Below are positions 1 to 64,000 of a stretch of 64,000 nt of DNA, piece by piece. Origin of the DNA: Escherichia phage EK010. The position numbers and the translations under genes were made by a program. Each line of letters opens with the position of its first letter. The first letter of the stretch is position 1. The notes under the pieces are model-generated. The model saw nothing but the letters and a program-made list of their open reading frames with translations, was not told the DNA's origin and made no database searches. The DNA lies in sequence record NC_070981.1, one strand, 5' to 3'.

Positions 1-91
1 TGCGCTTCCAAGAGAACTATCGAAACTTCCGTAGTATTGACTACATTCGCAAGTCTCTGAGCCTTTTGGTAGCAGAGTAAAGAGGTAAAAG

Positions 92-1309
92 ATGTTCCCT
101 GTAACACTTCAAAGCTGGAAAGAATCAGAAGACGTTGTAACTGTTTGGCCTCCTTGTTATGGTTTCCTGAAAGCAGGTTACTATCAGGGTGGTGATTATG
201 ATGAAGATGAAGATGGCTATCCTGACTACTACAACGCATATGACAGCAACTACGGCTGGAATATCCGCATTAAGGTGTGGAGTGAGGGTATGATGGTTCG
301 TCAAGGCACTGCTGAAGAGAACGTTCTTGAAAACATGATGCCCATGTCTGAAATCAAGTACATCTGGAACTCTGGTACACACCTTCCCGCTTATGGTGTA
401 AAACGTTATGGTGATAAAGAGCCTATTACCACCCAGTATTTCCGCGAAGGGTTGGAGAATGGAGACCCTCGTCCTCCTTCTCACGTAGAAACATGGGCAG
501 AAGAAAACAATCGCCCGGATGTTACTGATCGTGCTGTAATGGAAGCCTTTGAAGCATTCATGGATAAAGATCTTGACTCGTGTCTGGTATGGCATGAAGT
601 AGGGTTCATGGGTGTTTGTACTGATGGTTGCCCTGCTGATCGCGCTCTGTTCTATCTAATGCTGAATCGTACATTCTATACAGATGATGAAAAATCTGCT
701 GTGTATGAAATGTTGAACAAGATGTATAAGAAAGGTTGGTCTCCTTTAGCCTCTCTTGCATTCAGCCGACTGATCAACCCTTCAGTGGATGTGTTCGGTA
801 ACGAACGTGTTGCTTTAACAGGGAATGATTACGATTCGTGTATCTTCCAAGCATCTCTGTATACAGTAGGTGTTGGTAGTACGATGATTGAGCCTCGCCA
901 GACCAAATGGCGACAGTGTGAATACACTGAAGGTGAGGGACACCTACGTGATGAAGACTTCTCCAGTCTGATCTACCGTAGTGAAGGTGTGCGTGATTGT
1001 CGAGTGAATAACTCGATGTTCTTACCAATCCTTCTTCCTCAGTATTGTAATCTACCAGAGGGTGAGCGTCCGGTCATCACAGAGAAGTCACTCTTGGTTG
1101 AATTTATCCGAGAAGTGGCTGAATCTGAAACATCTTTTGCTAAAATTGTATTCGGTTATAACTGGAACAATGAAACAGCTTCAGCTCGAAGCTATAATAT
1201 GTATAACATTATTAGTAACATGTCCAATGGACTAACCGATAGTGTTTATGCAGTACGTCCCTCAGAAGAGTGGGAAAACATTTTGGAAAAATTATTCTTC
1301 AATAAATAG
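92..1309 (+). CDS. hypothetical early protein (405 aa)
   Basis: ATG ORF from track; GAGG RBS about 7 nt upstream; no motif recognised. Confidence 0.6.
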   Translation: MFPVTLQSWKESEDVVTVWPPCYGFLKAGYYQGGDYDEDEDGYPDYYNAYDSNYGWNIRIKVWSEGMMVRQGTAEENVLENMMPMSEIKYIWNSGTHLPAYGVKRYGDKEPITTQYFREGLENGDPRPPSHVETWAEENNRPDVTDRAVMEAFEAFMDKDLDSCLVWHEVGFMGVCTDGCPADRALFYLMLNRTFYTDDEKSAVYEMLNKMYKKGWSPLASLAFSRLINPSVDVFGNERVALTGNDYDSCIFQASLYTVGVGSTMIEPRQTKWRQCEYTEGEGHLRDEDFSSLIYRSEGVRDCRVNNSMFLPILLPQYCNLPEGERPVITEKSLLVEFIREVAESETSFAKIVFGYNWNNETASARSYNMYNIISNMSNGLTDSVYAVRPSEEWENILEKLFFNK

Positions 1310-1317
1310 AGGCGAAT

Positions 1318-2268
1318 ATGTCAATCTCCGCATCGATTGCTCCGGTAACACCAGCAGAGAACTTCGGTGAGTCAGTGTTCAAAGGAAGAGCTTGCTTTGG
1401 TACTTTTAACTGTATGCACATGTACTCTGTTACAGACATTAATGGTGAAAGTCTTAACCAAACAAGCCTTCGTGACAGAACTTCAGAAATTGAAGTTATT
1501 AACTTCTGGCCTCACAATTTTTATGGCGTACCAGCTAAAGATATCGAAAATGCTTTAGTTGAAGCAACAGACATTTTTAATTCAATGTCTTGCTATAAAG
1601 ATATGTTCTCTGTCACTTCGGTGAATTCAATTGCCGTGAACCTTCGAAACCATCCAGCAGACAAGGTGTTTACTGGACTAATGACCATCCGTAGCTATTT
1701 GGATGGTGATTTTAATGGAATGGAGTTCCTTCAGGAAGGCGTACAAGACAAGGAAGAGTTGCTTAAGCGACAACGAATCGGTTTAGCTCTACGCCTAGCT
1801 GGTTTAAGTCGTAACTTCTTTGGTCGCTGGTGTTATAGTAATGACGTAGACTCAACTGATGAGTCAGCAGCGACTTATTTTGATGGTGACATGAGTGCAA
1901 TTGCATTTCTGCCACTAATTTGCACCACTGATGAATTTTCTGAAAACGTATGGGTTCAGAATGTGTTCGGTGTTGATGATAACCTAGATGGTTATGTACG
2001 AAACCATAATGATGGAGTTCTCCGTCGTATGGCACGTCGTCGTGACCAAGACCCTGACCATTACGAGAGTATGAGTGAATGGTTACGTCTCTGGTCAACT
2101 TGTGCAGGTCACAAGAGAGAAGTATTAGATCAGCGTATGGATAGAATTACTGTTCGTAGTTTTATTGAACGTCTGATGCAAGCAGTACCTTCCTCAATGA
2201 CACCAGAAGAAGCTGGTGCCCGTGTTGTTTCCCTTTTTGATGAACTCGTGGAGTATTACAATGACTAA
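1318..2268 (+). CDS. hypothetical early protein (316 aa)
   Basis: ATG ORF; GAGG RBS; tightly packed after previous gene. Confidence 0.6.
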   Translation: MSISASIAPVTPAENFGESVFKGRACFGTFNCMHMYSVTDINGESLNQTSLRDRTSEIEVINFWPHNFYGVPAKDIENALVEATDIFNSMSCYKDMFSVTSVNSIAVNLRNHPADKVFTGLMTIRSYLDGDFNGMEFLQEGVQDKEELLKRQRIGLALRLAGLSRNFFGRWCYSNDVDSTDESAATYFDGDMSAIAFLPLICTTDEFSENVWVQNVFGVDDNLDGYVRNHNDGVLRRMARRRDQDPDHYESMSEWLRLWSTCAGHKREVLDQRMDRITVRSFIERLMQAVPSSMTPEEAGARVVSLFDELVEYYND

Positions 2269-3067
2269 GCGCGCTTTCCTTATTGGCTCTGACCCTGAAA
2301 TGTTTGTTCGTACTGCTTCCGGTATTATCACCTCTGTGGCTGGTAAGCTGGGCTGTTCTAAAGATAATAAAATTGATCTGGCTCCTGATGTTCGTCTTCA
2401 AGAAGACAACGTTCTGGCTGAGTTTGATATTAACCCACAGAAAGGGTTTGAAGCGTTTGATGATAATATTCAGCGTGGTATTGATCTGACTAACAAAGTT
2501 CTCAATGAACGTGGCATGGAGGCAGCACTTGGGATTAGCTCTCATGTGTTCACTTCAGAAGAACTTGAATCATTCCACCCGTCAGCTTTTGTATTTGGCT
2601 GTACTCCTGATTTCAATGCCTTCACTGGACAAAAGAACCCTTCACCAGTCGCAACCGATAAGGGTTTGCGTACTGCTGGGGGTCATGTGCACCTTGGTGT
2701 CTCCGGGACTTTAGAGATTACTCGACAAACTCAAATGATGTTGGGTGTGTTGTGTGATTACTTCCTGTCCTTGCCAGCTGTGATCATGGATAAAGACACT
2801 CGTCGTAAAGAGTTGTACGGAAAGGCTTCTGCCATTCGCTACAAAGATTACGGTATTGAATATCGTTCTCTTTCTAACTTCTGGATTGGTGATAAGTCCA
2901 CTCGCAAGTTTGTTTATGAGCAAGTGGATAAGGTTGTTCAGGGTTGTGATATGGAAGTGTTGATGTCACTTCACTCTCGCCTTCCAATTGAAAAGCTTCA
3001 TAACATCATCAACAGCAACGATGTTAAAGAAGCGGATAAATTCTCCTCTAAACTCCAGATTGTATAA
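2261..3067 (+). CDS. candidate glutamine-synthetase-like amidoligase (COOH-NH2 ligase), divergent
   Basis: Start moved to internal ATG with GGAG RBS 7 nt upstream; N-terminal 'GSDPEMF' resembles the GS 'GPEPEFF' carboxylate motif; later 'GGHVHLG' H-x-H motif. Confidence 0.35.
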   Translation: MTKRAFLIGSDPEMFVRTASGIITSVAGKLGCSKDNKIDLAPDVRLQEDNVLAEFDINPQKGFEAFDDNIQRGIDLTNKVLNERGMEAALGISSHVFTSEELESFHPSAFVFGCTPDFNAFTGQKNPSPVATDKGLRTAGGHVHLGVSGTLEITRQTQMMLGVLCDYFLSLPAVIMDKDTRRKELYGKASAIRYKDYGIEYRSLSNFWIGDKSTRKFVYEQVDKVVQGCDMEVLMSLHSRLPIEKLHNIINSNDVKEADKFSSKLQIV

Positions 3068-3076
3068 GGTGATATT

Positions 3077-3703
3077 ATGAGCTTGTTAAGAGATTTTCAA
3101 CACTATTATTGTGGAACATGGATTGCTCAGCGATCACCTGATGGTAAAAACCTCCCTCTATATGTGCTTGATGTTCGTCAGCAAGGTAACTTTGATATCG
3201 ACGACTACTCACACGACGCTGAAATGTCTTTAGTGTTTGAGGCGGAACGCTGGACTAAAAACTCTGAAGGTCAGTTTGAACGTCAGATTGTTAGTAATAT
3301 CCCAGTGTTTGATCACAGCCTCATTCTAGAGTCTCCAGATGTAGGATACCTTCAGCATGGTAATAACATGGTGAGCTGGACCCATATCAACCCTGTTCGT
3401 CAGCGAGCTAAAGGCTTGATGGGGAATAAACTTCGTGGTGCTGCACCTTCTCTCGGACGTTCGATTCCGGGTGATTTGGTGTACAACTTGTTTAATCCAG
3501 AGTTTGAAGGGTTGGTTACTCGTTTCATCTATATCAACCCTGTCGATGGAAAAGTGTATTACAAAGGGGCTTACGTTGGAAACGTGCTTCTTGAAGCTGG
3601 CTATGGCGACAACGGTCGCCAATCTTTAAACCTTCTGGAGAAGTTCAAGCATATTTCTTCAGACCTGTCATCATATAATGTAGAGTTGGTGGAATCATTA
3701 TGA
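3077..3703 (+). CDS. hypothetical protein (208 aa)
   Basis: ATG ORF with AAGGTGA RBS; sits between the two amidoligase-like genes. Confidence 0.6.
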   Translation: MSLLRDFQHYYCGTWIAQRSPDGKNLPLYVLDVRQQGNFDIDDYSHDAEMSLVFEAERWTKNSEGQFERQIVSNIPVFDHSLILESPDVGYLQHGNNMVSWTHINPVRQRAKGLMGNKLRGAAPSLGRSIPGDLVYNLFNPEFEGLVTRFIYINPVDGKVYYKGAYVGNVLLEAGYGDNGRQSLNLLEKFKHISSDLSSYNVELVESL

Positions 3704-4800
3704 CAACCGTAGCACAAGTTTTTGGATACCGTAACCCTCGCTTATCTGAACCACATCCAAGTATTGCTTTTCAGTGTGGTGTAGGTATTGAGTTAGAAGT
3801 CGAAGGTACAATTGACATTGACGCTGATATGTGGGTTTGTACTGAAGATGGCTCTCTTCGTGATGGTTGTGAATTAGTGTGTGCACGACCTTACAACGGT
3901 GAAGAATTACTTCGTGCTATTAACAATCTGAGTGAAGCAGTACAGGACTCTGGAGCCGAGGGAACTTGGCGCTGCTCCACTCACGTTCATATGGATATGC
4001 GGGACGCTGATAGTAATATCCTTAAGAAAGTTATTCTTGGGTGGACGTTCTATGAAAAGATGATGTTCAAATGTTCTGGATATCATCGTTACCGTAGTAA
4101 CTTCTGCCCAGCTTTTGCTGTTGTTCAAGCTCAAGTTATGAATGCTTCATCAGCGTTCAACCGAGATGGGGAAGATTTCTTCCGTACTCTTGTTAATAGC
4201 TGGGACAAGTATACCTCCCTTAACCTGTTGCCTCTATCTCAGTTTGGTTCTGTTGAGTTTCGTATTTCAGAGCCGAAGTGGAAAAAGAGTCAGCTGCTAA
4301 ATCTGGTCAATCGCTTCTTGGTTCTCAAGAAACTGGCTGTTGAATATGCAGATTTAGATAATGAAGCTTATGTTGAGAAGTTGAATGAGCTGCGCTTCGC
4401 TCCTATGATTCAACATCTACCTCTAGACTATACTCCAAGAGATAGCGATCTCACTGAAGGGTATCGTCTTGCCCGTGATATTCTGTTCTGTCGTGAGCAA
4501 TCTGTAACTTTGGTTGGTCGTGTTCGTGTGCAACAGACTGGCCCTGATGGTGAAGTCCTTATCAACTTACGTGATATGAATGACTTCTATGGTTTCTTGG
4601 GATATGTGCGCGGTAATGCCAACACTGTCTATGAAGAGATCATGACCTACTACACTCCTCAGATTGAAAGCACTCGAATCGCAACGGTTCGTGAAATTCG
4701 TCACATGTTTGCATTGATGCGTGAATCAGGTAGCAGTGATAATAACATCACTGATTACATTCCAGACCATCTGGAAATGCAATTAGAACGACTGCTGTAA
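3700..4800 (+). CDS. amidoligase (glutamine-synthetase-like COOH-NH2 ligase family)
   Basis: Motifs 'GIELEVEG' (E-x-E), 'EDGSL', 'GCELV', 'STHVHMD' (H-x-H); start overlaps previous stop (ATGA). Confidence 0.5.
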   Translation: MTTVAQVFGYRNPRLSEPHPSIAFQCGVGIELEVEGTIDIDADMWVCTEDGSLRDGCELVCARPYNGEELLRAINNLSEAVQDSGAEGTWRCSTHVHMDMRDADSNILKKVILGWTFYEKMMFKCSGYHRYRSNFCPAFAVVQAQVMNASSAFNRDGEDFFRTLVNSWDKYTSLNLLPLSQFGSVEFRISEPKWKKSQLLNLVNRFLVLKKLAVEYADLDNEAYVEKLNELRFAPMIQHLPLDYTPRDSDLTEGYRLARDILFCREQSVTLVGRVRVQQTGPDGEVLINLRDMNDFYGFLGYVRGNANTVYEEIMTYYTPQIESTRIATVREIRHMFALMRESGSSDNNITDYIPDHLEMQLERLL

Positions 4801-4877
4801 CACAATGGGCGCTCTGATAAAGGGCGCATTTAAAGGTTAATTAGATGAAAGGGTTTACCCTTCAGGTGGATTAGAAA

Positions 4878-6911
4878 ATTTGTGGTATCGTATTAGCTGG
4901 CGGCAACATGACCTCAACAGATTTGGATATTTTCAACCAACTTCTGTATGCTGGTGTTTTCCGGGGACAGCACTCAACTGGTGTGTTTGGTCAGCGTAAA
5001 GGTGAAAAGCAAGTCTTCTCTTATAAAGAAGCTCTTCCTTCTTATGCTTTTATGCTCCAGACAGAATATACAAATATTACCAAAGGGCTTACGAACTACG
5101 TGGTTCCTCCTTCGTGGATTGTTGGTCACAGCCGACATGCCACTCGTGGGGCTGTCAATGCTCGAAATGCTCACCCATTTACTCACGGGGATATTACTCT
5201 GGTTCATAATGGAACCCTGTTAGATCAAGATCTCCTTCCTGACAGTAAGCGTTTCGAAGTTGATAGTGAAAACATCTGCCACTCAATTAATACCATTGGA
5301 GCAGCAGAGACTATCCAAAAACTGGATGGTGCATTCACTTTAATCTGGCATGACGCCAAAGATAACACGCTTCACATTATCCGTAATGATGAGCGTCCTT
5401 TCCACCTAGCCCGTTGTGGTTTAGATTGGTTTGGGGCTTCTGAAGAAGCTATGCTTATGTGGATTTTAGAGCGTTCTAAATCCCACAAGAACCGTATCAA
5501 TGACCACTTCGAGTGTAAAGTGGGAACTGAGTATATCTTTGATGTGTCTAACAGTCGTATGACTCTGGTTCAAGAGGTGGAGCACAAGCTTCCGGTTTTT
5601 ACGGTAACGAGTCGCTGGGGCGGCTATTACTCGAACTCCTCTCTATATCAGAACCAACAGACAAACAAATCAAGCAGCAGCACAAGCGACATTTACGGAA
5701 ACAAAGACGACAAGCCCGGCGTGACAAGCGGAGACATTCGTCGTCGTAAAGCGATTGAAGACCAGAACAAACTGGCTGCCGATCGTGGTCTTCCTTATCG
5801 TCGTGATGGTCGTGTGGATATTATTCCTCACGAGTTCCATGCTTATAACAACACAGATCGTGGTAAGATGGTTGGTTACATCTACGACGATAAAGCCCAA
5901 GAGTATGTCGAAGGGGATGTTCACAACGTAGCCAAAGATGAATATCTTAAGGCTCTTGAAAACCCAAAGGTAGTATATCGCGGGACGATTGCTTGTATCT
6001 CCGAAGTGGACAGTATGATTCGCCTCGTACTAACTTCAGGGCTGTTTGTTGATGCTACAGATAAGGAGCCTCAAAGCACTACTGCTGATTTTGATGATGA
6101 TATCCCTTTTGATGCAGAGGACTCCTTCATCACTAAAAATGGTGTAGAAGTCACTCGTAAGTTCTGGGAATCTCACTCTCATGGTGATTGTGGTGGTTGT
6201 GATAAGCACATTGACTGGAAAGATGCTCGTAAGGCTGTGTTTGCTTATCAAGCATACTGGCATCCAGAATGCTTCGAAGCGTTATCTAAAACCTCTGAAG
6301 ATGAAGAAGATGTGCCTTTGGGTGTATGTGCTATCTGTGGTGAAGTCAAGACTGATTTCGAGTTTGACAACGAAATGAGTAAACTTCGTGGTGAAGACGT
6401 TTGTTATATCTGCTCCAAAGAAATCAAAGATAAAGTAAAGAATGTTACTCTATCTGAAGGTTATATTTGGACTAAAGCAGTAGACACAACCAACCCACGT
6501 CGTCCTGAAGTAGCTGTTCGTGTTGATGAACGTATGCTTAGCCGTATGATCGTAATGGTTAGCTCAGCAAAACGTTCAGGGGATATCACACTTGCAGATG
6601 TTCCTAATTCGTATTTGGAAAAACGTGGTGGTGATACTTATGCCATCTCTGTTTATGGTCCAAAGAATGCCCCAAAGGAGGTACCCGCTGAGAAAGCGGA
6701 GACATTTCCAGAAAAGTCAACCTCTCTCCGAAAAACAGTTGTCAGTTACGATGGACAACGAACAGCTGAGTTTACAAAAGCCCTCTGGACTTCAATTGGG
6801 TTTTGTGCAGTCTGTTATAAACAAATTCCGTGGCGTGATGCAGAAACTTGCTCACTAAACAAAGAAAATAGAGTGATCTGTAATTCAGATTACTGTAAAG
6901 GTAAACACTAA
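4878..6911 (+). CDS. class-II (Ntn) glutamine amidotransferase-domain protein with C-terminal Cys-rich zinc-ribbon-like motifs; probable AUU start
   Basis: Track ORF starts at ATG 4908, but in frame just upstream is stop-AAA-ATT-TGT-GGT-ATC-GTA giving '(I)CGIVLAGGNM...', the GAT-II N-terminal Cys-nucleophile signature; AGGTGGA RBS at 4864-4870, 7 nt before ATT 4878; downstream 'FRGQHSTG' and 'HNGTL' fit PurF/GlmS-type domain; C-terminus has three C-x2-C pairs. Confidence 0.55.
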   Translation: MCGIVLAGGNMTSTDLDIFNQLLYAGVFRGQHSTGVFGQRKGEKQVFSYKEALPSYAFMLQTEYTNITKGLTNYVVPPSWIVGHSRHATRGAVNARNAHPFTHGDITLVHNGTLLDQDLLPDSKRFEVDSENICHSINTIGAAETIQKLDGAFTLIWHDAKDNTLHIIRNDERPFHLARCGLDWFGASEEAMLMWILERSKSHKNRINDHFECKVGTEYIFDVSNSRMTLVQEVEHKLPVFTVTSRWGGYYSNSSLYQNQQTNKSSSSTSDIYGNKDDKPGVTSGDIRRRKAIEDQNKLAADRGLPYRRDGRVDIIPHEFHAYNNTDRGKMVGYIYDDKAQEYVEGDVHNVAKDEYLKALENPKVVYRGTIACISEVDSMIRLVLTSGLFVDATDKEPQSTTADFDDDIPFDAEDSFITKNGVEVTRKFWESHSHGDCGGCDKHIDWKDARKAVFAYQAYWHPECFEALSKTSEDEEDVPLGVCAICGEVKTDFEFDNEMSKLRGEDVCYICSKEIKDKVKNVTLSEGYIWTKAVDTTNPRRPEVAVRVDERMLSRMIVMVSSAKRSGDITLADVPNSYLEKRGGDTYAISVYGPKNAPKEVPAEKAETFPEKSTSLRKTVVSYDGQRTAEFTKALWTSIGFCAVCYKQIPWRDAETCSLNKENRVICNSDYCKGKH

Positions 6912-6922
6912 GAGGTATAGTT

Positions 6923-7156
6923 ATGGAAGTTCGTAAACTGATGTTGGATAACGTGGTAACTACCCGTCGTATTCCGATGACAAGCACAGGATGTGATAAC
7001 CTCCGAGCAATTCAGAAGTGGATGCAAGAAGGTATTGGGAAGCTGGTTGACTCTCCAGTAGAAATCCCTTTTCCAACCGTCATTAATAACGTGTTGGCTG
7101 ACTATGTTAAAATGAAGGGGATTAAAGTTGAGCCTCATGTCAAGCAAGGGAGCTAA
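6923..7156 (+). CDS. hypothetical protein (77 aa)
   Basis: ATG ORF with GAGG RBS. Confidence 0.5.
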   Translation: MEVRKLMLDNVVTTRRIPMTSTGCDNLRAIQKWMQEGIGKLVDSPVEIPFPTVINNVLADYVKMKGIKVEPHVKQGS

Positions 7157-7358
7157 GCCTCACCTGACAATGCTGGAGTATCAACAACTCCGACTTCAAC
7201 AACTGGTAACGGAGCAGCGAAAGCTGTATCCGTTTGCTTTTAACCTAATTGATTCACCAAGCGATGACCAAGAAGACGAGATGTTCGCCAAGTATTGGGA
7301 AATCGAAGTTAAAATTCAATCCTGTCGTAACGAAATTCTTAAACTAAAAGGTATCTAA
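7137..7358 (+). CDS. hypothetical protein (start uncertain: 7137 or 7170)
   Basis: Track ORF begins at TTG 7128; first in-frame ATGs at 7137 and 7170; overlaps previous gene. Confidence 0.4.
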   Translation: MSSKGAKPHLTMLEYQQLRLQQLVTEQRKLYPFAFNLIDSPSDDQEDEMFAKYWEIEVKIQSCRNEILKLKGI

Positions 7359-7360
7359 AA

Positions 7361-8596
7361 ATGACTACTCGTATCCGTGTTCTTCCGTATGGCCCTTCTG
7401 ATTCTGTTAACGCTCTGGTAACTGCCATTAACGATACTATCCGTGATGAACGTATCAACGCTAACATAATGGGTCTTCTTTCAGAGAACAGTCGCTGGCG
7501 TTCTCGTGAGGGTGATGTGGTTGTGAACTACGGGAACCGTCGCTATCCTGAATCCTTCTTTGGTTCTGCAACTGTCCTTAACCGTACCGCAGCCTTACAT
7601 ATGGCAGCGAACAAACGTCGTGCTTTCAGCGTGATGGACCAAGCAGGTGTTAAAACTGTTGAGTATACAGATGTTCAAGAGATTGCTCAGGAGTGGTCAA
7701 ACTCTGGCAACATTGTGTATGAACGTCATGAACTGACTGGTCACTCTGGTTCGGGTATCGTTGTTGTTGAGCCTCGTGATTCAATTGGTCAAGCTGAACT
7801 GTACACCAAAGGTATTCAAGGTCCACGTCGTGAATGGCGTGTCCATGTGTTCAAAGGTGTTATCACCTATGTTCAGAAGAAGATTCGTCGTAACGGCTAT
7901 CGTGAAGACCCTAACTATCGTGAAGATGTTCGTAACCATCACACTGGTTGGGTTTACTCAAGTTCCTTCACAGACGCTCCAAATGATGCATCTCTGATCA
8001 ACGCAGTGAAAGCTGTTGAATCAATGGGTCTGGATTTCGGTGCAGTTGATATCATCACCAAAGGTCAAGAAGCGTGGGTACTGGAAGTTAATACAGCACC
8101 GGGCCTGACTGGTACAACTCTGGATACCTACCGTCATAACATTCTTGAGTTTGTTAAAGCTCAAAACCCTCTCTATACCCCTCAGTATAAAGTGGTTTAC
8201 CAGACTCCGATTGAAGATGGAGACGGTGAGTTGGTGGATGATATTGAAAGTGCTGATGATGAAAACTTTGCACTGGAAGGACAAGTAGCACAGCCGATTG
8301 ATTCAGTTGATGTGGTTCCTGAAGAAATGCAACTGGAAGGTCAGATGAATACTCAAACTATTCGTAATGCACCTACTGGCTACACTTTGTCTCGTGGCTA
8401 CTGGATTGCAAATATCCGTCATGTCCACAACAACCTGCAACCGAATGCAATGTCTGCCAATGTCATCCTGTTCTGTGATGGTCGTAACTTCTACCGCAGT
8501 GGTTGGAACGTTCCGGTCAATCCAGTCCAGATTCATAACCCTCGCAAGTTAGAGTCTGTCAATGTTGAAGGTAGCGAAGTAGCAGTAACTCTGTAA
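7361..8596 (+). CDS. ATP-grasp ligase (RimK/glutamate-ligase-like)
   Basis: 'GHSGSGIVVV' glycine-rich loop and 'WVLEVNTAPGL' Mg/ATP-binding E-x-N motif typical of ATP-grasp enzymes. Confidence 0.5.
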   Translation: MTTRIRVLPYGPSDSVNALVTAINDTIRDERINANIMGLLSENSRWRSREGDVVVNYGNRRYPESFFGSATVLNRTAALHMAANKRRAFSVMDQAGVKTVEYTDVQEIAQEWSNSGNIVYERHELTGHSGSGIVVVEPRDSIGQAELYTKGIQGPRREWRVHVFKGVITYVQKKIRRNGYREDPNYREDVRNHHTGWVYSSSFTDAPNDASLINAVKAVESMGLDFGAVDIITKGQEAWVLEVNTAPGLTGTTLDTYRHNILEFVKAQNPLYTPQYKVVYQTPIEDGDGELVDDIESADDENFALEGQVAQPIDSVDVVPEEMQLEGQMNTQTIRNAPTGYTLSRGYWIANIRHVHNNLQPNAMSANVILFCDGRNFYRSGWNVPVNPVQIHNPRKLESVNVEGSEVAVTL

Positions 8597-8627
8597 TTAA
8601 ATTAAATTAAACAAAAAGGAATTTGTA

Positions 8628-8870
8628 ATGTTGTCTATCGAAGATTTGATCAGCCGTGGAATGACCGAAGAAAAAGAGCCTCTGATTGTAGGCTCTCGTA
8701 AAGCTATCAACCAACTCTGTGAAGAGTTCGGAATCACAAATAAGAGAATGATTGGTAATCAGTTCTCTGCAATCATCACCTTCCTCAAACGAGGTGATAA
8801 ATATTCAATGGAATGTGCTGAGCGTATCATCGCAATTGCACAAGCAGATAAGGGAGTAACAAATCTATGA
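8628..8870 (+). CDS. hypothetical protein (80 aa)
   Basis: ATG ORF; AAGGA RBS. Confidence 0.5.
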   Translation: MLSIEDLISRGMTEEKEPLIVGSRKAINQLCEEFGITNKRMIGNQFSAIITFLKRGDKYSMECAERIIAIAQADKGVTNL

Positions 8871-9052
8871 ATAAATACACAATCATGTTTCGTACAATGT
8901 CAGCAGAAGGAAATATTCAATCTCTGGACATTCAAGCAGATCGCTTTGAATCACTTGGAACAAGTGTTAACTTCTTCCGAGGTACAGAGCTAGTGGGTAC
9001 ATTCCAATCTGATGTGTTGACTGGTGTGATCAAACACTTCGAAGTAGAATAA
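8867..9052 (+). CDS. hypothetical protein (61 aa)
   Basis: ATG overlaps upstream stop (ATGA). Confidence 0.45.
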   Translation: MNKYTIMFRTMSAEGNIQSLDIQADRFESLGTSVNFFRGTELVGTFQSDVLTGVIKHFEVE

Positions 9053-9111
9053 TTTGCTTTAGCCTCTTCGAAAGAGGGGGCTAGTTCGAATTTAGCTTAC
9101 AAAGGAGTTTT

Positions 9112-9648
9112 ATGGAATGGAGAGAACTTCCCGGATATGAGGGACAGTATTCAATCTCTGATAAAGGGGATATCCGTAGTAATTACCGATGGTATCTTAA
9201 CCCTAAGACACTAACACGCCATAAGAAAGATCGTGAATTGATTATGACACCCAATGTTGGTTCAGCGGGTTATGCTCGAATCAAATTAAGTGATCAGATT
9301 TTTCATCCGTATCACAGATTGGTAGCTATTGTTTGGGTAAGCAATCCAGAAAACAAACCTTTCATCAACCATAAAGATGGAAACAAACTGAACAACAACC
9401 CTTCTAATCTAGAATGGGTTACTTGTCAGGAAAACAATATACATGCATATCAGACAGGTTTAAACTCTGGTATGCTAAGAGCAGAAACCCTTTCACATGT
9501 GTGGAATTTTATATCTCCCGAAGGGGTTCAAACCGAAATCACTAACCTTTGTAAATATTGTAGAGAGAATGATTTATCTAAGTCCTCTATGATAGCAGTA
9601 CACAAAGGAACTCAATATCAACATAAGGGTTGGAAAAGAAATGAGTAA
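9112..9648 (+). CDS. HNH homing endonuclease
   Basis: 'NHKDGNKLNNNPSNLEWVTCQENNIH' HNH motif; AAGGAG RBS; paralog of 20238-20732. Confidence 0.7.
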   Translation: MEWRELPGYEGQYSISDKGDIRSNYRWYLNPKTLTRHKKDRELIMTPNVGSAGYARIKLSDQIFHPYHRLVAIVWVSNPENKPFINHKDGNKLNNNPSNLEWVTCQENNIHAYQTGLNSGMLRAETLSHVWNFISPEGVQTEITNLCKYCRENDLSKSSMIAVHKGTQYQHKGWKRNE

Positions 9649-10075
9649 TGAGAAAGTTTTAGTAGCAACTTACGGCAGCTTGAGAAAAGGTCAACACAAC
9701 CACGCTATCAATGCTCGTGCAGGTGGTGTGTCTATCGGTGAAGGGTGGACAGTAAACAACTGTAACCTGTATCAGTATTGCACAGCATACTTCCCAAGTG
9801 TATCTCTGGTGCATAACAGCAATGGTAAGCCTGTTCGTGTAGAGGTCTTTGAGACAACCCAAGCTGGTCTGGAAGGCCCATATGACGGTCTGGAAGGTCA
9901 CCGTGGCAATGATAACCCATACACCTTTTACAAACGTACATTGATCCCAGTATTATTGGACAGTGGTGAAACTGTGGAAGCGTGGATTTACCATATTGAC
10001 GAAGAACAAGATGTTCTTGTTGAATCTGGTGACTGGACAGCATATCTGGCAGGTGAGAAGGATGACAGTAACTGA
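9641..10075 (+). CDS. gamma-glutamylamine cyclotransferase-like protein (AIG2/GGCT fold)
   Basis: N-terminal 'VATYGSLRKGQHNH' matches the GGACT 'YGTLKRGQPNH' signature; candidate catalytic Glu in 'RVEVFE'. Confidence 0.6.
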   Translation: MSNEKVLVATYGSLRKGQHNHAINARAGGVSIGEGWTVNNCNLYQYCTAYFPSVSLVHNSNGKPVRVEVFETTQAGLEGPYDGLEGHRGNDNPYTFYKRTLIPVLLDSGETVEAWIYHIDEEQDVLVESGDWTAYLAGEKDDSN

Positions 10076-10268
10076 CAGGCAGAAGTTAAGAAAGCTGGAA
10101 TCTGACTACTTGAAGATGCGGTGGAAAATTAATCGCTATGAAAAGTTTGTCAGTATGCTCACACCTGATAAGCACTCTGAAGAATTTATTCACAGAACAA
10201 AGCAAACCTTGCAGGGTTTTAGAAACTTGCAAGATGATGTGTGGGAAGAAATACGATCGTTTTACTAA
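10062..10268 (+). CDS. hypothetical protein (68 aa)
   Basis: Internal ATG of track ORF 9963-10268 with AGGTGA RBS; overlaps end of previous gene. Confidence 0.4.
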   Translation: MTVTDRQKLRKLESDYLKMRWKINRYEKFVSMLTPDKHSEEFIHRTKQTLQGFRNLQDDVWEEIRSFY

Positions 10269-10303
10269 GAAGATTGCTCAAGGAATTCCAAGGAGGATAG
10301 AGC

Positions 10304-12094
10304 ATGTCAAAGATCATTTTGGGAGACACAGGCTGTAAAGAGTGTATCTCTCATGGTCGTGATAAGACCCGCAATCACATGATTCTCTTCCGAAATGAAG
10401 AGTCCGGTGAGGAGTGGGGTTCATGTAACAGATGTGGTGCGTATGAAATCTTCGAGAAAGGAACGACGCCCACTCCTAATGAAAAGAAAGAGCTGTCCCC
10501 TGAAGAACTCCGAGAAGTCTTAGACGATTGCTTAGAGCTTCCTCAGGGAGAGTTGACTCGTCGCTTAATTCCTAAAGCTGTATCTGAACGTTATGGATGC
10601 CGTATCGGTTTAAGCCAAACAGATGGTCAAACTCCTGACAGCTACTTCTTCCCTCGTGAACGTGATGGGAACATTGTTGGATATGAAGTAAAACTTCTAG
10701 ACAGCAAGAAGTTCTATTATGTAGGTAATGTGAAAGAAGCCGACTTGTTTGGTATGGCTCAAGCACAACGTGGTGACGTATACAACAAGAAACTCTTCAT
10801 CTTTGAAGATCCTCTCTCTTGTATGTCTGGGTTCCACGTACTTACCGCGTTTACAAACGCAACTAACATCAAACCTGCTTGCGTCTCTCTTCCGTTCGGT
10901 GCAGGTTCAATCTCTTCTGTATTATCAAGAAACCGTGATTTTATTAATGGTTTCGAGGAGATTGTACTCTGCATGGACAATGATGATGCAGGTGAGATTG
11001 CTTTAACTAAGGGTCGTTCTCTGTACCCGCATGTTAAGTTTGCAAGGATTCCAAAAGGTACGTTCACTTATAACGGACAAGAAAAGGAAATCAAAGATGC
11101 AAACGACATGTTACTTGCAGGGAGAGGTCAAGAGCTTTTCAACAATCTGAAATATTCAGCTAAGCGGGAATCTCCTGCTGGAGCTGTTACAGTTTTTGAT
11201 TGCCTCGAAGATGCTCTGAAGAAAGCGGAATGGGGTATCCCTTATCCGTGGAAAACTCTCAATGACATGACCTTTGGTATTCGTTGGGGAGAGATGGTTG
11301 CAATCGGTGGTGGTGTTGGTTCAGGTAAAACCTTAATCGCACATGAACTGGTAGCATGGCTTTGCCTTGAGCACGGTTTTAATGGTGGTGGCTTCTTCTT
11401 GGAAGAGAAGGTAGGCATGTCTGTTAAGAACATTGCAGGTAAATCCGCATCCATCCCATTCCACCGACCAGATGTTGAGTATGAAGAAAGTCAGCTACGA
11501 GATGAAGCACTTCGATACGCTGATAAGTTTTTCTTGTACGACAACTTTGGGCAGAATGAGTGGGAAGACATTAAGCAGTGTATTCGCTTTTGGGTAGTTG
11601 AGAATCAGTGTAAATTTATCATTCTTGATAACATCACTGCATTGGTATCTCACTTAACTCCGTCTGAGGTAAATACAGAAATCAGCAAGATTGCTTCAGA
11701 GCTTGCTGGTATGTGTAAGGAACTGGACTTCACTGCTTTTGTGTTATCTCACTTGAATGCTCCGGCGGGCGGTGCCCCTCACGAAGAAGGTGGTCAGGTT
11801 AAAGAAGTACAGTTTACTGGCTCACGTTCATTAATGCGCTGGTGTCAATGTATTATCGGTTTCGAACGTAATAAACAAGCGGATGGGTTAGGTAAAAACT
11901 TGTCAATCATACGTCTGCTCAAAGAACGTAACTACGGACAGACAGGGGTTTGCTATACCAAATACATTAACGAAACAGGTCGTCTTGTGGAACGAGAAGA
12001 TCATGAAGTTGATGAAGATAATCCGTTTACAGTCACCAATGGAGAAGATGCAGCTTCCTTACTTTCACAAGAAGGGGAGGCACGTCCATGGTAA
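10304..12094 (+). CDS. DNA primase-helicase (T7 gp4-like)
   Basis: N-terminal zinc finger 'CKECISHG...CNRCGAY', TOPRIM-like 'DNDDAGE', Walker A 'GGGVGSGKT'; AGGAGG RBS. Confidence 0.8.
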
Positions 12095-12636
12095 AGAAAC
12101 TGTATGCGTTTGATATTGAAGGTGATAACCTCTATGACGGTATTCAGAATGTCTGGTGTATATGGATATTTGATGTACTGTCTGGAGAACGGTGGGGGTA
12201 TCGCCCTCACCAAATTGAAGAAGCACTACACAAACTGAAAGAAGCTGATGTAGTAATAGGTCACAATATTATTGATTTTGACCTTCCTGCTTTGTTTAAA
12301 TTCTACTCTCATGTGATACCTTTTCGTTTTAATGTCTTTGATACCCTGTGCCTGAGTCGATACCTCAAGCCTGATCGTATTGGTGACAGTCCAGAATACC
12401 CCAAAGGCGACCCTAGACATGGACCTCGCGGTCATGGCCTCAAGCAATGGGGCGAATTTCTGGGAGAGCTGAAGGGTGATTATGGCGAACAGGAAGAAGC
12501 ATGGGATGCATTCACTGAAGACATGTTCACATATTGTGAGCAAGACGTTAACTTGACAGTTAAGGTTTACATGTGTCTTTGTCAAATGGCAGGATTTGAT
12601 TATAAGAATCCCCCATCTCTCAACTGGAAAATGTAG
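12088..12636 (+). CDS. DEDD-family 3'-5' exonuclease (candidate proofreading subunit)
   Basis: 'FDIEGD' (Exo I), '[11 protein letters not shown]' (Exo II), 'YCEQD' (Exo III); start overlaps helicase stop. Confidence 0.6.
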
Positions 12637-12638
12637 AA

Positions 12639-14099
12639 ATGATTAAGATTCCATTATCTGAATTGAACCTTCAAGAAGGAGAAGCCCTCAGTGTAGGGCT
12701 TGACCTGATTCGTAATTTGATCAGAGATAACGTAGTCCCTGATGGTATCTATCCTGTTATTGCAGGTGGTGCTATCCGTGATACGTTCTTCCAAAATCGA
12801 ACTCCGAATGATGTTGATATCTTCCTAGTTCAAGGAGGGCTTCGTTGGAACACTCGCCAGGAAAATAGCCCTGCTAACGTAGGTAATGCTGCACTGTTCC
12901 TTGACAACTTCTTATCTTGGACAGAAAGTAAGGGGCTTCAGGTTACATCTCGCCTAGTTCAGCCTGTTAACGGGACAACCTATGCTGAAGCGCTTTTCAC
13001 TTTCCAAGAGATTCTGGAAATTGAGATTGATCAAGTGAAGATTCAGATGATGATTAATCTCCCTCTGGATATGGATACTTTGAGTCGTCGCTTTCCTATG
13101 ATCTGTCAAGGGTTTATGACTCTTGGTGATTTGTATGTGTCAAACGAAGGTTTGTTTGCAATGTCATACACTCGTGACATTCCTGTGGTATCTAGTCGTG
13201 AAATGAAGTATGTTCACAAGAAGTGGCCTGAAGCAACTGTTGCAGTTTATAGCAGTTCTACCGAATATATGCACCTTGCAATGGGAGCTTTCGGTGAGCC
13301 AGAAGTTCACCTGATTAGTGATTTAGTTGGACCTATGGCTGGTGTAAATTTATATCAGAATCAGCGTCGTCATTATACCCTGAAGATGATGGAAACTATA
13401 TTAAACATTCCTCAGGAAAGGGGTCGTAGCTATCTGGACGAGGAAGTTAACCTACAGACAGAATGGTCTAGTGGATTAACCACTATAGGTGCTGAAGCAA
13501 TTACGCAGCCTTGGACTCCGGGAACTAACAGACGAGATCTTCAAGCTTTTAATGAAGAAACTTCTCGAACTGTTCGAGGAGGTGTTGTAGGGTATAACGT
13601 ACAACCTCATGAAAGACCTCGTGACACTTTTACTGGCAGTTTTGGTAGTGCACACTCTTCTGGAATGGATACTCGTACATGGCATGTCCAAGGAGGAACT
13701 GCTCGTCCTATTCCTTCTCCGTCAATGGATGATTTGCAGCGTTCTCGTCGTTCATGGGAAACAGTAAGCTCTGTTGTTCAGGGTCTACGTGCTAGTGATG
13801 TAGAACGTGTAGAAGTTGGCGATGTGCTGGAAGATGGATTGCTGGCGATAGCGGCTCGTGAAGCTGCTCGTACTGGCTTTGCATCTTTAGCTAATGATGC
13901 TAACGAAGCTCCTCGCCCTCGCCGTCGTAGCGGTTTAGCTCACTCTAACACTGAACTAGGTTCAGAACTCCGATCTGCTGCTCGTGAGCTATCTGGTGAG
14001 CTTCACAACAACCTAGCAGGTGTTACACTATCTCGTGAAACAGCTCGTAATATGATTAATAATTTGGCATCATCTGTACAAGGAAACAGAAACTCATGA
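12639..14099 (+). CDS. Pol-beta-superfamily nucleotidyltransferase (CCA-adding/poly(A) polymerase-like head) with Ser/Arg-rich low-complexity C-terminus
   Basis: 'IAGGAIRDTFF...NDVDIFL' matches GGAVRD + DxD catalytic motif; C-terminal half GC-rich and compositionally distinct. Confidence 0.5.
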   Translation: MIKIPLSELNLQEGEALSVGLDLIRNLIRDNVVPDGIYPVIAGGAIRDTFFQNRTPNDVDIFLVQGGLRWNTRQENSPANVGNAALFLDNFLSWTESKGLQVTSRLVQPVNGTTYAEALFTFQEILEIEIDQVKIQMMINLPLDMDTLSRRFPMICQGFMTLGDLYVSNEGLFAMSYTRDIPVVSSREMKYVHKKWPEATVAVYSSSTEYMHLAMGAFGEPEVHLISDLVGPMAGVNLYQNQRRHYTLKMMETILNIPQERGRSYLDEEVNLQTEWSSGLTTIGAEAITQPWTPGTNRRDLQAFNEETSRTVRGGVVGYNVQPHERPRDTFTGSFGSAHSSGMDTRTWHVQGGTARPIPSPSMDDLQRSRRSWETVSSVVQGLRASDVERVEVGDVLEDGLLAIAAREAARTGFASLANDANEAPRPRRRSGLAHSNTELGSELRSAARELSGELHNNLAGVTLSRETARNMINNLASSVQGNRNS

Positions 14100-14629
14100 G
14101 TCTTTTAGGTTCTCAAGAATTACACAGCGTTATTGATAGTGGCTTTTTAGATGCGGAGCATAAATATGTTAACGCTGCTAGTGTGGATATCCGTATTGGT
14201 GATACTATCCTTGTTGAAGAACAGGCTGATGGTATTGTTGACATTGATGCTAAAGAAAACCTCAAGTGGAAAGAAGTGAAAATCCCTGAAGATGGCATTG
14301 TCATTACTCCGGGACAGTTCTTCTTAGCTCACTCTATGGAAGAATTTAACCTTCCAGATAACATCTCAAGCCTGTTTGTACTCCGCTCCTCGATGGCTCG
14401 TTGTGGTTTGAACCACCTACATGCTGGTTGGGCTGATGCAGGGTTTAACAGCAGTAAGCTAACCTTTGAGTTCCATAACGTTACCCACAATCACAGCTTA
14501 CGAGTTCGTGCTGGGATGCGTGTTGGTCAAATGGTTATGTTTGAACACTCTCACGCTGGTGATGATTCCTATGCAGTGAAGGGTCGTTACAATGGCAGCA
14601 ATGGTGTAGTTGCTTCTAAAGGTGTATAA
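14096..14629 (+). CDS. dcd: dCTP deaminase
   Basis: 'VDIRIG', 'LRSSMARCGL', 'GWADAGFNSSKLTFEFHN' align with bacterial Dcd motifs. Confidence 0.7.
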   Translation: MSLLGSQELHSVIDSGFLDAEHKYVNAASVDIRIGDTILVEEQADGIVDIDAKENLKWKEVKIPEDGIVITPGQFFLAHSMEEFNLPDNISSLFVLRSSMARCGLNHLHAGWADAGFNSSKLTFEFHNVTHNHSLRVRAGMRVGQMVMFEHSHAGDDSYAVKGRYNGSNGVVASKGV

Positions 14630-14632
14630 TTG

Positions 14633-14845
14633 ATGGAGTTTGGAACAATGAAAAGACGTTGGGTAGTTCGTGTTCACTGGAGCAGTGGTGCAGAGTCAAT
14701 GGGTATTAGAAACACCCGTCAAGAAGCTCGCGCTCATAAGAAGTTCTTGTTAAGTTGTGAAAGCACAATTAATAAGATCACTATCCACAAAGCTCAAGAC
14801 TTTAAATCAGGTCGTTTCTATATCAGCGGAAAGGTACATTACTAA
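14633..14845 (+). CDS. small protein, paralog family member 1 of 4
   Basis: Shares W-x-V-x-V-x-W ... RQEAR ... K-I ... (V/I)HY pattern with 14845, 16709, 16929 ORFs. Confidence 0.5.
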   Translation: MEFGTMKRRWVVRVHWSSGAESMGIRNTRQEARAHKKFLLSCESTINKITIHKAQDFKSGRFYISGKVHY

Positions 14846-15051
14846 TGGCTAGATTATGGGCAGTTCGCGTTAAATGGGCTAACAAAGACCTTGGTGGTGA
14901 TTGTATTAAATTATTCGACACTCGACAAGAAGCTCGTCTTGCTAAGAAAGCTACAAAAGCTTTAGGTCTCGCTGAAAAAGTAGAGATTCATCGTTGGTTT
15001 CAAAATGACAATAACAGTGCAGGATCCTTGACTAGCAAGGTTCATTACTAG
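14845..15051 (+). CDS. small protein, paralog family member 2 of 4
   Basis: Same pattern; start overlaps upstream stop (TAATG). Confidence 0.5.
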   Translation: MARLWAVRVKWANKDLGGDCIKLFDTRQEARLAKKATKALGLAEKVEIHRWFQNDNNSAGSLTSKVHY

Positions 15052-15075
15052 TTGGTAGTAGATATGATAACTCTC

Positions 15076-15084
15076 AAATGTATA
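15076..15084 (+). promoter_or_regulatory. promoter-like motif AAATGTATA (one mismatch to TAATGTATA)
   Basis: Intergenic, 37 nt upstream of ATG 15122. Confidence 0.35.
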
Positions 15085-15121
15085 TACAGTATAAGAATAT
15101 TGTATGAAACAGGAGAGAGTT

Positions 15122-15451
15122 ATGTTAGATTTGAGTAAAGTGGCCCCGCCATCTGAAGAGATTAGCAAAGCTAAAGTTATGCAGCAGTTCTATCATCGGG
15201 ATATGCTTGGTCGTTATATCAAGAATCGTGATGTTGTTGCATGGTCTATTGGAAATCAAGGTTATCTTCTCAAAGTGTTGCAAGTTACTGGCTCAACAGC
15301 CAAGCGAGTCAAAGTCTATGACCCTGAAATGGGGCGTTCTAAATCAGTAGACCCTCAGAATTGCATTGTTATCACACAACAGGTCATGGATAACATTGCT
15401 CGTAATGTAGCTAATTCAACTAACTTAGAAGGGGATGCACCTAATGCATAA
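15122..15451 (+). CDS. hypothetical protein (109 aa)
   Basis: Internal ATG with AGGAGAG RBS; preceded by AAATGTATA motif. Confidence 0.55.
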   Translation: MLDLSKVAPPSEEISKAKVMQQFYHRDMLGRYIKNRDVVAWSIGNQGYLLKVLQVTGSTAKRVKVYDPEMGRSKSVDPQNCIVITQQVMDNIARNVANSTNLEGDAPNA

Positions 15452-16010
15452 TAATGTCTTCGACTTACCTGAACTAACACGAGTGGGTTCTAGCAACCCA
15501 TTCTCTACTACTGACTCTTCTATTTCTCGTCTTGAGGGAATGAATAAACTGATTAGTGGTAACAGCTTAGAACACATCTTATGTGATGTGCAAGCTAACC
15601 TTGAACTTCTACACATCAAAGCAAAGAACTACCACTGGAACGTCTCTGGAGCTGGTTTCCAAGGTGTTCATGGTATGTTCGATGAACTAGAAGATTATGC
15701 TCGTGAGGCAGGCGACCGAATAGCAGAGCGTATGCGCTTCCATTGTGTTAAGGTGGATGCCACTGCCAGTAACTATTTAGGTCACGCTTGGTTCCGAGAA
15801 GGTAACGCTGATCTCGACATGGACGGTATGCTTTCCGACATGTGCATGACTCTTATGTGTATCATTGAGAAGATGGATGAGTTTGATTCAGACTTGTGCA
15901 CCTATCCAGTGGACCAGAGTATGCTTCAAGAAATTAATGAAGGTCTTGGCAAGTTCTGTTACTTCGTCAAGAGCAACATGTCCCACTCCAGTGGTGATGT
16001 GTCTTACTAA
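15435..16010 (+). CDS. Dps-like ferritin (DNA-binding ferroxidase fold)
   Basis: 'NYHWNVSGAGFQGVHGMFDELEDYAREAGDRIAERM' matches the Dps signature; start may be ATG 15444. Confidence 0.6.
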   Translation: MHLMHNNVFDLPELTRVGSSNPFSTTDSSISRLEGMNKLISGNSLEHILCDVQANLELLHIKAKNYHWNVSGAGFQGVHGMFDELEDYAREAGDRIAERMRFHCVKVDATASNYLGHAWFREGNADLDMDGMLSDMCMTLMCIIEKMDEFDSDLCTYPVDQSMLQEINEGLGKFCYFVKSNMSHSSGDVSY

Positions 16011-16019
16011 TCAAACCTC

Positions 16020-16060
16020 CGCCCTGTCTCGTTTGTTCAAGAGGTGGGGCGAACTTTTTT
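16020..16060 (+). terminator. rho-independent terminator candidate after Dps-like gene
   Basis: Imperfect ~11-bp stem (three G-U pairs) followed by TTTTTT. Confidence 0.4.
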
Positions 16061-16074
16061 ATAAGGATGTGAAT

Positions 16075-16254
16075 ATGTTTTCAGCAATCGTATGGTCTGT
16101 GTGGGCAATTCTTGTTGGCGGTATCGTTTATCTGGCTCAGAAGCAGATGCTTAAAGAGAATCCGAATGATGCTAAAGCCATTAAACATGGCAGCATTGCT
16201 CTGGTAGTCTTCTCTGTTGTTATTCCTTTCCTTCTTCACCTATGGACTGCATAA
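16075..16254 (+). CDS. small membrane protein (two predicted TM helices)
   Basis: Internal ATG with AAGGA RBS; hydrophobic stretches; follows a hairpin + T-run. Confidence 0.5.
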   Translation: MFSAIVWSVWAILVGGIVYLAQKQMLKENPNDAKAIKHGSIALVVFSVVIPFLLHLWTA

Positions 16255-16430
16255 TGAAATTAAACCTCCCTGAAGAGCTACAAGCACATGCTATTATTGT
16301 TAGTGGCTGTGTAATGGGTCTTGGTCAGACGAAGAAGATTGCCCATGATTTAGCAAAAGGGCAGTATAAATCTTTTATTGTTGTTCCTGCTACCCAACGT
16401 CATATCAATCTGTTTATTAACAAGGAATAG
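16254..16430 (+). CDS. hypothetical protein (58 aa)
   Basis: ATG overlapping upstream stop (TAATG). Confidence 0.4.
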   Translation: MKLNLPEELQAHAIIVSGCVMGLGQTKKIAHDLAKGQYKSFIVVPATQRHINLFINKE

Positions 16431-16431
16431 A

Positions 16432-16707
16432 ATGAGTAAAGTGATTAAGTTTTATAGTAACTCCTGTGCTCCGTGTGCAGCTATGGCTCCTGTGTTTAAG
16501 AAGGTTGTGGCTGACTATAACGTTGAAGTTGAAGAGGTAAACATCTCTGAAGGTGATGGTCGAGAGCGGGCCATTGAGTATGGTGTTCGCAGTATCCCAG
16601 CCTTCATAGTCCCTGATAATAACAGTGGTGCTCACTATAGTTTGTCAGGTATGCAAACTGAATCTAATCTCCGTGCATTTTTAGACACGGCTCTGAAAGG
16701 TAAGTAA
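16432..16707 (+). CDS. thioredoxin/glutaredoxin-like protein
   Basis: 'SCAPC' CxxC active-site-like motif and 'VRSIPAF'; AAGGA RBS. Confidence 0.5.
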   Translation: MSKVIKFYSNSCAPCAAMAPVFKKVVADYNVEVEEVNISEGDGRERAIEYGVRSIPAFIVPDNNSGAHYSLSGMQTESNLRAFLDTALKGK

Positions 16708-16708
16708 T

Positions 16709-16921
16709 ATGTCCGAATGTAAATGGGCTTTACAAGTAAATTGGGGTGGTAATAGAAGTGACATTGCCGCCACTATCTCGTTACAACGAACCCGTGAAGC
16801 TGCTCGTACACTTCGTCGTATGTTTATCAGTGGTGGTCAGAAACCATGTGATGTTAAAATCTACAAAGTTAAACATACCAACGGTGTTATGCAAATTGAC
16901 ACCAACGTAAATTATCGCTGA
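16709..16921 (+). CDS. small protein, paralog family member 3 of 4
   Basis: W..V.W ... TREAAR ... C-terminal NYR. Confidence 0.5.
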   Translation: MSECKWALQVNWGGNRSDIAATISLQRTREAARTLRRMFISGGQKPCDVKIYKVKHTNGVMQIDTNVNYR

Positions 16922-16928
16922 GGCAGAT

Positions 16929-17144
16929 ATGGAAAAGAAACCTTGGGTTACTTTTTGGGTAGTTAAGTGGTTTAATTTTGATAGTACAATCCCTAGCTTC
17001 TCAACATACTCCACACGGAAAGAGGCTCGTCGGTTTAAGCGAGCTTTAAAAATTGCTAATACCGGTGCTTCTAAGATTACAATCCAGAAAGGGATTGAAA
17101 CAGAAAGCGGAAGCAACATGGTTTATAAAAAGATTCACTATTAA
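16929..17144 (+). CDS. small protein, paralog family member 4 of 4
   Basis: W..V.W ... RKEAR ... C-terminal IHY. Confidence 0.5.
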   Translation: MEKKPWVTFWVVKWFNFDSTIPSFSTYSTRKEARRFKRALKIANTGASKITIQKGIETESGSNMVYKKIHY

Positions 17145-17151
17145 GGAAGAA

Positions 17152-17619
17152 ATGATACAAGACGACTTGGAATACAACCCTAAGACTGGAGACTTCTTCT
17201 GGAAGAACACAAAAGGTCGAAGGGTTAAAGGAAATCAAGCTGGGTATGTATCTTCTCTAGGTTATCGTTACATTGAGCATGAAGGGAAAAGCTACAGAGC
17301 TTGTCGCCTTGCTTGGTTCTTTGTTCATGGAAAGTTTCCTGAGTTTGAAATTGACCACATCGACCAGAACAAACTTAATGACTCAATTGATAACCTAAGA
17401 GATGTGAATCCATCTACTAACTGCCATAACAGAAGGCAGTACGATGTTGATAACAAGATAGGAAATCTTCCTAGAGGTGTGTATCTTCGTAAGACAGCTT
17501 CTGGTGATAAATATCGAGCCATTATCGGCGTCAAAGGTAAGAATATATACTTAGGGACTTTTGCTTCTTGTGAAGAGGCAGAAGAAGTTTACAACAAGGA
17601 GAAGTTGAAGTATGTCTGA
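17152..17619 (+). CDS. HNH homing endonuclease with AP2-like DNA-binding domain
   Basis: 'IDHIDQNKLNDSIDNLRDVNPSTNCHN' HNH motif plus AP2-like 'GV...GDKYRAIIGVKGKNIYLGTF'; AAGGAAG RBS; directly upstream of ThyX. Confidence 0.65.
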   Translation: MIQDDLEYNPKTGDFFWKNTKGRRVKGNQAGYVSSLGYRYIEHEGKSYRACRLAWFFVHGKFPEFEIDHIDQNKLNDSIDNLRDVNPSTNCHNRRQYDVDNKIGNLPRGVYLRKTASGDKYRAIIGVKGKNIYLGTFASCEEAEEVYNKEKLKYV

Positions 17620-18262
17620 TTTTTTAAAAGCAACACTGGTAGAGCACATGGGTTCCGACAAATCTGTGGTCAATGCAGCAAGGGTTTCCTTTGGTGTGAC
17701 ACGAGATGGTGATCTGAACGAACGTGACGAGCGGTTGATTAAATTCTTAGCTCGGGAACGTCATGTGACTCCTTTTCGACACCCTCAAATCACCTTTCGG
17801 TGTAAGGCTCCCATTGCAATTGCTAGACAACTCAATAAACACCAAGTTGGATTCTCATGGAACGAAATGTCCCGGCGGTATAAAGATGGAGCAGTTGAAC
17901 TCTTCATCCCTAAAGAGATTTTTGAAAGACCTTCGGACCTCCATGCAGGTGCGGGGAATCTCCTTACCACAGGAGCACAAAACTCTGCACTAGTTCTGAT
18001 TAATCGGGCATACGAAACAGCTCTTGAGTCGTATGATGAATTGATTAAGTTTATCGCTCCAGAGCAAGCTCGATTTGTTCTACCTCAAGGTATGATCACG
18101 GAGTGGGTGTGGACAGGTTCTTTATATGGCTGGTCAGAGTTATGTCGTCAGCGACTGTCCGACCATGCTCAGTATGAAGTACGAGTGTTCGCATCAACGG
18201 TCGATGAAGAGCTTCGTAAACTTTTCCCAATCTCATGGGATGCACTACGTGAAGCCCACTAA
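17612..18262 (+). CDS. thyX: flavin-dependent thymidylate synthase (ThyX family)
   Basis: 'LVEHMGSD...AARVSF', 'KAPIAIARQ', 'NEMSRRY', 'SDHAQYEVR' match ThyX conserved blocks. Confidence 0.65.
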   Translation: MSDFLKATLVEHMGSDKSVVNAARVSFGVTRDGDLNERDERLIKFLARERHVTPFRHPQITFRCKAPIAIARQLNKHQVGFSWNEMSRRYKDGAVELFIPKEIFERPSDLHAGAGNLLTTGAQNSALVLINRAYETALESYDELIKFIAPEQARFVLPQGMITEWVWTGSLYGWSELCRQRLSDHAQYEVRVFASTVDEELRKLFPISWDALREAH

Positions 18263-18437
18263 AGTATGTAGCTTCTGTCAAAAGCAGAAGCTTCTTATCA
18301 ATTTCAAGCTGAACGAGGAAACAGGTTTGGGTCATGCTTTTTGTCATGATTGCAGGCACTACCTTGAACAGAAGCAACACATAAACTGGTTGCATTACTA
18401 CCATCCAACAACATTCAAATTTAAGGTTGTTAAATGA
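18240..18437 (+). CDS. small Cys-rich protein (C-x2-C ... C-x2-C)
   Basis: Internal ATG of track ORF; 'CSFC...CHDC'; overlaps ThyX 3' end. Confidence 0.35.
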   Translation: MHYVKPTKVCSFCQKQKLLINFKLNEETGLGHAFCHDCRHYLEQKQHINWLHYYHPTTFKFKVVK

Positions 18438-18637
18438 GAACATTGTGGACTCTTGACTGTCAAGATGATGAAGGAGAGCGTTGGACTTGGAAATATTTCC
18501 TAGATAAACCAACACCTGATAACCCTGCTTTAGATTTTACTTCATATGAAGATGCTAAGAAGTTAGTAAACGGAGAAAAGGTTTGGTCTCCGGATGATGA
18601 AGTTCAATACTTTTTAACAGAACGGAAATTTTCATAA
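18434..18637 (+). CDS. hypothetical protein (67 aa)
   Basis: ATG overlapping upstream stop. Confidence 0.45.
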   Translation: MRTLWTLDCQDDEGERWTWKYFLDKPTPDNPALDFTSYEDAKKLVNGEKVWSPDDEVQYFLTERKFS

Positions 18638-18957
18638 TGATTGACAGTAATACATTTAGGACTGGTAACGGAAACGAGATTAGTCCTGCTGAAGTGATTA
18701 AACGACACAGAACGCAGATGCTTATCCATTCCTATCTGTATTATTGGTTGGATGACCCAATCTGGTCTGATGACAAATGGCAACAAGTGGCTGATGACTT
18801 AACCACTTTGCAAGAGATGTATCCTGAGCCTATCGGATTCTTTGATTCAGAGTTCAATGGATGGAATGGCTCCACTGGTATGCATCTTCCTCATGACGAG
18901 CGTATAGCTTGTATGGCTACTGAAGTATACCGTTTACATAAGGACAAATCAATCTGA
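18637..18957 (+). CDS. small protein resembling the N-terminal Ia (NMN-binding) domain of NAD-dependent DNA ligase
   Basis: 'HSYLYYWLDDPIWSDDKW...LTTLQEMYPEP' aligns by eye to LigA '[21 protein letters not shown]...LETKHPEL'; no KxDG adenylation motif nearby. Confidence 0.4.
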   Translation: MIDSNTFRTGNGNEISPAEVIKRHRTQMLIHSYLYYWLDDPIWSDDKWQQVADDLTTLQEMYPEPIGFFDSEFNGWNGSTGMHLPHDERIACMATEVYRLHKDKSI

Positions 18958-19139
18958 AATGTTTTAAATGTGAATCAACTCTTCTCCATTTGGACTCGAA
19001 AGTAATACGGGAGCTTGCCAAAGGCTCCCCGACTAAAGGGAAGAATAAGAAGTTTGTCGAAATTAAGGTTATAGGTATCCATTGCTCAGAGTGTAAATCC
19101 TGTAGCTTCTTATATGAAGAACACGGAGGTAGGAAATGA
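18942..19139 (+). CDS. candidate zinc-ribbon protein with no canonical start codon
   Basis: 66-codon open frame filling the gap before phoH, ending in TGA that overlaps the phoH ATG; C-x2-C-x37-C-x2-C-x2-C; only ATC/CTG available as in-frame starts; -1 frame relative to upstream ORF. Confidence 0.3.
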   Translation, partial: GQINLKCFKCESTLLHLDSKVIRELAKGSPTKGKNKKFVEIKVIGIHCSECKSCSFLYEEHGGRK

Positions 19140-19873
19140 GTCGTAGAGAATCTCGGAAAGCATCACGGAGAGAATTACGTCGTGAAGCTCTCGTCACCAA
19201 GAAAGGAAAGCGGGAATTTGAAGAAGTAGTTCTTGCTAAGCCGGTAGTACCTCAGAACCAATTCCAGAGTGAGCTGCTTAATGCAATTAAAACCAAACAG
19301 GTTGTATTCACAGATGCTCCTGCTGGTTGTGGTAAGACCTTCGTAATCACTTCTACAGTGATTGATGCTCTGAAGAGTGGGAAGATTGAGAAGATTATCC
19401 TAAGCCGACCTGCTGTTGGTATGGGTAATAGTCTTGGATTACTTCCCGGTGGACTTCGTGAGAAGTTTGAACCATACCTAATGCCAATCGTTGATGTTAT
19501 TACTCAGCGCTACGGTAAAGGTTTCTACGAATGTCAAGTAGGTAATGGTAATATTGAGTTCGTACCTCTGGAATATCTACGTGGTCGCTCGTTCAACGAT
19601 GCTATCGTGATTGTTGATGAGTTCCAGAACACTACTCCTGATGAAGCATATTCAATCATGACACGTCTTGGTGAAACCTCTCAGATGTTCTGCATGGGGG
19701 ACACTAACCAGCACGACATGCGTGGTGAGAGCGGTCTTGATTGGGCTACTGATTTCATCTACCGTCACCAGTTATTTGAATTTGCCGCTCTAGTAGATGG
19801 CGAATCAGATGATATTGTTCGTTCAGGTTTCTGTAAAGCTATTGTTAAAGCAATGGAATCTGAAAAATCATAA
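19136..19873 (+). CDS. phoH: PhoH-like ATPase
   Basis: Walker A 'APAGCGKTF', Walker B 'IVDEFQN'; GGAGG RBS. Confidence 0.7.
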   Translation: MSRRESRKASRRELRREALVTKKGKREFEEVVLAKPVVPQNQFQSELLNAIKTKQVVFTDAPAGCGKTFVITSTVIDALKSGKIEKIILSRPAVGMGNSLGLLPGGLREKFEPYLMPIVDVITQRYGKGFYECQVGNGNIEFVPLEYLRGRSFNDAIVIVDEFQNTTPDEAYSIMTRLGETSQMFCMGDTNQHDMRGESGLDWATDFIYRHQLFEFAALVDGESDDIVRSGFCKAIVKAMESEKS

Positions 19874-19876
19874 ACA

Positions 19877-19885
19877 TAATGTATA
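19877..19885 (+). promoter_or_regulatory. promoter-like motif TAATGTATA
   Basis: Intergenic, 35 nt upstream of ATG 19921. Confidence 0.45.
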
Positions 19886-19920
19886 CTCCTTAGTGTACAC
19901 TGATATATTAAGGAGTTATG

Positions 19921-20241
19921 ATGACCGATAAGGCGAAACGTGATTATGCACAAGAACGAAGAACTGCAATCGCAAGGGGTGAAACCGGCGTTGGTAGCAA
20001 GAGCGGAGATGCTCAGCGCCACCGTGCACGTCGCATCGTTGAAAAGCGCGATGGAAAAGCTGCTGTCCGAGGTAAAGATGTTGGACATAAACGATCAATC
20101 AAGTCGGGAGGTTCTAATGCGTCAAGTAACTTACGTGTTGAATCAGTCTCTCGAAATCGCTCGAACGGCGGCAAAAGTGGAGATCGTGCTGGAAAATCAG
20201 CAGGAGGAGTCAAATCGAGAAAAGGCGCTCTAAGTCAATGA
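19921..20241 (+). CDS. basic Arg/Lys/Gly/Ser-rich protein (106 aa); region also open in a second + frame
   Basis: AAGGAG RBS 5 nt before ATG 19921; TAATGTATA motif 35 nt upstream; alternative ORF 19940-20233 in another frame. Confidence 0.45.
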   Translation: MTDKAKRDYAQERRTAIARGETGVGSKSGDAQRHRARRIVEKRDGKAAVRGKDVGHKRSIKSGGSNASSNLRVESVSRNRSNGGKSGDRAGKSAGGVKSRKGALSQ

Positions 20242-20732
20242 TTCCGATTTCCGACTACTTGTCATACGACCCGGATACTGGTTTATTGATTTTTACCGAA
20301 TCTAGCTCTAAAGGTAAGAAATGGAATAAATCACATCCGGGAAAAGTGGCAGGGGCTGTTGATGAAAAAGGATATATCAGAGTTTACTTTGAAGGGAGGA
20401 GATGGAAAGCTCACAGACTTATAGCTTCTGTGCTCATACCTAACCCTGAAAATAAACCACAAATTAACCACATCAATGGTAACAAAAGTGATAATAGGTT
20501 AGAGAACCTAGAGTGGGTCACTGGTCATGAAAATATACAACATGCTTTTTCAACAGGTCTTAATGTTGGTAAAGAGAGGGATGCTAATGGAATGACTAAA
20601 ATCAACACATTGGATGTGGAGAAGATCAAGAGTTTATATGTTAAAGGCTCTACCACTCACGGAACAAGAGCACTAGGTAAGATGTTTGGCGTAAGTCACA
20701 CAGCTATCCGACATGCTTTAAGCTCAAGTTAA
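20238..20732 (+). CDS. HNH homing endonuclease
   Basis: 'NHINGNKSDNRLENLEWVTGHENIQH'; paralog of 9112-9648; followed by terminator. Confidence 0.7.
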   Translation: MIPISDYLSYDPDTGLLIFTESSSKGKKWNKSHPGKVAGAVDEKGYIRVYFEGRRWKAHRLIASVLIPNPENKPQINHINGNKSDNRLENLEWVTGHENIQHAFSTGLNVGKERDANGMTKINTLDVEKIKSLYVKGSTTHGTRALGKMFGVSHTAIRHALSSS

Positions 20733-20735
20733 TAT

Positions 20736-20768
20736 AAGGCTACCCATTTCGGGTGGCCTTTTCTTTTA
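20736..20768 (+). terminator. rho-independent terminator
   Basis: AAGGCTACCC-ATTTC-GGGTGGCCTT stem-loop then T-rich run, right after HNH gene stop. Confidence 0.6.
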
Positions 20769-20788
20769 TGTAACCTAAGGTAATAAAT

Positions 20789-21040
20789 ATGTCTAAAGTA
20801 ACTTACATCACTGTAACTGATTTCCTCCCTTCTCTGAACACAACTGAGAGCTATACTTTTCCTGTAGAAAATGTTACAAGCTCTGTTGAGATGATTCAGT
20901 TTAACAAAACAACAGCTCGTACTAATGTAGCCCTTCGTGGTCCTGATGGCAAGTTCATCTCCTTCCGTGATAAGGCTGTTCCTAAGTGTATTGCTAAGTC
21001 TATTGAAAATCTGAAACCTTTCCCTAACTTTGGTGCATAA
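20789..21040 (+). CDS. hypothetical protein, tandem paralog A
   Basis: Shares 'TARTNV..RG.DGKF.S.RD...NLKPFP' with next ORF. Confidence 0.5.
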   Translation: MSKVTYITVTDFLPSLNTTESYTFPVENVTSSVEMIQFNKTTARTNVALRGPDGKFISFRDKAVPKCIAKSIENLKPFPNFGA

Positions 21041-21041
21041 T

Positions 21042-21299
21042 ATGAAGATTAGCTTAATCCAAATTCGTGATCATCTCTTTAATGGTGACGCTCAGACTCA
21101 TGACTACAAGGTTAATCAAGGACAACACCCTACCAACCATCTTATTGGAGGGATTTCTTTATTGCCTAATAAAACAGCACGGACTAATGTAATGATTCGT
21201 GGTAAGGATGGTAAATTCCTCTCTTATCGTGATCCTGAAATCTGTGCTGATGTTCGTACAGCCATGAACAACCTAAAACCATTCCCGACAGTGGAGTAA
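21042..21299 (+). CDS. hypothetical protein, tandem paralog B
   Basis: Track ORF starts at TTG 21030; first ATG at 21042; same motif as paralog A. Confidence 0.5.
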   Translation: MKISLIQIRDHLFNGDAQTHDYKVNQGQHPTNHLIGGISLLPNKTARTNVMIRGKDGKFLSYRDPEICADVRTAMNNLKPFPTVE

Positions 21300-21302
21300 G
21301 TT

Positions 21303-21656
21303 ATGCCAGTACCTCAACGCCTAGAACGTCACTGCGTTCTCAAATGGGATAATATTCATGATAACCTCTCTATTCAAGAGTTTCGTCAGTTTATCGAATT
21401 GACAGCGAAGATTAACCGAAACCAACCAGCTCGAAACTTTGTGGTGGTTAGTGATAAGTATCCAGAGCTGTATGAGCAGGTGTGGGGGATGAAACTAGCA
21501 CAGGTTCAGAGGAATAGTAATGAACGGAGAGAAGCTCGTAGACAGCGAGCAGAAGATGTTCCAGCAGTCTTTTATGTGGATGAATTGGCTGATTCATATG
21601 AAGCTTTAGATATTGTTGAAGACAACCAAGCATTCACAGATTTAATATACCAATAA
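21303..21656 (+). CDS. hypothetical protein (117 aa)
   Basis: ATG ORF with GGAG RBS. Confidence 0.55.
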   Translation: MPVPQRLERHCVLKWDNIHDNLSIQEFRQFIELTAKINRNQPARNFVVVSDKYPELYEQVWGMKLAQVQRNSNERREARRQRAEDVPAVFYVDELADSYEALDIVEDNQAFTDLIYQ

Positions 21657-21672
21657 CTATAAGGAGTGGGTG

Positions 21673-23517
21673 ATGGATAACCCTGATAAGTTACCTTTCA
21701 TAACGGAGATGACAGTCGCTGATATAATCTCAAAACAAGCGAAGCATGGAGTCAACTTCAACAGAAGAAACGCTCGGTGGTTTGTTCACCTTCTCAAAGA
21801 GATTATTGTCAATATTGATAAAGAACTGATTCCTCTCCTCCCCAAAATGCGGGTGGATGGTTCAACTTATGCTAAGCCTTTTAAGAAATCAGGTGCTTTA
21901 CAGAAGTGGCCTCAACTCTATTGTGATAGGGTTGGTCTTAAAAGAGAAGATATCGGTGGGGCGTTTACTTGCGTTGAGTATGTAGACTTTGACCCATCAA
22001 AAGATGCACGTATCAAAGAAGCCTTGATGGATGAAGGTTTTATACCTCCAGAGTGGAATTATTCTAAGAAACCTTGGAATACTTTTGAAATTCGTAAAGC
22101 TATGAAGAAGTATGGTACATACTCTGCATGGTATTCTGCTTGGATTCGAGGTAACGCTAAAGAGAAACAGACAGCAGAGATGATAGATGCTGATATCCGA
22201 AGGTTTTTGGATAAGCACTTCCGTTATCACACTGTCAACTATATGAAAGCCTATGTCAGCGGTTTAGGTCTTAACCCTAACAGGAAGAAGCCTGTAACCT
22301 TTGATGAAATCAAAAAAGCTTTGGCTACATCAAACAAGTGGCCTACAGCCCCTACAAACCTTGAGGAGACTCTTGAAGAGGGGCTTGGGGGTGAGCTAGG
22401 GGGTGTAGGAAGTTTGCTTAAGAGACGCGTTGTAGCGGCTCACAGGCTAGGTTTGATTAGCGGGCTTATCGACAAGGAACGTAAAGATGGTAAGTTGTCC
22501 GCCGAAGCTAATAGCTGCGCTACTCCGACATTTCGTTTTAAACATCGCATTGTTGTTAATATTCCTTCTCGCGGTTTGTTTGGTCACGAGTGCCGCAGTC
22601 TTTTTCAATCTGACTATTCCTCAGACGATAGTCATAACCATCCTTTCATCATTACCAACCATATCCCTGATGGGTGTTACGTACGAAAGGGTACTAACAT
22701 TATCTACGAAATGGGAAAACCGGGCAAGAAAGACAAACCAATAGGTGCTTATAAATTTTATGTACCTGCTGGTCGTGAAATCTTCTTAGGTTACGATGGC
22801 TCTGGTCTTGAGCTGAGGATGCTTGCTCATTACCTTATCAAAGAATGTCGTGAGATGCTCGCTGAAGCAGAGCAGGAAAACAACCCAGCTAAGAAACGAG
22901 AAGCTGAACGCGGTCTAGCTTCTGCTGTTATGTACAGAGATATTCTTTTAGAAGGAGATATTCACTCACACAACCAAAAACTTGCTGGCCTTCCTACTCG
23001 TGATAATGCTAAAACGTTTATCTACGCATTCAACTACGGAGCTGGTGACGCTAAGTTAGGAAGCATCGTAGGTGGTGGCTCTGATGAAGGGGCTGTCATG
23101 AGGGCAAGATTCTTAGCAGAGAATCCTTGTATTGCAATTCTTATTGAACGTATGACAGAGAAAGCACAAAGTGGATACATCTACGGTGTGGATGGACGTC
23201 GTATTACAATGAGAAGGGATGCAACTGGAAAGGTTATGGTTCATAAAGCCTTAAACACCCTCTTACAGAGCGCTGGGGCGATTGTTATGAAGTATGCAAT
23301 GCTATTCCTTAATAAATGGATTGAGCGTGATGGTGTTCGTTGTGCGAAGGTTATTGACATGCATGATGAAGGCCAGTTCACTGTACATCGTGACGATGTT
23401 AACAAACTTCGTACCCTCACTGAAGAGTGTGTTCGTAAAGCAGGTGAATACCTCAAAATGGAATGTCCTCTTGCATCTGATTGTAAGATTGGGTTAAACT
23501 GGAATCACACTCACTAA
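21673..23517 (+). CDS. family-A DNA polymerase, polymerase domain only
   Basis: Motif A 'YDGSGLELRMLAHY', motif B 'RDNAKTFIYAFNYGAG', motif C 'VIDMHDEGQF'; ATG 21673 with AAGGAG RBS (track start is GTG 21670); no exonuclease motifs in this ORF. Confidence 0.8.
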   Translation: MDNPDKLPFITEMTVADIISKQAKHGVNFNRRNARWFVHLLKEIIVNIDKELIPLLPKMRVDGSTYAKPFKKSGALQKWPQLYCDRVGLKREDIGGAFTCVEYVDFDPSKDARIKEALMDEGFIPPEWNYSKKPWNTFEIRKAMKKYGTYSAWYSAWIRGNAKEKQTAEMIDADIRRFLDKHFRYHTVNYMKAYVSGLGLNPNRKKPVTFDEIKKALATSNKWPTAPTNLEETLEEGLGGELGGVGSLLKRRVVAAHRLGLISGLIDKERKDGKLSAEANSCATPTFRFKHRIVVNIPSRGLFGHECRSLFQSDYSSDDSHNHPFIITNHIPDGCYVRKGTNIIYEMGKPGKKDKPIGAYKFYVPAGREIFLGYDGSGLELRMLAHYLIKECREMLAEAEQENNPAKKREAERGLASAVMYRDILLEGDIHSHNQKLAGLPTRDNAKTFIYAFNYGAGDAKLGSIVGGGSDEGAVMRARFLAENPCIAILIERMTEKAQSGYIYGVDGRRITMRRDATGKVMVHKALNTLLQSAGAIVMKYAMLFLNKWIERDGVRCAKVIDMHDEGQFTVHRDDVNKLRTLTEECVRKAGEYLKMECPLASDCKIGLNWNHTH

Positions 23518-23534
23518 TTTGTAGTGGAGGAATA

Positions 23535-23726
23535 ATGACTAGACACGTACATGAAACATGGGCCATTACGGGAGCAAAAGATGCAATTGTTTGCTGTAAT
23601 GGACATTTCTGCATCTATAACACAGAAAGAAAAGCTATTCAAGAAGCGGCTGAGTTAATGGAAGAGTTTCCTGATAAAGATTTCTCTATTAAGAATCTAA
23701 CCATCAACCTTCCGTGGAAGAGCTGA
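23535..23726 (+). CDS. hypothetical protein (63 aa)
   Basis: GGAGG RBS. Confidence 0.5.
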   Translation: MTRHVHETWAITGAKDAIVCCNGHFCIYNTERKAIQEAAELMEEFPDKDFSIKNLTINLPWKS

Positions 23727-23783
23727 ATCATATTACGAAATGAACTAGTCTTATTGATTAGTTCTTTTTAAGGAGACAAGGAA

Positions 23784-23918
23784 ATGGAAGAAGTAAAAAG
23801 TTCTGAATGGTGCTTGAAGCAACAAAAACTCGCACAGGAAGAAGGACGTTTTGATGATGCCAAAGTGTATGGGGAGCTTTTTCATACATGGGTTGAACGA
23901 GAGGAGAAAGATCAATGA
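23784..23918 (+). CDS. small hypothetical protein (44 aa; below track length cut-off)
   Basis: AAGGAG RBS 7 nt upstream of ATG; fills otherwise empty + strand gap. Confidence 0.45.
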   Translation: MEEVKSSEWCLKQQKLAQEEGRFDDAKVYGELFHTWVEREEKDQ

Positions 23919-24082
23919 TGGATTTGATTCGTAAACCTGCTCCAAAATGGAATGTATATTTCCAAGATGCTACAGGAAAATTTCACAACCAACTGGTTTA
24001 TTCTGATGAAGAACGCGATGAAGTCGCTGCTCAGATTAAAGCGGATGGTGGTACAGTTCTCAAAATTTATGAAAGGGAGTAA
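23915..24082 (+). CDS. small hypothetical protein (55 aa; below track length cut-off)
   Basis: ATG overlapping upstream stop; GGAG 9 nt upstream; ends just before next gene. Confidence 0.45.
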   Translation: MMDLIRKPAPKWNVYFQDATGKFHNQLVYSDEERDEVAAQIKADGGTVLKIYERE

Positions 24083-24084
24083 TA

Positions 24085-24327
24085 ATGACTTTAACATCTA
24101 AAGAATTGAAAGAGACTCTAGAAACAACTGAAGGTAAGCAATTCTTTGTTGCACAGATTCATTCTATGGGCAAAGATTCACTACGTCAGGCTTTGTATGA
24201 ACTAACTACTGCGGTTCTTCAAACAGAAGCTGACGCTGAAGAAGCTCTAATTAAGCTAGAAGCCGCTCAGGCTGAAATTAATGGTTTGAAAGTTCGTATC
24301 AGTGAACTGGAAACACAGAATAAATAA
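24085..24327 (+). CDS. coiled-coil protein (80 aa)
   Basis: ATG ORF; heptad-like sequence; followed by UUCG-loop terminator. Confidence 0.5.
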   Translation: MTLTSKELKETLETTEGKQFFVAQIHSMGKDSLRQALYELTTAVLQTEADAEEALIKLEAAQAEINGLKVRISELETQNK

Positions 24328-24350
24328 GCTACCTTCGGGTGGCTTTTCTT
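24327..24350 (+). terminator. rho-independent terminator (UUCG tetraloop)
   Basis: AGCTACC-TTCG-GGTGGCT followed by TTTTCTT. Confidence 0.6.
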
Positions 24351-24365
24351 GTCTAAGAGGCTAGT

Positions 24366-24758
24366 ATGAATATTGGTTTAGATTATGATGACACTTTTAC
24401 AGTGGACAAGGAGATGTGGACCCACATTGTAGGTCTTATGAAATCTCGTGGACACGATGTTCGTATTGTCACTTATCGTTTTGCTCAGCCCAATGGGTAT
24501 TCAAATGAAGAGCTTCTAGCAGATGCAGCAAGTCTAGATATTCCTGTTATTTTTTGCAACGGTGTTCAGAAGGATTCTGTCACTCAGAGCTTGGGTTTCT
24601 TTGTGGATGTTTGGATTGATGACTTCCCTGTCGGTATCCCTAAAATGGACCACCTAGATGGTATGCTGAAGGGCGTAAGGCTTAATGACCTTAGAGCAGC
24701 ACCTCCGGTAGAAATAGCCTCTCCTGTGTACTCTGAAGAGCCTCTGGTGATACGATGA
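24366..24758 (+). CDS. hypothetical protein (130 aa)
   Basis: GAGG RBS; N-terminal 'GLDYDDTF' loosely resembles a DxD phosphatase motif. Confidence 0.5.
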   Translation: MNIGLDYDDTFTVDKEMWTHIVGLMKSRGHDVRIVTYRFAQPNGYSNEELLADAASLDIPVIFCNGVQKDSVTQSLGFFVDVWIDDFPVGIPKMDHLDGMLKGVRLNDLRAAPPVEIASPVYSEEPLVIR

Positions 24759-24934
24759 AGAAGTTTCTAATCTGGTCTATTGTAATTGCTCTGTTTCTTT
24801 GGGTGATGGATGCTCTTGGAGATTATAGCAAAGAAGACTGTGAGACTCGAATCTCTCAAGAGTTTAAATCAGAGACCAAGTGGGTTGATGGTCGCTGTTA
24901 CATCAAGGATTGGGGAAGGGTCTTATCAAGATGA
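24755..24934 (+). CDS. small membrane protein (59 aa)
   Basis: ATG overlapping upstream stop; N-terminal hydrophobic helix 'FLIWSIVIALFLWV'. Confidence 0.45.
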   Translation: MKKFLIWSIVIALFLWVMDALGDYSKEDCETRISQEFKSETKWVDGRCYIKDWGRVLSR

Positions 24935-25110
24935 AGAGATACAGCATGTGGTTCAATGAGGTAGAAGAGGGTTTTGATGAAGTTGGTGGTTGGGTTAATA
25001 TCCTAAACACAGACGATATAGAAGAGGCCGAGAAATGCGCCCTAAACTACAACTCTGGATATTATGAAAGAAATTGGGAGCACGATGAAATACTACAAAG
25101 TAGTTTATAA
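24931..25110 (+). CDS. small acidic protein, paralog of 25678-25845
   Basis: Track start is TTG 24910; ATG 24931 overlaps upstream stop; 'KRY..W..E..EG....GGW...L.TDD.EEAE...NY.YYE'. Confidence 0.45.
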   Translation: MKRYSMWFNEVEEGFDEVGGWVNILNTDDIEEAEKCALNYNSGYYERNWEHDEILQSSL

Positions 25111-25270
25111 GTTAAATTTATACCTTCGTGGAACAGGCAGTCTTGAAGTGTCAGGGTGTAAAGTTGTAGAAGAAGAAAACCCTATTAAAGCTGTTGAGAA
25201 GGTTAAAGAGATTATTAAGCTTGAAGAAATAGGAAGTTTTGAATTAGTTGATATTGAGGAAGTTAAATGA
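25085..25270 (+). CDS. hypothetical protein (61 aa)
   Basis: Internal ATG with GGGAG RBS. Confidence 0.4.
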   Translation: MKYYKVVYKLNLYLRGTGSLEVSGCKVVEEENPIKAVEKVKEIIKLEEIGSFELVDIEEVK

Positions 25271-25491
25271 TTTGGGTTCATACTTATAAGATTGGAAAGA
25301 AAACAGTTGACCGAATTCACTATGATGAAGCGGAAGCTCAGGCTTCTCTAGCGGTTCTTGGTGGCAAAGTTAAGAATTACATAGAGGCTGATAAAACAAC
25401 TAAGGGTGTCCCTGTTCTAGAATATCTTGGAACAAATAATCCAGTCACAGCGATGACAGTCATTAACAGCAAACAAAGGGAGATCTTATAA
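25267..25491 (+). CDS. hypothetical protein (74 aa)
   Basis: ATGA overlap with previous gene. Confidence 0.5.
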   Translation: MIWVHTYKIGKKTVDRIHYDEAEAQASLAVLGGKVKNYIEADKTTKGVPVLEYLGTNNPVTAMTVINSKQREIL

Positions 25492-25694
25492 TGTCTAAAG
25501 AGTATATTGTTAAAGCTGAAGGTAAAGGTTTGTTTCAATTCGTCACTGATGCGACGGATTATGGTCAATTGATAAACTTCGTAGAACTTGCAAAGCTCAA
25601 GGAAGAAATTGATGCTCTGTATGCCGATGAGCAATCTCGACTCCTACAAGAGTCTCTCAGTGGAGATTACATCTGCGATGGTTGCACAATCTAA
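25491..25694 (+). CDS. hypothetical protein (67 aa)
   Basis: GGGAG RBS. Confidence 0.5.
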   Translation: MSKEYIVKAEGKGLFQFVTDATDYGQLINFVELAKLKEEIDALYADEQSRLLQESLSGDYICDGCTI

Positions 25695-25845
25695 ACGATA
25701 CAAAGTCTGGCTAGACGAAGGAGCTGAATATCCTGATGGTTCTGGCTGGAAAGTTGTTCTAGAAACAGACGACAGGGAGGAGGCTGAAACGAAAGCTGAA
25801 TCCTTCAACTACTCATATTACGAGGACACATACGAGAATGGCTGA
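25678..25845 (+). CDS. small acidic protein, paralog of 24931-25110
   Basis: Internal ATG; shared motif with 24931 ORF. Confidence 0.4.
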   Translation: MVAQSKRYKVWLDEGAEYPDGSGWKVVLETDDREEAETKAESFNYSYYEDTYENG

Positions 25846-26458
25846 AGTTTATTTTGCAGGTGATGGTCACCTAGGCCATCGTAACATCTGTAACTTTAGG
25901 AAGAAGTTTAGTAGTATTGAAGAACATGATAAAGCTATCTTAGCAGCGTTTGATCATGTTACTAAACGCGATAAAACTTTCTTTACAGGTGACTGGGTGT
26001 TTGAGAAATATGCACTTGATATTATCGCTGAAGTAAAGGGAGAGAAACATCTTGTCTTAGGGAACCATGACAGATTAGAACTTCTCCCTGATATGATGAA
26101 AGTCTTTAGACATATCAGCGGTGATTATAAGTACAAAGAATTTTGGGTAACTCATATTCCTATCCACTCTGATGAAATGAGAGGAAAGTATAATATCTAT
26201 GCTCATACTCATAATTCTACTATCAGAGATTGGAGATACTTCTGTACTTCTATGGAACAAATTGATTACAGAGCTGTGTCTCTGCAAGAGATTAGAAAAG
26301 AACTGGAAAGTAGGAAAGAGTGGGTAGCTTCTTTATTACAAAAAGATCATCCAATTACCAGCGAAGTACAAGAGATGTTAAGTAAACAAGCTGAATCTAA
26401 CTTACCTTTTCAGAGAACAGTAGAACAAACTAGCTTTAAAGGTCTTTTAGAATGGTAG
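25838..26458 (+). CDS. metallophosphoesterase (calcineurin-like phosphatase)
   Basis: 'GDGHLGH', 'GNHD', 'HTHN' metal-ligand motifs. Confidence 0.6.
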   Translation: MAEVYFAGDGHLGHRNICNFRKKFSSIEEHDKAILAAFDHVTKRDKTFFTGDWVFEKYALDIIAEVKGEKHLVLGNHDRLELLPDMMKVFRHISGDYKYKEFWVTHIPIHSDEMRGKYNIYAHTHNSTIRDWRYFCTSMEQIDYRAVSLQEIRKELESRKEWVASLLQKDHPITSEVQEMLSKQAESNLPFQRTVEQTSFKGLLEW

Positions 26459-26494
26459 AAGTTATTGTTTTAAGTTAAGTTTTCTTTTGATTTT

Positions 26495-26560
26495 AATAGA
26501 GAATCAAAGTCCTAGGAGTCCTCAACCTAAATCAAGGATTTCCTTAATTCTCTATTTTTA
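26495..26560 (+). terminator. long inverted repeat with T-run (possible terminator or operator)
   Basis: AATAGAGAAT (26495-26504) and ATTCTCTATT (26547-26556) 42 nt apart, followed by TTTTTA. Confidence 0.3.
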
Positions 26561-26652
26561 TCTCGCAGGTGTCTCCTGCCCTTCGGTACTTGCAAGGGTT
26601 ACGATGATTGCCCAATATACAAGCCTGCAATAGCTTTACTAGCTATACCATA

Positions 26653-26661
26653 TATACATTA
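26653..26661 (-). promoter_or_regulatory. promoter-like motif TAATGTATA in reverse orientation
   Basis: Same 9-mer on the opposite strand in the same intergenic region, pointing leftwards into non-coding DNA. Confidence 0.25.
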
Positions 26662-26723
26662 CTACTTACTGTTATCTACTACCAAAAAGGTTATAGTATA
26701 ATAGAACCTTATCTGTATAAGTG

Positions 26724-26732
26724 TAATGTATA
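26724..26732 (+). promoter_or_regulatory. promoter-like motif TAATGTATA
   Basis: Intergenic, 59 nt upstream of SSB-like gene; TATAAT-like hexamer at 26697-26702 nearby. Confidence 0.4.
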
Positions 26733-26791
26733 TAGTATACAAACCGCTCAAAGAGAGCAACAATCTTAAATCTATATAAGGAAATATTAAT

Positions 26792-27532
26792 ATGTCTATG
26801 ATCCCTGAACTGTCTGTATCCCGTAAATCCAACTACGATGTAATCCCTGATGGTGAGTACGAAGCACGTATTGTTCGTGTTGTAGGTTTGGGTGTTCACA
26901 ATCGTGACCCTTGGATTGACCCTAAAACCAAAGCAGTTACTCCTAAGAACCCAGCTTTCCGTATGGACTTAGCTTTTGAGCTGATTGGCGTAGATGCAAC
27001 AGGGACTGATAATGAAGGCAAACCTCTGGACCCTCGCCCTGCTTGCCAGTTTAAATCTTTCGATGTAAATCCACGAGCTAAGAACTCTGGTATTCTGAAT
27101 CTGATTAAAATGATCGACCCAAGTGTTCAAGCACTGAAAGGTGATTTGGGTTGGTTTAAAGATATGCTGTTAGGTCAGCCTGTTAACATTCTGGTTAATT
27201 CCTATGTAAACAAAGCTGGTGAGAAGAAAAACTCTATTAAGAGTATCACTCCAATTCCGACCAAATATCGTGATGCTGTAGGTGCTCCTCGTAGTGAGTT
27301 GATCTTCTTCGAACCGTATGCTGAGACTGATGCTAACTTAGCTGCTTATCAAGCAATCTTCCCATTCCAACGTAACCTCTTGACTCAAGCTAACGATGCT
27401 AAGAACATTCCTCTGGCTGGTCGTGAAGTTACCAAAGCTTCTGACACTGAACAGAAGGACGCAACTCCGAGTATCCCTACTATTAATGAAGAGCCGCAGT
27501 CTACCTTTGAAGAGGACGACTCTCCTTTCTGA
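26792..27532 (+). CDS. single-stranded DNA-binding protein-like
   Basis: Acidic C-terminal tail ending 'EEDDSPF' (compare bacterial SSB 'DDDIPF'); follows a promoter-rich intergenic region. Confidence 0.5.
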   Translation: MSMIPELSVSRKSNYDVIPDGEYEARIVRVVGLGVHNRDPWIDPKTKAVTPKNPAFRMDLAFELIGVDATGTDNEGKPLDPRPACQFKSFDVNPRAKNSGILNLIKMIDPSVQALKGDLGWFKDMLLGQPVNILVNSYVNKAGEKKNSIKSITPIPTKYRDAVGAPRSELIFFEPYAETDANLAAYQAIFPFQRNLLTQANDAKNIPLAGREVTKASDTEQKDATPSIPTINEEPQSTFEEDDSPF

Positions 27533-27555
27533 TGAATCTCTCCTTGTAATAGCTT

Positions 27556-27578
27556 AGCCACCTTCGGGTGGCTTTTTT
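27556..27578 (+). terminator. rho-independent terminator (UUCG tetraloop)
   Basis: AGCCACC-TTCG-GGTGGCT followed by TTTTTT, after SSB-like gene. Confidence 0.7.
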
Positions 27579-27591
27579 CGTTGGAGTTAAA

Positions 27592-27933
27592 ATGGAAAAG
27601 CTTCAAAACAATATAGGCTTTCTTATTTTCACAGCTCTTATTTTCTTTGGTGGAATGAAGTTTGAGCAATATCGAAACGATAGCAGTGCTCTTGACCAAG
27701 AGAAGAAACAACAAGAGATAGAGATTGAGAGAGCCAAGGCTGCTGATGAAGTAGCTCAGAAAGTTCTTACCGGTTTAACTAACTGGAAGAAGAACACGGA
27801 AACTATTTACAAAGAGATGCATTATGAAAAGACTAAGCCAGTTTTTTACAATGTGTGTGCTAGCGATGAGTATGTCTCTTTATTTAACCAAAGACAGGAA
27901 GAAGCTAAGAGGGTTTTAAAATCGAAGGAATAG
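27592..27933 (+). CDS. membrane protein with N-terminal TM helix and helical periplasmic region (i-spanin-like)
   Basis: ATG 27592 with GGAG RBS; 'IGFLIFTALIFFGG' TM segment then charged helical region. Confidence 0.4.
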   Translation: MEKLQNNIGFLIFTALIFFGGMKFEQYRNDSSALDQEKKQQEIEIERAKAADEVAQKVLTGLTNWKKNTETIYKEMHYEKTKPVFYNVCASDEYVSLFNQRQEEAKRVLKSKE

Positions 27934-27956
27934 AAGAGTTTTTATCCTATGATGAA

Positions 27957-28415
27957 ATGTCAGGAAAACTAACGTGGAGAAGCTCTGAAAAGAAGAGCAA
28001 TCAATGGAACTCTAGGTTTGCTGGAAAAGAGGCTGGCTGTTTGATAGATGCTGGATACATTGTTGTGAGGTTTAATGGGAAAGCACATAAAGCTCACAGA
28101 GTGGCTTGGTATTTAAAAACAGGAGAAATCCCTGATACTGATATCGACCACAAAGATCAGATTAAATCTAACAATTCTTGGACCAACCTGAGAAAAGCAA
28201 CCAATGCGCAGAATCAGATGAATACATCTGCTCAGAAGAATTCTATAACAGGTATAAAAGGTGTCGGATATAGAAAGGATGTTAACAAGTGGACTGCTCG
28301 AATAGGGTTTGAGGATAAAGTTATTTGGCTTGGTTTTCATGATACACTGGAAGGAGCTAAGTGTGCATATAAAGAAAAAGCTATTGAGTTGTACGGGGAT
28401 TTTGCTAGCTTTTAG
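27957..28415 (+). CDS. HNH homing endonuclease with AP2-like domain
   Basis: 'IDHKDQIKSNNSWTNLRKATNAQN' plus AP2-like region; conserved N-terminal motif continues upstream of the first ATG. Confidence 0.6.
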   Translation: MSGKLTWRSSEKKSNQWNSRFAGKEAGCLIDAGYIVVRFNGKAHKAHRVAWYLKTGEIPDTDIDHKDQIKSNNSWTNLRKATNAQNQMNTSAQKNSITGIKGVGYRKDVNKWTARIGFEDKVIWLGFHDTLEGAKCAYKEKAIELYGDFASF

Positions 28416-28629
28416 TTTATCAGCTTGTTCAACGAGCGACAACAGCAGGCAATCAATGCCCTTACCAACAAACCTAAAAGCTGAATGTAGAGTTGACCTA
28501 CCTCTTTTAGAGAGTGCTCAAGGGAAGGCACTAGCCACTACGTTGGAGTGGTATCAGGACCAGTACACAGAATGTGCTGCTAATCACAATGGATTGTTAG
28601 AAGCTCTGAAAGAGCGTGGAATAGAATAA
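28363..28629 (+). CDS. lipoprotein (candidate o-spanin or exclusion lipoprotein), GTG start
   Basis: GTG 28363 with AAGGAG RBS 6 nt upstream; signal peptide 'MHIKKKLLSCTGILLAFSLSAC' with L-S-A-C lipobox. Confidence 0.45.
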   Translation: MHIKKKLLSCTGILLAFSLSACSTSDNSRQSMPLPTNLKAECRVDLPLLESAQGKALATTLEWYQDQYTECAANHNGLLEALKERGIE

Positions 28630-28967
28630 TGGAAGTCCTTAATTTCTACAAAGAGGGGTTGAAGATTCCAGAAGGCGCTATTTACATAGGAAGATATAGT
28701 GCCAAGCATGGTCTACCACAATCTAAGTATCACAACCCAATAAAGCTCCAAGAGGGTGAGCCAAGAGGTTCTACTCTGGATAAGTATAGGAAATATTTAT
28801 GGGGTGAGATAAAAGCTGGCAGAATAACTGTGGAAGAGCTTGCAAATCTGTATGGAACAAACCTTGTGTGTTATTGTAAGCCCAAACCTTGTCATGGGGA
28901 TATCCTTATGGCTGCTATAAAATGGGCAAAAGAAGAAATGGATAATGCTATAACTAAGGAAAGATGA
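28629..28967 (+). CDS. hypothetical protein with '[13 protein letters not shown]' motif
   Basis: ATG overlapping upstream stop. Confidence 0.5.
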
Positions 28968-29617
28968 TGGCGAAGAAGACAACACCTACAAGATATCGAA
29001 TTCATGGAATCCCTATTAAGTATATCTCAAACTATGAAGAGTTTTACAGAGTGAACTGGAAAGTGGTTCACAAGTTCTTCATGTATGATATCAGGGATTA
29101 TCATGAAGCAGAAGATGTGGCACAAGAAGTGCTCTTGAATGCTTGGAGATTTGTCTTCGCTAAGCAGGATGAGAGAGTCCTAGAGGATGAGAAAGACCAA
29201 GAGCATATGACTTATCGAGTCAAGAACATTATCTGGTCGATTCGTTCTAATCGTCAGACAGTTGGAGACCGACGTATCTACTCTATTCCAGAGGCTGATA
29301 TGTTTAGACCTCCTGAGATGAACTCATGGGAAAGTCCTTTAGAAATTGCGATGGATAAGCATGATTCTACTGGAGACCCATTCTTGGAATCTAGAATCTT
29401 TTTCTTCTTCCAAGACCTGAGTGACATTATGGAAAACCGTAAGATGGCAAGCATGTTCTCAATGCTCTTTCTCGGCATCCCACATGATCACATCCAGCAG
29501 GAGCTGGGAATTTCACACGGAACCTTCTATCGCCGTTATGCAGAGAATCGTGATCTGTATGAAGCGGTAGTAGAGAAGCACTTTGATAAAGAAGATCTTC
29601 AAGGGATGATTCAATAA
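28964..29617 (+). CDS. sigma-70-family (ECF-like) sigma factor
   Basis: Region 2-like '[16 protein letters not shown]' and region 4-like HTH '[21 protein letters not shown]'. Confidence 0.6.
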
Positions 29618-30213
29618 TGAGTAAACCATTAGTAGTAATTCTGAATGGACCACCGGGTTGTGGTAAAGATACAATCGCTAATGCTTGGCTAGAATTCACT
29701 AAAGAGAACATTGAATTTAAGCCACATATAAAGGCTTTTAAGGAGCCTATGTACCGAGTTGCTGCTGCTGCATTAGGTATTCCTATTGACGAGTTCATGG
29801 AGCTGTATAGCGACCGTGAGTGGAAAGAACGAAGCCGTCCTGAATGGGGCGGTAAGTCAGTTCGAGATTTGATGATTGCAACTAGTGAGAGCTACTTGAA
29901 GCCAATGTTTGGTGATACCTGTATGGGTAAGTTGGCTGTTAGTAGTATCAAACGACAACTGTTAGGACAGAAAGATGTTATCGTCTTCTCTGATGGTGGA
30001 TTCAAAGCAGAAGTTTCAGAACTGGAAGAACAATTCCATGTTCAAGTAGTTCAGATTCTTCGTGATGGTTGCACTTTTGAAGGAGACTCTCGGTCTTACA
30101 TCGAAGGCAGTCAGAGAAACACATATTACCTAGTAAACGATTCTACTGTAGAAGATGCAATAGACTATTTAAATTGGATTGTTGTACGGACACGGAGAGA
30201 TCTCTATGTCTGA
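29617..30213 (+). CDS. P-loop nucleotide kinase (dNMP-kinase-like)
   Basis: Walker A 'LNGPPGCGKDT'. Confidence 0.5.
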   Translation: MSKPLVVILNGPPGCGKDTIANAWLEFTKENIEFKPHIKAFKEPMYRVAAAALGIPIDEFMELYSDREWKERSRPEWGGKSVRDLMIATSESYLKPMFGDTCMGKLAVSSIKRQLLGQKDVIVFSDGGFKAEVSELEEQFHVQVVQILRDGCTFEGDSRSYIEGSQRNTYYLVNDSTVEDAIDYLNWIVVRTRRDLYV

Positions 30214-31027
30214 TGTAATTTATCCTGAAGTAGCAATTGTGGATGCAGATGTTCTGCGATATGAAGTCGGTGCTCTTACACAAGAGCATCCTTTTCTAGA
30301 CACAGGTCGTGTTCCAGTTGATTATGGATTCTTGATTGAACGACTTCAACATAAAATAGATGTAATCATTGCAAGGTCTGGTTGCGAGAAAACAATCTTT
30401 TACTTCAGCGAAGGTGGTAATTTTCGGTTTGATATTGCTAAGCAGCAAGGTTATAAAGCTAATCGACCACTGGGAGAAAGACCTCATCATTGGCAGAACG
30501 TTAGTGATTATATTAAAGAAAATTACGAGTATGTAGAAGTTTTTGGGAGAGAGGCAGATGATGCCTTAGCTGAAAGACAGAGACGTGATAAGAACACTAT
30601 CATTTGCACCCGTGATAAAGATTTGTTAATCACCCCCGGATGGCATTACCGTTGGGCTTGCGGGGAGAGACAGAAAGAAGTACCTCCTCATTATGTATCA
30701 GAGGAAGTAGCATGGCAGAACTTCTTCTACCAGATGTTGATTGGGGATAGGACAGATAATATTCCCGGATGTGGTGAGAAGGTTGAAATGATGTGGGGTG
30801 GCAACCTAGTGATGCGTCGTCAAGGTGTTGGCAGCAAGGCTGCAATCGAACTTATTGAGAAGGTATTCGATAAGTGGACTCTTTATCATATTATACGAAT
30901 GGAATACTATAAGAGGTTCGAGGAAGAAGCAGAAGCTAAGATGTTAGAAAACGCTCGATTGCTCTTCGTTGGACAAGCTGAAGGCGACCTCTTTGATTGG
31001 TCGTGGTTAGATAAAACTTGGGAATAA
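30206..31027 (+). CDS. 5'-3' exonuclease / flap endonuclease
   Basis: 'CTRDKDLLI' resembles the Pol I 5'-exo 'TGDKDLLQL' motif; ATG 30206 with GGAGAG RBS. Confidence 0.55.
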   Translation: MSDVIYPEVAIVDADVLRYEVGALTQEHPFLDTGRVPVDYGFLIERLQHKIDVIIARSGCEKTIFYFSEGGNFRFDIAKQQGYKANRPLGERPHHWQNVSDYIKENYEYVEVFGREADDALAERQRRDKNTIICTRDKDLLITPGWHYRWACGERQKEVPPHYVSEEVAWQNFFYQMLIGDRTDNIPGCGEKVEMMWGGNLVMRRQGVGSKAAIELIEKVFDKWTLYHIIRMEYYKRFEEEAEAKMLENARLLFVGQAEGDLFDWSWLDKTWE

Positions 31028-31037
31028 GGATATTATA

Positions 31038-31229
31038 ATGGGTAAATTTGACTATCGTTCGTATGATGAAAACTCCTCTACTCGTGAATCTCGTAAAGAT
31101 CAAAAGATTAAGCACCAAGCATTTGATCGTCGCACAGGCCGTATCCCTCGTGCTGATAAAGAATCACACCGAGTCAATAAACGCATTTGGGAAGACGCTG
31201 ATATGGATGTAGGTTATGGCGAAAGCTGA
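31038..31229 (+). CDS. basic hypothetical protein (63 aa)
   Basis: ATG ORF; AAGGA RBS. Confidence 0.45.
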   Translation: MGKFDYRSYDENSSTRESRKDQKIKHQAFDRRTGRIPRADKESHRVNKRIWEDADMDVGYGES

Positions 31230-31620
31230 GAAGACAAGATGCTCTGGTCAGTGGACTGAAGCACGTTATAACTCCTTCATTAAGTCAGGGATTCGTTCTC
31301 TGACTAGGAAATGGAAACCTATGTTTGATTCTCTCAAAGAGGCTCAGACAGAACGTAAAATCAACCCTAAAACTGGCAAAATGGCAATGCATTACAAGTG
31401 CGCCATGTGTGGTAATGATTCTCCTCTTAAAGACGTAGCAGTAGACCATATAGAGCCTATTGTTCCAGTGGACCATGAAGCTACTTGGGATGAAATCATC
31501 GAGAGGGCTTTAGTTGAGAAAGATGGTTTTCAAGTCTTATGCAAAGAGCCTTGCCATAAGATAAAAACTAAGGAAGAGAATGATGCAAGACGCGAATTTA
31601 AAAAATCTAGAGACTTCTGA
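31216..31620 (+). CDS. HNH nuclease
   Basis: 'YKCAMCG...DHIEPIVPVDHEATWDEIIERALVEKDGFQVLCKEPCH' C-x2-C / DH / N / CH HNH motif. Confidence 0.6.
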   Translation: MAKAEKTRCSGQWTEARYNSFIKSGIRSLTRKWKPMFDSLKEAQTERKINPKTGKMAMHYKCAMCGNDSPLKDVAVDHIEPIVPVDHEATWDEIIERALVEKDGFQVLCKEPCHKIKTKEENDARREFKKSRDF

Positions 31621-31882
31621 AGAAAGAGAAGTCTTTGAATCTATGAACAAGGAAAACACATATGATCAAGTATCTACGAAACAAGTTCTTCGCTTTAGCT
31701 ATCGTAATTGGAGAGGCGAAGTTGCAGACCGCTCCGTTATTCCTTTACGAACCTCAGTTGCTTCTTCCCGCTATCATAATGGGGGCAAACCTTGTTGGAT
31801 AATGACCGCTTGGGACAATGATAAGAATGACATTCGAGAGTTCAAACTCTCTGATATTATTAAGTATTATGACTTAATCTAG
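31583..31882 (+). CDS. hypothetical protein (start uncertain)
   Basis: AAGGAAG RBS before ATG 31583; overlaps 3' end of HNH gene. Confidence 0.4.
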   Translation: MQDANLKNLETSEEREVFESMNKENTYDQVSTKQVLRFSYRNWRGEVADRSVIPLRTSVASSRYHNGGKPCWIMTAWDNDKNDIREFKLSDIIKYYDLI

Positions 31883-31890
31883 GAGAACAA

Positions 31891-32157
31891 ATGGATTTTA
31901 GTTCAGCACTTATTAAAGTAAAAGAAGGTAAGAAGATTGCTCGTTCTGGTTGGAATGGTGCAAATCAGTTCGTCATCAAAGCAGGTGGATATGAAGTAGA
32001 AGAAGCTCGACCGGGTTCTGATTATGAAAAAGCTGGCATCACAGGTCGATTCACTATCGCCCCTCATTTAGACTTAAAGAATGCTCAGGGTATTATGCAA
32101 CCCGGATGGGTTCCATCTCAGGGTGATTTATTTGCAGATGATTGGGAGGTCTTATGA
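31891..32157 (+). CDS. hypothetical protein (88 aa), last gene of + arm
   Basis: AGGAG RBS. Confidence 0.5.
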   Translation: MDFSSALIKVKEGKKIARSGWNGANQFVIKAGGYEVEEARPGSDYEKAGITGRFTIAPHLDLKNAQGIMQPGWVPSQGDLFADDWEVL

Positions 32158-32341
32158 TTGACTTCGAAGAAGAAAATTGGGATGTGTGATGAATTCGATG
32201 GATTCTAGTAGCCTTGGGTTTTCTCTTTGTTCTAATAGTTCCTATTAAGAGTAAGGACACACCCCCTACTGTACAGTAGATATGGCAAGAGAAGTGATAA
32301 AGGTTTGATATAAAACGTCGAACCTGTATCTAGAAATAAAG

Positions 32342-32369
32342 AAGCCCCCTTCCTTTCGGTTGGGGGCTT
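32342..32369. terminator. bidirectional terminator at the convergent arm junction
   Basis: 8-bp stem AAGCCCCC/GGGGGCTT with 12-nt loop, T-rich on + side and U-rich on - side; lies between last + gene and stop of last - gene. Confidence 0.6.
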
Positions 32370-32376
32370 TTCTTGT

Positions 32377-35300
32377 TTACTCCTTAGCTCGAACTCTAAC
32401 ACGAAGTTTAGCTTGACGCTTACTTCTCTCCAACTTGTCAGACAGAGAACCACGTTTGACTTTCAACTCTCCCTCGTCATTATACTTCTCCAAGAACTGT
32501 AAATACTCTTGTCGAGTAGTTGTCTTGTAAGAAGGAATCTTAGCATTAGGATTCGCTTCAATCACACGTCTAATCTTAGCTACATCATCCCTCCCTAAAA
32601 GTTTCCCTTTAGCTTGTTCTGCTGTAGAACCAAAGATTTTCTCAAGTGCTCGAGATTTGTTACCACCTGCCGAAGCAGCACCAAGTTTCGCAATAGCAGA
32701 ATAATCATCAGCACTAAACCAAGCCACTGGATTATCTCCATAACGTTTCTTGTTCTCAGCAGCAGTCTGTAGAGCACGTACAAATCGACGGTTGTTACCA
32801 GCCTTATCTGCACCATGAACCCTATCTAGAACCTCTGCAACACTCGCCAACTCCTGCAAGTCTTTCCCTTCAATAAAAGCTTTCTCTGCTTTGTTAGCAA
32901 AGTCGTCTTCCTGCTTTTTAATACTTTCAAGAATATCAGAGTTAGCCTGAGATCTTTCATCCTCAGGTAGAGCGGAACGAATCTTCTCCATTTCTTTCTC
33001 TTCATCTAAAAGTTTCTTAAAGTCAGAATCAACTTTACGAGCATCTTCGATAGCTTTTGCTGTTTCTGCATCAAGGTCAGAAGCTTTCCCGTCTGCATCA
33101 CCAGTTGCCTTAGCAATCTCTCTTTCGATTGGAGTAGCTGTTTCATACTTCTTAACAAACTTCTCTACGTCAGATTCGATACGAGCACGAGCATTCTGAT
33201 GTTCCACTGGAGTCATAGGTTTCTCTAACAAAGCATACCGATTATCCATATAAGAACCAGCATACGCTTCAGCATCCTCCCTAGAAACCCCCTTCTCTTC
33301 CAGAGTGTTGACTAAACGCTTATGAATGTCATCACGTTGACGTTGAACTGCCATTAGGTCATTCTCCCGTTCCTGAGCTTCTTTCAGAGCCTTATCTCTC
33401 TTCACTCTAGAATCAATATCAAACCTACGGTTCATTTCCTCAGCCTGTTCATACATTCTATTCCACTTAGCCTCACGAGCATCTTCCTCTGCTTCGGTCA
33501 AACGTCGTTTGCGATCGAGGTAATCACTCTCAGCGTTGTGAATACGTTCAATAATACTACGGAAACGCTCTGGTGGTACTGGAGAGTTTTTATCATGGTG
33601 AGCAGCAAGCTGTTTCAAAGTACGACCTTCCTGAGCTTCTCTGACACTTTCAGGCAACTCTTTGAACATCTTCTCCATCTCGGATTTCTGAGCCGCTATA
33701 GCTTCCAAGGACTGCTTTTCAGCTTCCATAGCTGCCTTGGCATCATTACGAGCCTTAGCTCTGTTACGGAGCGTCTCAAGACGTTCTTGACGTGCTTGCA
33801 AGTGTTTAGCCGCTGCTTCGTATTGAGAGTTCTTGTTAGCCTTGTTGAACATGTTAACTTCTCGGTTATAGGTATTGATAAACCCATCCCACACATCCTT
33901 CATTTGACCAACTTCCAAAGCCTCAACCCTTCCAGCTTTTTCTGAAGATTTAAACTTACTCTCCACAAAGTCTTCCATAATCCTACGCATAGCATCTTTC
34001 TGAGCAGGACGTAAAGGTTCTGCATCAAGCAGTGTACCAATTTCATCCTGAAGCTCTTTCTTCTGATCTACCAGTTTAGGAGCATCTTTCTTGTCAAAAG
34101 CTTTATTCTCTTCCAGAGCCTCTCGATAGAGACGGTCAAATTCATCATCTCTCTGTTTCTGATATAAACGCTCAGCTCTTCGTTTCAGTGAATCTAGGCT
34201 TGTGACGTTTCCACCCAAACCCTTCTCTTCAGCACGTAAAGCCTTAGTAGCAATATCAGAAGGCAATCCACGCTCTTTTACCCAATCAGCAAAAGAAGAA
34301 CGAACATGTTGAGACTTAGCAGAAGCAATACCTTGCTGTGAAGCTAGCTGGTTTCTAGCCATCTCTTCATGACGCTGTGTGTTGTTTGCTTGGTCTTCCT
34401 GACGGATACGACGCATAAGCTCTTTAGGGTCTCCTTTATAAGAAAGGAAGTTTTCCGCAGTAGCTTTAGCTTTAGCAGCAGCCGAATACAAAGAACGAGC
34501 AAATCGGTCAGCACGATCTTTTGTTGCCTGACGGGCAGCAGTTGACATAGAAGCCAGACGCTCTACACCGAGTGATGGTTTAACAGGCTCAAGAGCCTTC
34601 TCAGGAGCTTTAGGCGCACGAGCAGGTAATGGCTCAGGTTTCTCTTGAGGTTCCTCTACGGTCTTCTCAGGAGCTTCTTTAGCACGTTCCGCTTCCTCTG
34701 CTTCTTGACGTTTCTTCGCTTCTGCTACAGCTCTGCGCTGAGCTACTAGCTCTCTTGCTGTAAGAGCTTCTTGCTGTGGTTCAGGTTCTGGTGTAGCACT
34801 TTCTTGAGCCTGAGCAGCTTCAGCTTCTTGACGTCTAAGCTCTGCTTGTTGGAGAGCACGTCTTTGAGCAACTAGATCCCTCGCAGTAAGAGGTGTTTCA
34901 GTTGGAGCTGGAGAGGAAGGAATTTCTTCCGTCACAGTAGTAGCAGAAGGCTCCTCACGAACCGGTTCGGAAGGTGCATCATTTTGAGTACGGAATTTGA
35001 TGTCTTCTGTGGTTGGTTCTTCTTCCATTTTTGCTCTTGCTTCTTCAGCCTGAGTCCTAGCTCGTTGTACTTCTAAATCAGCCCTAGCCAAAGAGCGGAT
35101 AGCTTCGCTATTAGCTGACTGTTGCTTCTCACGTTGAGCACGAGCACGATCGGAAGTAAAGCGGTTAAGTACATACTTGGCTGCACCGAGAGGATTCTTA
35201 ACTAACACAGGAGCCGGAGCTTCACGAAAACCGTCATCAGTCAGAGAGGTCCAACCACGGTCTTGGTTACTCATGAACTTAGCTGTATTATTCAGAGTGA

Positions 35301-36822
35301 AAGCATCTTGGATAGGGTTAAAACCTTCAGGCATACCTTTTAGTTTCTTTAATCCACCAATGGCCTTCTTCATTTCTGGAGAAACATTTTCAGAGAGCTT
35401 CTGCAACTGAGTAGCTTTATCAATGAAGTTGTTTAGGTCTTCACCATCACGAGCTTTGAAACGATTAGCTTCACTGTAAAAAGTTTTATAAGCATCAATA
35501 AAATCACGATCAGCTTGAGTACGGTTTTTAATGTCAATAGCACTACCAGTAAAATCACCACTTGCTCTCAGAGCTACTAACTCTCGGTCTAGATTGTCTA
35601 GAACATCAGTAAGAGCTTTGGTGTTATCTTTAGTGTAGTCAGCCATTGCATCTTTCATTGCCACAGCTTGTTTCTGGTTGTACTCATTGTCAGCAAAAGC
35701 TTTACCTTGAGTCTTCTTAGGAGAAGCTAAAGGATTAAGACCGGGAACGTTAGAACTATCTTTCTGAACCGTAGCAGCCTTCTCTGCACGACTTTGATCT
35801 GTATTTAATATACGTTGAACAGCAGGAGAGTCCATAGCAACTGCATCTGTGATTCGGAAACCATTTTCATCCAGAAGGTTTAAAGCAGAGGCAGCATTAG
35901 CATTCTCAGCTTTAGCATAGGCTTCACGAAGTTCATCAGCGTTAGCAGCTTTACGAATAGCCTCATCTTCAGCAGCAATGTCAGTCTTAACATGCTCAGG
36001 AGTACGATCAAACACTTGAGGACTAGGACGACTTATTAACCCATGAACCCCACCAATCGCCCCACCATAAGCGGCACCGAGTGCACCTTCTTCAATAGCC
36101 CCTTCTAAGACATTAGCTAGAGTAGTGTCATCCCCATATTTGTTCTGAGCTTCAGCAGCACCAACAATAGCACCACCCTTAGCACCAGCAACTGCGTTAG
36201 AGGCTACGCTTTGTCCTACACGACCAAGAGTAGTAGAAGCTGTACCAGTCATGCCCGGAAGTATCTTCTGAGCAGCGTAGTTAGCACCACCAACAAGAGC
36301 AGCATCTAAGACTGACTTATCTTCATCTTCTTTAGGAGTTTGATCAGCATAAGCACGACCTGTTTCACGAGCTGCAATCACAGCAGCAGCAACAGCAGGG
36401 TTTGCAACTGTCAAACCAATATCAGCAGCAACACCAGCATACTGACCAGCTGTTTTACCAAAACCATCTTCTATCTTGGATAAGCGTTCTTCCAGCAATT
36501 GCTTAGAGTTCTCTTGAATGCGCTTACCGTAGCTTGTTTCCGAACCAGTTAGATTTTCACCAATCTCTACCAGCCCACCTAAACCTTTAGCAGCACTAGC
36601 TGCAATGTTAGCACCACCTGATTGAAGAGCGTTAGACACACCTTGAGCAAACTCCCCAATAGCACCTCGTTCTTCTTGTTGTGGTTGCTCTTGTGGTTGA
36701 GTCTCAGGAATAGTGCCCCCTGCTGCCTTGTATTGTTCTCTCATTTGAGCCTGTTGCTCTGGAGAGGCATTCAGATACGCAGGAGCTTTGGAAGCTTCTT
36801 CCCACGATTTTAAATTAGCCAT
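32377..36822 (-). CDS. large coiled-coil virion protein (1481 aa; candidate internal core/ejection protein)
   Basis: Ala/Glu/Lys/Arg-rich coiled-coil sequence; last gene of late operon; AAGGAG RBS; TAATGTATA 36 nt upstream. Confidence 0.5.
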   Translation of the reverse strand: MANLKSWEEASKAPAYLNASPEQQAQMREQYKAAGGTIPETQPQEQPQQEERGAIGEFAQGVSNALQSGGANIAASAAKGLGGLVEIGENLTGSETSYGKRIQENSKQLLEERLSKIEDGFGKTAGQYAGVAADIGLTVANPAVAAAVIAARETGRAYADQTPKEDEDKSVLDAALVGGANYAAQKILPGMTGTASTTLGRVGQSVASNAVAGAKGGAIVGAAEAQNKYGDDTTLANVLEGAIEEGALGAAYGGAIGGVHGLISRPSPQVFDRTPEHVKTDIAAEDEAIRKAANADELREAYAKAENANAASALNLLDENGFRITDAVAMDSPAVQRILNTDQSRAEKAATVQKDSSNVPGLNPLASPKKTQGKAFADNEYNQKQAVAMKDAMADYTKDNTKALTDVLDNLDRELVALRASGDFTGSAIDIKNRTQADRDFIDAYKTFYSEANRFKARDGEDLNNFIDKATQLQKLSENVSPEMKKAIGGLKKLKGMPEGFNPIQDAFTLNNTAKFMSNQDRGWTSLTDDGFREAPAPVLVKNPLGAAKYVLNRFTSDRARAQREKQQSANSEAIRSLARADLEVQRARTQAEEARAKMEEEPTTEDIKFRTQNDAPSEPVREEPSATTVTEEIPSSPAPTETPLTARDLVAQRRALQQAELRRQEAEAAQAQESATPEPEPQQEALTARELVAQRRAVAEAKKRQEAEEAERAKEAPEKTVEEPQEKPEPLPARAPKAPEKALEPVKPSLGVERLASMSTAARQATKDRADRFARSLYSAAAKAKATAENFLSYKGDPKELMRRIRQEDQANNTQRHEEMARNQLASQQGIASAKSQHVRSSFADWVKERGLPSDIATKALRAEEKGLGGNVTSLDSLKRRAERLYQKQRDDEFDRLYREALEENKAFDKKDAPKLVDQKKELQDEIGTLLDAEPLRPAQKDAMRRIMEDFVESKFKSSEKAGRVEALEVGQMKDVWDGFINTYNREVNMFNKANKNSQYEAAAKHLQARQERLETLRNRAKARNDAKAAMEAEKQSLEAIAAQKSEMEKMFKELPESVREAQEGRTLKQLAAHHDKNSPVPPERFRSIIERIHNAESDYLDRKRRLTEAEEDAREAKWNRMYEQAEEMNRRFDIDSRVKRDKALKEAQERENDLMAVQRQRDDIHKRLVNTLEEKGVSREDAEAYAGSYMDNRYALLEKPMTPVEHQNARARIESDVEKFVKKYETATPIEREIAKATGDADGKASDLDAETAKAIEDARKVDSDFKKLLDEEKEMEKIRSALPEDERSQANSDILESIKKQEDDFANKAEKAFIEGKDLQELASVAEVLDRVHGADKAGNNRRFVRALQTAAENKKRYGDNPVAWFSADDYSAIAKLGAASAGGNKSRALEKIFGSTAEQAKGKLLGRDDVAKIRRVIEANPNAKIPSYKTTTRQEYLQFLEKYNDEGELKVKRGSLSDKLERSKRQAKLRVRVRAKE

Positions 36823-36858
36823 AACGTCTCCTTATAAATAAAAATGTCCTACCTCCTA

Positions 36859-36867
36859 TATACATTA
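36859..36867 (-). promoter_or_regulatory. promoter-like motif TAATGTATA
   Basis: Intergenic, 36 nt upstream of ATG 36822 of the 1481-aa gene. Confidence 0.45.
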
Positions 36868-36892
36868 TAAGAGATAGGACTTAGGTCTTAGA

Positions 36893-38560
36893 TTACTGTA
36901 ACATCCAACTCGTGTCCGCTGGAGCAGAAGAAAGAGCGCCTGTTAATCGAGGATTTGTAGCATCTCCACCAACAGCTGCTTCAGCTTCACTCTCAAACGT
37001 ACCGAATGGGTCATAGAAACCAGCAGAAGGAATAGCACGGTTGACAAGAGCTGTCGCTCGTTTCTTATCCATACCAGAACCGATATATGCCTCAATTGTT
37101 GCTTTCTTAGCATCCTTCACACCTTTCTCAGCAGAAGTAGCACCAACAGTTGCCTGCTTACGAGCATATGACAGAGCAGCATCAGAAGGACGATAACCTG
37201 CTTTAAGGGACCATGTATTACCCAACTTAACAAAGATGGACGGGTCTTCTGCAAAGTGGGCTAAGTCATCAGCTTGGAGAGAACGGTTAGCACCGATTTC
37301 TGCCCTTGCGGAGTTCATGATAGCCTGCATGTAAGCAGAACGAGCAGTTTGGTAATCCTTATCCTTAACAGCTTTGTCTGCTAAATCCAAGTCCTTATGA
37401 GACTGGTTGAACAGACCTGCTTTCTCTGCCCACTGCTTAGCAACTGTACCTTCTGCTGTGTTCTGAGCAAGACGAACTTCTTTCGGATTGAAAGTAAAGC
37501 TCTGAGCAGCTTTCTCTGCACGATCTGCTTTAACTTGATCACGATATCCAATAAGTTCTTTCTGTTTCTCGAACTGAGCATTAGCACGTTCTTCAGCAGC
37601 ACGACGAGTTTCAGCAGCACGTTCCCGCATCGAATTCTCTTGAATCTGTTGACGTCTATCCCACTCACGATTGGCACGTTCTTCATCCTGAGCAGCAAGA
37701 GCCATTTTCTCCTGAGGACTCATCTGACGCATCTTGAGAAGAGAAGGATCTCCCGAAGCAATTGCAGCAGCAACTGAATCTTGAGAGTAGCCTTGTTCTA
37801 ACAGAGCATCACGGTTGGCTTCTAGTTGTTGTTTAGTTTCATCCTGAGCAGCTAAGCCAGAACCAATCTGGAAAGCTTCAATAGGGGATTTACCTGACAT
37901 GATAGAAAGACCAACACCCATTAAGCCAGTATAGAAACTAGACTTCTGGTAGAATGGTTGCTTCTGAAGCTCATTCCAAGCTTGTGCTGGATCTTTAGCT
38001 TTAGCTACTTCCATAATATCATTATTAATACGTTCTTGGTCTTTAGCACGAGTTGCACCAGCCATACCTTCAGGAGCTGGATTACTATTAGCTAGAGTGT
38101 TAATAACATTCTGAGCCTGTTCCACTTGAACTGGAGAGAACTCTTTATCTGTTTCTTCCAAAGGTTTACGAGGAGGAGTAACAGGAAGTGGGTCACTAGG
38201 CATCAATCCAGCAGCTTGTAGACCTTCATCAGAGGATAGATCTGGGTTATTTATAGCAGGAGCTGGTTCGCCAATATCAATACCCTGAAGGCTTGTAGGA
38301 GTCCCTTGATTCTCTGCTTCCATAAGGCGCTGTCTAAATCCCGGATTTAACATAGCTTCTTGGTCCTCTTGAGCAGTAGCAACAAGAGAGGATAAACCTA
38401 CAGGAGAAGCAGGAGGTCTCCGGTTATACATAGAAACATCAGCAGCTGGGTAAGTAGGTCTTGCCATGTATGGAGAGGCCGAAGCGGCCCCTTGTTTAAC
38501 ACCATAGATCTGATTTCTTGGGTCTTGACTGCGAAGATACGCATAAGAAGTTTGTTGCAT
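36893..38560 (-). CDS. virion protein (555 aa)
   Basis: ATG ORF with AGGAG RBS within structural module. Confidence 0.5.
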   Translation of the reverse strand: MQQTSYAYLRSQDPRNQIYGVKQGAASASPYMARPTYPAADVSMYNRRPPASPVGLSSLVATAQEDQEAMLNPGFRQRLMEAENQGTPTSLQGIDIGEPAPAINNPDLSSDEGLQAAGLMPSDPLPVTPPRKPLEETDKEFSPVQVEQAQNVINTLANSNPAPEGMAGATRAKDQERINNDIMEVAKAKDPAQAWNELQKQPFYQKSSFYTGLMGVGLSIMSGKSPIEAFQIGSGLAAQDETKQQLEANRDALLEQGYSQDSVAAAIASGDPSLLKMRQMSPQEKMALAAQDEERANREWDRRQQIQENSMRERAAETRRAAEERANAQFEKQKELIGYRDQVKADRAEKAAQSFTFNPKEVRLAQNTAEGTVAKQWAEKAGLFNQSHKDLDLADKAVKDKDYQTARSAYMQAIMNSARAEIGANRSLQADDLAHFAEDPSIFVKLGNTWSLKAGYRPSDAALSYARKQATVGATSAEKGVKDAKKATIEAYIGSGMDKKRATALVNRAIPSAGFYDPFGTFESEAEAAVGGDATNPRLTGALSSAPADTSWMLQ

Positions 38561-38574
38561 AATTATTCTCCTAA

Positions 38575-39543
38575 TTAAGAGCTAGCTAAGCCACCGATAA
38601 CACCGCCAGCTAAAGCGCCCCAAGGGCCAAAAGCTGAACCAGCAGCAGCACCACTCGCAGCACCACCTAGGAAGCCTCCACTACCACCAGATGTTTTAGT
38701 AGTTGTGGTTGTCCCTAAAGCTCCATTAAGAACCCCGGCAGCACCTAGTTGATTGTTAATATCCTGCCAACCCCAATTAGCAGCATTCTGAGCATTCTCA
38801 TAAGCATTGTTCAAATCAGACTGCTGTTGTTGCTGCTGTTGCAGTCCTGCATTCCACTGATTCATCATTTGCTGTTGTGATAGCTGACCAGCTTGGTTTC
38901 CTAGATTAGCAAGGTTGGAGCCAATGTTAGATAAACCACCCAAAGCAGATGCTTGTGTTTGTCTATTACCAGAAAGAATGTTCTGTGCTTGAGTTAGAGC
39001 GGAGTCATAAGCACTATTAGTAATATTAGTTGCTGTGTTCTGCATCTGGTTCAGAGCATCACCCTGAGCAAAAGATTTAGCCATACGTGCACCAGAACCT
39101 TGCTGACCAGCAAACTGCTGAGAGATTTGAGGAAGTGCATTCCTAGCCAAACTCTGTTGGGTTTGTTCATTATTCGCTGCAATAGCTGCTTGCACAGCCT
39201 CGTCGTCATAGAGCTGGCCTGCAAGAGCACCAATCTGTTCTCCAGTGATTTGACCAGAGTTTGAAAGGTTATTGTATCCAGAGTATGCATTATCTAGATA
39301 ACCTAAGCCAGATTGAGCAGCATCCATATACTGAGAAGAAAGTGCACCTAATGCACCAGATTGTGATAGATTGTTCAGAGCCTCTTGCTGGTTTTGATTA
39401 AGTCCAACATTTTCTCGATACACATAATCGCCTGAACTAGTGTTATTAACCTGATTGACCAACTGATCAATATAGGATTGAATGTAGTCAGGTCTTGTCA
39501 TTTTAGAAGTAGTCTTGCTACTCCCACCACCAAATAAAGCCAT
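38575..39543 (-). CDS. Gln/Asn/Gly-rich low-complexity virion protein, paralog 2
   Basis: N-terminal 'MALFGGG', Q/N-rich body, Gly-rich hydrophobic C-terminus; paralog of upstream gene. Confidence 0.5.
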   Translation of the reverse strand: MALFGGGSSKTTSKMTRPDYIQSYIDQLVNQVNNTSSGDYVYRENVGLNQNQQEALNNLSQSGALGALSSQYMDAAQSGLGYLDNAYSGYNNLSNSGQITGEQIGALAGQLYDDEAVQAAIAANNEQTQQSLARNALPQISQQFAGQQGSGARMAKSFAQGDALNQMQNTATNITNSAYDSALTQAQNILSGNRQTQASALGGLSNIGSNLANLGNQAGQLSQQQMMNQWNAGLQQQQQQQSDLNNAYENAQNAANWGWQDINNQLGAAGVLNGALGTTTTTKTSGGSGGFLGGAASGAAAGSAFGPWGALAGGVIGGLASS

Positions 39544-39552
39544 AGCTCCTCC

Positions 39553-40605
39553 TTAATTTGCTCCAAAGGCTCCTAGAACACCACCTAAGATATTACTCCC
39601 TGCGGTAGATAACCAGTTGCTCTGACTATTCTGTTGAGACAGGTTTGAGCCACCAATCATAGGACCAGCCATCCCAGCTTGACCTCCAGAAGCATTGTAC
39701 GAATTCCAAGCATTAGTAGTTTGCTGGTTAGGGGTAAAAGCACCTAGACGACCAGCAATACCAAGACCAGTAATCCCAGCACCAAGGATTTGTTGTGAAG
39801 TATTAGGGGCAGCACCTTTATTAGTAATAGTGTACCCAGCCATTGGACTTACTGAGTTTAATACATTAAGCTGATTGTTAAGCCGATTCCAACCATACTG
39901 CTGACTGCCAATAGTATTCTCCCAATTGTTGTTAGCTTGGAGTTGATCTTGCTGCTGTTGAAGGTTTCCAGCAGTGAGCTGATTCTGTATTGCTTGTTGA
40001 CCAGCTTGTACTCCAGCAGCACCTAGATTCAAGTTCTGACCTGCTAGACCAGATTGAGCATTTAGCAAACCTTGCTGATAAGAGCTGTTATTCAGAAGAT
40101 TACTAACACCCATATTTTTACCCTGAATAGAGCGAGAGAGGTTAGTATTCGCTGAAGAAAGAGCAGCACCTTGGGCAGCAGCACGTCTCAGAGAACCTGA
40201 GTCAGATCCATTGCCAAGGGATACATTAGCAGCAGCTTTACCTGTAGACTTAGCTAGTGCAGAATTATTCAATCCAGAACTAAAGTTATTAACATCCTGA
40301 GCAGAGATACCACCTTTATTAACTAGGTTTTGGTATTTCTGAGCCAACTCATTCATCTGGTCTAGCCCTTGTTGAGTTCGAGGAGTATACATCTGACTAA
40401 ATTGGTTAAGTGTATTAGAGTTTGCTAAATTAGAAAGAGCTGCCGTTTGGCCTTCATTGAAGCCCGCTATATTACGACTGATGAACCCTTGGTCATTTTG
40501 ATTCATAGCTTGGGCATTGGCTACAATCTGTTTCAGAAGAGCATCAACCTGAGAAGACGGAGCTACCGTAGTCTTAGATTTAGGAGCAGAACCGAAAAGA
40601 GACAT
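39553..40605 (-). CDS. Gln/Asn/Gly-rich low-complexity virion protein, paralog 1
   Basis: N-terminal 'MSLFGSA', similar composition. Confidence 0.5.
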   Translation of the reverse strand: MSLFGSAPKSKTTVAPSSQVDALLKQIVANAQAMNQNDQGFISRNIAGFNEGQTAALSNLANSNTLNQFSQMYTPRTQQGLDQMNELAQKYQNLVNKGGISAQDVNNFSSGLNNSALAKSTGKAAANVSLGNGSDSGSLRRAAAQGAALSSANTNLSRSIQGKNMGVSNLLNNSSYQQGLLNAQSGLAGQNLNLGAAGVQAGQQAIQNQLTAGNLQQQQDQLQANNNWENTIGSQQYGWNRLNNQLNVLNSVSPMAGYTITNKGAAPNTSQQILGAGITGLGIAGRLGAFTPNQQTTNAWNSYNASGGQAGMAGPMIGGSNLSQQNSQSNWLSTAGSNILGGVLGAFGAN

Positions 40606-40614
40606 ATGTCCTCC

Positions 40615-41412
40615 TTATCTGTAAATGTCAGTGCCTATGCTAGACAGACGTCTAAGCACGGCTTGTGTTTGTGGACTATATCGAGAACCTGCCTGAGTGG
40701 GAGCATGTGCTCTTTGCACAGTTTGAGAGTTAGGTTGCTTTCCTGCAAGCATAGAGGCAGCTGCCAATACAGCATTACCAAAATTCTGTTGAGGTTTTTG
40801 ATCCTCTCCGGAAGATTGTTCGTCAGAGTAAAACTCTACAGGACTACCACCTAAAGCTCCAGCCTTACTTGCAGCTATCTCTGCCTGAGTTGGAGCATTA
40901 GCAGCTCCTTCTTTAGTAAGTGTGTTAGAGCCGAATTGGTCTACAGGTTGTGCTGCTTTCAAAGCACCGACAGGGTTAGCCACTTGAGATGCTGCTGTAT
41001 TCTTATCAAAGAATGGTAAGAATAACTTGTTGTTCATAGAATCTAAAGCTTGAGGAGTAAACCCACGCTTACCAGAGAACATCTGTTTTGCACCACCAGT
41101 CCCTTCTGAATATCCCACCAAAGCTTTCCTCACATCACCATCAAAAGCTTTTAGGTTGTCTCTCAAATACCTAGCACCCATATCAATATTCTTTGCAGGG
41201 TCTAATCTATCTTCTAGTTTGTAACCATAATCTTTAGCCAACCCTTTACTGATTTGCATTAAACCTACTGGCCCTGTACCTGATGCAACAGAGGGTCTAC
41301 CACTAGACTCCCTCTGGATAACTGCATGGATAAGAGCAGCAGGAATGCCGTACTTCTTAGAAGCTTGCTGGACCATAGGATCTAGCTCAGACACTCCCAT
41401 TCTTATTGTCAT
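40615..41412 (-). CDS. lytic transglycosylase (SLT domain) virion protein
   Basis: 'GLMQISKGLAKDYGY' and 'RES' motif context typical of SLT domains. Confidence 0.55.
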   Translation of the reverse strand: MTIRMGVSELDPMVQQASKKYGIPAALIHAVIQRESSGRPSVASGTGPVGLMQISKGLAKDYGYKLEDRLDPAKNIDMGARYLRDNLKAFDGDVRKALVGYSEGTGGAKQMFSGKRGFTPQALDSMNNKLFLPFFDKNTAASQVANPVGALKAAQPVDQFGSNTLTKEGAANAPTQAEIAASKAGALGGSPVEFYSDEQSSGEDQKPQQNFGNAVLAAASMLAGKQPNSQTVQRAHAPTQAGSRYSPQTQAVLRRLSSIGTDIYR

Positions 41413-41424
41413 ACGTCCTCCTTG

Positions 41425-42459
41425 TTATATACTTGCAAAAATTTTAGTTGCATCTAATACAGGAACGGAGATCCCTATAGTTGAGTTAGAGCCTAGGTCG
41501 TAGGAGTTATCCCACTGGAACATATACCTCCCATACCCTGTACCAAAAGAAGAACCATTCATAGTGTGTGACCTAGCATGTTGGAAATACCAACCACTAC
41601 CATTACCTCGGATAGCACCTACACCAGAAGATAAAGGTATCATTGGGTATGAGATTCCTGTATTCCCACCACTATAAGGCATAAAATTGTGAATCATCAT
41701 TGGTGTTCTGTAAGTAGAGAATACACACTGAGAACCGTTAGGAGAATAAATGTTCAGTCCACCGTTGTGAGTAGGAACACTGCCACCATCACAGAACACT
41801 GCAACCCTAACTGTTCCGATGTTACCACCTGCGTTGTTGTTTCCGTTGTTGTAAGATCTGTTTTGATATACCCGAATAGTTCTATCACCAGCTGTGTATA
41901 GAAGACCTGCACCACTGTTTGACCAATTGGCAAATACCATGTATCTGTTAGAATCAAACCCACTAATCGCAGGTATCTGCATAGAACCGTTGATTGTGCC
42001 CTCCCAAGCATAAATACACTGACCAACCGTACCACTATCAGAGATAGAGAAGTAGTCAGCTGTGTTTGAAAAAGTAATACCGTAGTTTCTGTTAGCTCTA
42101 GGCCAAATCTGGTATACGTTAAATCCACAGTCAAACAGAGGGTTACTTCCGGGGTTCTGGTTGATGCTGACCCTGAAGGTAGAGTTATTGATTACAGAAA
42201 TTCCAGTGACACAATAAACATCAGGAATTAAGTTAGGAGGAACTTCCCATTGCCAGCACAAACTGCCAATCGGAGCAATAACAATTTGACCTGAACCGTC
42301 CCATCCCGATATAGGGAAATCTCTGCTTCCTCCATTGAAGTTGTAGTTACCACTCACTCTATTCTTGAATTGAGGGAAAGTTGAACCACTATCAATAAAA
42401 AGTTCAGAAGGAGTTGCTGGTCCCGGCCCTACTGGTTTAGTCCAAATTCCATATGCCAT
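41425..42459 (-). CDS. tail/virion structural protein (344 aa)
   Basis: Position in structural module; beta-rich Gly/Ser/Asn-rich sequence. Confidence 0.45.
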   Translation of the reverse strand: MAYGIWTKPVGPGPATPSELFIDSGSTFPQFKNRVSGNYNFNGGSRDFPISGWDGSGQIVIAPIGSLCWQWEVPPNLIPDVYCVTGISVINNSTFRVSINQNPGSNPLFDCGFNVYQIWPRANRNYGITFSNTADYFSISDSGTVGQCIYAWEGTINGSMQIPAISGFDSNRYMVFANWSNSGAGLLYTAGDRTIRVYQNRSYNNGNNNAGGNIGTVRVAVFCDGGSVPTHNGGLNIYSPNGSQCVFSTYRTPMMIHNFMPYSGGNTGISYPMIPLSSGVGAIRGNGSGWYFQHARSHTMNGSSFGTGYGRYMFQWDNSYDLGSNSTIGISVPVLDATKIFASI

Positions 42460-42460
42460 A

Positions 42461-43474
42461 TTACCATGTCCCTATTCTAATTCTTAACGTACCACTGCCG
42501 TCATAGAAATCTATACGGCTTCCATTCATCCACAACCTGTTACCACCAGAGGTTGGACCTAATTGAAAATCTCCACCAACTGTAAGTCTCCAGTTAGACC
42601 CACTCATTGCACCAGCAGTAATCTTGTTAGCTGACAAGTTTTGAATCTGAGCATTACTAACAGACACATTATCAATCTGTGCCCATTGGATTCGAGCATT
42701 TGATATCATTGCTGTCGTTATGTTGACGTTCTTGATATCAGCAAACTCCATCCTAGCTCGACCATTCTCAAAGACGAAAGGTGCATTACCTGATGTACCA
42801 TTACCGACAATAAACTTATTCGCTGTAACTTGAAACTGACTATTCGTACCATTGTTGGTAAGCTTAACTCCAGCATACTGACCGTTAACAGAAGAGTTAA
42901 CACCCCACGTAGCTTCATAGGAGGAAAGTTTCATATATTGAGACAGAGAGTTCTGAACTGTAGTAACTTTACCATCTACCGTTGCTATCTGTTGACCTTG
43001 AGCGGTAAGCTCTGTTTGAACTAAAGCAATCTCTTGACCTTGGTCATTTACAATACCTTCTACCGTTTGAATCTTAAGATTAGTCCCTTCAATAGAGGTC
43101 TTGAAGCCTGCTACCGTCCCATCTAGTTTGGTAGGAGGAACAGTTGAGTTATCCCAAATATCTTCAGTGGACAGATTACCCATTTGTGTCTGGATATCAG
43201 CAATAGCTGTTTCAATCTCTGTAGTAATTCTATTCTCAAGTTCGTCAAATTGAAGATTCATTGCATTAAGAGCTTTGATTCGAACATCAATCTCATCATG
43301 TATCTCATCAATTGCTTGGAACATTTGGTTTGTAGCGGTGCTGACTTTCTGGAGTTCATCATAAACCGCAACGTTGTATTTATCCGTATCCTCTACATTG
43401 TTGAGAAAGCCAACGTTGTAGGGAAGCGTGGTGTTGTTTCTTCCAGTATTCTTACGAAAACCTCCAGCACCCAT
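42461..43474 (-). CDS. tail fibre/spike-like protein (337 aa)
   Basis: N-terminal coiled coil then repetitive beta-type segments. Confidence 0.45.
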   Translation of the reverse strand: MGAGGFRKNTGRNNTTLPYNVGFLNNVEDTDKYNVAVYDELQKVSTATNQMFQAIDEIHDEIDVRIKALNAMNLQFDELENRITTEIETAIADIQTQMGNLSTEDIWDNSTVPPTKLDGTVAGFKTSIEGTNLKIQTVEGIVNDQGQEIALVQTELTAQGQQIATVDGKVTTVQNSLSQYMKLSSYEATWGVNSSVNGQYAGVKLTNNGTNSQFQVTANKFIVGNGTSGNAPFVFENGRARMEFADIKNVNITTAMISNARIQWAQIDNVSVSNAQIQNLSANKITAGAMSGSNWRLTVGGDFQLGPTSGGNRLWMNGSRIDFYDGSGTLRIRIGTW

Positions 43475-43499
43475 AAGTACCTCCCATTATAAACAATAA

Positions 43500-43517
43500 A
43501 AGGGGCCGAAGCCCCTT
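43500..43517 (-). terminator. rho-independent terminator (UUCG tetraloop)
   Basis: minus-strand AAGGGGC-UUCG-GCCCCUU followed by U-rich tract. Confidence 0.55.
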
Positions 43518-43521
43518 GTCG

Positions 43522-46521
43522 TTACCTTCGACCGCCAACAGCAAACTCTATAGTGAGTCCATTCATAGATGCATTACTGTTAACATCATTATCTATAACA
43601 TTATAGAATAGGTATGGATGGTTCAATCTTACTGACACATGACGGTCTACCCCAACCCTAAACTCTTTAGTTGAGTGATTATGTCCATACTCATTAGAGA
43701 ATTGACTTCCACCTGCTTCGAACATATAAGTGCCTGTTCCTGTCACTTGTGGTCTAAACCTGTTGATGTGTTTTTGATTCCATTCATTAGTGACATTATC
43801 AAAGTCAATACCAGTCCTCTCTAGCCTCATTTCTAAAGGCCTTTCTATGACTGTATCGTTTGATCTGTCATAAAAATAATCTAAAGCACCAACATCTACT
43901 TGATAGAACCCTCTCAAGAAAGAACCTACTATTGTAACCCTCTGACGGAAGTTTGTTGCATCCTTTCTCCAGACAAGTTTATCAATAGATGGATCATCCC
44001 AAGTGACTTCTTGAAAATCTGCCCAAATAGGACCACGCTCAAGAACAGGAGGATCAACCAAACCAATACAATAAGAGTGTGGAATAGTACGGAAAGACCA
44101 AGTATCAAATTCGTAGTTCCAAACAGCAGCTTTGGTACAAGCGAAACTCTCTTTTGGCTCTCCCGGTCCTACGTATAGAATCCAAACTTCTTTCTTATCT
44201 TGGTGTAGGTGAACTTTAGTAGCTATGGGATTAACTAAACAAATCTCATTGATTAGCATATTCTTAACACGATTGGAAGCAATTGACTTCTTAGATGCCC
44301 CATTATGAAGAATAACATCGTTCTGAGTAACTACAAAATGACCACCCTCTACTTCCACAACACATTCGGGAGCAAGAATTCCTGAATCGTTAAACAACTT
44401 CTTAAACATCAGAGGTTGATATGTGTTATTAGTGGGTGACCCAATGTATGTCTCAAATTCAGTGTAAACAAACAAATAGTCCTTCAGAGGTAACACTTCT
44501 ATAAGACTACCGTTCGAATCTGCAAGATCAATATACCCTGCATACCCATTCTCAAGAGCTTCAGTCTGTCCGACAATATTAGCAGCAAGATCAGAGCTGA
44601 CAGCCCTATCATATGCATAATCATCCCACAGCTCTGGAGCCTTGTTCTCTTCTGCAAAATTAGACCAACGAAGACGCAACGGGTAATGTGTTGTAACGCC
44701 AGAAGCATTAGATTCTCTCATATTCAGAGCAAACAATCTGTTGTTAAATGCACGAATGCGCTCACACTTCCAGTTATACTTCTTAACAGAAGGGTTCCCT
44801 GATGCATCTACTACTGTCTGTTCGCCCCATCCCGGCAAGTCAACAAAGTATTCAGAATCAAACTCTTTAACTTGAGGAGTTTCATAATGGGTGGTTGCAA
44901 CTGCACAGTTAGAGATGATAGTATGATACCACGGGTAATCTTCAAAAGCATCGTAGTCTTTTTGAACCATCTGACTTACAGTGCAGGTAACTTTCACTTC
45001 ACCCTTACGGAGAGCTGTGAGCTTGAGAGTAGGGCTACTAGTGTTGGTAGTAGACACATAACCACTCTTATCTACAGTCCATTTATAGGAATAGTTACCA
45101 GTCGGAGAAGCTGTTGCTGTCAATACAATCTCTTCACCAACATCCAGAGAGGCATCTATAATATCCAAAGTCACGCCACTTAAAGGAGGGTCATTAGCTA
45201 GAAGAGCAGCTCTGCCAAAACCTTCAAGGTCCATTACGTTAGAGTAGTCATAGAAATTGTTACCTTCTGCCATACCTGTTGTATCAATTCCAGTGTTCTC
45301 TGATGCAAAATATACCACATCTTCTTTCTCAATCACAGGCTCTTCTACCGGAGCTTCAGGAGTAATAGAGTAAGACAAAGAACGAGCCATTCTAGAAGCC
45401 AAACCAACTTGAACTTCACAAGTAGCGGTACGTTTACCTTCTACAGTTGTTGCCGTGATTTGAGTATACCCCGCTACTAGGCCAGTAATGGTTGCTTCTG
45501 TACTAGAACCACTAACAGTAGCAATGTTGGGGTTAGAACTTGTCCAAGTGATTGCTTTGTTAGGGGCATTGGCTGGATTAACCGTAGCTGTTAGTATGTA
45601 CTGAGTCCCCCTATTCATTGTTACATTCTCTTGACTTAAAGAGATGCTATCAATCTGAGGAATTGCAGAAACTACACAAGATGCAGTTTTTGTCCCATTA
45701 TCAGCTGTAATGGTTACGTTACCTTCTCCTGAAGCCCTCAACACTGCGGTTAAAGAGTTTGAGTTAGGAGTGACTGACACAATACTTGGATTAGAGCTTG
45801 TCCAAGTGACGCTTGGTTTTCCTGTAATAGCAGTAAGTGTTGAAGTTCCTCCTTTTCTCACTGTCAATGTATCCTGACTTAAGAAGATTCCAGAATCTCC
45901 ATCAATAATGTTAACTGCAATCTGAGTAGAAATGGATTCATCTGCCGTTCGAACTGTAACTACTAAATTACCCTCAACAGCTTTAGAAGTAAGAGTTGCT
46001 CTCTTAGAATCTGTAGGATCAACAACAATACTGCCATAGGCTGAGTTACTTACTGACCAAACTAGGTTAGTATTTTGTGCATCTTCTGGAGTTACACTAA
46101 CTTCCAAAACCTTTGTTTTATTGAAAGTCATAGAAACAGAGGATTCTTTAGGGGTAATAGAAGATACTACCGGATAAATCTTAAGTGTCGCTGTTGCTTT
46201 CTTAGTTGCTGTAGCAACCTTGCGACTGATGTCAGTAAGCCCTTCATCAGTTAATTTGTACAACTTCTTATCTGTACCAACTACAAGGAAACTGTTGCCA
46301 GCGCTATAATAGTCAAAAGGCATAGAGATGAAAGAGAGGGGGGTAAGCTCCTTATCTTCATCAACGTAAGAAAGAGGGGCATTGCCCCCCGTCTTAAAAA
46401 CCCTTTGCTCAACAAAACGAGCATTAATAGCGTTAGTGAAAGCATTTGGTGCTAAGTCAGTAGGTGCTTGGTCAGCGATAACCCCAACTGCCCCTAATGA
46501 TTTTATTGGATATAAAGCCAT
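43522..46521 (-). CDS. large tail protein with bacterial Ig-like (BIG2-type) repeats (999 aa)
   Basis: Repeated 'TWTSSNP.I..V' Ig-like modules; followed by UUCG terminator. Confidence 0.5.
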   Translation of the reverse strand: MALYPIKSLGAVGVIADQAPTDLAPNAFTNAINARFVEQRVFKTGGNAPLSYVDEDKELTPLSFISMPFDYYSAGNSFLVVGTDKKLYKLTDEGLTDISRKVATATKKATATLKIYPVVSSITPKESSVSMTFNKTKVLEVSVTPEDAQNTNLVWSVSNSAYGSIVVDPTDSKRATLTSKAVEGNLVVTVRTADESISTQIAVNIIDGDSGIFLSQDTLTVRKGGTSTLTAITGKPSVTWTSSNPSIVSVTPNSNSLTAVLRASGEGNVTITADNGTKTASCVVSAIPQIDSISLSQENVTMNRGTQYILTATVNPANAPNKAITWTSSNPNIATVSGSSTEATITGLVAGYTQITATTVEGKRTATCEVQVGLASRMARSLSYSITPEAPVEEPVIEKEDVVYFASENTGIDTTGMAEGNNFYDYSNVMDLEGFGRAALLANDPPLSGVTLDIIDASLDVGEEIVLTATASPTGNYSYKWTVDKSGYVSTTNTSSPTLKLTALRKGEVKVTCTVSQMVQKDYDAFEDYPWYHTIISNCAVATTHYETPQVKEFDSEYFVDLPGWGEQTVVDASGNPSVKKYNWKCERIRAFNNRLFALNMRESNASGVTTHYPLRLRWSNFAEENKAPELWDDYAYDRAVSSDLAANIVGQTEALENGYAGYIDLADSNGSLIEVLPLKDYLFVYTEFETYIGSPTNNTYQPLMFKKLFNDSGILAPECVVEVEGGHFVVTQNDVILHNGASKKSIASNRVKNMLINEICLVNPIATKVHLHQDKKEVWILYVGPGEPKESFACTKAAVWNYEFDTWSFRTIPHSYCIGLVDPPVLERGPIWADFQEVTWDDPSIDKLVWRKDATNFRQRVTIVGSFLRGFYQVDVGALDYFYDRSNDTVIERPLEMRLERTGIDFDNVTNEWNQKHINRFRPQVTGTGTYMFEAGGSQFSNEYGHNHSTKEFRVGVDRHVSVRLNHPYLFYNVIDNDVNSNASMNGLTIEFAVGGRR

Positions 46522-46532
46522 TATAGCCCTCC

Positions 46533-47336
46533 TTAGCTAATACGTCTCCAAATGTGTGCTGCTCGGAACGGAGGCAATGTGTTAATAGGTTGGCGAGATG
46601 TATCATCACGACCAAAACTAACAGAACCTGTGATTGTGTGTGAGTGAGTATTAGTGTCAGTCACCTGAGTGTAACCACTACCCGGACTATACCAGTTAGG
46701 GCTGCTGTTATGACCACTTGCATCACCTCGTCCCATTCTGATATTGTGTGAGTGGGAATAAGAACTAACTTGGAAACTAGAACCGTTGATTGTGGTTAGA
46801 GGGATATTATCAGCACGAATCGTATTGAATACGCGACCACCTGTACCACCTGCTTGAAATTCTACACGTTGGGCGTTAGGAACAGACCCATCAGGGTTAA
46901 CAACACCAGTACCCATAATAACACCTGTTACTTTGGCCCAAGAGCCAAAACCAAGAGATGCGGAATCACCCGGATTGATATCTTCTTCAGTGATGTAATA
47001 AGAACCAATACGGTACAACTTATTCTGCATCCAATTCAACATGAAAGCTTCCATCTGACCTTTGGTTACAGCATCTTTGTCTCCAGTTCCCGGAGTAAGA
47101 TTTTTAATCATAAGATTACCAACATCCATAGCATCACCAGTAAAAGTAATCTTCTCTGATAGAGCTTTAAAAGACTCAGAAGAGAGGTCTACCGGCTCTG
47201 TAATATTAGGGAATGTGTTAATCAAAACCTGCTTAATGAGGCGGAGTTGAGCCGCCCCTTCGTAAATGTAATCCCTGTCCCGAGGGTACAGAGGGTTTAA
47301 ATCGGTAGTCACTACCGCAGTTGTTTCGATAGCCAT
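46533..47336 (-). CDS. tail-collar-like fibre protein (267 aa)
   Basis: Gly/Ser/Thr-rich; sits between endolysin and tail protein. Confidence 0.4.
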   Translation of the reverse strand: MAIETTAVVTTDLNPLYPRDRDYIYEGAAQLRLIKQVLINTFPNITEPVDLSSESFKALSEKITFTGDAMDVGNLMIKNLTPGTGDKDAVTKGQMEAFMLNWMQNKLYRIGSYYITEEDINPGDSASLGFGSWAKVTGVIMGTGVVNPDGSVPNAQRVEFQAGGTGGRVFNTIRADNIPLTTINGSSFQVSSYSHSHNIRMGRGDASGHNSSPNWYSPGSGYTQVTDTNTHSHTITGSVSFGRDDTSRQPINTLPPFRAAHIWRRIS

Positions 47337-47348
47337 AAGGCACCTCCA

Positions 47349-47840
47349 TTAATATTTTCCTGTGGTGTATAGGTCTGCTTCTGCAACCCTACGATTGTGA
47401 AGTCCCGGACTCTGTTGTTTTACACCCTTAACAGTTATCTTATCCCAACGCAAGAATTCTGAATAAACATCACCCTTTACGTCCCCGTTAATCACTTTCC
47501 TAAGTTTTGAGGTTGATAGAGCACCACCACCAACATTAAAGTTGAACGAGGTGACAGCATCAAACTCATGGGCTAACATAGGAACTCTTATGTTTTTCTG
47601 AGTAGCACGAACAGAGTCTTGTGTGTCTCTATCTAGCAGAGCTAGACAATCCTCTATAGAATACGTTAATCCTTGTCTTACTGGATACCCATTCATATCG
47701 CGCGTAGCCCCTACACATATTGTCCAGATTCCAGCGGAGTCTTTATAGGCTTTAGTTCTCATGCCTTCATGTTTCATGATAAACTCCATACCGTCTGGAC
47801 TCAGGCTCATTTGTACAGGTGGCAATGCGATAGCGTCCAT
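47349..47840 (-). CDS. endolysin, T4-lysozyme-like (GH24)
   Basis: 'KHEGMRTKAYKDSAGIWTICVG' matches the T4 lysozyme catalytic E/D/T block; start at ATG 47840 with AAGGAG RBS (track start is TTG 47873). Confidence 0.65.
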   Translation of the reverse strand: MDAIALPPVQMSLSPDGMEFIMKHEGMRTKAYKDSAGIWTICVGATRDMNGYPVRQGLTYSIEDCLALLDRDTQDSVRATQKNIRVPMLAHEFDAVTSFNFNVGGGALSTSKLRKVINGDVKGDVYSEFLRWDKITVKGVKQQSPGLHNRRVAEADLYTTGKY

Positions 47841-47873
47841 CTTGACCTCCTTTTTGTTATTATGATAGGTCAA

Positions 47874-48092
47874 TTAAGGAAGAATTTTTCTCAGAGCTGA
47901 AGATTGAGCATCTGGGCAAATAACAACCAAATTATTTTGAATGGTCCTTTGTTTACATTGAGAACTGAGCTTCTCTACGGGAGCTTCTATAACAGAATGA
48001 GAGCTTACCGCATTTACAGGCACTGCCGTAGAAATCACAAAACCAGTCCCTAAGCAAGCAAGACCATAAGTTACTTGTTTCATCATTTTCAT
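47874..48092 (-). CDS. small membrane/secreted protein next to endolysin (candidate holin or spanin component)
   Basis: AAGGAG RBS 6 nt upstream; hydrophobic segment 'YGLACLGTGFVISTAVPV'. Confidence 0.35.
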   Translation of the reverse strand: MKMMKQVTYGLACLGTGFVISTAVPVNAVSSHSVIEAPVEKLSSQCKQRTIQNNLVVICPDAQSSALRKILP

Positions 48093-48161
48093 TTTCTTCT
48101 CCTTTTCGTTTTCCTTTTGGATATAGTAGTTTCATTACTTATTCACCAGTTTCACTCCTAA

Positions 48162-48179
48162 AAGCCCCCGAAGGGGCTT
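48162..48179 (-). terminator. terminator-like hairpin (UUCG tetraloop) after tail fibre 2
   Basis: minus-strand AAGCCCC-UUCG-GGGGCUU then UU. Confidence 0.45.
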
Positions 48180-48182
48180 ATC

Positions 48183-50339
48183 TCACTTCTCTGCTAACTT
48201 CGCTTCTAGAACTTCAATACGCTTCAGCAGATCTTGAACAACCTGCATGGTATCTAAAAGCATTGGAGTTGCATCCAACTCTTTCTGTTCCTGCTCTACC
48301 CCATCGTTGTCATGGAATTTACGAGTTTTAACATAAAGAGGTTCAACTTTCTCTGCCTGCTGTGCAATGATACCACGACGAGTTCTTCCTTGATTATCAT
48401 TGTTGTACACAAACGATTTGAAATCCAAACCTTTTATCGCACGAATTGCTTCATCAGGAGAGATATCTTGGATGTTATGTTTCAACCTTTCATCAGATAC
48501 AGGATTCATAGCAAGAGTATAAGTTCCAGCGGAGCCGGGCTGCCATGTGTAATAGAAAATCTCATTTCTGTTTGGTCGAAGGGTTAAACGACACCCGAAT
48601 TGGTTATTTTCATCACCAGAGACATGCCAACAGGAATCAGCAAAAGATCCAGCATCATTGTGAATCATCCCTACATGGGTAGTAGTTTTGTATCCACCTT
48701 GAGATGCTTGGGAAGCACTCAGTATAGAGTTAAAAGAGTAGTTAGCACCAATCCCTTGGTTATCTATAGAAAACGTCCCTCTGCGAATTCCTGTTTCGTT
48801 CCAAGACATCAATGTTCTAGACCGAGCAGCATACCTATCAGAGTTCAGGGTTCCAGAATCGTCAAAAGCTAATTGCTTGGTAACACCTTTGGTTTTATTA
48901 TAAACACCAATAATCCCATAATAAACTCCGTCGATATAAGCATCAGTTTGGAGCGTAGTAGAAGCCTCTACTTCTGAACCAATTTTATATTCAGCAACAA
49001 CAGAACCACTAGTTACTCGAGTTCCACCAGCAGGACGGTTTGCATCACTATTAATAACTGACCAAGAAGTGTTAGCTGCTACAAAAGCACCTTTAGCTCT
49101 GATAACCCAAACGCCGATGAATGAATTTGTTCTAACCTCAGAAACGTCGTCCTTACCGTAGACCGGACTTGAGCGCGATGCGTCGAGCCTGAATGAGATA
49201 TACCTAGTCCCAGCTTCGGGGGTTGTTAGATTTAGCACCCCTTGAGCAACTGGTGTAGGGAAGTAAACGGCCCCTCCTTGTTGCGCATTGTTGTAGGCAT
49301 AAGATTGCCACTGACCAGTTATATTTGGCGCGGCGGCCTCGTGGATCTTTCTGGTGAAATCTCCTGACCCACGACCATATAGACCCTTTATACTTCCCGG
49401 TTGAACACCATTCTTATCAGGAACTCGGAATGTGGTAGAGCCATCGCCTAGTGAATATTGAGACCTTTTCAGAGGATCTGCCAGCCAATCAGCATCAGAG
49501 ATAGGTGTTATCATTTGCGCGTATGCCCAAAGCTCTGGATAATCTGTACGAGAAAGAAGTTGACCATCTGACGGGATATCATTAGATGGGATATAAGCTC
49601 TACTGTCAATTAAACGGAAATCACCAATGTTGAAATTGGAGATACCATTCATTGTAGGGCCACCAGAACCTCCACCACTGTTACGAAGCTGCCTTAGTGT
49701 AACTGCATCATAGTCACCTACAGCATCTGCTACAGTAACCGGTTGCTGAAAGGTAACTTTCTCGGTAAATTGTTTGATATCAGAGTTGATACCAGTTCGA
49801 GTTACACCAATGGTGCGTCCTTTGGAATCTTTTACATAGGAACCGATTGAAGCGAAAGGTAAATCCTCGATCTCAGGACGATAACGTTTAGAGTAAATAG
49901 GATACTTGGTTTCTATACCACCATCATTCAAATCTACAACCTGAAGACGACCAGCAGAATGCACTTCTACTCCTTGAACAGAAGAGGCATAGCTCCCAAT
50001 CTTAATTGCGTTCTCTGGTGTAACTTTAATCATATCTACAGATTCTACACCATTAGCCCCTTCTGACCGGAAAGGTACATCATTAGCTACAAATGGATCA
50101 GCTTTGAATAAAGCACCTTCCATAACAGGGTCAATAGCATTCGTAACATACTGCTTGGTTGCACCTTCTGTCTTGGTCATATAAGTTGCGCTTGCATCAG
50201 ATTTCTGAAGGTATTTATCTGTCAGGTCAATAGCACCAGCAACACCATCTACAGTAGACACACCCACCACAGCAGCATCACGAGTCACAACTACATGTGG
50301 CATCATAATGCCAGATTTGGGCATTAATTCTCTAGACAT
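48183..50339 (-). CDS. tail fibre protein 2 (718 aa) with collar region and C-terminal chaperone-like domain
   Basis: Shares 'FT.K.TFQQPVT..DAVGDYDAVT.RQL...MNGISNFNIGDFRL' block and C-terminal '...LEAKLA.K' region with fibre 1. Confidence 0.6.
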   Translation of the reverse strand: MSRELMPKSGIMMPHVVVTRDAAVVGVSTVDGVAGAIDLTDKYLQKSDASATYMTKTEGATKQYVTNAIDPVMEGALFKADPFVANDVPFRSEGANGVESVDMIKVTPENAIKIGSYASSVQGVEVHSAGRLQVVDLNDGGIETKYPIYSKRYRPEIEDLPFASIGSYVKDSKGRTIGVTRTGINSDIKQFTEKVTFQQPVTVADAVGDYDAVTLRQLRNSGGGSGGPTMNGISNFNIGDFRLIDSRAYIPSNDIPSDGQLLSRTDYPELWAYAQMITPISDADWLADPLKRSQYSLGDGSTTFRVPDKNGVQPGSIKGLYGRGSGDFTRKIHEAAAPNITGQWQSYAYNNAQQGGAVYFPTPVAQGVLNLTTPEAGTRYISFRLDASRSSPVYGKDDVSEVRTNSFIGVWVIRAKGAFVAANTSWSVINSDANRPAGGTRVTSGSVVAEYKIGSEVEASTTLQTDAYIDGVYYGIIGVYNKTKGVTKQLAFDDSGTLNSDRYAARSRTLMSWNETGIRRGTFSIDNQGIGANYSFNSILSASQASQGGYKTTTHVGMIHNDAGSFADSCWHVSGDENNQFGCRLTLRPNRNEIFYYTWQPGSAGTYTLAMNPVSDERLKHNIQDISPDEAIRAIKGLDFKSFVYNNDNQGRTRRGIIAQQAEKVEPLYVKTRKFHDNDGVEQEQKELDATPMLLDTMQVVQDLLKRIEVLEAKLAEK

Positions 50340-50356
50340 ATTTAATTCTCCTTAAA

Positions 50357-50372
50357 GCTCCCCGAAGGGAGC
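50357..50372 (-). terminator. hairpin (UUCG tetraloop) between the two tail fibre genes
   Basis: minus-strand GCUCCC-UUCG-GGGAGC followed by UUU and the AAGGAG RBS of fibre 2. Confidence 0.4.
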
Positions 50373-50381
50373 ATTGTTAGT

Positions 50382-53300
50382 TTATTTAGCAGCCAACTTA
50401 GCTTCTAACTCTTCCACTTTCTCAGACAAGCACTTAATTGCTGCAAGAGCATCAAGTAAAAGAGGGTTAGTGTCGAGAGTCATAACTCCACTTTTTTCCG
50501 CACTATGAACATACTGAGGGTCAACCTGTTCTGCCTGTTGTGCAATAACCCCTCGACGTGGAGATTTCTTCTCATCACTCTTATATGTAAAGTTCTTAAA
50601 CTCAAGAGCTTTAATATTACTTAGAGCGACATTTAAATCCAAATCATCACCAATATCTTTAACATTCGCGTCAGAGGTTCCAGCATTCTGAAGAGTTGTC
50701 CACGGAAGGTTGGTTTTGAGTTCTTTTGGATTATTGTTTATGGTGTTAGTTCTAACATAAGCCGAACCATTCAAGCTTATCCAAAACTGGCAGATTCTGT
50801 TTACGGCATAAGAAGTTTGGAAACCTCCCCCATTTGCAGCTGCCCACGGCGAATTACCATCCGAGTCTGTTATGAACTGGTTATAGTTAGAATCAGGTAA
50901 CACTGTACCACCCTGAACACCAACACCATAATCATCTTTAACTAAAACACGACCTTTGGGAGTCTCTATATTCCCCGCTTCAGTGAAATCAAAAGTTGTA
51001 CCTTTCGAAGAAGTTTTGTTATAAACTCCAATTCTTGCAGAGTATGAACCACCAACAGTGCCTTGCATTTTGAACTCAGCTGACCCTTCTGGTTCTGTGC
51101 CAACCCTATAATCGGATACCAAGTTGCCACCTGTAATGGTTGTACCGTCCGACGGTCTTATGTCATCACTATTAATAACAGACCAAGAAGTATTAGCTGC
51201 AATGAAAGCACCCTTAGCACGAATTACCCATACGCCTATGAAGTTGTTAGGTCTCAGTTCTGATACAGTCCTGCCATAAATAGGGTTGGATTTAGATGCA
51301 TCAAAATCAATATTTACATAAGACCCATTTATGGCATTTGTTCCGCCGATAGGAGTTAAAGTGGTAGTCTGTGGTGAGAAGGAACCCCTACCACGAACAG
51401 ATCCACCAGAACCCCAACCAGACAGCATAGTGACCTCGGGTGTTCCTGTTATATTAGGAGCTCCTGATGAAAAAACAGCTCCATCATTACCGCTGTTACC
51501 GCTATCACCTCTCCCGAATAACCCTGCTATGGAATTAGCCTGAACCCCGTTTCGGTCAGGGACACGGAAAGTTGTAGAACCGTCACCCAAAGAATATTTA
51601 CCTCTTTTTTCCGGAGAAGCTAACCAATCGTCATCACTGATTGGGGTTAATAGCTGGGCGTAAGCCCAAAGCTCTGGATAATCAGCACGGGTAAGGAGTT
51701 GACCATCTGATGTTATATCACTTGAGTGGATAAAAGCACGACTGTCTACTAGTCGGAAGTCGCCAATATTGAAGTTGGAGATACCATTCATTGTAGCCCC
51801 ACCACCGCCACCACCTTGGTTTTTCAACTGACGATAGGTAACAGCATCATAATCACCAACAGCATCAGGAATAGTAACCGGTTGCTGGAAAGTAGCTTTC
51901 TGTGTAAACGTTTTAAGATCAGAGTTTACACCGTCAGTAGTTACAGCAGCAGCACCTATCGCAGCAGGTGTTGGCTTATTGTTCTCTGCATAGAACAAAT
52001 AGTCCCCAGAGGGTGTTGACAGATAAGGTACACTAGAACTAGCAATAACTGTACGGGCTAAGTGATCACCAAACACAGATGAATCTGAACCACTTCTAGA
52101 AACCATGTTGACTTGACTGCTGTCATCTTTAATACGTCTTAAAGAGATTCCATTGTTCAGAACCAAGTTACCATCCATGATACCACCAGCTTTGGCAATA
52201 GCTCCAATTGTTGCAGGGGTGAGATTTACATTACCAGTGTTGTCATTAGGGGATAACCCATTAACTGTTACAATATAAGGCTTCTGAGCTTGCACTTGGC
52301 CTTTGTATTCAGTATCTGTAGCCGAGTTAGGAGATCGAATTGTTTCACCACCAGTCCAGTCTGGGAGTCGGATGTTAACATAGTTAGTAGAATCTGCATC
52401 AGTAATACCGTCAGCTTGCTTACCCCAAGAGAAGTATTGCTTAGCACCTGCTTGCCATTCTGTTTCACTGACAACAGGGAGCTGACCACTGAGTAAAGAT
52501 GGACCCAAATCTGCTGCCGATTCTTTAGAAACAAGACGACCATCAGCAGGAAGAATCCCGGGATATGAAATATTCTTAGCTGGGTCATAGGGGAACATTA
52601 CCATTTCACCAAGATACAGAGAAGGGTTTCCTGTAGGAATGGTGATATCAATGTTACCAGTGGAGTCTGGGATTCTAGAGTTAACAGTAACAACGCGAGG
52701 TTCTGTTTTCAAAGGCTCTAAGATTTTATCAGAAGCCACGGTGTAGAATGAATACTTAGTATCTTCCCAAACTAGAATTGTCTCACCAGCCTTTCGGTTA
52801 ATCGCATCAGCATCAGCATCAGCTTTAGTATTATAGGCTTTGATGAACCTGTCAACTTTCTTGTCGGTTTCTTCTTTACTGTAAGAAGCTACGTTTTCTA
52901 CGTTATCTAGACCTACCGTGCTTTTGTCAATGGTTAAAGAGACGCTACCACTTTCAGCAGGTCCACCATTAACACTGATATCCCTAACAGATGGGATTAG
53001 GTTTGCGATGTTTTCCAAAGTGGTTTTATGGACTGTATTATCAGTTTGGTCTACGTAAAAACCCAAATCCCCAGCAACAGGAACACCAGTATCAACAGTG
53101 TTTAAGTCTTTAACCGATCCATCTTTACCCGGAAGACCCTCAGGAATACCAAGGCTGATCTTACCAGTGGTAGGGTCAAACTCACCAGTAGCAGGCTGTC
53201 CCGGACTTAAAGTTGTTACCTCAACAGTCATCCCTAACAAGATATCCAGCTGTTTGTCAACCTCTACCAGTTTTTGATTAATTAGTGCAATAGCGTTATT

Positions 53301-53603
53301 AGCATTAGCAACGGCAGCATTAGACTGAGCAATAAGTTGCATCAAACGAGCGTCTTGATCTTTGAAGTCTTGCTTAAGAGCTTCAATATCCTCACGTAAC
53401 AGAATCCCTTGTTGATAAAGTTTTTCCACTTCTGCAATCAGATCATCAACCGTACCAAATTTAGCCTCTGCCAATAGTGACCAATATTTAGCATCAGCAG
53501 CATATTCAGCTGCTTGCTTATAGGCTCCAATAGAGCCTTCTGTTGCACCAAACTGACCAACGTTGTTAGGATTAGTTGGCTCTTGGTTGTTATAAACGAT
53601 CAT
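50382..53603 (-). CDS. tail fibre protein 1 (1073 aa) with collar region and C-terminal chaperone-like domain
   Basis: Same conserved blocks; divergent central region. Confidence 0.6.
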   Translation of the reverse strand: MIVYNNQEPTNPNNVGQFGATEGSIGAYKQAAEYAADAKYWSLLAEAKFGTVDDLIAEVEKLYQQGILLREDIEALKQDFKDQDARLMQLIAQSNAAVANANNAIALINQKLVEVDKQLDILLGMTVEVTTLSPGQPATGEFDPTTGKISLGIPEGLPGKDGSVKDLNTVDTGVPVAGDLGFYVDQTDNTVHKTTLENIANLIPSVRDISVNGGPAESGSVSLTIDKSTVGLDNVENVASYSKEETDKKVDRFIKAYNTKADADADAINRKAGETILVWEDTKYSFYTVASDKILEPLKTEPRVVTVNSRIPDSTGNIDITIPTGNPSLYLGEMVMFPYDPAKNISYPGILPADGRLVSKESAADLGPSLLSGQLPVVSETEWQAGAKQYFSWGKQADGITDADSTNYVNIRLPDWTGGETIRSPNSATDTEYKGQVQAQKPYIVTVNGLSPNDNTGNVNLTPATIGAIAKAGGIMDGNLVLNNGISLRRIKDDSSQVNMVSRSGSDSSVFGDHLARTVIASSSVPYLSTPSGDYLFYAENNKPTPAAIGAAAVTTDGVNSDLKTFTQKATFQQPVTIPDAVGDYDAVTYRQLKNQGGGGGGATMNGISNFNIGDFRLVDSRAFIHSSDITSDGQLLTRADYPELWAYAQLLTPISDDDWLASPEKRGKYSLGDGSTTFRVPDRNGVQANSIAGLFGRGDSGNSGNDGAVFSSGAPNITGTPEVTMLSGWGSGGSVRGRGSFSPQTTTLTPIGGTNAINGSYVNIDFDASKSNPIYGRTVSELRPNNFIGVWVIRAKGAFIAANTSWSVINSDDIRPSDGTTITGGNLVSDYRVGTEPEGSAEFKMQGTVGGSYSARIGVYNKTSSKGTTFDFTEAGNIETPKGRVLVKDDYGVGVQGGTVLPDSNYNQFITDSDGNSPWAAANGGGFQTSYAVNRICQFWISLNGSAYVRTNTINNNPKELKTNLPWTTLQNAGTSDANVKDIGDDLDLNVALSNIKALEFKNFTYKSDEKKSPRRGVIAQQAEQVDPQYVHSAEKSGVMTLDTNPLLLDALAAIKCLSEKVEELEAKLAAK

Positions 53604-53612
53604 AATCTCTCC

Positions 53613-54359
53613 TTAACTGTAATGTTTAATTCCGTATAATTCACGAGAGCTGTGAAGACGGTCGATAGTTCGAGGGATAACTAGAGGAGAACCTGAATAC
53701 TCAGCTTTCTTACTCTGTTCAACTACTTCATCTAAGATGGCTTTCCCTAAAGCCGACCACTTCTGAACCCCATTATCATCTTGAACAAACAAGCTTGCAT
53801 GACGTAATGTGAAATATAGAAGAAGCTCTGGAGCTATTGTTAAAATTGCACTTGTATCAGAATCCTCATGAAACTCCGGAGGGTCTGCATAATAGCTAAG
53901 AATTACCGAATTCTCCGCTGGAATAAGAGGGCTTCCATCATCAGGGTAGACCGGAGTATCGGCGTTGATGGCTGGGTAGAACAGGAACCGACTTCCCAAC
54001 CTAGTAAAACTCACTTCTCCCTGATTCCAGTTAGTTGGGTTTACTGAGTTATTTCTTTTCAGCCAATCTAACTCTTCTGGAGAAGTTACTCGGAACATAT
54101 GTCCATTACTTGCTCTCATCATCCACTGAGCTTCTAAGTAGTCTGGTGGAATAAAAGCCACACCATCTTTAATATCTAAATATACTTCTTTTTCCAGAGG
54201 AGGAATTCGTAAGTTACGATAGATTTCTTTCTCTGCAAAGTTAATAAAGTTTGGAATCTGATTAACAAATTCATCATCATCCCTGTCAGCCCAGAGGGAC
54301 ACAGCTTTCTTGAGCCATCCGTAGGTATTGATGGGATATTGAACGTCAGGCATTGCCAT
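53613..54359 (-). CDS. virion protein (248 aa; candidate head-tail connector/adaptor)
   Basis: Position between capsid module and fibres; TAATGTATT motif 33 nt upstream. Confidence 0.4.
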   Translation of the reverse strand: MAMPDVQYPINTYGWLKKAVSLWADRDDDEFVNQIPNFINFAEKEIYRNLRIPPLEKEVYLDIKDGVAFIPPDYLEAQWMMRASNGHMFRVTSPEELDWLKRNNSVNPTNWNQGEVSFTRLGSRFLFYPAINADTPVYPDDGSPLIPAENSVILSYYADPPEFHEDSDTSAILTIAPELLLYFTLRHASLFVQDDNGVQKWSALGKAILDEVVEQSKKAEYSGSPLVIPRTIDRLHSSRELYGIKHYS

Positions 54360-54392
54360 AACTTGTCCTCCTAGTTGTGTATAGACAAAGAG

Positions 54393-54401
54393 AATACATT
54401 A
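54393..54401 (-). promoter_or_regulatory. promoter-like motif TAATGTATT (one mismatch)
   Basis: 33 nt upstream of ATG 54359. Confidence 0.3.
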
Positions 54402-54433
54402 CATATCTCCTTATAAGGGTCTTAAAATGAGAA

Positions 54434-54455
54434 AAGGCCACCCGAAGGCAGCCTT
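54434..54455 (-). terminator. rho-independent terminator (UUCG tetraloop) after capsid/Ig-like frame
   Basis: minus-strand AAGGCUGCC-UUCG-GGUGGCCUU then U-rich tract. Confidence 0.55.
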
Positions 54456-54459
54456 AGTT

Positions 54460-55578
54460 TTAAGCACCAGATTTAACGGTGTAGGTTTTGAACACTGTAG
54501 AACCTGGGTCAGTTCTCAGGGTTACTTTAGTATCTTCACTAGTGATAGCACCAGAGAGCGTAATTGTTAAAGCATCACCAGAAATGGTAATACTCAATTT
54601 GTCTGCATCTGTGCCTTCTACATCATATACGATAGTTCCTAGTGGAGCACCTTGAGGAACAGAAGCTATGTTAAAAACTCCTGGTTGGCTTGGGTCTGAG
54701 ATTGTCAAAGTATCACCAGCTACTGACCCATCAGACACTGCTGAAACAACTAAACCAGTAAGTTTAGGTATTACGTCTTCTATGGTAGAAGTTGCAGTTA
54801 CTGAAGTCTGGGTTTTATGAGTAGCCTTAACAGTTACATTGTCATTCGCTGTATCTGACAAGGTTAACAAGCCAGAGGTAGCATTAACAGAACCGGCAGC
54901 AGTTGGAGTTACTACGAAATTATAGTTAGTAGCAGCTGAGCGTTGAACAGTAAACATATCTGTAAAAGCGACACTGTCTCCACCAGATTTTCCAGTAATA
55001 GCAGCTTTAGCCGCGATAGTTGGAGGCTGAGGGTTGACAACAACGTTAATCACTTTAGTGACAGAAGGTTTAGTAGAAGATTTAACTGTAAGAGTAGTAC
55101 TACCTGCTGCAACAGCAGTTACACGACCAGCAGTTGTTACCGTAGCCTTAGTCGGATCTGCAATTTCCCAAGTAACACCTTGAGGTGCACCAGCAGGAGA
55201 TACAGAAGCAGTTAGATTGGTAGCATCTGGAACAGTTATGGTAAGAGTATCACCAGTTAGACCACCACCAGTTACAGCAATGGAAGCTGGGTCAGGGATT
55301 GGAGCTTTAATTTCCGAGATAACGGCAGTACCTGATACATCTTTAAGAGTAGCAGTCACTGTAATATCAGCGGTTTGAGGCGAACCTGGAGCAGTGAACA
55401 GTCCAGAAACAGAAATGGCCCCACCACCGGCTACTGACCAATCGAAGCCTGTAGTAGATGTGGAGCCATCGCTTAGTTCTGCTTCAGCTGTAAACTGTTG
55501 GGTAGCCCCGGTCAGCAGACTAGCCATTGACGCGGGACTAACAGTTACGCTGTCAACTGTTACGCCTCCACCTTTCCC
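54460..55578 (-). CDS. Ig-like-domain C-terminal extension of the major capsid protein, reached by -1 frameshift
   Basis: Open frame is -1 relative to MCP and begins inside the MCP 3' end; slippery G-GGA-AAG at 55578-55572; Ig-like repeats downstream. Confidence 0.5.
   Translation of the reverse strand, partial: GKGGGVTVDSVTVSPASMASLLTGATQQFTAEAELSDGSTSTTGFDWSVAGGGAISVSGLFTAPGSPQTADITVTATLKDVSGTAVISEIKAPIPDPASIAVTGGGLTGDTLTITVPDATNLTASVSPAGAPQGVTWEIADPTKATVTTAGRVTAVAAGSTTLTVKSSTKPSVTKVINVVVNPQPPTIAAKAAITGKSGGDSVAFTDMFTVQRSAATNYNFVVTPTAAGSVNATSGLLTLSDTANDNVTVKATHKTQTSVTATSTIEDVIPKLTGLVVSAVSDGSVAGDTLTISDPSQPGVFNIASVPQGAPLGTIVYDVEGTDADKLSITISGDALTITLSGAITSEDTKVTLRTDPGSTVFKTYTVKSGA
55539..55578 (-). 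other. programmed -1 ribosomal frameshift cassette: slippery heptamer G-GGA-AAG, 9-nt spacer, 8-bp hairpin
   Basis: Heptamer at 55578-55572 in MCP frame (Ala-Gly-Lys codons 346-348); stem TAACAGTT/AACTGTTA at 55562-55555 and 55546-55539. Confidence 0.5.
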
Positions 55579-56615
55579 GCAGCGGTGAACAATACACCAG
55601 AAGCATATGGGTTGCGGTGACGCAGACCAACTTCCATTTCGATCATCCATTTCTCGTAAGAACCATCTTTCGCCAGTTCAGTACGTTTCGGAGCACGAAG
55701 AACCATCTGAGTCCAGTCAGAGCTGCGGAAGAAGTAAACTGCATCAGCAGGCATCCAACGGTTAACGATGATTTTATAGCTCTGACCCAGCGGGTCAGTG
55801 ATGCTGTTAACTTCATAGATGAACTGTTTGGTGTTCTCAAAGATACGCTGACGAGAACCAACAGAGTTTTCCTGAAGCTTAGCAAAGATGCTAGCGTGAG
55901 CAGGGTTAATCATGATGATGTCTGCTTCAGAACCGGCGGTATACAGTTGCAGAGTCATATCAAAGATATCAGCTTCATCAAAACCGATGTTCGTAGTCGG
56001 GTTAGAAGCATTCTGTGCAACTTTAACAGTTACTGCACCAGTATCTGGGTCAGCAGGACCATCTTCTTTCTTAACAACACCACTAGCAACACCGTTGTGT
56101 GCACACAGGAACTGGAAAGCACCAGTCTTACGAGCAGCTGAGGTGTCATTCTGACCTACAACAGCAGGATCAGTTGCAGAGTTGGTCAGATACTGGTCTG
56201 CCAGAATATCGGTACGAGCCTGACCGGACAGCAAGATTTTCTCGAGGTCACGTTTAATCTCTTTACCTTTCTTCTCCAGCTGATACATCAGTTCACGACC
56301 ACGACCGTAGTTAGCGGTGGTGTTAGCAGTATCAGAAACACGAACAACTTTACGCAGGATCTGAGTAACGTTGGACTTGATTACAGTCGGTTTCATTTCG
56401 CCGTCTTCAGCACGAGAGCCTTCGACGTGGGCGTTGTTAGCATCTACGCTCGCCAGAGCATCGGTCTGCCAGCTGAAAATAGTCTGATTGATAGACTCTT
56501 TACCAGTCATAGACACAAACGGAGTGTCTTGCGGAGACAGGACAGAAATCCAGTTAGCAAAAGAAAGTTTTTTACCATTCTGGTCGTAAGATACAAATAA
56601 AGTTGGATTTGCCAT
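55560..56615 (-). CDS. major capsid protein
   Basis: 351 aa ORF directly downstream of scaffold gene, portal-scaffold-capsid order; frameshift into Ig-like extension. Confidence 0.6.
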   Translation of the reverse strand: MANPTLFVSYDQNGKKLSFANWISVLSPQDTPFVSMTGKESINQTIFSWQTDALASVDANNAHVEGSRAEDGEMKPTVIKSNVTQILRKVVRVSDTANTTANYGRGRELMYQLEKKGKEIKRDLEKILLSGQARTDILADQYLTNSATDPAVVGQNDTSAARKTGAFQFLCAHNGVASGVVKKEDGPADPDTGAVTVKVAQNASNPTTNIGFDEADIFDMTLQLYTAGSEADIIMINPAHASIFAKLQENSVGSRQRIFENTKQFIYEVNSITDPLGQSYKIIVNRWMPADAVYFFRSSDWTQMVLRAPKRTELAKDGSYEKWMIEMEVGLRHRNPYASGVLFTAAGKVEA

Positions 56616-56655
56616 GTTATATTAGCTCCTATACTATTAAAAATAAATTTGTCGA

Positions 56656-57738
56656 TTAATCTACGAGATACTTAAATGCGTCTTCGTGACGAATACGACC
56701 CTCTGAGAATGCCTTGGCAACCTTAGCGTTGTCTGGCGTATTGGAAGAACGAGACTTAGAAGCATCGGACTTCACAACCTTGCGTGGAGAGCCGGGACGT
56801 TTAATCTTAGCCATCACCTGCTGCTTACCTTTATCAAACTGGTATGCTTTGTGTAGAGCTAGGAAGATTGACGGACGGTTCTCTTTCAGCACTTCTTCTT
56901 CTGTAGCACCTAAGTCGATTGCGTACTGCATCAGGTTCTGATACAAGTTGTCATCCCAATTAGGAATCTCACGTTTAAGTACGCTTACACACTCAGTACA
57001 TTTAGCTTGGAAGAGCTGTTGTTCTTTTGCTAGTGCTTCTTGCTTGATTTTAAGCTGAGCTTGTTCAAGCTGTTGGCGACGAGCTGTATATTTTTCTAAG
57101 AAACGTTTGTTTTCTACATAAGCTTGAGGATCTTCTTGTGCAAGTTTGTCCCAATCAAAACCGTTGTAATCTTCAATTACTCGGTCTGCTTCTAGGGCAG
57201 CTAGTTCTAATACATCCCCCAAGCCAGCAACACGTTCTTCAAAAGCTTCAACATGACGCTGCAAAGTAGTCTCACGTTCGGACATTTCTGCACCAGTCAA
57301 ATAGCCATTAGACAACTCTTCAATAGTCATCTCACGACCATCAGGAAGGGTGATAACAGTTTCATAATCTACGTCAAAGACTTCACCTTCTTCGCCATCT
57401 TCGTCACTGTTAGCAGCTTCATCGTGACCTGCTTCACCGGAATCATCTTCTTCATCTTCTTCATCAGAGAACTCAGACTCTTCCTCTTCTTCTTCGCCTT
57501 CCTCTTCACGATCTTCCCAACCATCTTCATCTTCGAACGCTAACGTATCGTCATCACCGAGAAGGTCGGAAGCATCAAGATCAAAAGTCTCAGACTGTTC
57601 TGGGAATTCATCATCGATGTTCACTTCTGGTTCACGTTCTGATTCTAATTGACTAAGCTCTTCTTTGAAGGAGCCTTTTAAGTCGTCTAGTTGGAGGAAA
57701 GATTTAAAATCGTTCGGGTCAATATAATCATTTGCCAT
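56656..57738 (-). CDS. scaffolding protein
   Basis: Extremely acidic central region (Asp/Glu runs) and coiled-coil C-terminus; between portal and capsid genes. Confidence 0.55.
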   Translation of the reverse strand: MANDYIDPNDFKSFLQLDDLKGSFKEELSQLESEREPEVNIDDEFPEQSETFDLDASDLLGDDDTLAFEDEDGWEDREEEGEEEEEESEFSDEEDEEDDSGEAGHDEAANSDEDGEEGEVFDVDYETVITLPDGREMTIEELSNGYLTGAEMSERETTLQRHVEAFEERVAGLGDVLELAALEADRVIEDYNGFDWDKLAQEDPQAYVENKRFLEKYTARRQQLEQAQLKIKQEALAKEQQLFQAKCTECVSVLKREIPNWDDNLYQNLMQYAIDLGATEEEVLKENRPSIFLALHKAYQFDKGKQQVMAKIKRPGSPRKVVKSDASKSRSSNTPDNAKVAKAFSEGRIRHEDAFKYLVD

Positions 57739-57974
57739 TAGGAATTATCTCCTGCATTATTGATAGCAGCTTTTATGACCTCTTTTAAGCTACCAACCAT
57801 TTTATACTTTTGATAACATTCTTCGCGTTTCTTATTCTCATGAGCCTCGGTTAATACGATATCTCTCATGAGGGTTTCTTTTAATGCCTCTAATGCTGCG
57901 TCAAGAATGCCGTTGTGATTGAGAGCCGCCAAAGCGGCGGCGTGCTCTTTATTGAATTGCTGTCTTGTATTCAT
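57738..57974 (-). CDS. hypothetical protein (78 aa)
   Basis: ATG ORF between portal and scaffold. Confidence 0.45.
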   Translation of the reverse strand: MNTRQQFNKEHAAALAALNHNGILDAALEALKETLMRDIVLTEAHENKKREECYQKYKMVGSLKEVIKAAINNAGDNS

Positions 57975-57983
57975 TCAGTATCC

Positions 57984-60227
57984 TTATTTTCTACTACCAA
58001 GACGACGGTTAGGAATCCGTGAATCTTTGATTGAACTTTGCTGTTCTTTCTTAGTTTCATTTGCTTCTTTCTTTTGGAGTTCCAAAGTCTTATCTTGAAT
58101 TTTAGCCTGATTTGCAACTTTCTCAACATCGACCTGATGATTAAGAGTCATCTGCAACTCTTTAAGTACAGATTCATATTGACGGACCTGTTGCTGGAGC
58201 AGAGCCAACTTATGCTTGGCTTGTTCAAGTGTAGCACTGTTATCTTCTTTACGGTTCTCCAAAGTCATCTGATCAGCAGCATTCTCTTGCTTAAATTGCA
58301 GTTCTTCTTGACGTAAGCTGAACTCATCCGCAGCTTTCTGCTGTTCAAACGTAGTACGTTCACGCTGGTCGAATGCATCAGCAATCATCTTCTGAGAAGA
58401 AGCCTGTACGTTCTCAACCTGTGCTTTAGTCATCTCAAGCTGGAGGATTTCCATCGGAGTTGGCTCAGGAGGTTGATACTGTTCCAGAGGCATTAAGTAT
58501 TTGTGGGTGTCTTTAATTCCCATCAACTCGAAGATCTGTGCAGTCATATAACGATCTTGCTCCAGAGTAAACAGAGGTGCTAACTGAGCATCAGCAGCAA
58601 TCAATTGCTTCAGGCTGATTAGTTTCTGGGCACGTTCTGATTTCTCACTAGGAGAGATAGCTACAACAACTTGTAGATTATGACGAGCAGGTAGTTGTTT
58701 AGGATGAACCTGAACCATACCACGAGGGGTTTGTACTTGTAAAGGAACCTCACCATTTTCTCGGACTAAATTATAAATACCACGCATCAATTCAACCATA
58801 CCGTTGTGAGCAATATTACGACAGACCATACGGAGACGGTTCTGAGCAGCATTCATCATCAATCCAACAGTTGCATACGCGTTATCGTTCTTAAACACAT
58901 CAGGGTTAATGCCCATACCAAGTTTAGTAACACCAGTACGAGTTTCTTTCAACTCATCAGACATTCCCAGCAAGCCATCGATACCTTGAGGTAGATTGTG
59001 GTAAGGGAAGAGATCAATCGCATCCAGACGCTCCATTTCTACTACACCACCCGGACGGTTGTCTAGTAGGGAACGACGGTCATAAGCACCTACAAGAGCC
59101 TTATAACGACCATAGTTAGCATTGTTTACGTTATCAATATAACCACGAACCAAAGCGGTACGCAAATCCTGAATATCCTTGGTAATGTCGTAAACAGATT
59201 GTCCGTAGAATGAACCCGGAATAGGATAAGGGCAGAATGTTACAAAAGGAATGCTAGTTACTTCTTCACAAGAGAGAATATGCTCGCCTGCTTGAATAAC
59301 TTGGTAGAGTTTTGACTCTTTGTTCTTATCGAGCGTACCAGTACGAATGTAATGCTCGTAAACCCATACCATACTTGCGATATCTTCAGTGTCAACACCA
59401 ATATCAGCATCTGTATCCTGTCTCCAGTCAGTGCGTGACCATGCAACAGTAGATTGAGTGGTGTCCATTGTATCAGTCCAGTCATTAAAAGCTTCAATTT
59501 CATCTTTAGGGAAGCCCATAGCAACCAGATCTTCTTTAGATTTACGTGTGCGATGACAGAAATACTGAGCATCTGCAAAAGAGGTAGCATGTTCGTCAAC
59601 AAAAATTTGTTCTGAAGGAACATATTCTACTTTAACACGTTTTACTGTTTGTTTGTAAGTTACTTTAACATCCACTGTACCATCTTCATTGTCAGTGGTA
59701 AAAATTTCTAAATCTTGAAGCCCACCAGCTTCTAAACCTTGGACATATGCAGCCAAAGCTTCCGGAGGAACACCCTCTGCTTCTTCTGTTTGAGTAGAAG
59801 TTTGTTCATCCCAATAGTATTTAATAAAAGAGTTACGTGTAACCAGACACTCTTGTGCCGCTGAAGAGATAATATTGTATCCCGGATTATCACGTAACAA
59901 AATTTGGTTGACAAGCTTAGTGGCTACGTCAGCAGCATCACTATCTTCTTGGTTATCGGCTACGAAAGTTACCGCTTCGTCACCAGAACAGAACACGTTA
60001 ATGATATCTTGGAGTGTACCATTCACTGATTCCCATACTGTACGGTCTACCCAACTAGAACTACCAGCAGTAACTGGAGCAGGAAGGTTCCCATAGAAGT
60101 ATTCCCAAGCCTCACGAGCATAGCCTTTTACAGCTAAGTCTACATAGCCTTGAGCATAATTGAATCGACGTTGAAGGTCAACGCGTAATTCATCCAAAAC
60201 ATCTTCACTAAATTTCTTCTTAGCCAT
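57984..60227 (-). CDS. portal protein
   Basis: 747 aa ORF immediately downstream of large terminase; GGGAGAG RBS. Confidence 0.55.
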   Translation of the reverse strand: MAKKKFSEDVLDELRVDLQRRFNYAQGYVDLAVKGYAREAWEYFYGNLPAPVTAGSSSWVDRTVWESVNGTLQDIINVFCSGDEAVTFVADNQEDSDAADVATKLVNQILLRDNPGYNIISSAAQECLVTRNSFIKYYWDEQTSTQTEEAEGVPPEALAAYVQGLEAGGLQDLEIFTTDNEDGTVDVKVTYKQTVKRVKVEYVPSEQIFVDEHATSFADAQYFCHRTRKSKEDLVAMGFPKDEIEAFNDWTDTMDTTQSTVAWSRTDWRQDTDADIGVDTEDIASMVWVYEHYIRTGTLDKNKESKLYQVIQAGEHILSCEEVTSIPFVTFCPYPIPGSFYGQSVYDITKDIQDLRTALVRGYIDNVNNANYGRYKALVGAYDRRSLLDNRPGGVVEMERLDAIDLFPYHNLPQGIDGLLGMSDELKETRTGVTKLGMGINPDVFKNDNAYATVGLMMNAAQNRLRMVCRNIAHNGMVELMRGIYNLVRENGEVPLQVQTPRGMVQVHPKQLPARHNLQVVVAISPSEKSERAQKLISLKQLIAADAQLAPLFTLEQDRYMTAQIFELMGIKDTHKYLMPLEQYQPPEPTPMEILQLEMTKAQVENVQASSQKMIADAFDQRERTTFEQQKAADEFSLRQEELQFKQENAADQMTLENRKEDNSATLEQAKHKLALLQQQVRQYESVLKELQMTLNHQVDVEKVANQAKIQDKTLELQKKEANETKKEQQSSIKDSRIPNRRLGSRK

Positions 60228-60260
60228 CTAATCTCTCCCTCGGTGATAGCTTGGAAGGAA

Positions 60261-60299
60261 CTACTAAAGGGAGGACAAAGCCTCCCCTATTTTTAGTAG
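60261..60299 (-). promoter_or_regulatory. imperfect long hairpin between terL and portal
   Basis: GGGAGG/CCTCCC inner stem flanked by CTACTAAA/TTTAGTAG outer stem; overlaps terL stop. Confidence 0.3.
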
Positions 60300-61834
60300 G
60301 TCTGATTCCATCTGTTAATATTGTCTTGATAAAGCGATGAACTACCATAACTAGCATCATGCTTACTACGTCCACGATGTGTTACAGAACAAGCTGAATA
60401 TCGCATAGCATCCATCAAGTCATCATGTTCCTTAACAATCTTGCCAACCTTACGGTGATAGCGAGCTTTCTCTTCAAAGAGTTTAGCACACGAAGCAATG
60501 TTAAAGATTTTAAAACGACCTGACATCATACGTTCACGAATATCAGTAATTCCCGGCTCTACAAAGAAGTTCTTCTTACCATCCATTCCAATCTTATTGT
60601 AGAAGGTCTCACTCTGTACATTAACTCCTGCATTCTTATAGAATTGAGCAACAGACGAACCACTTCCCTTCTCAATGTTGTCGGCATCATGAGGAAGAAT
60701 AACTGGAATCCACTGACCACGACCATTAATAGCTGGTGCATGATACACTGGAGTAAACCCACCTTCTTTATAGCAGTCATAAACATAAATCGTATCAGTG
60801 TTAGCATCATATGCTGTCCAAACAGCGGCTGTCGGGTGATCGATACCAATATCAATAGCACACACACGTTTCCACGTATCAGGTATCTCAAAGGGATCAC
60901 ACTTAATCATGTCATCTGATACATCATAAATTAAACCAGAACCAAGCAACGGCATACCTTTTGAACGCATCTCTAACTGCCATGCTGGAATACCTTCAGT
61001 CATATCTTTAATATCTTGGTCAGTGATGTGTCCACCTAAATCTACATGAGCATCCCACCAAGAAGCGTTCTGGAAATATAGAGAACCTGTGTTCTCGTCC
61101 CCTTCACCTTTCATAAACTTATCCACCAGCTCTGTTAAACCATTCTCTGGTGTAGCTGTAATAGTAACTAAACCTTTAGTTGTAAGCGTACGTGTTACAC
61201 ACTGAGAGAAGATTGCCATAGATTCATATGGATCTTCTTCGTCCAGCCAAATGTAATCAACCGTAGCACCCATCAATGTATGTTCACCCTGTTGGGTAGA
61301 ACGGAACTCCAGTGTACTTAGACCGTCAAACTCGCCTCTCGCGTTTTGATGTTTAATCTGTACAATCTGTAATTTGTTCCCATCTCGTTCTATTGTATCA
61401 ATGACAATAGCATCACGAGGAATAACACCTGTTCCTATTAGATTCATATCCTTTCCGATAGGTGTTCCAAACAATTCCTTTTGCAATACCTTTCTTGTAG
61501 AGTCCCCTGTAATCCCTACTGCCCAAGCCAATATGGGTCGATTAAATCTATATCCTGTCCACCAAGTTGGGTAGCGACCTGTGACATGACAAGCAAACTC
61601 GTATGCCTCGCTGTATGATTTACCAACACGGTTAGCTGCGCACAGGAATCGGAAGCGATGCTTCAACCCTGCTGCATAGAATTTCTTCTGAAAGTCGTAA
61701 GCTTTAAAAGCTAACATCTTATTATATTTTCTCCACTGGTCCCTTTCTTTTAACATATTGAGCAAAGCTTTCTTTTCCTCTACACTCAATTTATCTCCAG
61801 TTAGAGCTTCGTAAATCTCTTTATCTAATGACAT
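60293..61834 (-). CDS. terminase large subunit
   Basis: Walker A-like 'ANRVGKS', Walker B-like 'IWLDEE'; start at ATG 61834 with GGAGG RBS (track start is TTG 61846). Confidence 0.7.
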   Translation of the reverse strand: MSLDKEIYEALTGDKLSVEEKKALLNMLKERDQWRKYNKMLAFKAYDFQKKFYAAGLKHRFRFLCAANRVGKSYSEAYEFACHVTGRYPTWWTGYRFNRPILAWAVGITGDSTRKVLQKELFGTPIGKDMNLIGTGVIPRDAIVIDTIERDGNKLQIVQIKHQNARGEFDGLSTLEFRSTQQGEHTLMGATVDYIWLDEEDPYESMAIFSQCVTRTLTTKGLVTITATPENGLTELVDKFMKGEGDENTGSLYFQNASWWDAHVDLGGHITDQDIKDMTEGIPAWQLEMRSKGMPLLGSGLIYDVSDDMIKCDPFEIPDTWKRVCAIDIGIDHPTAAVWTAYDANTDTIYVYDCYKEGGFTPVYHAPAINGRGQWIPVILPHDADNIEKGSGSSVAQFYKNAGVNVQSETFYNKIGMDGKKNFFVEPGITDIRERMMSGRFKIFNIASCAKLFEEKARYHRKVGKIVKEHDDLMDAMRYSACSVTHRGRSKHDASYGSSSLYQDNINRWNQTY

Positions 61835-61852
61835 ATATTCCTCCAATAAAAT

Positions 61853-61870
61853 AAAAAAGGGAGAGATCCC
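61853..61870 (-). terminator. short hairpin + U6 between terS and terL (attenuator candidate)
   Basis: minus-strand GGGA-UCUC-UCCC followed by UUUUUU, then RBS of terL. Confidence 0.35.
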
Positions 61871-61900
61871 TCGCGAAAAGAACCCTCCCCTCTATTCCTA

Positions 61901-62368
61901 TTAACTCTCGTCCGCTTCCTCCTCCTTTTCAGCGTCCTCAGAGTCCTCTGGAGGTAGCACATCCACTTTCAGTGCACCAGTCAAGAAGTCTCGAATCTGT
62001 GCGTTCAGTGATTCTTCATTGATTACATTCTCTTCCTCAATCTTAACCTCAACAGAAGCTGCCTTAGGATATACCAGATCAGCGACTTTACTTGCAGCCT
62101 TGAATCTAAGATCAGGTGGAATATTTGGATCTTCATAAATCTGAATCAACACTTCATCAGGAGACAAATGACTAGCAGCAACACGATCGAGCATGAGCTG
62201 TGTCAATTTACCTCTACTACCTTTGGGACGTCCAAATTTATTACCTTTAGTGAACTTCCCTGTGCTTGGTTCCATGCCCTTGGATTCAAGTTCTTCCGTT
62301 ACTCCGGGCAGTCTTCCTGTAATCTCAGCTACCTGTGCAGGTGTGAGTTCTCCTTTTTCTCCAAACAT
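61901..62368 (-). CDS. putative terminase small subunit
   Basis: 155 aa, directly upstream of terL; basic 'GRPKGSRG' segment and acidic C-terminus. Confidence 0.4.
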   Translation of the reverse strand: MFGEKGELTPAQVAEITGRLPGVTEELESKGMEPSTGKFTKGNKFGRPKGSRGKLTQLMLDRVAASHLSPDEVLIQIYEDPNIPPDLRFKAASKVADLVYPKAASVEVKIEEENVINEESLNAQIRDFLTGALKVDVLPPEDSEDAEKEEEADES

Positions 62369-62395
62369 CTTATACTCCTTCTACATTATCGTTAT

Positions 62396-62422
62396 AACAA
62401 AAAGCCTCCCACGAGAGGAGGC
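62396..62422 (-). terminator. rho-independent terminator upstream of terS
   Basis: minus-strand GCCUCC-(7 nt)-GGAGGC followed by UUUUU. Confidence 0.5.
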
Positions 62423-62433
62423 AACACCTTTTA

Positions 62434-63096
62434 TTAGTCTACATCACCTACGTGTAGGTTGAACAAAGTCTGGAGAGCTACAGTTTCACCTTCCCAGCTA
62501 ACTGGAACAGATTTGTCATTCTCTACATCAAAAGAAGAGGACGCCAAAAATTTTTTGTATTCTTCAAGCTCGGGGTCCAGAGCTTGTTCACTAACATGCA
62601 CCCACGTAACTACTTCATTACCTTCTTCGTCAATTACTACATTACGTGACCATTGCTCTTTTGAATTTAAATAATTATTCAGAGCCTCATACTCGGCTTC
62701 TTCAATCATCTCAATCATCTCACGGGCATAGCCCGGTAGGTGTGCGTGTTTGTCAGCTACATACGGAACAACTTCTAAATTGGATGGACACTTACGTTTA
62801 ACTTCCTTTGCTACAGTGAAATAATCTTTCACATCTTTAGCTTCTGTACGAGGAATCAAACCTTCCCATAATTCACGGGTTGAAGGAGCATGGCCATACA
62901 CAGAACCATGAGCCAGTTGTTTTGCCGTCTCAACTCGGGACTGACCTCCAGTAGTTTCATGAACACGATTCAGATAGAGAACGTCCTCTGATAAAGGACG
63001 GAGAGGACCACCATTGAAAACAACCTCGCCTTTACATCCCATGTTCTCATAGATTGCATTCAGTGTATTAGTTCCTGTCATATTGTTATTCATCAT
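62434..63096 (-). CDS. hypothetical protein (220 aa)
   Basis: ATG ORF with AAGGAG RBS; followed by hairpin + U-run. Confidence 0.5.
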   Translation of the reverse strand: MMNNNMTGTNTLNAIYENMGCKGEVVFNGGPLRPLSEDVLYLNRVHETTGGQSRVETAKQLAHGSVYGHAPSTRELWEGLIPRTEAKDVKDYFTVAKEVKRKCPSNLEVVPYVADKHAHLPGYAREMIEMIEEAEYEALNNYLNSKEQWSRNVVIDEEGNEVVTWVHVSEQALDPELEEYKKFLASSSFDVENDKSVPVSWEGETVALQTLFNLHVGDVD

Positions 63097-63352
63097 TCTC
63101 TCCTTCAGTATTTACGTTATCACCATAACGATAATCTTTAAACGTTTCAGCCTTGTAACTTACAAAGCATCTCATGTACAACCAGCCCAATGAACTCAGA
63201 TCTATTGTCACATCAAAATCTTCATCGTCGTCTAGGTCTACCAATCTACCCAAACAAGTTATTACTTCAAAGTCCCCATCTTCTTCAACTTTGAATGCAC
63301 ATGTCTCAGTGCGGAAGAAAGGAATCAACTCTGATAAAAAATCTAGAATCAT
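63086..63352 (-). CDS. acidic hypothetical protein, first gene of late operon
   Basis: Internal ATG 63352 with AGGAGA RBS; longer track ORF would run into the iteron array. Confidence 0.45.
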   Translation of the reverse strand: MILDFLSELIPFFRTETCAFKVEEDGDFEVITCLGRLVDLDDDEDFDVTIDLSSLGWLYMRCFVSYKAETFKDYRYGDNVNTEGENDE

Positions 63353-63367
63353 TTTATATCTCCTCTG

Positions 63368-63494
63368 ATAAAGGGGGTGATCAACCCATAAAGGCGTACT
63401 CATCTAAAGGCCCACCCGTGTACTAACCCATGTACGCTGATGTAAAGGGGATCTCATAAAGGCCACCTCATGTTAAGGCTTACCCATTAAGGCC
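63368..63494. repeat. array of seven degenerate direct repeats, consensus about ATAAAGGCC
   Basis: Copies at 63368, 63388, 63404, 63442, 63456, 63472, 63486 with 14-20 bp spacing (one 38-bp gap); non-coding, upstream of late operon. Confidence 0.5.
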
Positions 63495-64000
63495 TATCCA
63501 CCCATTTACTATTCCTAACCTTACCACAGTCTGCGCATCTCCATGTACTCTTGTAATAAGCGTGTAACCGTTCATCACCTCTTGATATCCGGATTGGATA
63601 GTACTCGTGATTACATTTGAATTGCTTAATTAGTAACTTAATCTTCCACATAAAATAGTTCCTTATTCTTATATATAAGAGTTTAAAATTTCAATTTGAC
63701 CGAGTGGACCTAGCCTCTCCGAGCGCGTTTCCTAAAAAGGGGGAGTCCTCATTTAAAAAAGGGTTATTACCAATGCAATTGCCTTTAGGAAATCAACCAG
63801 CCTTTAAGCCCTAAGCCCTAGCTCCCTTGCTACCAGTGGCATACCTGCCCATAAATACCCTACCCATTGATATTAGACATGCATTATTTACCCATGTATA
63901 TCTAACCAGTATTCTCCCACCCGTATTTCTCTTACTCATGTTAAGGAAGGATGAAAGGCTAGAGACCTTCTACACTAAGATTGGAATGGATGGTAAGAAG

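Follow-up and report, generated by a model that had tools for sequence, protein, structure and literature searches.

Near the left end of its genome, Escherichia phage EK010, an E. coli podophage of the Kuravirus (phiEco32-like) group, carries a row of seven bipartite direct repeats to which a protein most likely binds at the level of DNA. The place of this array next to the genome terminus makes it reasonable to consider packaging or the processing of ends, and the reading that we tentatively favor is that the row of bound protein aids the recognition and processing of concatemer junctions for packaging. The analysis covered 64,000 nucleotides of sequence record NC_070981.1 (the window), in which the morphogenesis genes lie on the minus strand; the genes at the locus are on the minus strand, so that "upstream" here means towards higher coordinates. 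In the literature outside the phiEco32 genome and transcription papers we found nothing on the array, and the SU10 (PMC4281155), YF01 (PMC9965538), and Privateer papers do not mention it.

Structure and statistics of the repeat array

The array (positions 63366 to 63501, minus strand) contains seven CCTTWA cores and occupies the entire gap between 2 genes of a small left-end operon, from the stop codon of a 54-aa zinc-ribbon gene to the ribosome-binding site of an acidic 88-aa gene. It is located 218 to 346 bp from the inner boundary, and cut, of the direct terminal repeat (DTR), 466 to 594 bp from the outer cut, and approximately 1 kb from the genes for the small and large terminase. The sequence TWAAGGS occurs seven times on one strand within 63369-63493; in the plus-strand view, the TWAAGG(S) cores are at 63369-75, 63389-95, 63405-11, 63443-49, 63457-63, 63473-79, and 63487-93, giving core-to-core spacings of 20, 16, 38, 14, 16, and 14 bp. 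The 38-bp gap in the middle of the array (63412 to 63442, minus strand) contains 2 half-degenerate units, GTACATGGGTTAG and GTACACGGGTGGG, in which the CCCRT/AYGGGT part is present and the CCTTWA core is absent.

On the minus strand, which corresponds to the left-to-right direction of the phage, each unit of about 15 bp has two parts (ATGR-N4-S-CCTTWA) and follows the previous one head to tail; every core has ATGR or GTGG 9 nt upstream of it. We derived this consensus from 82 distinct units of relatives, in which the ATG is registered to its own downstream core and 55 of 82 intervals measure 14 or 16 bp. The consensus given in the preliminary description, CAT-N-TAAAGGCC, runs across two units, taking its core from one and its CAT from the adjacent one. 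The ATGR and SCCTTWA blocks are about 10 bp apart, center to center, which places both on one side of the helix and fits the geometry of a DNA-binding protein.

Over the whole window TWAAGGS shows no excess (29 matches compared to 29.7 in shuffled sequences), and 7 of the 18 plus-strand copies fall within 125 bp. The largest same-strand cluster per 130 bp held seven copies, compared to 1 to 3 in 300 first-order Markov simulations, confirming that the seven-copy direct-repeat array reported in the preliminary description is real; it is also genuinely regular, with its cores on one strand and spacings of 14 or 16 bp the commonest. No second cluster of at least 3 copies per 150 bp was found in the window or in the approximately 14 kb of genome outside it, which we took from the 99%-identical phage E20-1. 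The G+C content is 48% in the array and 35% in the stretch with the zinc-ribbon gene and promoter, and an AT-rich stretch (about 63650-63700) lies approximately 150 bp from the array.

The left-end operon and the late promoter

The operon presumably starts at a sigma-70-like promoter (63665 to 63694, minus strand; TTGAAA, 18 nt, AAGAAT) sharing sequence with the perfect 12-bp palindrome CTTATATATAAG (63668-63679). The same element appears in Table S2 of the SU10 paper as a potential sigma-70 promoter upstream of CDS1 (PMC4281155), and the promoter and palindrome are kept in metagenomic relatives. The zinc-ribbon gene (63487 to 63651, minus strand) encodes a basic 54-aa protein (pI 9.8) with a zinc-ribbon-like pattern (C13, H15, C39, C42), and its Pro-stop codons (CCT TAA) are the first core of the array. 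The gene was conserved in 14 of 14 Kuravirus and Suseptimavirus loci tested, with the 4 C/H/C/C residues invariant. It was not found in the 6 to 7 kb available at each of seven unit-bearing metagenomic lineages, which weakens the zinc-ribbon protein as an obligatory partner of the array.

Directly downstream of the array, the 88-aa gene (63086 to 63352, minus strand; ribosome-binding site GAGGAG at 63365-63360) encodes a very acidic product (pI 4.05) and is followed by the p220 gene (62434 to 63096, minus strand), whose 220-aa acidic product (pI 4.8) showed no P-loop, no Pfam match, and no informative homologue or fold (model pLDDT 39). Public annotations at the locus are misleading, labelling p220 an "ABC transporter" and placing spurious ORFs over the array. 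A partition cassette consisting of a ParA-like "ABC transporter" and a centromere was rejected, given the absence of a P-loop or Pfam match in p220 and the strong acidity of the 88-aa protein. A search of the 4 genes downstream of the array against Pfam and PHROGs gave no match to a replication initiator.

The array had been placed immediately upstream of the first late gene, an assignment that does not hold. The gene below it (63352-63086) belongs to the left-end mini-operon, which the SU10 paper classes as early (PMC4281155), and the late promoter is about 1 kb further on. There, an intrinsic terminator (62422-62404) is followed by a gp36-type motif, TAATGTAGA (62388-62380; together 62380 to 62422, minus strand), which is the true start of the late operon. 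This first phage-sigma (gp36-type) late promoter stands directly before the probable small-terminase gene, and its homologue in SU10 is gttgataatgtagaaggagtataaaatg (PMC4281155). Given the distance and the intervening terminator, an operator set for the late promoter is the least likely of the 3 roles proposed for the array in the preliminary description, the others being a packaging site and a replication origin.

The small-terminase gene (61901 to 62368, minus strand) lies directly upstream of the gene for the large terminase subunit (60293 to 61846, minus strand; Terminase_6N E = 5e-15, Terminase_6C E = 9e-15). The assignment of its 155-aa product as the small terminase is probable from the gene position and a weak motif; the N-terminal half is basic and contains GNKFGRPKGSRGK, the match to DUF5681 is weak (E = 0.09), and structure prediction with a fold search gave a pLDDT of 65 and no PDB match. 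The N-terminal extension of this protein, ELTPAQVAEITG, was considered as the reader of the array and rejected, because lineages L028 and L029 carry units yet their proteins have no such extension.

Related motifs in the terminal repeat and at the right end

The DTR comprises 249 bp (63712 to 63960), present as a single copy in the collapsed or permuted assembly. Its limits were set by alignment to phage NC-B, where a 250-bp repeat region is annotated at the left end, and the boundary sequences agree with those of phiEco32, Paul, and YF01. Homology to all relatives ends at about 63960, and 63961-64000 is unique right-end DNA. The DTRs of phiEco32, SU10, and YF01 are 193 bp long (PMC4281155, PMC9965538). 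CT|AG cuts are found at both DTR boundaries. The DNA beyond the array had been described as some 450 bp of non-coding sequence; in fact it contains the zinc-ribbon gene, the promoter-like palindrome, and the 249-bp DTR.

Near the inner end of the DTR, 2 C-run/T-run boxes, CCCCTTTTTA and CCCTTTTTTA (63733 to 63763, minus strand), form its best-conserved part in all relatives and are retained even in distant ones; they were described in the SU10 paper (PMC4281155), and a conserved 130-170 region was noted for YF01 (PMC9965538). Two cores in the opposite orientation to the array follow at 63781 to 63806 on the plus strand (GCCTTTA at 63781-87 and 63800-06). Among the 10 relatives compared, 1 or 2 such inverted cores were present in 8 (ECBP2 has one), and none was found in the corresponding part of the DTR of 4E8 and E20-1. 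The outer DTR (63848 to 63960, minus strand) carries AYGGGT-type units (plus-strand ACCCRT at 63862, 63890, and 63919), and its terminus begins in a unit-like manner, AGCCTTTC-ATCC-TTCCTTAA-CATGAG, with the motif parts AGCCTTTC..TTCCTTAACATGAG. The window covers only 40 bp of right-end DNA, and the right-end units were read from the close relative E20-1, where the non-coding DNA holds 4 AYGGGT units; no CCTTWA array was found at the right end of E20-1 or phiEco32. The early genes and their promoters are located at the right end (PMC4281155).

Conservation and distribution of the units

All Kuravirus and Suseptimavirus genomes examined retain the cores, and the intervening spacers change at a rate that resembles neutral drift. 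Across seven genomes, 20 of 36 core columns were invariant compared to 24 of 82 spacer columns (Fisher p = 0.008), and the third-codon positions of the 2 flanking genes, 26% invariant, were similar to the spacers. The comparison with related phages that the preliminary description had proposed as a check thus revealed conserved cores, and not the loss of conservation that would have spoken against the array. The constraint acts at the nucleotide level, and in some metagenomic relatives the cores persist within ORFs, in differing frames.

In each of seven metagenomic lineages we observed 6 to 9 forward and 0 to 2 reverse units, always between the DTR box and the small-terminase gene, with only 0 to 3 units in the 2.7 to 4 kb past that gene. 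The copy number varies from 5 to 9, and the units are found in a 5' leader, between genes, inside ORFs, or past the p220 gene, depending on the lineage. Inserted genes split them in some relatives into sub-clusters hundreds of bp apart: a 46-aa ORF in phiEco32, a hydrophobic ORF in 4E8, ECBP2, and KBNP1711, and, in one IMG/VR contig, several ORFs. TCAGAGG and a start codon regularly come after the last unit. The small p220 family co-occurs with the CCTTWA units, being present in 7 of 7 unit-bearing metagenomic lineages; 2 lineages without a clear p220 also lack units, and L027 may carry a remote p220 homologue without them.

The CCTTWA array is absent from L026, L027, and relatives in the Grimontviridae, in which the DTR box, the palindrome, and a small-terminase homologue are present; the small-terminase homologues of L026, L027, GAP52, 7-11, Privateer, and LAh_6 (45% to 67% identity) all occur without a CCTTWA array. 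The array therefore lies outside the conserved core of the packaging apparatus, and the DTR-internal boxes are better candidates for a universal recognition site. The Grimontviridae relatives have ATGAC-N3-SCATC repeats similar in form to the array unit (ATGAS-N3-4-CC.T); a link by descent is hypothetical.

RNA and coding potential of the array

The sense transcript of the array folds worse than shuffled sequences (z = +1.8; antisense z = +0.1), the array RNA showed no covariation (the term was unfavorable at +1.25 kcal/mol), and Rfam gave no match at E up to 1, which together led us to reject a structured RNA or riboswitch-like leader. The variable positions of the unit are transversions (S, W), incompatible with wobble. 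Mini-ORFs within the array were likewise rejected, since their peptides lack conservation and their frame is disrupted in Bas87 by a 1-nt indel. Several similarities noted by eye were judged coincidental or untestable, namely a mimic of the 16S 3' end, GATCACCCCCTTTA, which is not conserved in the phiEco32 group, and likenesses to boxA and to the epsilon enhancer.

Comparison with known repeat systems

The closest parallel is in T7, whose short-repeat arrays SRL and SRR, reportedly described by Dunn and Studier in 1983, flank a 160-bp terminal repetition; to our knowledge no function has been assigned to them, and our literature search on SRL/SRR returned nothing usable. The T7 sequence itself shows the CCTAAAG unit 3 times within the terminal repeat, 12 or more times just inward of the left copy, and several times at the right end. 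Each of the 2 phages is an E. coli podophage that has short direct terminal repeats and packages its DNA from concatemers, and both have 7 to 12 or more units in the same orientation, at 12- to 16-bp spacing, inside the left repeat. In T7, copies of the motif occur within the repeat and at the right end; here, motif parts occur within the repeat, and the AYGGGT units at the right end of E20-1 may be their counterpart. The cores (CCTAAA in T7, CCTTTA or CCTTAA here) share CCTWWA and the same left-to-right orientation. In contrast, the T7 array directly adjoins the repeat, ahead of the rightward promoters annotated for T7, whereas the present array starts 218 bp inside, is transcribed, and is preceded by a promoter-like element and a small gene. 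The unit here is bipartite (ATGR-N4-SCCTTWA) and that of T7 a single heptamer, and the DTR cores are inverted relative to the array but direct in T7. With unrelated gene content, no evident synteny, and a degenerate likeness of 6 nt (CCTWWA), we regard the relationship to SRL/SRR as an analogy.

Multi-copy packaging sites offer a second comparison. The R1 to R3 sites of lambda cosB are bound by the small terminase gpNu1, the pac site of P1 consists of seven hexamer repeats, and SPP1 has pacL and pacR. Like the array, these are short sites in several copies near a cut and near terminase genes, and they lie on the side from which packaging proceeds, which for the array would follow if the left end is packaged first. 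They differ in that small-terminase binding has been shown experimentally at about 50 to 170 bp from the cut, while the array is a putative site 218 to 594 bp from the cuts, and in that phages related to ours manage without the array. The iterons of plasmid and lambdoid origins, usually 17 to 22 bp and in helical phase, resemble the array as direct repeats in one orientation beside an AT-rich segment and a candidate partner gene, but the array has no initiator homologue, tiles at 14/16 bp out of phase, and tolerates dispersed units. Small repressors bind tiled heptad or decamer operators and centromeres in plasmids, as in omega of pSM19035 and the ParR-parC systems of R1 and pSK41. These too are contiguous head-to-tail repeats, open to cooperative coating by a small protein, near a promoter and beside a gene for a small basic protein; the array, however, is accompanied by no ribbon-helix-helix or ParR homologue and no partition ATPase, and the small zinc-ribbon gene was not found (6 to 7 kb each) in several unit-bearing lineages.

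Possible functions of the array

We propose that the array may be a row of bipartite sites for one sequence-specific protein. It would form the inner portion, on the left, of a more extensive group of short repeats in one orientation that spans the DTR and both its flanks, as SRL, TR, and SRR do in T7. A phage protein, for which the small terminase, alone or with a partner, is the likeliest candidate, would coat the sites in replicating concatemers; the coating would mark the left side of the concatemer junction, and the complex would then help to place the large terminase at the CT|AG boundaries of the DTR for the two cuts made there, and to initiate packaging in the rightward direction, beginning at the left end. 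The location of the early genes at the right end, together with the T7 analogy, suggests this order: as in T7, the right end would be the first to enter the cell and the left end the first to be packaged. One would then expect terminase to assemble at a site just inward of the left end, like lambda cosB. A role in packaging is supported by the non-randomness of the array, its uniqueness as a cluster in the genome, its location between the DTR and the terminase genes, and the recurrence of motif parts in the DTR and at the right end of E20-1. Against it, small-terminase homologues occur in relatives without the array, and units split by inserted genes fit poorly with a complex that needs a fixed geometry. 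The array is also transcribed and always in the sense orientation, which leaves room for a role that is RNA-level or coupled to transcription.

Transcriptional control is a somewhat doubtful alternative, in which the coated array would be an operator or polar roadblock in the left-end operon. The basic zinc-ribbon protein, another early protein, or a host protein would limit the output of the sigma-70-like promoter into the 88-aa and 220-aa genes and then the terminase and late genes. A conserved promoter-like element does precede the array, which takes up an intergenic gap within the operon, and in every lineage the units lie between promoter and small-terminase gene along the direction of transcription; the zinc-ribbon gene, whose stop codon falls in the first unit, is conserved at all Kuravirus and Suseptimavirus loci tested and encodes a basic protein, and the plasmid repressors omega and ParR set a precedent for binding to tiled short repeats. 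However, the seven metagenomic lineages keep units where no zinc-ribbon gene was found within 6 to 7 kb, the units vary in where they stand with respect to promoters and genes, an intrinsic terminator already divides the operon from the late genes here, and the related motifs in the DTR and at the right end would be left unexplained. Those motifs lie upstream of the left-end promoter-like element and would thus not be transcribed from it, which also bears on the unlikely reading that a protein or the ribosome recognizes repeated, unstructured CCUUWA/AUGR motifs in the left-end mRNA, tuning the translation, processing, or stability of the short genes that they flank. This reading would account for units that are always sense-oriented in a transcribed region and flank each small gene cassette, the last one with TCAGAGG and a start codon behind it, and for a sense RNA as unstructured as expected of a single-stranded binding platform. 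Yet there is no Rfam family and no covariation, the variable positions differ by transversions, the distance of one helical turn between the blocks points to duplex DNA, as do the inverted cores and AYGGGT units in the DTR and at the right end, and in T7 every annotated rightward promoter lies downstream of the analogous array.

An iteron-type origin, with the units as iterons for a phage initiator, conceivably p220, and the AT-rich segment at 63650-63700 as the unwinding element, seems very unlikely to us. The direct repeats do adjoin a very AT-rich segment (35% G+C compared to 48% in the array), the array is unique in the genome, and p220 accompanies the units in all seven lineages; initiator genes commonly adjoin their own iterons. 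Classical iterons are spaced in helical phase, though, and 14/16-bp spacing sets successive sites on opposite faces of the helix, out of phase with the expected distance of about 11 or 22 bp. Moreover, p220 is acidic with no recognizable fold or family, its co-occurrence with the units is confounded by phylogeny (1 or 2 independent transitions) and may fail in L027, the units tolerate splitting by inserted genes, and Pfam and PHROGs show no recognizable initiator gene adjacent. These phages are described as replicating through concatemers in the manner of T7 (PMC4281155, PMC9965538), a mode that needs no iteron-binding initiator. It is just as improbable that the array has no dedicated function and that its units are junction leftovers of repeated cassette insertion or recombination at a variable locus. 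The different small genes found between units in different lineages and the variation in copy number would agree with this, but the cores are invariant where the intervening spacers change at a neutral-like rate, 6 to 9 forward units per left end are kept across lineages with small terminases 72% to 84% identical, and the orientation of the motif is strictly retained, whereas junk repeats would be expected to decay or vanish.

The packaging-related binding array remains the reading that we prefer, as a possible one. A quite unlikely variant is that the array and the clade-specific orphan p220 form an undescribed left-end module, in which a new complex coats 6 to 9 bipartite sites. If this were true, the clade would have its own specificity for the concatemer junction, in packaging or in duplication of the DTR, and the long-unexplained SRL and SRR of T7 would be explained by the same logic.

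Significance for the Kuraviruses

Kuraviruses are therapeutic and model coliphages (phiEco32, SU10, the BASEL collection), and the array is the most conspicuous conserved non-coding element at their left end. Together with the CT|AG cuts and the DTR-internal motifs, it provides concrete cis-elements for mutation. The locus tolerates the insertion of small genes and may serve phage engineering. If the array is a functional counterpart of the T7 SRL, these phages would offer an easily engineered second system for a T7 question that is forty years old.

Structure and uniqueness of the repeat array

The heptamer TWAAGGS occurs on the plus strand at positions 63369, 63389, 63405, 63443, 63457, 63473, and 63487, and these 125 bp hold 7 of the 18 plus-strand copies. 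Window-wide the heptamer is at chance level (29 matches versus 29.7 in shuffles). First-order Markov simulations reached a maximum of 3 copies per 130 bp, and no second cluster was present in the window or in the ~14 kb of genome outside it, for which we used the E20-1 sequence; clustering and the absence of other clusters thus bear out the seven-copy direct-repeat array of the preliminary description.

Left ends of 14 Kuravirus/Suseptimavirus phages, together with four metagenomic relatives, supplied 82 distinct units, which we aligned with the core as anchor. Read on the minus strand, which runs from phage left to right, the unit opens with A-T-G-R (−9 to −6), continues through four unconstrained positions to S (−1), and closes with CCTTWA. 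The ATG block carries ~1.3 bits per position, though it was not used in finding the units. The distance from one core to the next is 14 bp in 21 cases and 16 bp in 34, so that the 15-bp units abut head to tail, and the consensus CAT-N-TAAAGGCC proposed earlier proves to fuse the core of one unit with the CAT of its neighbor. The central 38-bp gap of the array contains two coreless half-units (GTACAYGGGT), and ACCCRT is found 8 times in 595 bp (63366-63960) against 0.34 expected.

The array lies in a left-end mini-operon beside the terminal repeat

In megablast searches, 62000-64000 matched 94 phage records, all from Escherichia/Shigella phages of the Kuravirus/Suseptimavirus group (Gordonclarkvirinae), with E20-1 as the closest relative (99%). 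In the terminase and structural region, the large ORFs run on the minus strand. In those relatives whose record begins with the physical left end, the match extends to record position 1, annotated "direct terminal repeat"; the array therefore belongs to the left end of a phiEco32-like genome, which the window shows as the reverse complement. Homology with every relative ends at ~63960 and 63961-64000 is unique right-end DNA (40 bp beyond the physical left end); the assembly behind the source record is therefore collapsed or circularly permuted. In this stretch next to the junction the sequence differs from that of E20-1, which is otherwise 99% identical.

Alignment to NC-B, with its annotated left-end 250-bp repeat region, and boundaries common to phiEco32, Paul, and YF01 delimit a direct terminal repeat (DTR) of 249 bp at 63712-63960. 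Its two C-run/T-run boxes match those described for SU10 (PMC4281155), and the DTR region called highly conserved in YF01 (PMC9965538) falls within it. Both boundaries (63711/63712 and 63960/63961) split a CTAG mid-way, the minus-strand cuts being ..CT/AGCCTTTC on the left and ..GGCT/AGGTCC on the right; the same split is seen in phiEco32 (GCT/AGCC and GGCT/AGGC), Paul, YF01, and NC-B. This arrangement suggests that a single nicking specificity serves both ends. On the plus strand, CCATGTATATC (63893-63903) is similar to the gp36 promoter motif tAATGTATAtA. It faces out of the genome across the left terminus, so transcription from it in a concatemer would run into the early region of the right end; the similarity may be due to chance.

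Inward from the DTR, the genes and signals below are given on the minus strand, from phage left to right. A sigma-70-like site (63694-63665), which the SU10 authors list among potential sigma-70 promoters and place upstream of CDS1 (PMC4281155), overlaps the perfect 12-bp palindrome CTTATATATAAG (63668-63679), ~35-45 bp inside the repeat boundary. The palindrome or a close variant was seen in 9 of 9 metagenomic relatives examined (exact in six), including the array-less L026 and L027, and two such AT-rich elements stand in tandem in L028 and L029; it could equally be a protein-binding site. Next comes a 54-aa basic zinc-ribbon ORF (CxH...CxxC; 63487-63651), kept in 14 of 14 Kuravirus/Suseptimavirus loci with C, H, C, and C invariant; the other-frame ORFs phi32_1 to phi32_3 that overlap this gene and the array in the phiEco32 reference record are probably spurious. 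The array occupies the entire 134-bp gap between the zinc-ribbon gene and the ribosome-binding site of an acidic 88-aa gene (63086-63352; pI 4.05, with a DLDDDEDFD run), whose product, speculatively, might be a DNA mimic or anti-defence protein. An in-frame stop codon interrupts the E20-1 copy (L007 737-1000), which points to either dispensability of the gene or an error in the record. Downstream follow the gene for a 220-aa protein, p220 (62434-63096), an intrinsic terminator (62422-62404), a gp36-type late promoter with the exact motif TAATGTAGA (62388-62380; compare the SU10 late promoter, PMC4281155), and the genes for a probable small terminase (155 aa) and the large terminase. The SU10 paper classes the left-end mini-operon as early (PMC4281155). 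Rather than standing directly upstream of the late operon, as first described, the array is inside this mini-operon, separated from the first late promoter by ~1 kb and a terminator.

For p220 we obtained no Pfam match, no P-loop, and no usable structural model, and its family is small and orphan (19 representatives among 1.8 billion); the "ABC transporter" label in many public records and PHROGs looks unfounded. The protein is modular: its N-terminal 23 aa and an acidic C-terminal domain are conserved, and the part between them varies. Units co-occur with the p220 family, an association confounded by phylogeny; L027, where units are absent, may encode a remote homologue.

Conservation of the cores

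All the Kuravirus/Suseptimavirus left ends that we examined carry 5-9 cores, equally placed and oriented. The comparison with related phages proposed in the preliminary description thus found the cores retained in position and orientation while the spacers vary. In a seven-genome alignment, the cores are invariant where present in all seven genomes and the spacers variable (invariant columns: core 20/36 versus spacer 24/82, p = 0.008); the spacers resemble third-codon positions (33/127 invariant) and four-fold degenerate sites (5/16) of the two flanking genes. A strict three-unit pattern matched only Kuravirus-like contigs in IMG/VR. Small genes between units differ by lineage, which marks the locus as an insertion hot spot. 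A 46-aa acidic ORF divides the phiEco32 array 4+2 (L004 412-697), a short hydrophobic ORF is inserted in 4E8, ECBP2, and KBNP1711, and extra ORFs take up ~560 bp in one IMG/VR contig. A unit plus TCAGAGG precedes an inserted gene in both phiEco32 and L017.

Homologues of the 155-aa protein led to a graded series of metagenomic phages. From the DTR box to the small-terminase gene, seven lineages have 6-9 forward and 0-2 reverse units; the 2.7-4 kb past that gene hold only 0-3. The units lie in the 5′ leader (L029), directly before the small-terminase gene (L028 and L032), or in an ORF in different frames (L025, L030, and L031). In these last three, CCTTTA cores fall in more than one frame of the N-terminal extension of the p220-family ORF (L025 2640-2760, L030 2340-2460, and L031 3075-3175); between L025 and L030, codons around the cores show mostly non-synonymous changes, with the cores kept. 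L026 and L027 (small terminase 62-67% identical) have no units and keep the repeat box and palindrome. In the Grimontviridae relatives GAP52, 7-11, and Privateer, what stands upstream of the small terminase is instead a set of ATGAC-N3-SCATC repeats, possibly a diverged form of the CCTTWA array. In these phages and in LAh_6 the repeats (L019, GAP52, 1490-1580; L020, 7-11, 1510-1650; L021, Privateer, 2140-2460; L022, LAh_6, 300-400) precede the small-terminase homologue and often have TCAGTG behind them; the four records have a Kuravirus-like repeat box (GACCCACTTCCCCTTTT) and probably do not start at a physical end.

Comparison with T7 and possible function

Reading the T7 sequence directly, we found CCTAAAG heptamers in three places: three copies within the terminal repetition, at least twelve directly inside the left repeat at 12-13 bp spacing, and several more at the right end. 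These are reportedly the SRL and SRR arrays of Dunn and Studier (1983). The two phages share this kind of layout, and CCTWWA, read in one orientation, accommodates both cores. The Kuravirus array differs in its bipartite unit, 218-bp offset, transcribed intergenic position, and inverted copies within the repeat.

The array could act as RNA or as DNA. Its sense transcript is predicted to fold less stably than 196 of 200 shuffles, as an unstructured RNA platform would, and the consensus fold has an unfavorable covariation term and no match to Rfam families. An RNA-level element is nevertheless doubtful, given that one helical turn separates the two blocks of the unit, that variable positions are transversions and not wobble-compatible, and that parts of the motif recur outside the stretch that the left-end promoter-like element would drive. 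The DTR, which starts with AGCCTTTC..TTCCTTAACATGAG, also contains AYGGGT units and two inverted cores, and in E20-1 (L023, 63000-77938) four AYGGGTRRG units at 14336-14424, oriented as in the DTR and array, form an SRR-like counterpart in right-end non-coding DNA ~330-410 bp before the right terminal repeat; both places are outside what the left-end promoter-like element would transcribe. Duplex DNA is thus the favored form of recognition on these sequence features. A conserved mini-ORF within the array is ruled out by a 1-nt indel in Bas87.

Early genes and their promoters are at the right end in SU10 (PMC4281155). By analogy with T7, the right end would be the first to enter the cell and the left end the first to be packaged, and one would then look for a cosB-like assembly site close to the terminase genes, just within the left end. 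A packaging role is weakened by phages with a homologous terminase and no array, and by the tolerance of the units to dispersal. A transcriptional operator or polar roadblock is unlikely, though less so than an RNA element; an iteron-type origin is improbable, and a relic of recombination equally hard to credit. The SU10 (PMC4281155), YF01 (PMC9965538), and Privateer papers do not mention the array; the original phiEco32 papers possibly describe it.

Short-repeat arrays next to phage terminal repeats are a familiar kind of cis-element; this one is real and conserved, with a unit and arrangement of its own. Tentatively, it may be a DNA-level protein-binding array in a nucleoprotein complex that recognizes and processes the concatemer junction. 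The small terminase, the most likely reader, would bind it and so mark the junction for processing.
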